Below are positions 1 to 22,955 of a stretch of DNA of 22,955 bases, piece by piece; positions within the stretch are counted from its first letter, which is position 1; every line of letters starts with the position of its first letter. The position numbers and the translations under genes are program-made. Location: IMG/VR virus record IMGVR_UViG_3300031368_000015, positions 1 through 22,955 of that record. One strand, 5' to 3'. The notes under the pieces were generated by a model that saw only the letters and a program-made list of their open reading frames with translations, ran no database searches and was not told the DNA's origin. The DNA comes from a virus.

Positions 1-316
1 TGTTTCCGTCCTCATCCTCTACTGCTCCAAATGTCTTCGTTCCAAAAGCAGTTTTCACCGTTACCGGCTCTGCCACTTGTGTTACAGGTTTCGTAACTGC
101 CCCTGCGGCGGCCGCTGCTGCTGCTGCTGCGTCTCCTCCTTTAGGTACTATTTTCTTAGGTTCTTGACCAGCTATTTGTGCCGGCGCCCCTGGCGCTGCT
201 GCGCCTGCTCCTGTTCCTTTTCCTTTGGTAATCTCCGCTAGTGCGTCCGCACTCAAGACACCACCTGCCGCATTAGCTGCCTGTGCGCCATCTGCGGGTG
301 CTTTTCCGTCTGCCAT
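1..316 (-). CDS. Ala/Gly-rich protein, N-terminal part only (runs off the window edge); probable capsid scaffolding or head-assembly protein
   Basis: ATG at 316 reads open to base 1 (MADGKAPADGAQAANAAGGVLSADALAEITKGKG...AAAAAAAAGAVTKPV...). Missing from the ORF track because it has no stop in the window. Lies directly downstream of the portal and has its own copy of the phage promoter motif. The scaffold call rests on position and low complexity only. Confidence 0.6.
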   Translation of the reverse strand, partial: MADGKAPADGAQAANAAGGVLSADALAEITKGKGTGAGAAAPGAPAQIAGQEPKKIVPKGGDAAAAAAAAAGAVTKPVTQVAEPVTVKTAFGTKTFGAVEDEDGN

Positions 317-341
317 CTTAATTTAATTTTATCACGTTGTT

Positions 342-359
342 CTTATTTAGAATCATTCT
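342..359 (-). promoter_or_regulatory. Phage-specific motif AGAATGATTCTAAATAAG (putative phage promoter), copy 1
   Basis: The reverse complement matches the copies at 8577, 19664, 20681 and 20858. It lies 26 nt upstream of the ATG at 316. Confidence 0.6.
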
Positions 360-397
360 AAGCAAATGTACATATAGTTTTAATACTTACCAAAAAA

Positions 398-2605
398 TTA
401 TTTAGTGCCGGCTCCAGGTTTAATTGCAGAGGAAATAATTTTCGTAGCCCGATCCTTATCTTTCTGCGAATCTTCTCTAGCCTCATCTCGTAATTTCTCT
501 CCGTATAAAACTTGACCAGTTTCTTCCTGTGCCTGAGCCTGTGCCTGAGCCTGATCTTCTCCAACTTGTGACTGCTTACGTTTAAGTTCAGCAAGTCTGC
601 GGTGAAATGATCTGAGCACCGCTAAGGCTTCTTCATCAGTAGCCCTGCCTGTAAGAGTTGCAGCAGTCTCTCCATCAATCAAACCATATTGTAACCATGA
701 TATCGTTCTTTGATCTACATATACACGCTCACTATCTGGATCAATGGTACGAACAAGACTAGTTCGGAACTGCTCATGTCTCATATCTTTAGAAATTTTT
801 AAGACTTCTGCAGATTCTTCACCTACTGCATCAACAAGTTCAGTATCCATATCTATATAATATCTCTTTCCGGATGTAGCTATATTCTGATAGCATCCAT
901 TGAATACCGAATTAATGGCCGCGTAAAATGGTTCCTGCATAATAGACCCTCTCTGGATGGCCAATTGCATAACCCCGACCAATTGATCCGGATTCTGCTG
1001 CCCCTTCAATCCCTCATTCACCCCACTAATCTGTTCAATACCAAGACGGAAGTTTTCAATCAATTCTGAGAAAACCAGGGTAGTTTCTTTAACTCCGGCA
1101 TCATAACGCCCTACAGCATTATTAACACCGCGGGCTCTTCCACGAATACCTATTGGCTCAGATCTCTTCATTTTTCCAGCAACTTCGTCTTCAGTTCCTT
1201 CATCAAATAAATCCATATCAAACACAACTCCAGCTCCGCCAGCATTATTAATCTGATTCTCCATAACCGACATAAACCGGTTAATCATTCTTTGTGGATT
1301 GATAACCACATCAATTGGAGCCATGGTCTCCCCATCCATATACGCCCATGTACCACACTTGTACGGGGGTTTCATATTGGTTGGCATATAAAGATCAGGT
1401 TCTTGATAAGGGATAATACCGAAATCCAAAACAACACTCTCAACAGCCTTGGATGGATTATATTTTGAAGCGGAAAGAATCTCATATGGAATAAATCGAC
1501 AGAATCTCCACAAGTCAACCTGCAGATTCCTGGTAGATCTCCCGCGCAATACTTTCTTTTGGTATGATGTTAGATCCTGAAGAGGAATCACATCCATTCT
1601 CGTATACCTTATATCCTCTTCTCCCTCATATACATAATTAAGTCTTTCCAATATTCTTTGCCCAAATTGATCCGTAACATACCCAAATGTATCCACAACC
1701 GTATCTCTCCAAGTTGCATTATATGTTGGTACCCTGTGACGAATATCAAAAGATTGTCCATTTGCCTGTGTACCTATAGTCTGGGATACATAATCCTCAA
1801 TAGCCTTCTTCTGGGGTAAAGATAATGCTTGATGACGCTCATAAATATCGGTAGCCAGGGAATAATCAAACTCAAAAAAATATTCAGAATCGGAAAGATC
1901 TTCTTCTATTGCTCCTCTGTCCCAACCAAACCTATCTACCGGAATTCTTTTGAATTGCCATTCTCCATTAAGCGGGTATGGATGAACAATGCCTATACCA
2001 CCAGTAGCGATATCAACAGCAAGTTGTTTCTTAAACCGGTCTAATCTAGAAGTCTTGGCTACATATCTTAGTAACCTATTCATCGCAACCACAAAGCTAT
2101 CCACATAATTATTCTCGAATCGCATGGCAATATCATCCTCATCCTTACCAGTTAGATACCCCTTCTTCTCCATTTCCTTCCCGAATTCCGGGAATAATTC
2201 AGCCGCGTAACCATACGCTTGTAACCGGGCCAGAGACTTATCCCGACGACTTTTTGCCATGGGCGATATGGCTTGGACCTTTACATCAAATGTCATCCGT
2301 TCTGCGTTTCCACGATATTGTTCTATCATGGGCTGGATGAAATTACGGGTTACTTTAATACGATTGCGATCCTGTCCAGATTCGTCTTTAAAAAATGCCT
2401 CAGTATCCTCTTTCATGATCCACTGCTTATTCTTGTAGAAATTCATGTTAGTTTGATACTTAGCTATGTGTTCGATCTGCTTTTGACGCAACCCTTCACC
2501 GATTACCCAACGAGCATACTCAACATGGTATTTCTCATCTTTCAGATCTTCTCGGATTTCAATCCGGTTTGGCTTATTTTGTTTTGTTTGAATTAATTGA
2601 AGCAT
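398..2605 (-). CDS. Portal protein (P22/crAss-like, large)
   Basis: 735 aa, two genes downstream of terL. Has portal-like segments (FYKNKQW near the N-terminus, QRMINRFMSVMENQIN, IEQISGVNEGLKGQ) and a Gln/Ala-rich coiled-coil C-terminus. Confidence 0.8.
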   Translation of the reverse strand: MLQLIQTKQNKPNRIEIREDLKDEKYHVEYARWVIGEGLRQKQIEHIAKYQTNMNFYKNKQWIMKEDTEAFFKDESGQDRNRIKVTRNFIQPMIEQYRGNAERMTFDVKVQAISPMAKSRRDKSLARLQAYGYAAELFPEFGKEMEKKGYLTGKDEDDIAMRFENNYVDSFVVAMNRLLRYVAKTSRLDRFKKQLAVDIATGGIGIVHPYPLNGEWQFKRIPVDRFGWDRGAIEEDLSDSEYFFEFDYSLATDIYERHQALSLPQKKAIEDYVSQTIGTQANGQSFDIRHRVPTYNATWRDTVVDTFGYVTDQFGQRILERLNYVYEGEEDIRYTRMDVIPLQDLTSYQKKVLRGRSTRNLQVDLWRFCRFIPYEILSASKYNPSKAVESVVLDFGIIPYQEPDLYMPTNMKPPYKCGTWAYMDGETMAPIDVVINPQRMINRFMSVMENQINNAGGAGVVFDMDLFDEGTEDEVAGKMKRSEPIGIRGRARGVNNAVGRYDAGVKETTLVFSELIENFRLGIEQISGVNEGLKGQQNPDQLVGVMQLAIQRGSIMQEPFYAAINSVFNGCYQNIATSGKRYYIDMDTELVDAVGEESAEVLKISKDMRHEQFRTSLVRTIDPDSERVYVDQRTISWLQYGLIDGETAATLTGRATDEEALAVLRSFHRRLAELKRKQSQVGEDQAQAQAQAQEETGQVLYGEKLRDEAREDSQKDKDRATKIISSAIKPGAGTK

Positions 2606-2627
2606 GGCTTATATATTATTATATCGT

Positions 2628-3188
2628 TTACTTTTCACTTGCGTTTTGATAATACTCTCTATCGAATCCTGTGCTATTTTCATCTTCTTCCTCACCCCTA
2701 TTGGATACTCCGAATCCCTCTTCCATCTTTGTAATCAAGCCCGGTAACTCTTGGGCTATCTTAGTAGTAGCATCAACAAATTTCTTTATATCATTGACAT
2801 CATCCTTATCCTTATACTTCTCAAGATCGCACAGATTTTCGTAATTATAGATAAGTTTCTCAATCATTGATCTGGCCTTCTCACGGATACCTGGCTCAAC
2901 CACAGACATACGATCTATAGCTAAAGCCCATTTCTCATCAAAATTAAGCTTCAGCAACTCAGCCTTCAAAGTTCTATCCGGCGTATAGTTTGCTCGTTTA
3001 AGCGCCTCTATAATCCTAGATTTGTTATCCTCAATAGAAAGGATCTCAGAAGTAGGATTTGCATACCACCAAATGGTAATCAACTGAATTGCCGTTAAAA
3101 GTTCAAATTCCTTAATTCGTTTCAGTTCCGGGTAGCGACTGCGATAATCTGCGGGCCTGACCTTGTACGGATCGAATATCTTCCTCAT
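2628..3188 (-). CDS. Hypothetical protein between terL and portal
   Basis: 186-aa ORF with normal composition and an acidic C-terminus, co-oriented within the packaging operon. Its start overlaps the end of terL. Confidence 0.75.
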   Translation of the reverse strand: MRKIFDPYKVRPADYRSRYPELKRIKEFELLTAIQLITIWWYANPTSEILSIEDNKSRIIEALKRANYTPDRTLKAELLKLNFDEKWALAIDRMSVVEPGIREKARSMIEKLIYNYENLCDLEKYKDKDDVNDIKKFVDATTKIAQELPGLITKMEEGFGVSNRGEEEDENSTGFDREYYQNASEK

Positions 3189-5433
3189 AGGTTAAATTAT
3201 TATAGTTTTCCTTCACTGCTATACGAGACAAATTCCAATTGGCATCGCGTACCGTTTTATATCTTATTCTAGTTTTGCTAATCTGACTGTTCTGTCTGAA
3301 AGTCTTCTTATGAGAACATGCCATACGAGCAATGTAGGCATATGTGATAGCATCCAAAGCATCATCATAGTGCATCAACTTATTTATCGGCCCCCAACTT
3401 TCTTTCCCAGTTGGTTTAATCTCGTATGCAAAGGTACTTAATTGATCGAAGAACACCGAAATATAAATATTGTTATGGTAAGTTCGGAATACTTCAGTCA
3501 TATATTCTATGACTGCATCGGATCGTAATCCCTTCTTATCCAAGCCTATATCTCTTGCACCCCCCTGAACTTTAGCCGGCAATTGAGTATTAAAAATGAG
3601 AGATCCAAGGAACCCTTTTAGCTCTTTATAATCAATATAGTTAGTTCCAATGTTCGCTTCTACTAATTCTGGTACACCTCTTTTTACTTGATTCTCTACA
3701 TCATAATATAATCCCAGCAACACTGTCTGCAAAAACACTTGCTTATGTTCATGAGATTTCCGGTAATTTAACAGGGCTGAACAAGTCTTGAGATGATCAT
3801 CCCATATAGCACTGGCTTGTTTTGAATGCCCAGACTCCGTAGCAATAGGGTCAGTTCCCTGCCAGTATCGATTTACCCAATGCTGTTCCGGGTGTTGGAA
3901 TATCCAAACTGTTCCCTTCCTATCCGGATCATCATCATCCAAAGCAGTAAACTTGGCATCTATGATACGATATGGAACGTCGCTCTCAGGCGGCATGGGA
4001 TCATCATAATCGTAGATTGGTTCGAAGTATCCAAGTGTTGGACGTGCTCGGGAACCGAGCGCCCTGCACCGCTCAAGACCACCTTCTATAATCTCCCGGG
4101 ATACCAACGTACTAGAATTACTCAGAAACATATCCTTGAAAGTAGATGGGTAATGCTGATGGAACTGGATCTTGGAAGTTTCCAAATCAATATCTCTTTC
4201 TGTCGCTCGGGCGCCGTAATACCAAGCCCGTTCTTTCAGGTAATCTTCTTTACTCAGTCTAGCATGCCAGCTAAAGAATAATGGTACAAAACCGCTTTCA
4301 AACTGCTTGGCTTCCCACAGACCTAGAATACGATACCATTCTTTTTCATAAGCTCCTTTACCTTTATCCATTTCACCGCCGGTTCCCCACATCCAGATCT
4401 GACGACGTAATACAAATTTACCAGTTACCGGATCATTCCAAAACATGGTAGGCCTTGCTTCGTTCAGCATTGGACCCAGGATACCAATGTTCCCAATCTC
4501 GTCAATGAGGGCCAGCTGAGGAGATCCCCCGTTGATTGCCGTTTTCTTAGGCGCTACGACGTCACATCTACTATTAGGATATCCTTTCTTTCCTTTACCG
4601 GGTTTATCTGATAACCAGAATCTCTGGCCACTATCGGACTTCACTGGTGGCTGCAGCCATCGGGGAAGGGCCCCAAACGGATATTTCAATTTATCAGTAA
4701 AGATCTCCTCAACTGTATCTTTATCCTCAGCAATAAATTTTATATAATAGTTATTGTGAATGAGCATCATCTTGAGTGCAACAATACCCATGGCAGAAGT
4801 AAATCCAATCTGTCGTCCTTTACCACCAATTATATTATAGCGGCAATCGAACAAATAGAAAATTACGGCATGGTGCTCCTTCGCAAAGTAACGCATGGTA
4901 CCGGTTGCAGCATCACCCTCCTTCAATTCTCCATACTTATTTGCAAAATATAAAGTACTTTCTTTTATCCGGTCCCGCTCTTGGTTTGCATATTCCCGTT
5001 TAGCGTCCGGATCTTTGTAATTGGTAATATTATCTTTCTCCTCCAGCCATCGAAATGCCTGGGCCTTGTACCGCTCGAATAAAGGATATTTGATTGCTTG
5101 AGGAAATGGACCATATACAATAGAATTGATCCAATTTATAAATTCATCACTATGATAAAGGTTACTTTCAGGAAGCCAGTCTTCCTTTGTAAGATTATCT
5201 TTAAACCTGGAGAATGTACCGGAATGTGCAAATGGGTTATTTTCCCAGCGCTTCATCTTCTTTTGTAGGATCTGCTGACCGGGAGATAGCTTTATAATTT
5301 CAGGACCATCTTTGATATACCCCTCCCTTCTCAACAGTTCTACTTGCTGTCGATTAAGAATACCTTTCTGATATTGCTTATGAAGGTATGCAAGATAGCG
5401 ATTTCTCGACGCCTCCGTGCCCGTAATAGCCAA
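3112..5433 (-). CDS. terL: Terminase large subunit
   Basis: Walker A-like GKGRQIGFTS, Walker B LALIDEIG, coupling motif WGTGG, and RNase H-like nuclease acidic motifs (QGTDPI, HYDDALDA). Adjacent to the portal gene. Confidence 0.9.
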   Translation of the reverse strand: MAITGTEASRNRYLAYLHKQYQKGILNRQQVELLRREGYIKDGPEIIKLSPGQQILQKKMKRWENNPFAHSGTFSRFKDNLTKEDWLPESNLYHSDEFINWINSIVYGPFPQAIKYPLFERYKAQAFRWLEEKDNITNYKDPDAKREYANQERDRIKESTLYFANKYGELKEGDAATGTMRYFAKEHHAVIFYLFDCRYNIIGGKGRQIGFTSAMGIVALKMMLIHNNYYIKFIAEDKDTVEEIFTDKLKYPFGALPRWLQPPVKSDSGQRFWLSDKPGKGKKGYPNSRCDVVAPKKTAINGGSPQLALIDEIGNIGILGPMLNEARPTMFWNDPVTGKFVLRRQIWMWGTGGEMDKGKGAYEKEWYRILGLWEAKQFESGFVPLFFSWHARLSKEDYLKERAWYYGARATERDIDLETSKIQFHQHYPSTFKDMFLSNSSTLVSREIIEGGLERCRALGSRARPTLGYFEPIYDYDDPMPPESDVPYRIIDAKFTALDDDDPDRKGTVWIFQHPEQHWVNRYWQGTDPIATESGHSKQASAIWDDHLKTCSALLNYRKSHEHKQVFLQTVLLGLYYDVENQVKRGVPELVEANIGTNYIDYKELKGFLGSLIFNTQLPAKVQGGARDIGLDKKGLRSDAVIEYMTEVFRTYHNNIYISVFFDQLSTFAYEIKPTGKESWGPINKLMHYDDALDAITYAYIARMACSHKKTFRQNSQISKTRIRYKTVRDANWNLSRIAVKENYNNLTYEEDIRSVQGQARRLSQSLPGTETN

Positions 5434-5436
5434 CGT

Positions 5437-5706
5437 TTACCTGATTATACCGCGTTCTTGCAGCCTCTGCAGTATCAACAGCTGGGCTTCCAAGAAGACG
5501 ACCTTAGATTTTAATTTGCCTACGTATTGGACAGCAGCTTGCACTGCATTGCGGTCACCTGGCGAATTATCTAATTTGGATAGCGCTTCCGGGAGGGTGG
5601 AGAATTCATTGGCTCCCACCTCATCTGCGGGAACGTTCCCCGCACAATAATCAACTATCTTATCCAGATAATCGAGTGGATCAATTTCCATTCCTACTTG
5701 CGCCAT
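5437..5706 (-). CDS. Hypothetical helical protein (possible terminase small subunit or packaging accessory)
   Basis: 89 aa, tightly packed (3 nt gaps) between the HNH gene and terL. The function is positional inference only. Confidence 0.65.
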   Translation of the reverse strand: MAQVGMEIDPLDYLDKIVDYCAGNVPADEVGANEFSTLPEALSKLDNSPGDRNAVQAAVQYVGKLKSKVVFLEAQLLILQRLQERGIIR

Positions 5707-5709
5707 CTG

Positions 5710-6423
5710 TTATTTAATTTTTATTAAATGTAAATATGTTGCTTTTATATGTTTTAAGTATTTATCATATCCGAGTGTGCCTTTTGCCGCGTTACACACA
5801 AAACAGCACGATACCGAATTATTGATTGTATATCCTTCACTATTATCTTTACGATCAATTCCATTATAGATGTATGATCCATTAGCCCCTGACGGGTGAC
5901 ATATATTTGATGGCGGTGACCCACAATAATGACAATTTCCCTTATGTAATATTAGGATTTGCTCGTCGGTTAACGCCTGTTCTAAATTTCTCTTTTTTGC
6001 ACTGTTTTTGTGCCAAAGCATAACACGGTTACGAGCAGCTATTCCTTCAGGAAGCGATTGCTGGTCTTTTTGCAAACAGCCACAACTTGTAGTTAATTCA
6101 GCAACTAAAGCTGAACCATTTATAACTTTCTCATTACCACAATCACATAAACATTTCCAGAATGATTTATTTTTATGCATGTGAGAAAACTCTATCACTG
6201 TAAGCCTATTAAACTTTCGACCCTTTAATTCAAGCCTATTCTTACCTTTGAGGTGTCCGCAACTTTTAGTGTGCCCGTTTCTTAAATTATATCCGGGTAT
6301 AACTTTCTCATTACCACAATCACATAAACATTTCCAATATGCGTCCTTATGCATGTGAGAAAACTCTATCACTGTAAGCTCACCGAACCTTTTTCCTGTC
6401 ATATCAATCCGTGGTCTACCCAT
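5710..6423 (-). CDS. HNH-type endonuclease with two tandem N-terminal Cys-rich repeats
   Basis: Two copies of G(K/R)xFxxLTVIEFSHMHK...WKCLCDCGNEKVI...SCG. The C-terminal CHYCG...GIDRKDNSEGYTINNSVSCCFVCNAAKG is a beta-beta-alpha metal nuclease motif. Confidence 0.85.
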   Translation of the reverse strand: MGRPRIDMTGKRFGELTVIEFSHMHKDAYWKCLCDCGNEKVIPGYNLRNGHTKSCGHLKGKNRLELKGRKFNRLTVIEFSHMHKNKSFWKCLCDCGNEKVINGSALVAELTTSCGCLQKDQQSLPEGIAARNRVMLWHKNSAKKRNLEQALTDEQILILHKGNCHYCGSPPSNICHPSGANGSYIYNGIDRKDNSEGYTINNSVSCCFVCNAAKGTLGYDKYLKHIKATYLHLIKIK

Positions 6424-6424
6424 C

Positions 6425-6820
6425 CTATTTACTTATATTATATTCTTTACGTATTCGATCACCATACTTCTCCATGAGATCTGTAGGACCCACGGTACTG
6501 AACGCCTCATCATGCTTAACCTTCTCGTCTGCCTTTTTTGCCTCATCCCTCACCTTTGCAGCATTTTCATAGTTTGCCCTCATTTCATCAGCGGCTCTAT
6601 CATCAGACCTATTATCTACAGACGGTGGATCTACAAGGGCAACACGGTCAGGTATAGGCGCATTTGACATGGCCTGTCTGGCCTGATCAGCGCAATCCAT
6701 ACCATAATTAACATATTGCTCTATTACATCAGTCCTAGTATCACCGCTCGTTTGATAAAATTTTAGTCGAGCAAGTGTCGTTTTGGACATCCGTAAAGAT
6801 ATCTTCTCTGTCGTTTCCAT
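6425..6820 (-). CDS. Ribbon-helix-helix (CopG/Arc/MetJ-like) DNA-binding protein
   Basis: Start reassigned to ATG 6820 (METTEKISLRMSKTTLARLKFYQTSGDTRTDVIEQYVNYG), which has an alternating beta-strand (ISLRM) followed by two helices. The ATG is 4 nt after a TACCTTTG -7 box, so the mRNA is probably leaderless. Confidence 0.7.
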   Translation of the reverse strand: METTEKISLRMSKTTLARLKFYQTSGDTRTDVIEQYVNYGMDCADQARQAMSNAPIPDRVALVDPPSVDNRSDDRAADEMRANYENAAKVRDEAKKADEKVKHDEAFSTVGPTDLMEKYGDRIRKEYNISK

Positions 6821-6824
6821 GGAA

Positions 6825-6856
6825 CAAAGGTACGAACAATAATCAAGACTACCAAA
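6825..6856 (-). promoter_or_regulatory. Bacteroidota-type housekeeping promoter for the packaging operon
   Basis: The minus strand reads TTTG-N20-TACCTTTG, matching the -33/-7 consensus TTTG...TAnnTTTG. Confidence 0.75.
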
Positions 6857-6858
6857 CC

Positions 6859-6936
6859 CGTCGGACAAGCGTCGGACAAGCGTCGGACAAGCATCCTGTA
6901 ACCCTCATGTTTACTCGTCGGACACTGTCGGACAAA
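6859..6936. repeat. Tandem 11-bp repeats CGTCGGACAAG x3 plus two further GTCGGACA cores
   Basis: Exact copies at 6859, 6870 and 6881; CGTCGGACAC at 6916 and TGTCGGACAAA at 6926. Confidence 0.9.
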
Positions 6937-7004
6937 ACTGAAACTCAACTGAACATCCCCGGTAATGGTCATACCACCCCATAAGGCAAATCCTAACCGC
7001 TCGT

Positions 7005-7055
7005 GATCAAAAGAAGACGGAGGAGCGTTAGCAAATCCGTCGTCTTCTTTTGATC
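7005..7055. repeat. Long inverted repeat/hairpin in the divergent intergenic region
   Basis: GATCAAAAGAAGACG (7005-7019) and CGTCTTCTTTTGATC (7041-7055) form a perfect 15-bp inverted repeat. Confidence 0.85.
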
Positions 7056-7166
7056 TTTCTGAGCTATATCTATTCTATCCTACTGGATTCAAACAGTATT
7101 CCGCATAGGCATACATACGCGCGCGCGAGGCCGGTTATAGAGAATGTACGATTTCTATCCATTTAG

Positions 7167-7197
7167 TTGCACATGTCATAAATTAATAATACCTTTG
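7167..7197 (+). promoter_or_regulatory. Bacteroidota-type promoter for the plus-strand block
   Basis: TTG-N20-TACCTTTG, 16 nt upstream of ATG 7214. Confidence 0.75.
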
Positions 7198-7213
7198 CCT
7201 ACAAATCCAAAAT

Positions 7214-8077
7214 ATGAATAAAGCACAATTCAATTTAGAGTTGTATCATAAGATGTATCAACTCTATAAAATTTCTGCTGAACAAGGTATCAAATTATAT
7301 GCAGAATCATTAAGTCATCATTTTGAAATTCCAGATCGTGTAGCTAGATACTATTTTTTTATGGTAGAAAATAATTATAATCAAACTACCCAATCTAATA
7401 AGATCCAGGGAGAAAATCGTTTGATTATCCCAGATCTTCATAGTCCATTTGTTAAAAAAGGATTTCTTGAACACTGCGTTCAGGCTTATCATGAATATCA
7501 ATGTACTAAAGTATCATTTTTAGGAGATATCCTAGATAATCATTTTAGTTCATTTTGGAAAACAGATCCAGATGGACTATCAGCAAAAGATGAAATAGAT
7601 TTGGCTATAGAAATTCTTCAACCTTGGTATTCGTCTTTTCCTGAAGCAGAAGTTTGCATTGGAAATCACGACGCCCGGATAAGACGTCAAGCATTTGATG
7701 CTGGCATATCTGAAAAATGGATTAAAAATTATTCTGATGTTATTGAAACTCCTGGATGGATATGGGATGATTATTTTGATCATTTTGATGTACGTTATAT
7801 CCATGGTGATGGACCAGGTGGTGCAACTAATGGAGCTTTCAATAGAATGCTTCATTGGAGAATATCAGTGGTACAAGGACATTTTCATACCAGTTCTTAT
7901 ACTCGATGGTCTGTTTCAGAAAAGGATAGATTATATGCTATGCAATGTGGATGTGGTATGGATTACAAAGTTTACGCTGCAGCATATGGTAAAAAATCTC
8001 AAAAGAAACCAGTAATTGAATGTGCCGTTATTTTAGATAATGGTAGAATCCCAATTCACCTCCCAATGTATTTATAA
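7214..8077 (+). CDS. Calcineurin-like metallophosphoesterase (lambda NinI-like family)
   Basis: All five motifs are present: DLH, GDxxD, GNHD, HG and GHFH. Confidence 0.9.
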   Translation: MNKAQFNLELYHKMYQLYKISAEQGIKLYAESLSHHFEIPDRVARYYFFMVENNYNQTTQSNKIQGENRLIIPDLHSPFVKKGFLEHCVQAYHEYQCTKVSFLGDILDNHFSSFWKTDPDGLSAKDEIDLAIEILQPWYSSFPEAEVCIGNHDARIRRQAFDAGISEKWIKNYSDVIETPGWIWDDYFDHFDVRYIHGDGPGGATNGAFNRMLHWRISVVQGHFHTSSYTRWSVSEKDRLYAMQCGCGMDYKVYAAAYGKKSQKKPVIECAVILDNGRIPIHLPMYL

Positions 8078-8087
8078 TCAGACAGTT

Positions 8088-8588
8088 ATGAGTAACGTTA
8101 ATAAAGCTATAAAGATGGCGGCGGAGAAGGGATTTTCTATTGATAAAGAAGGAAATGTATTCCGTCATGGTAGTCCAATAAAGCCCTGTTTTCATAAAGG
8201 TTATAAGCACTTTAGTGTAGTCATTAGTCCAAACAAACAGATCAGTGTTCCCTTTCATCGATTTCAGGGATATCATAAATTTGGATTAAAGATATTTAAA
8301 CCTGAGATAGCTGTACGTCATCTTAATGGGGATAGAACTGATAACTCATGGAATAACATGGGTATAGGTACACACCTAGACAACATGAGGGATATTCCTA
8401 AAGAGGCTAGGTTACAGGTTGCTACAAATGCATCCCATACCAGATGGCCAAATCAACCAGATGCAGCAGCTATGCTACTAGATAAAGAAAATGGGATGCA
8501 TTGGAAAGACATAGCCAAAAAATACGGTACCAGCAGATCAAATACACATCGTTTATTGGTGAAGCAGCGTAATTTAAAATCATTCTAA
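8088..8588 (+). CDS. HNH homing-endonuclease-like protein with C-terminal HTH
   Basis: VRHLNGDRTDNSWNNMGIGTHLDN is an HNH motif, and the C-terminal WKDIAKKYGTSRSNTHRL is an HTH. Start moved to ATG 8088 to avoid a 38-nt overlap. Confidence 0.85.
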   Translation: MSNVNKAIKMAAEKGFSIDKEGNVFRHGSPIKPCFHKGYKHFSVVISPNKQISVPFHRFQGYHKFGLKIFKPEIAVRHLNGDRTDNSWNNMGIGTHLDNMRDIPKEARLQVATNASHTRWPNQPDAAAMLLDKENGMHWKDIAKKYGTSRSNTHRLLVKQRNLKSF

Positions 8589-8593
8589 ATAAG
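8577..8593 (+). promoter_or_regulatory. Phage-specific motif copy 2 (AAATCATTCTAAATAAG), likely tmRNA promoter
   Basis: Near-identical to the other four copies and directly upstream of the tmRNA acceptor piece. Confidence 0.55.
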
Positions 8594-8599
8594 TATTGG

Positions 8600-8699
8600 G
8601 TATTGCAATATCCAATATTTTATTGTAGCTTTACAGAAGTTCTTTGAGATCGATATTTCGAAACATGTTTGGACCGGGGTTCGTTGCCCCGCATCTCCA
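8600..8699 (+). ncRNA. ssrA: tmRNA acceptor piece (3' part of a permuted two-piece tmRNA); 5' end approximate
   Basis: CATGTTTG-GAC-CGGGG-TTCGTTG-CCCCG-CATCTCC-A gives the H2a 3' strand, the GAC linker, a 5-bp T-stem with 7-nt loop, the acceptor 3' strand and discriminator A. CCA is not fully encoded. Confidence 0.85.
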
Positions 8700-8724
8700 C
8701 AAAAAGTCCAACCGGTAGCCAAAA

Positions 8725-8855
8725 GGGGTGAGGATAAGATCACACACCCGGGCGTTTATTCGGCTCTGGCCTTGGGGGATAATACGACGCCGTGCAAAAA
8801 TGTCTATGCTGAGGAGCATGAAGATATACCGCCGGAAGATTCGTATTTTCCCCCC
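8725..8855 (+). ncRNA. Structured RNA domain inside the tmRNA intervening segment (function unknown)
   Basis: Closing stem GGGG-T-GAGGATA / TATTTTC-C-CCCC plus GATC/GATT. It encloses hairpins at 8751-8791 (GGCGT/ACGCC, TTATTC/GGATAA) and 8801-8826 (TGTCT/AGATA, ATGCT/AGCAT). Several G.U pairs. Confidence 0.5.
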
Positions 8856-8892
8856 CTGGTACAGGGGAGTAAGTTACAAGATTGTAAGATAT

Positions 8893-9039
8893 GGGGATGA
8901 ATGTTTTGACAGCATGAGAGTAGGGTATCAGGAGAGGACGAAGCTAATTAACCGGCACAAAGGTTATACAACTAATTCCTCAAGGCCGCTTCCAGGAAGC
9001 AGCTTAGCTAGGAGCCTGAGCCCCTTCGGGGGTTTCAGG
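8893..9039 (+). ncRNA. ssrA: tmRNA coding piece (5' tRNA-like strand plus tag reading frame)
   Basis: GGGGATG pairs with CATCTCC (8692-8698), including G3.U70 (Ala identity). A D-loop-like AATGTTTTGA follows, then CAGCATG, which pairs with CATGTTTG. The tag ORF follows, and the piece ends in a cUUCGg hairpin (9015-9039). Confidence 0.85.
8954..9007 (+). other. tmRNA proteolysis-tag reading frame (A)GTKVIQLIPQGRFQEAA*
   Basis: Resume context ATTAACC|GGC keeps U-5, A-4, R-3 and Y-1. There are 17 codons ending GCA GCT TAG. Confidence 0.8.
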
Positions 9040-9053
9040 TAAGTTTCTAAAAC

Positions 9054-9566
9054 GTGATAAAAGATTTGAAACCAATAACTGGATTTGAAAATTATTTAAT
9101 AGATTGTTCAGGTAAAGTATTTAGCCTAAAAAGCAACAAATACCTGAAGCCCGGTGACAACGGGCGCGGATATTTTAAGGTAAATTTATGGCGAAATGGA
9201 AGGCAGTATACTATAACTATTCATAGATTAGTTGCTCAGGCTTTTCTCCCTAATCCTGATAACAAATCATTTATTAACCACAAAGACGGAAATAAACTCA
9301 ACAATACGGTATCTAATTTAGAGTGGGTGACGCCAGCTGAGAATAATCAACATGCTTATGATATAGGCTTAAGAAAATGGTCACCGAATTCGGGCCGAAA
9401 ACTTATTCCTATTAATGTATACGATTATAAAACTGGCGAGTTTAAATCTACCCATGATTCTATAAGTGAAGCTATTGAGCTTTATGATTTAAATTATGGC
9501 GGTGTATGGAGGATGTTACATGGAAAATCGAAACACACAAAAAAATTAACTCTCGCTAAAATATAA
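9054..9566 (+). CDS. NUMOD4-HNH homing endonuclease (I-HmuI-like)
   Basis: GTG start. N-terminal KPITGFENYLIDCSGKVFS (NUMOD4-like), HRLVAQAF...INHKDGNKLNNTVSNLEWVTPAEN (HNH), and a C-terminal NUMOD1-like HDSISEA. Confidence 0.92.
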   Translation: MIKDLKPITGFENYLIDCSGKVFSLKSNKYLKPGDNGRGYFKVNLWRNGRQYTITIHRLVAQAFLPNPDNKSFINHKDGNKLNNTVSNLEWVTPAENNQHAYDIGLRKWSPNSGRKLIPINVYDYKTGEFKSTHDSISEAIELYDLNYGGVWRMLHGKSKHTKKLTLAKI

Positions 9567-9569
9567 CAA

Positions 9570-10286
9570 ATGAAAAAACAAATTTTACAGTTACAAGGTA
9601 GATCACGAACCATTACATCCTTTTTGGATAATCTGAACATTAATGAAAAAACTGTAGAAGAGTATAATAAACTCGGAAATAAAGGTCTGATTCATTGGAC
9701 AGAATGGAGAGAAATTATGCAGGATGAGGAGAAGTACAAAAAGCTTTCTCCCATTGAACAACAAACACTTCATGAAAATTCCCGGTCTTTCACTCAAATG
9801 CTTACCGAACTTGACAATGAGGTTAAATACCTTATCAATACCAAACATACACTTGCCCTTTCTGATTGTCTTAATCATATTCTTTCCGTTAATCAATTAT
9901 TTGATAAACTTGTTGATTTAATGGGTGGTCGTGATGGAAAATTTAGTTTTACCAAACTCAAATATGTTAGAGAAAAAGGTTGGGAAAAAACCTCTTACAA
10001 AGATAAAGTATTTAATCTGGTCACTGAATTAGATCTGCTTACCGAAGATTTTGGTGAATTTATAAATAATCCTGAAAAATTTAATTATGTTCAAATGATC
10101 GTAAATGCGATCATGAATCAAATTTATGTATCCCTTGTACAATCACTGGCATGGCTTAATAGTGAATATGATCGTATAGAGCAAGAAGGGATGCCAAAGG
10201 CTAGAGAATTTAAACTCCCGGAAATCCAGGTACCCAAAATACCGGAAGATGGCGAAACGGATCAGTCAGAAAAACCCAAAGAGTAA
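9570..10286 (+). CDS. Hypothetical helical protein
   Basis: 238-aa ORF packed 3 nt after the HNH gene, with plausible composition. Confidence 0.8.
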   Translation: MKKQILQLQGRSRTITSFLDNLNINEKTVEEYNKLGNKGLIHWTEWREIMQDEEKYKKLSPIEQQTLHENSRSFTQMLTELDNEVKYLINTKHTLALSDCLNHILSVNQLFDKLVDLMGGRDGKFSFTKLKYVREKGWEKTSYKDKVFNLVTELDLLTEDFGEFINNPEKFNYVQMIVNAIMNQIYVSLVQSLAWLNSEYDRIEQEGMPKAREFKLPEIQVPKIPEDGETDQSEKPKE

Positions 10287-10315
10287 TTCTCTAGCTTTTT
10301 TTAAATTTAAAACTT

Positions 10316-10543
10316 ATGCAACTATCAAACAGAAACCGAATAACAGTACATTTATTTTATAATAAAGCAAAATCTATAGGTAAACATATTAAACAATTTA
10401 TTTTGATTAACGTTGAATATGAAGATATACCATTGACAATCCAAAAAATTGTTACGGAGTATTATAATACGTACATTTATTATGAAATCAAAACCATTAC
10501 CGGAATCAAGGAAGAAATATGGGTAAACAGCAAATTGATATGA
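10316..10543 (+). CDS. Hypothetical protein
   Basis: 75 aa, with an AT-rich initiation region (aaatttaaaactt ATG). Confidence 0.65.
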   Translation: MQLSNRNRITVHLFYNKAKSIGKHIKQFILINVEYEDIPLTIQKIVTEYYNTYIYYEIKTITGIKEEIWVNSKLI

Positions 10544-10752
10544 TAAGTACAAACATAATCCCATGGGTAAAAATGGAGAGTGTCAGGACAATCCGGGCAT
10601 TCCGAATTGCCGATTGGCAGATGATGATCATACCCTCTCTACAGAAAAAAGCCTATCATGTAATTATTGATAGGGCCGGTGAGAATGGGCTTCTTGTTAA
10701 TAGATTGATGTCTAAAGAGGATATATTATACGCCTACGGAATCAAGTTATAA
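10540..10752 (+). CDS. Hypothetical protein
   Basis: The ATGA overlap with the previous stop supports a start at 10540 (MISTNIIPWVK...). Confidence 0.65.
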   Translation: MISTNIIPWVKMESVRTIRAFRIADWQMMIIPSLQKKAYHVIIDRAGENGLLVNRLMSKEDILYAYGIKL

Positions 10753-10793
10753 AATACTAGTTTACTTAAATATTTCAATAATACATTAAAGTC

Positions 10794-10931
10794 ATGCCGG
10801 CAGGTTACATTAAAATACGGAACAAATTTATCCGATTCGGATACAGTCGCAAGGAAGCAGAAGAGAAAGCCGCTAAAATTTGGAATGCCAAACATAAGGG
10901 TAGTGAGACAGTTGGAAAAGGCCGTGATTAA
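10794..10931 (+). CDS. Small basic protein (45 aa) not in the ORF track
   Basis: MPAGYIKIRNKFIRFGYSRKEAEEKAAKIWNAKHKGSETVGKGRD*. It fills the intergenic gap and has an AT-rich upstream region. Confidence 0.7.
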   Translation: MPAGYIKIRNKFIRFGYSRKEAEEKAAKIWNAKHKGSETVGKGRD

Positions 10932-10961
10932 AAGTACAAATTTTTTATAAAACTATTTAAG

Positions 10962-11666
10962 ATGGAAACAAAGAAATTACAAGACCTCTCCTTTGAGGCT
11001 CGCTGCGGTTTAATTGCTAAGGTGATACACAGCGCCAATAGAGCATATAATGACGCAATCGGCGGTAAGATTCAGAATCTATCGTGGGAAGAAATTCGTG
11101 AGGAGGAGCGCCAGGGACTCATCAAGGCTGTCATCAGTATGATCAAAGAGCCCAAGACCCCGGAAACATCTCATCAAGCTTGGTGTGAGGCTAGGAAGGC
11201 CGCCGGCTGGACCAAGGATAAGGTTTATAGCCAGCACAGAAAAACTCATCCCAATTTGATTCCTTATGCCGAACTTCCTTTTGAAGAACAGTTCAAGGAT
11301 CATCTATTTATGGGCATTGCCAGCATTTTTGTTGGGGGTCTGGGTATGTTCTACATGCCTGAAGTAATGGGAGATCCAGTAGCTATTGATTCTGAAGATA
11401 CCAAACTCCGCGTTGTGGAGGATGATGAGGATCTGAAAAAGGAAAATGCAGAGCCGGATAATCTTATCAATGGAGTTGACAAGATTTATGAGCCAGTAAC
11501 TACAGATCAGAACCCTGCCGGGTACACAGTCACTGATGCAGCTGAAACCAGATTTGGCGGAAATCCTCCATCAGCGTTAGATCCAAATGTATCTAATTCG
11601 ATTGAAGAGATTAAGCCTAAAGCTAAATCTAAAGCTAAGAAACCGGCCCCTAAAGTAAATAAGTAA
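10962..11666 (+). CDS. RyR-domain protein with a low-complexity C-terminal half
   Basis: SHQAWCEARKAAGW...KTHPNLIPYAELPFEEQFKD matches the RyR repeat pattern (H..W...GW...KTHP.L.PY..L...KD). Confidence 0.8.
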   Translation: METKKLQDLSFEARCGLIAKVIHSANRAYNDAIGGKIQNLSWEEIREEERQGLIKAVISMIKEPKTPETSHQAWCEARKAAGWTKDKVYSQHRKTHPNLIPYAELPFEEQFKDHLFMGIASIFVGGLGMFYMPEVMGDPVAIDSEDTKLRVVEDDEDLKKENAEPDNLINGVDKIYEPVTTDQNPAGYTVTDAAETRFGGNPPSALDPNVSNSIEEIKPKAKSKAKKPAPKVNK

Positions 11667-11676
11667 AAACGATTGG

Positions 11677-11871
11677 ATGGAATATCTAACAGAAGAACAA
11701 CGTTTGAAGCGCATGAAACTGGGCCACACTTGCGGGAGTAGCGATCTACGCAGGCCCCCAGGTGGGCTATCATTTCTAGTCAAGGGGCATTATTCCCTTG
11801 ATGGAACAAGACATAGTGATATTCATTTCGTTGTATCCGAGCGTCCTAAACAATTACCGCCTTATGAATAA
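11677..11871 (+). CDS. Hypothetical protein
   Basis: 64 aa, packed between its neighbours. Confidence 0.5.
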   Translation: MEYLTEEQRLKRMKLGHTCGSSDLRRPPGGLSFLVKGHYSLDGTRHSDIHFVVSERPKQLPPYE

Positions 11872-12025
11872 AGACACAGTATATTGTCCAGGGCATGGAT
11901 GTAGTGCCAAATTGAAATGTGCCCATTATGCGCCCATAATGAAATTTATTTATCAACCATATTTTTTGAAAACCCCAGGTAAAGATGAAACCTGTGAACA
12001 TTTCATTAAAATTGAAGAAAAGTAA
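11864..12025 (+). CDS. Small Cys-rich hypothetical protein
   Basis: MNKDTVYCPGHGCSAKLKCAHY...TCEHF. Start moved to 11864 (8-nt overlap with the previous ORF). Confidence 0.6.
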   Translation: MNKDTVYCPGHGCSAKLKCAHYAPIMKFIYQPYFLKTPGKDETCEHFIKIEEK

Positions 12026-12026
12026 G

Positions 12027-12058
12027 TTTGTTTTTCTCAAAATAAGTATCTAACTTTG
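12027..12058 (+). promoter_or_regulatory. Bacteroidota-type promoter
   Basis: TTTG-N20-TAACTTTG. Confidence 0.7.
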
Positions 12059-12091
12059 TAGAAACTTTCACCTCTCAATAAAAACAGTGTC

Positions 12092-12187
12092 ATGAAAAGA
12101 AAATGGATTGTACAACTGGGAATGTTTGTAATAGCAATGTTGCTATTCATCTTCATAGTAAATACCTGCTCAACTATAGGACTATAA
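12092..12187 (+). CDS. 31-aa single-TM peptide not in the ORF track
   Basis: MKRKWIVQLGMFVIAMLLFIFIVNTCSTIGL*. First ORF after the promoter at 12027; it ends 2 nt before the next ATG. Confidence 0.6.
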   Translation: MKRKWIVQLGMFVIAMLLFIFIVNTCSTIGL

Positions 12188-12189
12188 TA

Positions 12190-12396
12190 ATGAAAATAGG
12201 AAAATTTATAATTTACAAAAACACGGTTCTTCAAATTAGGCCGGCCCAAGAAGAGCCCGGTAAAAAATGCCTTGGATGCTTTTTTGATGGTAGATGTAGA
12301 GACTCTGAGTTTATTACACAGTATTATGGACATCAATGTAGCGTTGATAACTCCATATACGTGAAGGTCGGAAAACTCTTAAAACAGAAAAAATAA
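12190..12396 (+). CDS. Small Cys-containing hypothetical protein
   Basis: MKIGKFIIYK...KCLGCFFDGRC...QCS. Start reassigned to 12190. Confidence 0.65.
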   Translation: MKIGKFIIYKNTVLQIRPAQEEPGKKCLGCFFDGRCRDSEFITQYYGHQCSVDNSIYVKVGKLLKQKK

Positions 12397-13355
12397 TGAC
12401 TACATACTCAACATTTAACCCATCAGCCAAGGATACGTATGTTGTCTTTGATGCACATTATATGGCTGTAATTAATGGAGTTTCCGATTCCTGGAGAGAT
12501 GTAGGATTCCGGATGGCCAGGGCCTATAAATCCTGGGGGGATTATCATCTTTATGAATTACCCATGACGCAATTAATGCGTAAAGAATTCGAAAGTCCTA
12601 ATGATCATAGATATCATATGCAGTATCGCCGGCACCCGCACGTAGAATGGGGCACTGGTGATATGTCCAGGGATCATGTAACTGGTTTACTTTTATTAGC
12701 TTACTTCGGCGTCGAAGATTGCCGACATGAGGCTCTCCTCCGTCTTCAGGATATGATCAAATATTCAACCTGGCGGATCTCAGAGAGACATACATTTACT
12801 ATTGATATGTGGGCCTGGATGAAGGGTATCCTCAACAAACGATGGAGAACTATCTGGTATATCTTGGAAATTCCAATCATGGGCTTAGCCAAAGCATGGA
12901 ATGCCTGGTTACTGAAAAGAGGTAATTTCACTCTTCCGGAACTCAATCAAATAGACTTTGTAATGTCCAGAATCAATTATGATGTCACAGAGAAACAAGC
13001 CAAACTTCGGGAAAAAATGTACCCATATTATTCAGTTGAGACTGTAGCTTGGCAAAATTACATCAATCCGGATTCACCTGGTAAGCGTTGGTTGAGTAAG
13101 ATTATTTTGAAGATGGCTGGTGAGCATAATTATCTTGTACGTCTTCTGTGTGGTGATATGACGGTTACAAAAGACCAGGTCCTCATGTATCTTGAGACGA
13201 CCGGATCTCGTTGGGGTGTTCTTCTTAATGAAGCTTGTCGGAGAACCATAAGGTTCCTTACCAATAAAGAGGCTCAATACAATTGCCTTGAAGGAGATAT
13301 ATTAATAACCATCTGGAATGAGGTTCATCCAGAAGATCAAATCTTAACACGATGA
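12396..13355 (+). CDS. Hypothetical protein (aromatic-rich, mostly helical)
   Basis: 319-aa ORF, translationally coupled on both sides. No motif recognised. Confidence 0.8.
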   Translation: MTTYSTFNPSAKDTYVVFDAHYMAVINGVSDSWRDVGFRMARAYKSWGDYHLYELPMTQLMRKEFESPNDHRYHMQYRRHPHVEWGTGDMSRDHVTGLLLLAYFGVEDCRHEALLRLQDMIKYSTWRISERHTFTIDMWAWMKGILNKRWRTIWYILEIPIMGLAKAWNAWLLKRGNFTLPELNQIDFVMSRINYDVTEKQAKLREKMYPYYSVETVAWQNYINPDSPGKRWLSKIILKMAGEHNYLVRLLCGDMTVTKDQVLMYLETTGSRWGVLLNEACRRTIRFLTNKEAQYNCLEGDILITIWNEVHPEDQILTR

Positions 13356-13951
13356 AAAAACTATTATTTATTTTGATGGTTGCTACTTTAGTGAGCTGCA
13401 ATTGTCTTATGCCTCAGCGAGTTCCGCCACAAACGGTATATGCAACGGATAGCTGTGAAACTGCCCTTCCGAACTATCTTCCCTTCTTTCGTGTAAGAGA
13501 TAATTGTCCTGGACCAATAATTACTCAAACTCCAATTGCCGGTACTGTATTAGACACCGATAATCCTTATGTAGAGGTCCATATCATTGCAACGGATATA
13601 TCAGATAACCGGGATACTGTATCATTCGATGTATTCTTTCAAGATACTATTCCCCCAGTAATCACAGTTGATAGTACATTTCTATCTAACATAGATGCAT
13701 TTGAACTACTGGATCTGGCCCAGGCTTCATTCAGACCGTATATATCTGATTCAGTGTGGAATACACATAATCTTGTAATGATATCATCTCCTAATGGATC
13801 ACACATGGGAGGGTGGTATCATAATAAATATGATATAATTACAGTAACTGAGGAGGATCTTGAGAAACTTGGGTATACAACTTATAGACTTTACTTTACC
13901 GGCCCGGTACCGGCGTCAAAATTTCCGGAATTAGAGTATTCAGATCTTTAA
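13352..13951 (+). CDS. Lipoprotein with a HYR/Ig-like domain
   Basis: Signal peptide with lipobox (MKKLLFILMVATLVS-C). The CxxxxPxY...DNCP...T...G and DTIPPVIT segments are typical of HYR/Ig-like repeats. Confidence 0.75.
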   Translation: MKKLLFILMVATLVSCNCLMPQRVPPQTVYATDSCETALPNYLPFFRVRDNCPGPIITQTPIAGTVLDTDNPYVEVHIIATDISDNRDTVSFDVFFQDTIPPVITVDSTFLSNIDAFELLDLAQASFRPYISDSVWNTHNLVMISSPNGSHMGGWYHNKYDIITVTEEDLEKLGYTTYRLYFTGPVPASKFPELEYSDL

Positions 13952-13961
13952 AACAACAAAT

Positions 13962-14423
13962 ATGAAATATGTAATAGTAGATATCGATGGTACTGTAGCT
14001 CACAGCGCTACTCGCCAAGCTAAGATTCTCCAGCTTCTGGAGGTTACTCCTATTAAGGAGATGCCATGGTCAGAATTATTCAAAGACTGTCAATTGGATA
14101 AACCACTTTGGGTGGTCATTGATTTAATACTCGCAATAGCTAATAAGTACCATATTGTATTTTGCACCAGCCGAAATGAGACATTTAGAGAAAAAACCCG
14201 GGCTTGGATTGATGAATATATTGGTTTATGGAAGGCTCCGCTGCTTATGAGAAAGTCTATAAAGGACCATCGATCAGATAGTATCGTGAAGCCGGAACTC
14301 CTTAAGGAAGCTGGTATTACGACGAAGAATACAGCTTTTATCATTGAAGATAAAAATTCAATAGTTCAAACCTGGCGAGATCTTGGTTTCACAGTTTTAC
14401 AACCAATTAATAACGAATATTAA
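13962..14423 (+). CDS. HAD-superfamily phosphatase resembling the 3'-phosphatase domain of phage polynucleotide kinase
   Basis: IVDIDGTVA (DxDxT), CTSR, LLMR...D, KPEL and IEDK...WRDLG. Confidence 0.88.
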   Translation: MKYVIVDIDGTVAHSATRQAKILQLLEVTPIKEMPWSELFKDCQLDKPLWVVIDLILAIANKYHIVFCTSRNETFREKTRAWIDEYIGLWKAPLLMRKSIKDHRSDSIVKPELLKEAGITTKNTAFIIEDKNSIVQTWRDLGFTVLQPINNEY

Positions 14424-14436
14424 TAAATACAACAAT

Positions 14437-14868
14437 ATGGATTGGTACGAACTTGCTAAATTACTTATGTGGACGCTATTTGCGACCACTTTCACAGCTG
14501 CCGTAGGAGTAGCCTTGGATCTTAAACTTATTAAATCCGGTAAAAAAGCCTGGCTTCGACCCAAGTGGTTATGGAACCTGGTTGAATTTGCAGTCATATT
14601 TGGTTTGATTACCTGGAAATATTCATTCCCATTGCCTTGGTGGCATATGGGCGTATTATATACCATTGCAGCATTTTTCTGGTGGATCTTGCATGACTAT
14701 TGGATCAGTTTGGGACTTACAGGAGATCCTTTCTATCTAGGCCAGGGTAAATTTGACCGGATATTTTTTAAGGTGTTTAATCAATTCGGCCTTCCTGCAG
14801 GATTGAACTTCATGATCGCCAAACTGGTCTGGATGTTTTTAGCGGGTACCGCATTCTTTAGCTTATAA
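14437..14868 (+). CDS. Multi-pass membrane protein
   Basis: About four hydrophobic, Trp-rich segments. Start at MDWYELAK. Confidence 0.75.
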   Translation: MDWYELAKLLMWTLFATTFTAAVGVALDLKLIKSGKKAWLRPKWLWNLVEFAVIFGLITWKYSFPLPWWHMGVLYTIAAFFWWILHDYWISLGLTGDPFYLGQGKFDRIFFKVFNQFGLPAGLNFMIAKLVWMFLAGTAFFSL

Positions 14869-14870
14869 AT

Positions 14871-15071
14871 ATGAACTATTGGGTAATCACAATCGAATCA
14901 CATAAGTTATCAGAAGTACCCAGTTGGGTTGACTTTCTGAAAGACTGTTTTGCCGCCGCAGCTCAGACGTCCGAACCGTTGAGCCAGGCATCTATAAACT
15001 CCCCAGAGGGGAAATTGGAATGCCATTTACTTAGACAACCATTTGATGGACAATTAAAATTAGACCTTTAA
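14871..15071 (+). CDS. Hypothetical protein
   Basis: 66 aa, 2 nt after the previous stop. Confidence 0.65.
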   Translation: MNYWVITIESHKLSEVPSWVDFLKDCFAAAAQTSEPLSQASINSPEGKLECHLLRQPFDGQLKLDL

Positions 15072-15082
15072 AATCATTAATC

Positions 15083-15244
15083 ATGAACAAGCACACTAAA
15101 ACTTACACAATTTCAGATATGGAACGAGCTTTAATTAGCCAGGGCATGTTACCCCCGTTTGCACAAATAAATCGTATTGATGTACACGATGATAGGTGTA
15201 TTGTTGATATTTTATTTGAGGCGGATGATTGTATTAAGAAATAA
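15083..15244 (+). CDS. Hypothetical protein (53 aa) not in the ORF track
   Basis: MNKHTKTYTISDMERALISQGMLPPFAQINRIDVHDDRCIVDILFEADDCIKK*. It fills the gap. Confidence 0.65.
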   Translation: MNKHTKTYTISDMERALISQGMLPPFAQINRIDVHDDRCIVDILFEADDCIKK

Positions 15245-15258
15245 AATGATTATCTTTG
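15229..15258 (+). promoter_or_regulatory. Bacteroidota-type promoter
   Basis: TTG-N19-TATCTTTG upstream of the holin-like gene. Confidence 0.65.
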
Positions 15259-15296
15259 TATTGAATTATTAAATCCTTTTATAAATCTATTGTACT

Positions 15297-15524
15297 ATGA
15301 AATTCAGTTTGAATTTTAAGAAAAATCCCATCACTACGGTGGTTGGTTTATTGTTAATCGTTGTGGGTCTATTTCCTTATATCTTCCCCGGAAGAGTAAG
15401 TTTGGACGAAGCAGGTCAGCTTCAAGGGCTGGTCACTAACCTGGGCGCGGGTGTGGAAAGTGTGGTTGAGATCGTAGCGGGTATCATTGCCATTTTCGCA
15501 AAAGACGTTGCAGCAAAAGCATAA
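15297..15524 (+). CDS. Small two-TM protein, holin-like
   Basis: The KKNPITTVVGLLLIVVGL...VAGIIAIFAKD pattern is common in small phage holin-like proteins. No endolysin is present in the window. Confidence 0.55.
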   Translation: MKFSLNFKKNPITTVVGLLLIVVGLFPYIFPGRVSLDEAGQLQGLVTNLGAGVESVVEIVAGIIAIFAKDVAAKA

Positions 15525-15554
15525 CAAAGAGTTATTTCATATGCTATGTTTTTT

Positions 15555-15590
15555 CCTCTCCTTGGGCTACATGCCGGGGAGGGGGTTTTT
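15555..15590 (+). terminator. Rho-independent terminator
   Basis: 11-bp stem CCTCTCCTTGG/CCGGGGAGGGG (with G.U pairs) followed by TTTTTATTTT. Confidence 0.8.
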
Positions 15591-15612
15591 ATTTTATGCA
15601 CTGAATTTTAAT

Positions 15613-15641
15613 TTGACATACTAGCAAAAAAGATGTATCTT
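15613..15641 (+). promoter_or_regulatory. Sigma70-like promoter for the protease gene
   Basis: TTGACA-N17-TATCTT. Confidence 0.55.
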
Positions 15642-15681
15642 GTACACTCCAATTTTTTAATTTTTTATTATATTAAGTGAC

Positions 15682-16863
15682 ATGAAAACAATATTAAAGC
15701 GCATAAAAACAATTCGATTAAAAAAGCTATGGGCGTATCTTGTAAATGCCCTGCAGAAGTCTTTACGTTTTTTTGTTCGGGGCTGGCTCCGAATTAGAAA
15801 GATAGTATTAATTTTAATATTTTGTTTATCGATAAGTTTGGCTGGAGGTACATCGTATTGGTTATACCAACATTTTAGTCAGCCCCGTGAAAAATACGCA
15901 GTATTAATATCCGGGGGTGAAACACGATATGATAATGAGATGATTCATTCAGAATATTGGTATGATTTATTGATGACTTATAAAAGTTATATAGATCAGG
16001 GATATACCCATAAAAATATATTTGTTTTTTATGGTCAAGGACCTGGCCATGATTTCGATAGCCAATATAATCATTATAATATCAAAACCTATTTTCCCGG
16101 AATAAAAACTATTATTGATTATGATAATAGCTGGGAAACCATAAAAAGCGGATTAAAAGATATTGATTTTTATGTGACAAAACATGATAAAATAACTATT
16201 CAGTGGGTCGTAGGCCATGGTGGAATACCCTACGGTTCCAGGGGGGATGAATATAATTCATATAGAGCATATATTGGGGGAACCAACCAGTCTTATCAAG
16301 AGAAAGAAGATATTTATAAAGCCATAAATCAGATTGATGATTTTAAGCAGCGTGAAATATATTGGATGACTTGTCATTCTGGATCAATGGCAGTAGGTCA
16401 AAATAAATTTTCTGGGTTCCGTACAACTATTCTAACTTCCTCCAATTGGAATGAAGCTTCTTATTCATCCTATCCAGGCGGCTACACGGATGGGTGGTAT
16501 GGATATAGTGGAGGATATATAACCAGTGAATTTAATTGGGTATTATATGGAATTAGGGATAATCAATATTTTGATAATACAAAATATAACTTCCATAATA
16601 GTAATCTGGAATATCCTATTACCCCTACTAAATTATATTATGAATTAAAGAATTCATCTTATATTAATTCAAAGGTACAAATTGGCGGACTATCTCCAGA
16701 CGCCGTGTATTGTCATGTAGTGGATACGCTAGATGATTGGTATACTAAAGCAAAGATTCCGATATATAAAGTACAACGTTTCTTTAAGCGTATCGAACAA
16801 TTTCGTACTCATATTGAAGAGGCGGTAGCCAAGGTTCTAGGATATGAACCCATAAATCGTTAA
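15682..16863 (+). CDS. Membrane-anchored clan CD cysteine protease (legumain/C13- or caspase-like)
   Basis: Basic N-terminus and one TM helix, then YAVLISGG, YWYDL..TY...GY...NIFVFYG, a catalytic His candidate (VVGHGG) and a catalytic Cys candidate (MTCHSGS). Confidence 0.75.
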   Translation: MKTILKRIKTIRLKKLWAYLVNALQKSLRFFVRGWLRIRKIVLILIFCLSISLAGGTSYWLYQHFSQPREKYAVLISGGETRYDNEMIHSEYWYDLLMTYKSYIDQGYTHKNIFVFYGQGPGHDFDSQYNHYNIKTYFPGIKTIIDYDNSWETIKSGLKDIDFYVTKHDKITIQWVVGHGGIPYGSRGDEYNSYRAYIGGTNQSYQEKEDIYKAINQIDDFKQREIYWMTCHSGSMAVGQNKFSGFRTTILTSSNWNEASYSSYPGGYTDGWYGYSGGYITSEFNWVLYGIRDNQYFDNTKYNFHNSNLEYPITPTKLYYELKNSSYINSKVQIGGLSPDAVYCHVVDTLDDWYTKAKIPIYKVQRFFKRIEQFRTHIEEAVAKVLGYEPINR

Positions 16864-16875
16864 TTAAATTTCAAT

Positions 16876-16923
16876 ATGGATAGTAAAATTACCATTATTG
16901 CAGTAATTTTACTAATCCTGTAA
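16876..16923 (+). CDS. Possible 15-aa hydrophobic micropeptide MDSKITIIAVILLIL
   Basis: ATG 12 nt after the protease stop, with an AT-rich initiation context. Too short to confirm from sequence. Confidence 0.3.
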   Translation: MDSKITIIAVILLIL

Positions 16924-16968
16924 CGTTAGACCTAAGAAAATGGGGTTTATCGCCACTAGAGAAGTAAT

Positions 16969-17020
16969 ATATTCATTAAAGTATCACTAAATGAATATTT
17001 AATGAATATTTAATGAATAT
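16969..17020. repeat. 11-bp tandem repeat AATGAATATTT (about x3) plus one inverted copy
   Basis: Direct copies at 16990, 17001 and 17012 (partial). ATATTCATTAAA at 16969-16980 is the reverse complement of 16998-17009. Confidence 0.75.
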
Positions 17021-17110
17021 AAAAAATTTACAGAAAATACCGAAAAACGACACTTTCTGCAAATTTTATAGAAGAATTCGAATTAAAATCGGTTTTAAGC
17101 GCCCCTAACG

Positions 17111-17160
17111 AACGATCTCCCTACGAGTGGCACTATATCATTACTCGTAGGGAGATCGTT
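17111..17160. terminator. Perfect 18-bp inverted repeat between convergent transcription units (bidirectional terminator or cruciform)
   Basis: AACGATCTCCCTACGAGT / ACTCGTAGGGAGATCGTT. No U-tract, so the terminator role is positional inference. Confidence 0.55.
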
Positions 17161-17189
17161 GACGTTTTATGGGATGGGTACCCCAGGTG

Positions 17190-17354
17190 TCATTGATTAT
17201 GAAATTTAGCACCGTATGATTCAGCTCTCCGTATGAGTGCCAGGTCTTGAGAATTATAAACTGGGAATATTGGAGCTGTGTCACCGCCAGGTTGAGTATA
17301 AAGTAGTCCACCGATAACTTTATAACGTATGTTGTTATGATAGAATTTGTTCAT
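17190..17354 (-). CDS. Hypothetical protein (54 aa) not in the ORF track
   Basis: MNKFYHNNIRYKVIGGLLYTQPGG...; its N-terminus resembles that of ORF 22414-22620. Confidence 0.7.
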   Translation of the reverse strand: MNKFYHNNIRYKVIGGLLYTQPGGDTAPIFPVYNSQDLALIRRAESYGAKFHNQ

Positions 17355-17374
17355 TTTTTGTCCTTTTTTAATAT

Positions 17375-17632
17375 CTACTTAATGGTGTCTATACGAGCGT
17401 AGACTATATCGCGCCCGATTTTAGCCTCTTTAAGTTTGTCGTCTAAATTAGCCGCTTCTTTTTCTATGCTTTTAGCGACATTCTCCAGCTTGTCGTGTTC
17501 GTTTTGGATTTTATCAATTGTTTTCAGTGATTGTTGAGTTTTTGTCTGCTTCTGGACATAATTAGTCCGCTTAGATTCTAACGGCCCGCAAATATCTTTT
17601 TCTCCGTAAAATTCTCCTATTGTTAAAACCAT
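17375..17632 (-). CDS. Coiled-coil hypothetical protein
   Basis: 85 aa with a heptad-rich K/E/Q C-terminal part. Confidence 0.7.
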   Translation of the reverse strand: MVLTIGEFYGEKDICGPLESKRTNYVQKQTKTQQSLKTIDKIQNEHDKLENVAKSIEKEAANLDDKLKEAKIGRDIVYARIDTIK

Positions 17633-17817
17633 TCTGCTTGATTTGCGGTGATCTTCACTGAAGAAAATTCACCAGAGGCTGGTTTGACATTTTCTCCTAC
17701 TATTGAGGAAAAAGTAGGGATAGACGTTACCGTATAACGTTGTCCTTCATAATTAAACTTTTCCCCTATTCTTGGAATATGAGGAAAATTGTTACGCCGT
17801 AAATTTGTTGATACCAT
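17623..17817 (-). CDS. Hypothetical protein
   Basis: Start moved to ATG 17817 (MVSTNLRR...), because the longer ORF overlaps tRNA-Ile. Confidence 0.65.
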   Translation of the reverse strand: MVSTNLRRNNFPHIPRIGEKFNYEGQRYTVTSIPTFSSIVGENVKPASGEFSSVKITANQAEWF

Positions 17818-17847
17818 TTTAAATATTATTATAGAAAAGTTAAATTG

Positions 17848-17921
17848 TACTGATGGGCGGATTTGAACCACCGACCTCCTACTTATCAGGCAGATGCTCT
17901 AATCAACTGAGCTACACCAGT
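17848..17921 (-). tRNA. tRNA-Ile(GAT)
   Basis: Full cloverleaf: acceptor ACTGGTG/CATCAGT, anticodon loop CT-GAT-AA, T-loop TTCAAAT, A73. Confidence 0.95.
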
Positions 17922-17924
17922 ATG

Positions 17925-18000
17925 CTGACCCCCCAGGGTTCGAACCTGGATTCTTTGGATTCAAAATCCAACGTGTTACCAAATGTTACACCAGAGGTCA
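17925..18000 (-). tRNA. tRNA-Gln(TTG)
   Basis: Acceptor TGACCTC/GGGGTCA, anticodon arm TTGGA-TT-TTG-AA-TCCAA, T-arm CCAGG-TTCGAAC-CCTGG, G73. Confidence 0.93.
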
Positions 18001-18003
18001 ATG

Positions 18004-18077
18004 TGGGCCTGAAGGGACTTGAACCCCTGACCGTCTGATTATGAGTCAGATGCTCTAACCAACTGAGCTACAGGCCC
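18004..18077 (-). tRNA. tRNA(CAT), probably Ile2 (lysidine type) or elongator Met
   Basis: Acceptor GGGCCTG/CAGGCCC, anticodon arm TCTGA-CT-CAT-AA-TCAGA. No initiator GGG/CCC. The Ile2 versus Met identity is inferred. Confidence 0.9.
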
Positions 18078-18745
18078 CGGTTGCAAACGTTTTCCTGGTC
18101 AACTGTTAAAGGAAGAAATCGTTTATAAGCCTCTATCGCATCCGGATTCTCTCGGAGGCCCCTAATGTACTCACCACGAAGATCAGACTCCATTATCTGT
18201 TTATATCGGAAATCCGTAGCCATTTCAAATCCTTTCTTGATTAGGCCATCAAATGAAGATCCTTTTCCTTGTGGGGTTACTATATCTAACATATCTTCAT
18301 TATATTCTCCTTTCAGGGTATCGCATACCATTAATCGAAATGACCGGGAACTATGAAAAATTTCGTATCCCACTAATAGGCTGTAATTAAGATATTTACC
18401 TGTATATGCTTCTTCTAATTGAGAAGTCCAGATTTTAAAGGCTAGGTCCCGCTTATAGTCCGATAGAGGTTTAGGTATCCATTTTAAATAAGAAGCCCAC
18501 CAGTTCAGTAAGTCCCTGAAAACGATTATATTAAATGTTTTATTCGCCCAGTTTATTTTGTGACTACTGAAATCACTGTCAATTTGGCAGGTTCCCATAA
18601 TGATGCTTTTTTGAGCTTGTGCGTAGTCCTGGGGCTGTACGTCCTCAAAATTGATTATGAGTAACTCCGGTGACCAGGATTGGATCATTTGTCGGACAAA
18701 GTTGTGCCCTGACCGGCAACAGGCAATAATTACAATGTTTTTCAT
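18068..18745 (-). CDS. Sulfotransferase-like (P-loop) protein
   Basis: N-terminal IIACCRSGHNFVRQMI (5'-PAPS-binding-like) and IVFRDLLNWWASY (3'-phosphate-binding R...S motif). Confidence 0.7.
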   Translation of the reverse strand: MKNIVIIACCRSGHNFVRQMIQSWSPELLIINFEDVQPQDYAQAQKSIIMGTCQIDSDFSSHKINWANKTFNIIVFRDLLNWWASYLKWIPKPLSDYKRDLAFKIWTSQLEEAYTGKYLNYSLLVGYEIFHSSRSFRLMVCDTLKGEYNEDMLDIVTPQGKGSSFDGLIKKGFEMATDFRYKQIMESDLRGEYIRGLRENPDAIEAYKRFLPLTVDQENVCNRGL

Positions 18746-18888
18746 TTGGGTTTATTATTTTCTATAGCACATTCAAATATTGAATTACAATAAGGACACT
18801 GTAAATAATCAATAGTATGTGGTTTTTTACCTTTAATCTTTTTTAATAAAAGTATTCCGCAGTGAGGGCAAATATCTCCTGTTTTCAT
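18742..18888 (-). CDS. 48-aa zinc-ribbon protein not in the ORF track
   Basis: MKTGDICPHCG...YLQCPYCNS... has two CxxC motifs and an ATGA overlap with the sulfotransferase start. Confidence 0.75.
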   Translation of the reverse strand: MKTGDICPHCGILLLKKIKGKKPHTIDYLQCPYCNSIFECAIENNKPK

Positions 18889-18890
18889 TG

Positions 18891-19052
18891 CTATTCCTGT
18901 TTAGATTTCCATTCATCAAAAACCTTACTCCAAAATTTATATGGATATTTTGTATAATCTTCTTCATGCCAATCAATAATAAACTTTATTGCCACTTCTC
19001 GGCTTACTTCATTAAAAGCCTGAAGGATAATTTCTATTATTTGATTTATCAT
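18891..19052 (-). CDS. Hypothetical protein (53 aa)
   Basis: Start moved to MINQIIE at 19052, because the longer ORF overlaps a tRNA-like element. Confidence 0.65.
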   Translation of the reverse strand: MINQIIEIILQAFNEVSREVAIKFIIDWHEEDYTKYPYKFWSKVFDEWKSKQE

Positions 19053-19054
19053 AG

Positions 19055-19130
19055 TACGGGAGAGAGGATTTGAACCTCCCCCTCCGGCTCTTCCGCCGAC
19101 GCTCTGGCCCATGGTTTAAGCTACTCCCGT
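19055..19130 (-). tRNA. Atypical tRNA-like gene with an all-purine 6-nt anticodon loop (no assignable anticodon)
   Basis: Perfect acceptor ACGGGAG/CTCCCGT plus A73, D-stem GCTT/GAGC, T-arm GGAGG-TTCAAAT-CCTCT. The anticodon stem TCGGC/GCCGG closes GGAAGA. Confidence 0.75.
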
Positions 19131-19154
19131 TACACTTCTCCAAGGATTGTGTTG

Positions 19155-19227
19155 CGCTGAAGGAAGGATTTGAACCTACACTTTCCAGGATGAAAACCTG
19201 ACGTCCTACGCGATAGACGATAAGGCC
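19155..19227 (-). pseudogene. Chimeric tRNA: Glu(TTC) 5' half and anticodon arm fused to a non-matching 3' end
   Basis: The D-arm and TCAGG-TT-TTC-AT-CCTGG are Glu-like, but acceptor strands GGCCTTA and CTTCAGC form only 1 of 7 pairs. Confidence 0.75.
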
Positions 19228-19233
19228 ACATAG

Positions 19234-19274
19234 TGCCGGAGTGAGGAATCGAACCCCCATGCCCAGTCTCCGGC
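19234..19274 (-). ncRNA. Mini-tRNA (acceptor stem plus T-arm only), copy in the tRNA operon
   Basis: GCCGGAG-ACTGGGCA-TGGGGG-TTCGATT-CCTCA-CTCCGGC-A-C: perfect 7-bp acceptor stem, 41 nt. Confidence 0.7.
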
Positions 19275-19383
19275 AAAGATCCCCCGTCAATAGGCTGTGG
19301 TTGTCTTAACGGTTGTCCTCTGGTGCATGCAGATCCCCGGGAGAAAGACGGGTCACGTAGCTTACAATGCCTATCATATGTTG

Positions 19384-19462
19384 TAGCGGGGGTAGGATTC
19401 GAACCGTTTATGACGACCTTTGGGATATGAGCCCAACGAGCTACCAACTGCTCTACCCCGCT
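19384..19462 (-). tRNA. Initiator-type tRNA-fMet(CAT) with a 6-nt insertion in the T-stem
   Basis: AGCGGGG/CCCCGCT acceptor, D-stem GAGC/GCTC, and three G-C pairs in the anticodon stem (TTGGG/CCCAA). The T-stem 5' strand reads GTCATAAACGG instead of the GTAGG implied by CCTAC. Confidence 0.85.
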
Positions 19463-19553
19463 ATATTATTAACAGGATAATCCTGGATTGGTATGTCCAA
19501 CCAGTCTTGATTAAAAATTACATATTCCATTTCATTATTTCTATTGTTTTAAG

Positions 19554-19626
19554 GGTGCCTGGAGAATTTCGAAATCTCGACCTTCGGAATCACAACCCGA
19601 CGCTCTGCCTCTGAGCTACAGACAAC
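19554..19626 (-). tRNA. tRNA-His(GTG)
   Basis: Encoded G-1 and C73; anticodon arm TCGGG-TT-GTG-AT-TCCGA. U1.C72 and one T-stem pair are mismatched. Confidence 0.88.
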
Positions 19627-19630
19627 GGTA

Positions 19631-19638
19631 CAAAGATA
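19631..19638 (-). promoter_or_regulatory. -7 box (TATCTTTG) of the tRNA-operon promoter
   Basis: TAnnTTTG 4 nt upstream of G-1 of tRNA-His. The -33 box is weak. Confidence 0.6.
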
Positions 19639-19663
19639 AACATAATATTTGAAAGTACCGCAT

Positions 19664-19680
19664 AGAATGATTATAAATAA
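19664..19680 (+). promoter_or_regulatory. Phage-specific motif copy 3 (AGAATGATTATAAATAA)
   Basis: One mismatch to the consensus. Confidence 0.55.
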
Positions 19681-19683
19681 CTA

Positions 19684-19729
19684 CTGCCATTTTGTCAGGC
19701 TTTTTGGAATTAACACTGCCATTTTGTCA
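19684..19729. repeat. CTGCCATTTTGTCA x2 with 32-bp period
   Basis: Copies start at 19684 and 19716. Confidence 0.85.
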
Positions 19730-20431
19730 TGTTTGTCGCGAATATATACTATACTTGCGACATTCTGCACGTTTTTGCAAACTTTTCGTCGTTAGAGGAT
19801 TAGATACTTGGACCAGTTAACAGACGCGAACCCCCGGTTGGTATTTTATATATTATACTTTATGTTTCTGTTTTGCATCATTTATGTATACAAATAGAAA
19901 TAGGATTCCTATTGTGTTCAATAATAAACTTTGTTCATGGGCCGTGAACATGTATGGAGATGGGACCCAACGTTTGCCAGTAAAGCTGATTTAGTGGTAA
20001 ACGTTGAGTATGGGACCCAATAATATATAAAAGCATGCTTAGTGGACTGTTTGGGGTGTATAGGGGGGGCCTCTTTGTGAAGGAAACTCGGTTGAATTCT
20101 TGGCTATATAGGGTAGGGTCCCCTATTACGTTCTTAACTGACTCACAGCCTGTTAGGTCAATTAGTCCTATAACTATTATTATGTTAAGTAGACGCGTAG
20201 TGGCCTGGGCCTGAGGAGGATAGGTATAATACAGCCTGCCTGTGCGGGGAGAAATACCAATATCTAAATTAAATAAAATTAATTAAATAAACCTGCGCGG
20301 CGGATAGTTCACATGCTCTACAGGCCCCTGTTCATAGGGTACACAGAGCTACGCTCACAAGCCCCTATCCATGGGCAGTACAGCAGTACGCATTCATAGC
20401 ATTAATGACACGTACTACGAAGGTCTTCGTA

Positions 20432-20551
20432 CATGACAATATGTCATGATGTCACAAAATAGGGGCAAATACACTGCCATTATGTCATAGAATAAGGGTA
20501 AACTACTGCCATTATGTCATGCTGCCCATACCCAGACCTGCCATTATGTCA
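20432..20551. repeat. CTGCCATTATGTCA x3 with exact 32-bp period, plus a palindromic variant
   Basis: Copies start at 20474, 20506 and 20538. CATGACA-ATA-TGTCATG lies at 20432-20448. Confidence 0.9.
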
Positions 20552-20558
20552 TACTACA

Positions 20559-20612
20559 AGTAATATTAGGCTGTAACCTAATACACCAGTAATATTAGAC
20601 TGTAACCTAATA
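20559..20612. repeat. 25-bp direct repeat x2 containing the palindrome TATTAGG-N6-CCTAATA
   Basis: AGTAATATTAG(G/A)CTGTAACCTAATA at 20559 and 20588 (29-bp period). Confidence 0.9.
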
Positions 20613-20680
20613 TTAATAACTATTTAATCAGAATTATATGTTACCTGGTACACAATATCACAATTATACTACGATTAGAT

Positions 20681-20697
20681 AGAATTATTCTAAATAG
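20681..20697 (+). promoter_or_regulatory. Phage-specific motif copy 4 (AGAATTATTCTAAATAG)
   Basis: Matches the consensus GAATNATT(C/A)TAAATA. Confidence 0.55.
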
Positions 20698-20857
20698 GCC
20701 CGGATAACCTATTCACTGGGCTGTAGAGCGTAAGTGTATCATTATGCTACACTCACCTAAACATTTAGTTTGTTTTTTAACATATGCTCTGCAGCCCACT
20801 GGGCATGGGCAATACAGGCCGTTACATCAACTAATTTTAAATTATTTTATAACCTTT

Positions 20858-20874
20858 GAATGATTCTAAATAAG
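20858..20874 (+). promoter_or_regulatory. Phage-specific motif copy 5 (GAATGATTCTAAATAAG)
   Basis: 17/17 identical to the reverse complement of 342-358. Confidence 0.6.
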
Positions 20875-21243
20875 GTCAACAACACGCTCAGTATCAATAA
20901 CATATGATATCAGCTATTTGTTAACGCCTTGACACATAGCATTTTAACCTTTCACTATTAATTACGTAATTGCAATCAGTTCGTTGACATGCTGAGATGT
21001 GAAAGCCCACCGGGGACCTGTAGACAAATTTGGTACGCGTACCATAGGGATGTAGGTTAGTAAGTGGTAATCATATCAACAGGACACATGAGAGCGCAGC
21101 CCGGGTCGCCGGGATGTGAGCAGGGCAGGCAGCCGCAATTGAAAAGATACACTACAGACCAGCACAAGCAGCTGGTGGTGTTAACTACGAGTTAGCTACG
21201 AGATCCCCGGAACACAGAGCGACCGGGAACAATAAGAGAAACG

Positions 21244-21315
21244 GCATAAGGCCTGTAAACAGTTAAATCGGATCTTATCAGGTAGTAGAGTGTAATTACT
21301 TTACAGGCCTTATGC
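21244..21315. repeat. Long hairpin with a perfect 16-bp stem
   Basis: GCATAAGGCCTGTAAA / TTTACAGGCCTTATGC, extended inward by AGTTA/TAATT. Confidence 0.85.
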
Positions 21316-21374
21316 ATCGAGAGCAATAAGATTCACAATTATTACATATTATAAACCTCTAATATCTTAGTAAC

Positions 21375-21566
21375 ATGGAACAACAAACACGGTTTACAAA
21401 TCAGGAAGTACAAGATCTGTTTGAAATTACCCGTTTCTTTCATAATGGATCACAGTTCAAATTTAAGGGTGTGGTTTACACCTTGACTTACGGCGGTGCT
21501 ACAGTCCGCGTATTAAAACAAAGCGGTGCTGGTAACTATAAAGAAATAACTTTAAAACGTAAATAA
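21375..21566 (+). CDS. Hypothetical protein
   Basis: First ORF after the long non-coding region; TAATG coupling to the next gene. Confidence 0.7.
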   Translation: MEQQTRFTNQEVQDLFEITRFFHNGSQFKFKGVVYTLTYGGATVRVLKQSGAGNYKEITLKRK

Positions 21567-22237
21567 TGGAACAACAATTTTATAATAAACAGTACACCCG
21601 TACCCAGGTAAAGAACAATATCCTGAAAGTATGGGACGCAACCAATGAGACGGACCGTTTTGACTGGTATAAGGCTGCAAATGATTTTGCACACGGGTTG
21701 GCTAATATAGCACCTAGCAATGATGGATATCATTTAGACGTTGCCAGGGCGTGCGGTGTAATTGCAGCCCTGAGTCCGATGGTACATTGGAATCGGAATA
21801 AGAAATTGGCACGTGAATTGATTGAAGACTCTAAGTTATTGAACGTGTGGATAATAGTTGATCATATGGCATGCTTAAAAGCCAATGCTCGCAAAGCAGC
21901 GGCTATCTTATTAAGCGATGGCAGCGATGATGCAATTTTAGATATCCTGAAAGGCAAAAAGACAAGTGCATTCTTTCTAAATATCTTATATCCTAACAAA
22001 GCAATATCTTTGACAATGGATAGACACGCAATATCTATTGCCCTGGGCAGGAAAATCACAAAGGGTGAAGAGAAGTATTTACAGCTAACTGCCGGACAGT
22101 ACAAGTTCTTAGTTGAATGCTATAGATGGACAGCTGCAAAGCTTAAAGTCAATCCACTGATTTTACAATCAGCTACCTGGGTATTGTGGAGAAAAGAAGG
22201 CAGAAACACTGAATTACCTTATTATCTTGATTTTTAG
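21566..22237 (+). CDS. Phage protein with a helix-hairpin-helix DNA-glycosylase-like signature
   Basis: WY...IAALSP...W..N, LKGKKTSAFFLNI, TMDRHA and LQSATW form an HhH-like GxKT followed by a D-x-H motif. The activity is uncertain. Confidence 0.6.
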   Translation: MEQQFYNKQYTRTQVKNNILKVWDATNETDRFDWYKAANDFAHGLANIAPSNDGYHLDVARACGVIAALSPMVHWNRNKKLARELIEDSKLLNVWIIVDHMACLKANARKAAAILLSDGSDDAILDILKGKKTSAFFLNILYPNKAISLTMDRHAISIALGRKITKGEEKYLQLTAGQYKFLVECYRWTAAKLKVNPLILQSATWVLWRKEGRNTELPYYLDF

Positions 22238-22329
22238 TCAACAGCCGCCGGGACGTCGGTATATAAAAGCAAAAGTGTATAAGCTATGCATGAGTAGTAC
22301 GTCCTAATATGCATTTACACAATAATAAT

Positions 22330-22388
22330 GCCAGTTAACGGGCAGCCTGAAATAATAAGGGCGAAGGGTTCGAATCCCTTTACTGGCA
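22330..22388 (+). ncRNA. D-armless mini-tRNA (59 nt)
   Basis: GCCAGTT...AAGGG-TTCGAAT-CCCTT-TACTGGC-A-CGA: 6-bp acceptor plus mismatch, canonical T-arm, and a short 4-bp arm with a 10-nt loop in place of the D and anticodon arms. Confidence 0.7.
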
Positions 22389-22413
22389 CGACTTTTAATT
22401 AAATACAATTATA

Positions 22414-22620
22414 ATGAAAGACAAATTTAACTTAAATGGCATTGATTACAAGGTAGTTAATGGTTTAGTTTACAAGCAATCACAGGGTATATTAGACCCA
22501 TGTTACAAAGGTGACAGTAGTGTATTGGATGAGTTTTGCAGAATACATAGCTTAACACTATATCAGAGGCCTAAAGGTGTTCATGCATACGGTAACCAGC
22601 ACGGATTACGTACGCAATAG
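22414..22620 (+). CDS. Hypothetical protein
   Basis: 68 aa between two mini-tRNAs; AT-rich start. Confidence 0.7.
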   Translation: MKDKFNLNGIDYKVVNGLVYKQSQGILDPCYKGDSSVLDEFCRIHSLTLYQRPKGVHAYGNQHGLRTQ

Positions 22621-22660
22621 CCAGTATGGTATCTGCCTGGGTCCGACTCCCGGGCTGGCA
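22620..22660 (+). ncRNA. Mini-tRNA (41 nt)
   Basis: GCCAGT-ATGGTATCTGC-CTGGG-TCCGACT-CCCGG-GCTGGC-A-CGA. Confidence 0.7.
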
Positions 22661-22682
22661 CGACGTTTAACTAATATTTAAT

Positions 22683-22892
22683 ATGATGAAAGTAAGAAAT
22701 GTAATTAGTGTCATTTTGATTATTTTAGGATGGTTAGCTTTAATTTTATGGATAGCCTGGTCAGACTGGAAAGATTTTAGCGCAGCTATAGAGAAGTTCA
22801 AAGATGTGTTTTTCAATGTACTAACCGGATTCACAGGCGTGATTGTAATAATAGGATTTATTATGGGCGGCGTGTTAATTTGGAAAGATTAG
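22683..22892 (+). CDS. Two-TM membrane protein
   Basis: Two hydrophobic stretches flank a charged loop. Confidence 0.75.
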   Translation: MMKVRNVISVILIILGWLALILWIAWSDWKDFSAAIEKFKDVFFNVLTGFTGVIVIIGFIMGGVLIWKD

Positions 22893-22934
22893 CTATTATG
22901 GTACTGGGCCTGGGTTCGACTCCCAGGCATAGCA
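22892..22934 (+). ncRNA. Mini-tRNA (43 nt)
   Basis: GCTAT-TATGGTACTGG-GCCTGGG-TTCGACT-CCCAGGC-ATAGC-A-CAA: a 12-bp coaxial helix (5+7). Confidence 0.7.
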
Positions 22935-22955
22935 CAAATATGTTTAATTAATATT

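Follow-up and report, generated by a model that had tools for sequence, protein, structure and literature searches.

The stretch of viral DNA analysed here (22,955 nucleotides, the whole of which is called the window below; IMG/VR record IMGVR_UViG_3300031368_000015) in all likelihood carries a circularly permuted, two-piece tmRNA gene at positions 8639-9040(+), in a phage most likely infecting Bacteroidota (Flavobacteriia-like hosts). The Rfam model of permuted tmRNA (RF04321, tmRNA_permuted) matches 8639-9007(+) with 48.6 bits against a cut-off of 47 (E 5.7e-07 over the whole window), and the match spans the full model, positions 1-213. The gene order is permuted, with the acceptor 3' half (8672-8699) lying upstream of the 5' half, which starts at 8893, and no second T-arm or acceptor 3' half was found downstream of the tag. 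An earlier note on this DNA, made from the sequence alone, had proposed a permuted tmRNA in a phage, and the sequence features on which it drew are all present; the RF04321 match agrees with that proposal, as do the portal, terminase and HNH genes and the tRNAs of the window. Its argument that the gene is not one-piece, there being no second 3' end after the tag, is consistent with a search using RF00023, which found no full one-piece tmRNA gene and gave only 16.7 bits, from the 3' half alone. The same locus is kept in four related phage contigs, where RF04321 scores 43.5-45.8 bits, slightly below its cut-off.

The models of the individual permuted lineages matched the tRNA-like core of the window gene alone, with 17.9 bits for alpha_tmRNA (RF01849, cut-off 50), 17.0 bits for beta_tmRNA (RF01850, cut-off 84) and 12.7 bits for cyano_tmRNA (RF01851, cut-off 70); these three families are merged in RF04321 (PMC11915505). 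Because the three models give only 11-21 bits overall, the window gene is outside the alpha, beta and cyano tmRNA lineages. Of the two programs that the earlier note had named for checking the gene, Infernal gave the scores above, and ARAGORN missed the native window copy at default settings but called the re-joined copy, only at -ps90. Among the homologues, ARAGORN called one (L122) a permuted tmRNA at default settings and the re-joined L122 and L152 sequences a standard tmRNA, and made no call on re-joined L124 and L123. For annotation, this means that such genes are overlooked, or only just detected, by ARAGORN at default settings and by the Rfam cut-off. A blastn search of the locus against 50,697 phage records returned no match. 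The phage itself is uncultured and comes from salt marsh; the 24 public runs listed for 8560-9060 are all DNA-type metagenomes, mostly from salt marsh.

The two pieces were delimited by the RF04321 alignment and by covariation. The acceptor piece (8639-8699(+), 61 nt before CCA addition) begins with the 3' strands of the H2 helices (H2d at 8639-8645, H2b at 8652-8658, H2a at 8664-8667 plus 8669-8671) and continues into the tRNA-like 3' half at 8672-8699, GAC-CGGGG-TTCGTTG-CCCCG-CATCTCC-A. Here GAC precedes the T stem (8675-8679/8687-8691), which encloses the T-loop UUCGUUG (8680-8686) and is followed by the acceptor 3' strand (8692-8698) and the discriminator A8699. The CCA end is not encoded, as ACAA comes directly after A8699. 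The coding piece (8893-9040(+)) has ~147 nt, close to the 150 nt claimed for it before, and comprises the acceptor 5' strand GGGGAUG (8893-8899), a D-loop analogue, AAUGUUUUGA, the 5' strands of H2a, H2b and H2d up to 8939, a 14-nt linker with UAAC (8940-8953) and the tag frame. The acceptor strands pair 7/7 with G3.U70, just as they had been read. The collinear H2 pairing also described there stands for the inner helices, C8910-G8912/U8669-G8671 with C8913-G8916/C8664-G8667 and then GGGUAUC 8923-8929/GAUAUUU 8652-8658, but the outermost helix is better drawn as AGAGGAC 8933-8939/GUUCUUU 8639-8645 than as GGAGA/TCTTT.

Nearly all tmRNAs possess the pseudoknot pk1. In the window gene only the 14-nt linker separates H2d from the resume codon and the RF04321 hairpin at this place is unmatched, so that pk1 is missing as well as pk2-pk4, which the earlier note had already failed to see in the coding piece. 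G1 and the resume codon lie 61 nt apart, compared with about 84-87 nt in one-piece Bacteroidota-type tmRNAs. After the tag, the minimum-free-energy fold predicts a hairpin at 9015-9039(+) with a C(UUCG)G tetraloop, whose outer stem covaries (CCUGA/UCAGG versus CCCGGG/CCCGGG and CCUGGGG/CCCCAGG). This hairpin does not fit a simple terminator pattern and may be either the equivalent of H5 or the structure at the transcript's end.

Covariation in related phages, a check likewise foreseen in the earlier note, supports the fold. We counted 47 pairs in a five-sequence alignment of the family and used as controls partners slid by 1-3 columns and 500 shuffles. Pairs are formed in 92.4% of cells, against 34-52% with slid partners, and 15 pairs show changes on both sides, against 0-4; the observed pairing values were reached in 0/500 shuffles. 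The both-side changes include three in the acceptor stem, four in the T stem and four in H2a. All seven acceptor pairs form in 5/5 sequences, the three both-side changes there occurring in L122, and G3.U70 is invariant (5/5). H2b and H2d are kept in 3-4 of the five sequences and are re-registered in L123 and L152. The match is beyond chance, and we regard the two-piece tmRNA gene as confirmed.

The tag frame at 8954-9007(+) extends from the GGC resume codon to the TAG at 9005-9007 and encodes (A)GTKVIQLIPQGRFQEAA*; at a relaxed threshold ARAGORN gives the same tag, GTKVIQLIPQGRFQEAA. The U-5/A-4 context before the frame and its AA-stop end, both pointed out previously, are found here, and every one of the five family members keeps the Gly-resume, AA-stop frame, the differences between them including synonymous changes and a 3-nt indel that leaves the frame intact. 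The tags of the relatives are GENVKLIPHGNFKEAA, GENVIQMETVQLKVAA, GEKVIALPDRWLKVAA and GKTINMVERPQELRLAA. In the window phage the tag is longer than, and unlike, the GENNYALAA of the hosts. Since the tags are long, unlike the host's and conserved in type, they suggest that tagging serves the phages' own purposes and does more than restore host function.

Between the two pieces lies an intervening segment of 193 nt (8700-8892(+)), whose removal is required to expose G1 and the CCA end. RNAalifold and conservation together predict within it a two-domain structured RNA core of ~150 nt (8702-8859(+)). Domain A would form AAG-U-CCA-A-CCGG/UCGG-CUC-UGG-C-CUU around a variable hairpin, and domain B a long hairpin closed by a G-run and a C-run, with an apical GAGG(A) loop; of 36 predicted pairs, 19 show compensatory change. 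The most conserved blocks of the locus sit in this spacer, among them a 22-nt invariant stretch at 8759-8780, and the spacer RNA is conserved better than the tmRNA. Rfam searches of the spacer alone under permissive filters yielded only chance matches to miRNA-precursor-like hairpins. A model of the spacer (R1) had no match in about 200 further viral loci and 151 Bacteroidia genomes, R1-type structured RNA being confined to the phage group of the window. A search of 185,579 species genomes for the 22-nt motif gave nothing, and in metagenomes the motif led only to the same phages and to one apparently unrelated 230-kb contig. An RNase P-like reading of the spacer RNA, based on AAAGUCC and GAGGA, was dropped, as no RNase P family scored, and a pairing of spacer GGGGGAU with the acceptor 3' strand was rejected because L122 does not retain it. 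A protein gene in the spacer is made unlikely by indels whose lengths are not divisible by three. The open reading frames at 8728-9042(+) and 8631-8819(-) were discarded as genes on the same grounds, spacer lengths in the relatives differing by non-multiples of three and the conserved blocks showing no third-position variation.

A candidate Bacteroidota-type promoter precedes the locus at 8603-8633(+), consisting of TTGC (8603-8606), a 19-nt spacer and the -7 box TAGCTTTA (8626-8633), which stops 5 nt short of the position where pairing in the RNA begins. The box deviates from the consensus TAnnTTTG in the window, but in the relatives a box that fully matches the consensus occupies the corresponding position (TAATTTTG in L122 and L152, TAACTTTG in L124 and L148, TATCTTTG in L094), 5-6 nt before the RNA 5' end. 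The window contains 37 instances of TAnnTTTG where 24.7 +/- 5 are expected. The 8603-8633 element may function as a promoter. HNH endonuclease genes directly flank the locus, one upstream (8040-8588(+); Pfam HNH_3, PHROG 59) and one downstream (9054-9566(+); NUMOD4, HNH_3 and I-HmuI-like). Both are insertions relative to the related phages; the upstream one is absent in L122, L124 and L123, where a metallophosphoesterase gene adjoins the tmRNA locus.

The host is probably a member of the Bacteroidota, as the earlier note had supposed. The best matches of the metallophosphoesterase are to Cellulophaga, Nonlabens, Flavobacterium and Tenacibaculum phages, the TAnnTTTG box is present in the related phages and exceeds its expected count in the window, and Maribacter phage Panino has a tmRNA of the same type. 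Among isolated phages the portal and two other proteins had no match, the matches of the RyR-domain protein and the terminase are uninformative for host, and most of the phage proteins have no informative match among isolated phages, so the host assignment is an indirect one. No SmpB gene was found in the window or in a complete 83-kb related genome. That Bacteroidota normally carry a one-piece tmRNA, as had been stated, holds for Bacteroidia, in which RF00023 matched 36 of 41 genomes and RF04321 none of 151.

The window gene is a member of a large and widespread lineage of pk1-less phage tmRNAs. We delimit this lineage, which has no formal family, by permuted order, UUUGACAG, a UAAnnGGC resume site 56-72 nt from G1 (the range among the matches listed) and a CCA that is not encoded. 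All four features are found in the window, in at least 72 permuted copies among at least 117 pattern matches in IMG/VR, and in Panino (PP540027), an isolated phage, where RF04321 scores 62.2 bits and the architecture is the same. Panino and the IMG/VR contigs share with the window a GUUCAUUGA-type 5' end of the acceptor piece, UUUGACAG, a GAGAACG-type H2 strand, a UAACUGG resume site and a long Gly-Lys-type tag. Their spacers differ, with 40 nt in Panino and 16 to 308 nt in the others among the matches listed, and have unrelated content, R1 RNA being restricted to the window group; the window subclade is set apart by its aberrant T-loop as well. The paper on Panino lists only "one tmRNA (SsrA) gene" (PMC11590407). 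RF04321 found no match in Cellulophaga phage phi14:2, Tenacibaculum phage Larrie, Flavobacterium phage immuto or Microcystis phage Mel-JY01.

Two-piece tmRNAs of Alphaproteobacteria, a betaproteobacterial lineage and cyanobacteria were reportedly described by Keiler et al. in 2000 and by Sharkady and Williams in 2004. Like the window gene, bacterial two-piece tmRNAs have the order acceptor piece, intervening segment, coding piece, a tRNA-like domain made of two RNAs, G3.U70, H2 pairing and a tag ending in Ala-Ala. The window gene is unlike them in lacking any pseudoknot, in its Gly resume codon after UAAC, in having UUUGACAG in the 5' domain in place of UUCGAC, in its CCA, which is not encoded, and in a coding piece of only about 147 nt. 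Phage two-piece tmRNAs have already been published, from OM43 phage Melnitz, pelagimyophages and cyanophages (Buchholz et al. 2022, PMC9004378). As in the window, the permuted ssrA of Melnitz-type phages comes without a phage SmpB and lies beside or among tRNA and small genes. The Melnitz phage is, however, unrelated to the window phage, and its copy is of the alphaproteobacterial type (113 bits, tag ANDNYVPVDYALAA, UUCGAC, CCA encoded, a pseudoknot region), in all of which the window differs. One-piece tmRNAs of Bacteroidia have features in common with the window, namely the 5' domain GGGGYYGAYNGGUUUUGACAGC, the 3' strand UGUUUGGAC, a UAAnnGGCGAA resume region, Gly at the first codon and a CCA of which the gene encodes just the first C, but each comes from an uninterrupted gene of about 365-405 nt, possesses pk1-pk4 and has a tag of 9-10 residues (GENNYALAA etc.).

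The earlier note had suggested an independent permutation in a phage. The event is not singular to this phage, given at least 72 IMG/VR copies, but for the lineage an independent permutation is plausible, if not proven, because Bacteroidota signatures are shared. UUGACA is found in 24 of 31 Bacteroidia tmRNAs but in 3 of 42 permuted tmRNAs with an Ala-starting tag (the alpha- and cyano-like types), the WAAnnGGY resume site in 20/31 but 0/42, and an encoded CCA in 2/31 but 28/42; the window family has UUUUGACAG in 5/5 (by inspection), WAAnnGGY in 5/5 and an encoded CCA in 0/5. A competing account, which concerns origin only, holds that the lineage descends from an alpha-, beta- or cyano-type gene that was permuted before it spread among phages, and that it later lost its pseudoknots and converged on Bacteroidota-like features through adaptation to host SmpB, RNase P and AlaRS. 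Alphaproteobacterial-type two-piece tmRNAs are common in marine phages and occur also in phages of other hosts (Melnitz; PMC9004378), which would fit such a transfer. A maximum-likelihood tree of about 70 tRNA-like-domain columns resolves no clade, and a PWM class test is ambiguous for the five family members and biased by references preselected by acceptor sequence. This descent nevertheless seems rather unlikely. The alpha, beta and cyano models score poorly, as given above, and the three independent characters just listed fit Bacteroidia and not the Ala-tag permuted types. For permuted relatives whose tags begin with Gly, the Bacteroidia PWM profile gives 20-50 bits more than the alpha-/cyano-permuted profiles, and an outgroup (L415) has a Bacteroidia-type 5' end, GGGGCUGACUGGUUUUGACAGC, and a 5' domain almost identical to the Bacteroidia consensus.

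If the gene works as its sequence suggests, a single transcript would start about 6 nt past the TAnnTTTG-type promoter, and the upstream acceptor piece would pair with the downstream coding piece through the 7-bp acceptor stem with its G3.U70 and four H2 helices. Host tRNA-maturation enzymes would cut after A8699, by an RNase Z-type or an endo/exo route followed by CCA addition, giving a mature acceptor piece expected to end in ...CUCCACCA. RNase P would cut before G8893 and the 193-nt spacer would be released. The two-piece RNA would then be charged with alanine, bind the SmpB of the host, none being phage-encoded, and enter stalled ribosomes, which tmRNA is there to free. Translation would resume at GGC 8954 and add a 17-residue tag ending in Ala-Ala, so that a tagged protein is expected to end in ...AGTKVIQLIPQGRFQEAA.

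Alternatively, the RNA may be a tmRNA relative that no longer tags, either a decoy for SmpB, AlaRS or the ribosome or a decaying copy in the window, L124 and L123. The T-loop UUCGUUG, which the earlier note had rightly called non-canonical, has U in place of A58, and the D-loop analogue has one G in place of GG. The window copy thus keeps the T stem but departs from the canonical T-arm (5-bp stem, 7-nt UUCRANY loop, A58) and GG D-loop. Aberrant T-loops recur in L123 (CUCGUUA) and L124 (6 nt long, or closed by a G.U pair), while L122, L152 and L094 have canonical T-loops and L122 and L152 retain the GG of the D-loop. The window/L123/L124 subclade may therefore have an impaired elbow, the site that RNase P, the CCA-adding enzyme and SmpB recognise. 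That the defects fall in exactly three of the five family members would fit the loss of tagging, as would the failure of ARAGORN on re-joined L124 and L123 and the precedent of mycobacteriophage DS6A, whose CDS-less tmRNA-like RNA inhibits host tmRNA (cited in PMC11915505). We nonetheless consider a non-tagging RNA improbable. The three copies keep all stems by compensatory change, and such retention of the stems, G3.U70 and an open, AA-stop tag frame at about 70% identity overall is not expected of a decaying or tag-less RNA. Finally, tmRNA 3' ends are common integration sites and RF00023 sees the 3' half alone, but a reading of that half as an attachment-site remnant of a host ssrA, of the kind found in many temperate elements, with a 5' half pairing by chance is refuted, and has next to no likelihood, since in five phages the 3' half covaries with the 5' half, the H2 helices and the conserved tag frame, and the locus is syntenic between two phage genes, with no integrase seen in the window.

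In conclusion, we tentatively propose that the lineage is a phage-only, independent permutation of the one-piece Bacteroidota gene, in which the spacer was taken over by a new RNA of ~150 nt. Possibly, and with similar reserve, this spacer RNA directs the maturation of the two pieces, or else it is a separate phage small RNA released by tRNA-processing enzymes. Permuted tmRNA is described only for three bacterial lineages and mitochondria, and if the phage lineage derives from Bacteroidota tmRNA it would represent another independent permutation event. To judge from the conserved spacer RNA, the part that a permuted gene discards can hold a second RNA product, which RNase P and the enzymes of 3'-end formation would excise at no extra cost. 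If this picture is true, a pseudoknot-free tmRNA with a long, non-host tag can serve a virus, and this natural minimal tmRNA, of about 61 + 147 nt and without pk1, may allow tests of what trans-translation needs.

All of the sequence features that had led the earlier note to propose a two-piece tmRNA gene were located in the window. The tRNA-like 3' half, consisting of GAC, a T stem CGGGG/CCCCG with loop UUCGUUG, and the acceptor strand CAUCUCC, ends at the discriminator A8699 on the plus strand, and the tRNA-like 5' strand GGGGAUG begins at 8893, 193 nt downstream on the same strand; the acceptor strands pair at 7/7 positions including G3.U70, as that note had described. On inspection, the plus-strand H2 segments (the helix joining the tRNA-like and mRNA-like domains) are collinear between the two pieces, and the tag frame, running on this strand from GGC at 8954 to TAG at 9007, encodes GTKVIQLIPQGRFQEAA. 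The whole of RF04321, Rfam's merged model for permuted tmRNAs, aligns to 8639-9007 (48.6 bits, E 5.7e-07; cut-off 47 bits), whereas the one-piece model recognizes the 3' half alone at 16.7 bits, which upholds the view that the gene is permuted rather than one-piece. ARAGORN missed the gene in the window at default settings and at a relaxed threshold reported a permuted tmRNA with exactly the tag GTKVIQLIPQGRFQEAA.

Searches by portal protein and by DNA pattern turned up this locus in related phage contigs: L122, which is complete at 83 kb and has terminal repeats; L124; L123, of which L120 and L121 are identical copies; L152, a remoter relative; and L094, where the locus is cut by the contig end. 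Further metagenome copies of these were also found, and overall identity is about 70%. Each of the four close kin gives an end-to-end RF04321 match (43.5-45.8 bits). The covariation check proposed earlier was run on an alignment of five sequences annotated with the structure: 92.4% of cells pair, versus 34-52% with slid partners, 15 pairs are changed on both sides, versus 0-4, and none of 500 shuffles equaled the observed pairing values. Four covarying pairs fall in the T stem and four in the outer part of H2a, and three pairs of the L122 acceptor stem (GGGGUGU/ACACUCC) are changed on both sides; G3.U70 is present in 5/5 sequences. The tag frame is conserved among kin through synonymous changes and an in-frame 3-nt indel, giving GENVKLIPHGNFKEAA in L122, GENVIQMETVQLKVAA in L124, GEKVIALPDRWLKVAA in L123 and GKTINMVERPQELRLAA in L152, each with UAAC(N) ahead and a covarying hairpin behind. 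Together, the RF04321 matches, the covariation and the conserved tag frame indicate that this two-piece tmRNA gene is real and under selection. The proposed ARAGORN check succeeded in part: with the pieces rejoined in silico, L122 and L152 were called as standard tmRNAs at default settings and the window at 90% stringency only, while rejoined L124 and L123 gave no call. The window copy belongs to a subclade with an unusual elbow: besides the window's UUCGUUG, the T-loop is aberrant in L123 (CUCGUUA) and L124 (6 nt), and the D-loop analogue has a single G where GG is expected. Across the spacer and coding piece, the metagenome contig L148 and the window have the same sequence; they part in the promoter and at the acceptor piece's 5' end, where L148 has TAACTTTG for the window's TAGCTTTA and, like L122, one additional T. 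This mosaic suggests that recombination has occurred inside the locus.

The alpha, beta and cyano Rfam models, also run as proposed, match the tRNA-like core only (11-21 bits). The gap between the last H2 pair and the resume codon is 14 nt in the window, which leaves no room for the pseudoknot pk1. The coding piece is closest to those of other metagenomic phage permuted tmRNAs that resume at a Gly codon, and a pattern combining the motifs in common (GGGGNUG..UUUGACAG..UAANNGGC) matched at least 118 IMG/VR loci, 117 of which were parsed. Among the matches listed, 72/117 are permuted, with 56-72 nt from G1 to the resume codon, spacers of 16 to 308 nt and 49 distinct tags, most of which have 14-16 residues and follow the type GKTIxMF...LR[AL][AV]A; another 31/117 are one-piece, with a G1-to-resume distance of 74-87 nt in all except one. 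Phage two-piece tmRNAs have been published from Melnitz, pelagimyophages and cyanophages; isolate genomes held 53 unique forms of the two-piece kind (PMC9004378). The Melnitz copy is of the alphaproteobacterial type (113 bits, tag ANDNYVPVDYALAA), and the window copy is of a different kind. A literature search found no published description of a permuted tmRNA lineage in Bacteroidota or their phages.

Several observations bear on the origin of the permutation. Comparing 31 Bacteroidia one-piece tmRNAs with 42 alpha-/cyano-like permuted tmRNAs (tag starting with Ala), UUGACA in place of UCGAC occurs in 24/31 vs 3/42, a WAAnnGGY resume context in 20/31 vs 0/42, and an encoded CCA in 2/31 vs 28/42; the phage lineage shares the Bacteroidia-type state of all three characters. 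For relatives whose tag starts with Gly, the Bacteroidia profile scores 20-50 bits above the alpha- or cyano-permuted profiles; this comparison is ambiguous for the five family members, and the tree of the tRNA-like domain gives no resolved grouping. L415, the closest outgroup among the matches listed, has the tag GKVRQLIPAIQHRIAA (compare QLIP in the window tag) and a 5' domain, GGGGCUGACUGGUUUUGACAGC, that is practically the Bacteroidia consensus. As the earlier note had stated, Bacteroidota normally carry a one-piece gene: it was found in 36/41 Bacteroidia genomes, in agreement with the tmRNA database phylum table (PMC11915505), and a permuted form in 0/151 sampled. The better-supported reading, fairly probable though unproven, is thus that the phage lineage goes back to a one-piece gene of Bacteroidota and represents one more independent permutation. 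The suggestion of a single event in one phage does not stand, as the window tmRNA is a real, permuted tmRNA of Bacteroidota-phage type and one of many. In the Bacteroidota chromosomes G004, G007 and G008, tandem 39-40-nt weak tmRNA-model matches (about 18 bits) lie about 100 nt apart (e.g., G007:C1:2588590-2588628 and 2588687-2588725; G008:C1:4164148-4164390), and these may be host counterparts of acceptor-plus-T-arm mini-tRNAs.

The assignment to Bacteroidota phages also agrees with the genomic context. The metallophosphoesterase best matches Cellulophaga, Nonlabens, Flavobacterium and Tenacibaculum phages (42-44% identity). TAnnTTTG is the Bacteroidota -7 promoter element; in L122, L124, L148, L094 and L152 its end lies 5-6 nt upstream of the first base-paired position of the RNA, the window has TAGCTTTA at this position, and across the window the element is moderately enriched (37 vs 24.7 +/- 5 expected). 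The isolated Maribacter phage Panino (PP540027) carries a permuted tmRNA at 27590-27798 (62.2 bits, RF04321; tag GKVMNVSFAPTVRQFA) with the same pk1-less architecture and motifs, so the lineage does occur in a phage of known Flavobacteriia host. The Panino paper mentions only "one tmRNA (SsrA) gene" (PMC11590407), and the ends of the annotated feature (PP540027.1 27557-27889) run into two annotated tRNA genes.

The window, an IMG/VR virus record of 22,955 bp estimated as 28% complete, encodes a portal, a large terminase, several HNH endonucleases and a tRNA cluster, and the tmRNA locus lies between a metallophosphoesterase gene and a gene annotated without function. HNH genes at 8040-8588 and 9054-9566 flank the locus; both are missing from L122, L124 and L123, where the neighboring genes adjoin the tmRNA gene, so a conserved RNA gene has recently gained an insertion on each side. 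The best weak one-piece match in the window, 22824-22927 (20.3 bits), has no ARAGORN tRNA call and is probably a mini-tRNA element.

The most conserved blocks of the locus in this phage group lie in the 193-nt spacer, including 22 invariant bases at 8759-8780. A structured RNA of about 150 nt and two domains (8702-8859) is conserved above the tmRNA itself; RNAalifold on the five sequences predicts 36 spacer pairs, 19 with compensatory change. Domain A is predicted to stack three helices around a hairpin of variable sequence and is otherwise invariant except in L152 (CCA/UGG to CCU/AGG, G.U to U.G), and domain B as a long hairpin with G-run/C-run closing and an apical GAGG(A) loop. The spacer had no Rfam match and no conserved ORF, and its covariance model matched this phage group only in a set of about 200 viral loci, of which 100 were other lineage members, and 0/151 Bacteroidia genomes. 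Of the two readings we favor, the leading but tentative one is a separate phage small RNA freed by tRNA-processing cuts; the other, held with more reserve, is a scaffold controlling maturation of the two tmRNA pieces. A self-cleaving ribozyme is no more than a possibility. In L152 (locus at L152:3720-4234, minus strand) the spacer measures 229 nt and has, right before the tmRNA 5' end, an extra tRNA-Met(CAU)-like gene whose D-arm is odd; that of L047 (tag GEQVEMAMAA), a remoter member of the lineage, contains a complete tRNA. These tRNA-type genes fit a spacer that serves as a slot for cargo. An exact copy of the 22-nt motif at L151:1802-1823 (OKEX01000001.1, an otherwise unrelated 230-kb metagenome contig), where the covariance model has no match, could be chance or a fragment.

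Sequence, conserved fold, conserved tag frame, lineage and synteny were established directly; the steps of action are drawn from established tmRNA biology. A single transcript would cover both pieces, with RNase P cutting ahead of G8893 and 3'-end cleavage behind A8699 followed by CCA addition; Bacteroidia tmRNA genes likewise lack an encoded CCA. Alanylation would proceed through G3.U70, and the charged tmRNA would enter stalled ribosomes with SmpB and finally tag the nascent protein. An SmpB gene was found neither in the window nor in the complete 83-kb L122 genome, and therefore host SmpB would be needed. Since the window tag is unlike the host tag GENNYALAA, we speculate that the fate of the tagged proteins may differ from that under host tagging.

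Follow-up and report, generated by a model that had tools for sequence, protein, structure and literature searches.

Mini-tRNAs between small phage genes often share position 1 with the last base of the upstream stop codon and most likely act as processing punctuation signals

Short tRNA-like elements, called here mini-tRNAs, stand between small phage genes, and position 1 of such an element is frequently also the last base of the stop codon of the preceding open reading frame (ORF). The mini-tRNAs are genuine structured elements, top-half tRNA mimics, and their one-base overlap with stop codons far exceeds chance. It is most likely that they act as processing punctuation signals. Since the last base of the stop is position 1 of the element, an RNase P cut at this place would leave the upstream mRNA stop-less, and punctuation in which the cut strips the stop and switches off the cistron is the reading put forward here tentatively, as one that falls a little short of an even chance.

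The window, that is the whole stretch of DNA that was analysed (22,955 nucleotides), belongs to a phage whose source was a salt marsh. A 68-aa ORF (22414-22620, plus strand) ends there with TAG at 22618-22620, and its final G, paired with C22659, is position 1 of a 41-nt acceptor/T-arm minihelix. This element, mini-tRNA C (22620-22660, plus strand; 53.6 bits with model R1), comprises an acceptor stem, the ATGGT connector, a T arm with the loop TCCGACT and discriminator A, and its pairs are backed by covariation. Between mini-tRNA C and the next start codon lies a conserved, AU-rich 22-nt leader (CGACGTTTAACTAA...; 22661-22682, plus strand). A hydrophobic 69-aa ORF follows (22683-22892, plus strand), and G22892, the last base of its TAG (22890-22892), is position 1 of mini-tRNA D (22892-22934, plus strand; 55.8 bits with model R1), an element that recurs in L226 and L275, strain variants whose array continues beyond it. 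Both G1 positions had been placed on the last G of a TAG in the original prediction, and the coordinates proved to be exact. The leader is not long enough for a promoter, and no terminator-like site was found on the plus strand at the leader or in the array; its motif is present also 3' of mini-tRNAs in L005, L007, L226, L237, L275 and L278. The ortholog of mini-tRNA C in L007 (9553-9593) is preceded by an unrelated ORF, yet TAG falls again on G1. Over its residues 1-64 the 68-aa ORF shares 43% identity with the N-terminal end of an ORF of 154 aa in the relative L005 that also closes with TAG on position 1 of a mini-tRNA; homologous ORFs (68 and 154 aa) and unrelated ones alike end on the same type of junction. 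Upstream of these genes a D-armless tRNA-like element (22330-22388, plus strand; 22.5 bits in the model search) was detected, with an acceptor stem, a 4-bp hairpin carrying an oversized loop, and a T arm. No stop codon adjoins it; its ortholog is situated at 9283-9341 of L007, and its place in strain L226/L275 is taken by a canonical mini-tRNA with TAG overlap. Mini-tRNA A (19234-19274, minus strand; 38.9 bits with model R1), recognized by its fold, lies within a minus-strand tRNA array and has no upstream ORF.

The mini-tRNAs share one build of about 41 nt, in which the acceptor stem has 5 bp, the T arm has 7 bp and the two are joined by the “elbow” connector ATGGT. Among 38 distinct sequences 98.2% of base-pair cells are paired, and double compensatory changes occupy 154 cells, a value to be compared with 23-35 in slid controls and reached by none of 500 shuffles; compensatory changes occur at 11 of the 12 pairs (5 + 7). 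The GTTCRANYC-type T loop and the 12-bp coaxial stack of acceptor and T arm are features of canonical tRNAs. G53, T54, C56, G57 and A58 of the T loop never vary, the connector is near-invariant, and T loop and connector are both conserved far above the stems. The discriminator-plus-C context matches that of the phage's own tRNAs. Identity with canonical tRNAs was rejected, as a D arm and an anticodon arm are absent and only about 11 nt separate the acceptor and T stems; ARAGORN called no mini-tRNAs in the window. The tRNA-like domain of tmRNA was rejected as well, as its alanine identity pair G3:U70 is absent: pair 3-70 is CG in 25 cases, UA in 6, AU in 3 and GC in 2, and never GU. Gene callers and tRNA finders overlook mini-tRNAs, and the ends of neighbouring ORFs are easily misread.

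Mini-tRNAs occur as arrays between small ORFs, on the coding strand, in several phage lineages (five in L005, seven within 5 kb in G001, nine in strain L226/L275). Here offset 0 denotes the last stop base on position 1 of the mini-tRNA and offset -1 a full stop abutting position 1. ORF stops in the arrays are mostly located at offsets -13 to 0, the next start codon follows 20-30 nt downstream, and neither a promoter-sized gap nor a terminator was present when these were sought in the arrays. The array members are thus tRNA-like folds on the mRNA strand at cistron boundaries, a feature of t-elements and punctuation signals. Near-identical mini-tRNAs stand behind unrelated ORFs and the modules are mosaic.

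The survey covered 65 distinct mini-tRNA junctions (54 with an upstream ORF) from loci retrieved by connector and T-loop sequence patterns, which biases the sample towards one subfamily. Offset 0 was found in 24 of the 54 ORF-to-mini-tRNA junctions and offset -1 in 6, counts that are inflated by shared ancestry, as many offset-0 cases come from one clade whose repeat consensus includes the TA before G1. At the 24 junctions only TA or TG of the last codon stands before position 1, as with incomplete stops of the mitochondrial type, and position 1 completes the stop in the DNA; the stop covaries with position 1: 19 TAG/G1, 4 TAA/A1 and 1 TGA/A1. The overlap is frequent and not obligatory, about half of the junctions being at other offsets (-1 to -13, +4, +6). 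The original prediction had proposed to look for the overlap in relatives and at further mini-tRNAs past the window; it is kept in the former, and in the strain variant L275, which extends 2 kb past the window end, it is repeated in the continuing array. In the same loci there are 39 junctions where an ORF meets a true tRNA, and offset 0 occurs at none of them (Fisher p = 1.4e-7). Elements with G1 are divided 19 to 1 between offsets 0 and -1, those with A1 5 to 4. At two junctions TA|G is retained though it is out of frame and the ORF stops a few bases earlier. Stop usage in the window (14 TAA, 3 TAG, 1 TGA) makes TAA the default, so that the 19:1 bias at G1 elements points to more than tight packing.

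Compact gene packing had been named from the beginning as the simpler alternative. According to this explanation the mini-tRNAs may well be signals for processing, but the overlap would be the limit of harmless compaction, since the last base of a stop and position 1 are both G or A, and it would be frozen by duplication of the repeat unit and by recombination inside it; the proteins would be made co-transcriptionally before cleavage, and the loss of the stop would have no consequence. The heap of offsets between -13 and 0 is what compact phage genomes predict, and the nearly equal share of A1 elements at offsets 0 and -1, the TA persisting before G1 in the two cases with an earlier out-of-frame stop, and the role of mini-tRNAs as marks of module boundaries agree with it too. 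It is countered by true tRNAs, which have no offset-0 heap in the same loci, and by the preference of G1 elements for offset 0 though offset -1 permits the favoured TAA and the saving is one base; moreover, operons that spend 41 nt on each mini-tRNA and 20-30 nt on a leader are implausibly under pressure for the last base. Conservation, stop/position-1 covariation, the contrast to tRNAs and the 19:1 bias together argue against plain compact packing, which is possible but doubtful, and fit a design where a 5' cut at position 1 strips the stop.

The third overlap of the original prediction is of another kind. A tRNA-Met(CAT) with cloverleaf features (18003-18077, minus strand; ARAGORN; Rfam tRNA 76.6 bits) is entered over 10 nt by a 225-aa ORF of no known family (18068-18745, minus strand), whose TAG (18070-18068) is U8-A9-G10 of the tRNA, at tRNA positions 8-10 exactly as predicted; G1 of the tRNA (18077) occupies the third position in a codon that stands three codons ahead of the ORF end. 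The name “sulfotransferase-like” applied earlier to this ORF is not supported by Pfam or PHROG, in which no family was found for it. Such a coding sequence with its stop inside a valid downstream tRNA of the same orientation is the feature described by Hudson, Lau & Williams in 2014 (PMC4131195), and a stop at U8A9G10 (+9) is seen at 5 of the 39 ORF-to-tRNA junctions. The overlap at tRNA-Met stands apart as a generic by-product of an ORF that reads into the universal U8A9G10. Of the three stops once joined in a single pattern, the two at mini-tRNAs remain together and this one lies outside.

Acceptor/T-arm minihelices can serve as substrates for RNase P, RNase Z and the CCA-adding enzyme. What we infer for the mini-tRNAs, from the two cleavages to the non-stop fate and a possible regulatory purpose, can be described as follows. 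The elements would be transcribed within a polycistronic message between small phage genes. By minimal-substrate rules the cut by host RNase P should fall on the 5' side of position 1, and an enzyme of tRNA 3' processing, similar to RNase Z, would cleave behind the discriminator, releasing the mini-RNA and a downstream mRNA bearing the AU-rich leader of about 22 nt. The upstream mRNA would be left ending ...UA or ...UG. Normal termination would be possible on uncut RNA only, the cut RNA would become a non-stop message whose ribosomes have to be rescued, for which host tmRNA or, in phages that have one, a phage tmRNA would serve, and processing may double as a switch-off of the upstream cistron. 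Programmed stop removal looks costly, which speaks against this reading. Among the listed sequencing runs that contain this DNA, none is recorded as RNA.

The phage's own tmRNA, assumed in the original prediction, is a candidate. A putative two-piece (permuted) tmRNA at 8639-9007 (plus strand), in an ORF-poor gap, scores 48.6 bits with Rfam RF04321, which is marginal at a threshold of 47. It has a T arm (8675-8691), a 3' acceptor strand (8692-8698) and a 5' acceptor strand (8893-8899); by eye, GGGGATG with CATCTCC gives G3:U70, and the tag frame runs ...QEAA-TAG with the stop at 9005-9007. These tmRNA features speak for the claim; against it, ARAGORN did not call the candidate, and a search for its relatives found none, so it is without comparative support. 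The coupling of mini-tRNAs to a phage tmRNA is not required: the relative G001, which is 94% complete, has seven mini-tRNAs and three of these at offset 0, yet no tmRNA was detectable in it, and G002, a third lineage bearing mini-tRNAs, has one. The link is therefore weak. The more ambitious version, where the mini-tRNAs are programmed stop-codon removers, RNase P makes early cistrons non-stop, and trans-translation, by host tmRNA or by a phage tmRNA that has a tag of its own, then removes the message and tags or frees its last products, so that the whole acts as an expression timer, is regarded as rather unlikely.

Alternatively, the mini-tRNA could remain uncut at its 5' side and be kept on the upstream mRNA, trimmed after the discriminator and perhaps CCA-tailed, as a tRNA-like cap at the 3' end that shields the mRNA against 3' exonucleases; the stop would abut the fold so that no unprotected linker remains, and the mini-tRNAs would serve also as cassette recombination joints. 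The tRNA-like discriminator-plus-C context, the mosaic modules around conserved mini-tRNAs and the array without terminators, where 3' protection would be useful, are consistent with such a cap, but an exposed 12-bp acceptor/T-arm stack with a free 5' leader is a minimal RNase P substrate whose escape needs a special reason, and a cap accounts for proximity and not for the exact offset 0; it is considered clearly unlikely. It is highly improbable that the excised mini-RNA is itself the product that counts, an anticodon-less decoy or sponge for proteins binding to the top half of tRNAs, such as SmpB, tRNA-modifying or -cleaving enzymes or defence nucleases, with the stop position secondary. The conservation of connector and T loop far above the stems would suit a decoy, and a molecule of the kind to which the tmRNA of mycobacteriophage DS6A is reduced inhibits tmRNA, perhaps by titrating SmpB (PMC4131195). 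However, G3:U70 is absent (3-70 is mostly C-G), the elements are strictly intercistronic, on the coding strand and with a conserved leader, and the stop overlap is left unexplained.

Equally improbable is a mitochondria-like completion, in which non-templated A added by poly(A) polymerase or PNPase would rebuild UAA or UGA and the mRNA would stay translatable. A addition is the established way of stop completion at animal mitochondrial tRNA punctuation sites, and TA|G, TA|A and TG|A would all yield a stop by it. Non-templated C and A additions are reported at the ends of plant t-elements (PMC1920247). Nothing would be gained, though, over a complete stop at offset -1, the 19:1 bias is unexplained, and no ORF at the surveyed junctions was found to break off at T or TA in front of a C1 element. 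A Shine-Dalgarno-like motif precedes only 1 of 30 ORFs, from which the host is probably Bacteroidota-like, and we know of no dedicated poly(A) polymerase in Bacteroidota, which also speaks against completion.

Punctuation by tRNAs with shared or incomplete stops is a textbook oddity of mitochondria, and the same geometry is modal here in several phage lineages. If cleavage at the mini-tRNAs occurs as proposed, bacterial viruses would cut their multi-gene messages by means of host tRNA-trimming enzymes and would tolerate or exploit stop-less mRNAs, which would connect three subjects that are mostly studied separately: the action of RNase P on mRNAs, trans-translation in infected cells and the unexplained tmRNA genes of some phages. 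Should the timer version be true, mitochondria-style punctuation would have been turned into a timer of gene expression in a bacterial virus.

In animal mitochondria incomplete stops (T or TA) at tRNA punctuation are completed by polyadenylation. As there, the phage cistron runs up to the 5' end of an element shaped like a tRNA, its coding sequence closes with TA just before position 1, and the stop is whole only in uncut RNA or after A addition. The mitochondrial elements, however, are full functional tRNAs served by a dedicated poly(A) polymerase, whereas those of the phage are anticodon-less minihelices in a probably Bacteroidota host, where stop-less mRNA is a tmRNA substrate. Forner et al. 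(2007, PMC1920247) regard the t-elements of plant mitochondria as signals for cleavage, by RNase P at mRNA 3' ends and by RNase Z at mRNA 5' ends, and the element can be detected after its excision; in Arabidopsis they direct an RNase P-type cut, and the 3' ends of nad6 and ccmC mRNAs lie upstream of the stop, so that these mRNAs are stop-less (PMC1920247). A non-canonical tRNA-like fold, a conserved T arm and an adjoining mRNA on the same strand are common to both. Plant t-elements occur sporadically, mostly resemble a cloverleaf and have an organellar origin; by comparison the mini-tRNAs form a compact 41-nt family with neither D stem nor anticodon arm, repeated behind as many as nine phage genes in a row, with a conserved leader on the 3' side, a regular one-base stop overlap and a predicted cleavage.

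The tRNA-like domain of tmRNA, to little beyond which the tmRNA of mycobacteriophage DS6A is reduced (PMC4131195), likewise joins an acceptor stem to a T arm and an analogue of the D loop and has no anticodon arm, but mini-tRNAs lack G3:U70 and lie between cistrons instead of being separate genes. An mRNA designed to lose its stop by endonucleolytic processing is known from E. coli arfA, where, as cited in PMC4131195, RNase III removes the stop and the product depends on trans-translation activity; nuclease and fold are different and a single gene is concerned, whereas the phage ORFs are diverse and have no evident similarity to ArfA. The general idea that tRNA maturation yields stop-less mRNA is not new: overlaps of coding sequences with tRNA or tmRNA genes leading to non-stop mRNA were described in 2014 by Hudson, Lau & Williams, who found them uncommon and scattered, with about 1 mRNA in 15,000 affected, and saw no element family organized around them (PMC4131195). 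The logic is the same, maturation of tRNA or tmRNA clipping the upstream stop, and the tRNA-Met case of the window is an ordinary example of it, while the mini-tRNAs are a repeated element with the overlap as its modal state.

Two of the small plus-strand ORFs near the end of the window terminate within the mini-tRNA (minihelix, an acceptor/T-arm element of about 41 nt) that follows them. A 68-aa ORF is closed by TAG 22618-22620, whose last base, G22620, opens the pairing of one minihelix, and a 69-aa ORF is closed by TAG 22890-22892, whose G22892 serves as position 1 in the minihelix after it. All overlap coordinates of the original prediction were found exact when the sequence was read against the ORF list, and the sharing of the stop with G1 is kept in relatives. 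Junctions were defined by the longest upstream ORF of at least 35 aa with a stop ending between -40 and +20 of position 1; after near-identical junctions had been collapsed 65 were left, 54 of them with a qualifying ORF. The last base of the stop is position 1 itself (offset 0) at 24 of these 54, while 6 junctions lie at offset -1, where stop and element abut, 21 at -4 to -35 and 3 at +4 or +6; the loci were retrieved by sequence pattern, so the sample behind these counts is biased. At offset 0 the stop codon tracks the base at position 1 (TAG with G1 in 19 cases, TAA with A1 in four, TGA with A1 in one), and elements beginning with C never show such abutment. As a control ARAGORN was run over the same loci of about 2 Mb, which gave 277 distinct tRNAs, 39 of them with an upstream ORF. 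None of these 39 junctions stands at offset 0, two stand at -1 and five at +9 (the U8A9G10 triplet), and at offset 0 mini-tRNAs differ from true tRNAs with a Fisher p of 1.4e-7, the ORF minimum in the control being 50 aa and not 35. The similarity of the window's 68-aa ORF to a 154-aa ORF in a relative's locus (L005) is confined to residues 1-64 of the latter, and both end in TAG/G1; in front of the orthologous mini-tRNA of another relative (L007) stands an unrelated ORF, which likewise ends in TAG/G1. Two of the three mini-tRNAs of G002, a phage genome of a separate lineage, share the A of a TAA stop.

A third example had been proposed at tRNA-Met, where a 225-aa minus-strand ORF ends with TAG 18070-18068, that is at positions 8-10 of the tRNA (5' end 18077), and G1 (18077) is the third letter of the codon that stands three codons ahead of the ORF end. 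These coordinates are likewise exact, but the overlap is of a different, known class, as U8A9G10 halts any ORF that enters a tRNA in the appropriate frame, and this triplet is the stop at 5 of the 39 control junctions. Same-strand CDS/tRNA overlaps of this class were counted, and proposed as sources of non-stop mRNA, by Hudson, Lau and Williams (2014; PMC4131195).

Close relatives were not found by a single-protein back-translation search of viral contigs, a first, over-specific DNA pattern for mini-tRNAs gave zero matches, and blastn against GenBank phages produced matches at the tRNA level only. ARAGORN with lowered thresholds and introns was dropped, its false tmRNA and tRNA calls coming in floods. 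Relatives were fetched via the neighbouring DUF7178 protein, and mini-tRNAs are present also in their loci L005 (five copies), L007 and L009; a covariance model built from an alignment of ten copies detects the element again in numerous contigs of viral and metagenome origin. The proposed fold, from 38 distinct sequences, comprises a 5-bp acceptor stem, a connector of about 11 nt, a 7-bp T stem and a 7-nt T loop. Across these sequences 98.2% of pair cells are paired, and double compensatory changes number 154 versus 23-35 with slid partners, with 0 of 500 shuffles as high. Sequence hardly varies in the T loop or in the ATGGT motif of the connector, part of this conservation being due to the way in which the loci were fetched. 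The connector resembles a stemless D loop (U8, A14, G18-G19), so that the tRNA elbow is retained in the fold, and the acceptor/T-arm stack is 12 bp, the stack length measured by RNase P, RNase Z and the CCA-adding enzyme. A G3:U70 pair is absent from every mini-tRNA copy examined, and no flanking terminal target-site duplications, a sign of transposition, were seen by eye.

Mini-tRNAs are arrayed on the coding strand, seven within 5 kb in the relative's genome G001 (78 kb, 94%-complete), three within 1.5 kb in G002 (complete, 127 kb) and nine in the strain variants of the window, L226/L275. Recurrence beyond the window, which the original prediction had raised, is found in L275: it has 99.3% identity to window 22385-22955 and runs 2 kb beyond the window end, where the array continues with five further copies. 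Downstream of each mini-tRNA there is an AU-rich leader, conserved per clade, and the next start codon is 20-30 nt away, a spacing too short for a promoter; no terminator-like site was found on the plus strand. For these reasons the mini-tRNAs must be transcribed within a polycistronic RNA. Array ORFs without a preceding mini-tRNA have ahead of them a conserved motif, ATTATTACA.ATTAT ... TAGTAACATG (window 21335-21377, L005 9010-9050 and 10640-10680), perhaps a phage promoter with its leader. In the mini-tRNA that closes each array the discriminator context is unusual, reading …GGTG or …GGTA followed by CAAT or CGAT (L005 10942-10990, L007 11242-11290, L275 about 370-416, minus strand), and a conserved GATACCTAGCATCC motif comes after this mini-tRNA in all three loci, possibly an operon end signal.

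The 22,955 bp of the window form a complete IMG/VR record and are estimated at about 28% of a phage genome, and the sequencing runs listed as containing its DNA are eight, all of salt-marsh DNA, with no RNA run among them. A minus-strand tRNA array (17847-19625) holds Ile, Gln, Met, Met and His tRNAs called by ARAGORN, together with two aberrant tRNA-like genes and one minihelix (Rfam and our own scan). Within this array a tRNA-like gene at 19055-19130(-) scores 41 bits in Rfam and has good acceptor, D and T arms, with an anticodon stem closing a 6-nt loop, GGAAGA; it is recognised by ARAGORN solely as a tRNA-Phe(GAA) that contains an 11-nt 'intron'. An ORF start, ATG 19052-19050(-), lies two bases past its discriminator, and 3' tRNA processing would yield an almost leaderless mRNA for this ORF. 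Another element, 19150-19232(-), directly 3' of the minihelix at 19234-19274(-), is a degenerate tRNA-Glu(UUC)-like sequence (partial Rfam tRNA match, 32.5 bits) whose ends cannot pair as an acceptor stem. The ORF-free 1.7 kb at 19640-21374, with five ACTGCCATT(T/A)TGTCA motifs (near 19683, 19715, 20473, 20504 and 20538) and a direct repeat of about 25 nt near 20555-20615, is probably an origin or regulatory region, and a comparable gap precedes the DUF7178 gene in L005 and L007. It precedes a plus-strand run of small ORFs from 21375 on, among which three tRNA-like elements are interspersed (22330-22388, 22620-22660 and 22892-22934). A conserved non-coding stretch of about 90 nt, with the 3' end GGTAGTACGTCC, extends from the DUF7178 stop to the first of these elements (window 22238-22329, L005 8628-8699), and the GGTAGTAC motif is met again ahead of some mini-tRNAs, at a distance of 7 nt (L007 11200, L237 3127). 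Of 30 ORFs just 1 has a Shine-Dalgarno-like motif in front of it, an indication of a Bacteroidota-type host. Reassignment of TAG was ruled out: the standard code leaves the long structural ORFs open, TAG closes 3 of the 18 long ORFs, and no tRNA with a CUA anticodon was found by ARAGORN, Rfam or eye.

It had been proposed that RNase P, cutting 5' of G1, would clip the stop from the upstream mRNA, with compact gene packing as the simpler alternative. Neutral packing accounts for stops within a dozen bases of a mini-tRNA, but true tRNAs show no pile-up at offset 0, and G1 elements stand 19 times at offset 0 versus once at -1, although -1 permits TAA, with which 14 of the window's 18 long ORFs end, and although just a single base is gained, in operons that spend 41 nt on every element and more on a leader. 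Packing alone is considered rather unlikely, second to the reading given below. A cut 5' of position 1 would leave a stop-less upstream mRNA at offset 0, and the sole functional difference from offset -1 is whether the stop codon is lost or left after such a cut, which favours the core of the proposal. Punctuation together with stop removal is tentatively taken as the best reading of the mini-tRNAs, at somewhat below an even chance; caution is advised by the A1 elements (5 at offset 0 versus 4 at -1), by the origin of most offset-0 cases in one clade, whose repeat consensus has TA before G1, and by two copies in which this TA/G is out of frame.

The further step, coupling of stop removal to the phage's own tmRNA, is speculative. 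A candidate two-piece (permuted) tmRNA at 8639-9007(+) scores 48.6 bits in Rfam against a threshold of 47 and is not called by ARAGORN; in our reading its T arm is 8675-8691, the 3' acceptor strand 8692-8698 pairs with GGGGATG 8893-8899 to give G3:U70, the frame ends ...QEAA-TAG at 9007, and the closing UUCG hairpin is present. The segment separating the two pieces is unusually long (about 190 nt), and the predicted tag is (A)GTKVIQLIPQGRFQEAA. Relatives of the candidate were found neither in GenBank phages nor in viral contigs. A strong one-piece tmRNA (5805-6162, minus strand, 87.5 bits) is carried by G002, the record of locus L147 and a complete phage with terminal repeats, about 7 kb from its three mini-tRNAs on the same strand (13204-14682), and none was detected by either Rfam model in the 94%-complete G001. 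Two of three mini-array lineages thus have a tmRNA, the base rate being 1 in 50 DUF7178-bearing phage records. Among pattern-matched contigs, however, tmRNA carriage is 3/22 without a confirmed mini-tRNA versus 2/23 with one, and the mini-like matches that other phages with a tmRNA contain are either halves of tRNAs or lone elements away from ORFs, so an association is not established. Given these failed tests and the lack of a tmRNA in G001, a phage tmRNA is needless for the arrangement; to our knowledge every bacterial host possesses its own.

The overlap of the stop with position 1 is confirmed, and is stronger than was known when it was first noticed; the interpretation given to it is partly supported. 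No description of phage minihelix punctuation was found in the literature searched, subscription journals being outside its scope. Animal mitochondria use tRNA punctuation with incomplete stops, and this is one of the nearest analogues of the phage mini-tRNAs. The other is the t-elements of plant mitochondria, beside which the nad6 and ccmC mRNAs have their 3' ends upstream of the stop (PMC1920247), the phage cleavage being a predicted one.
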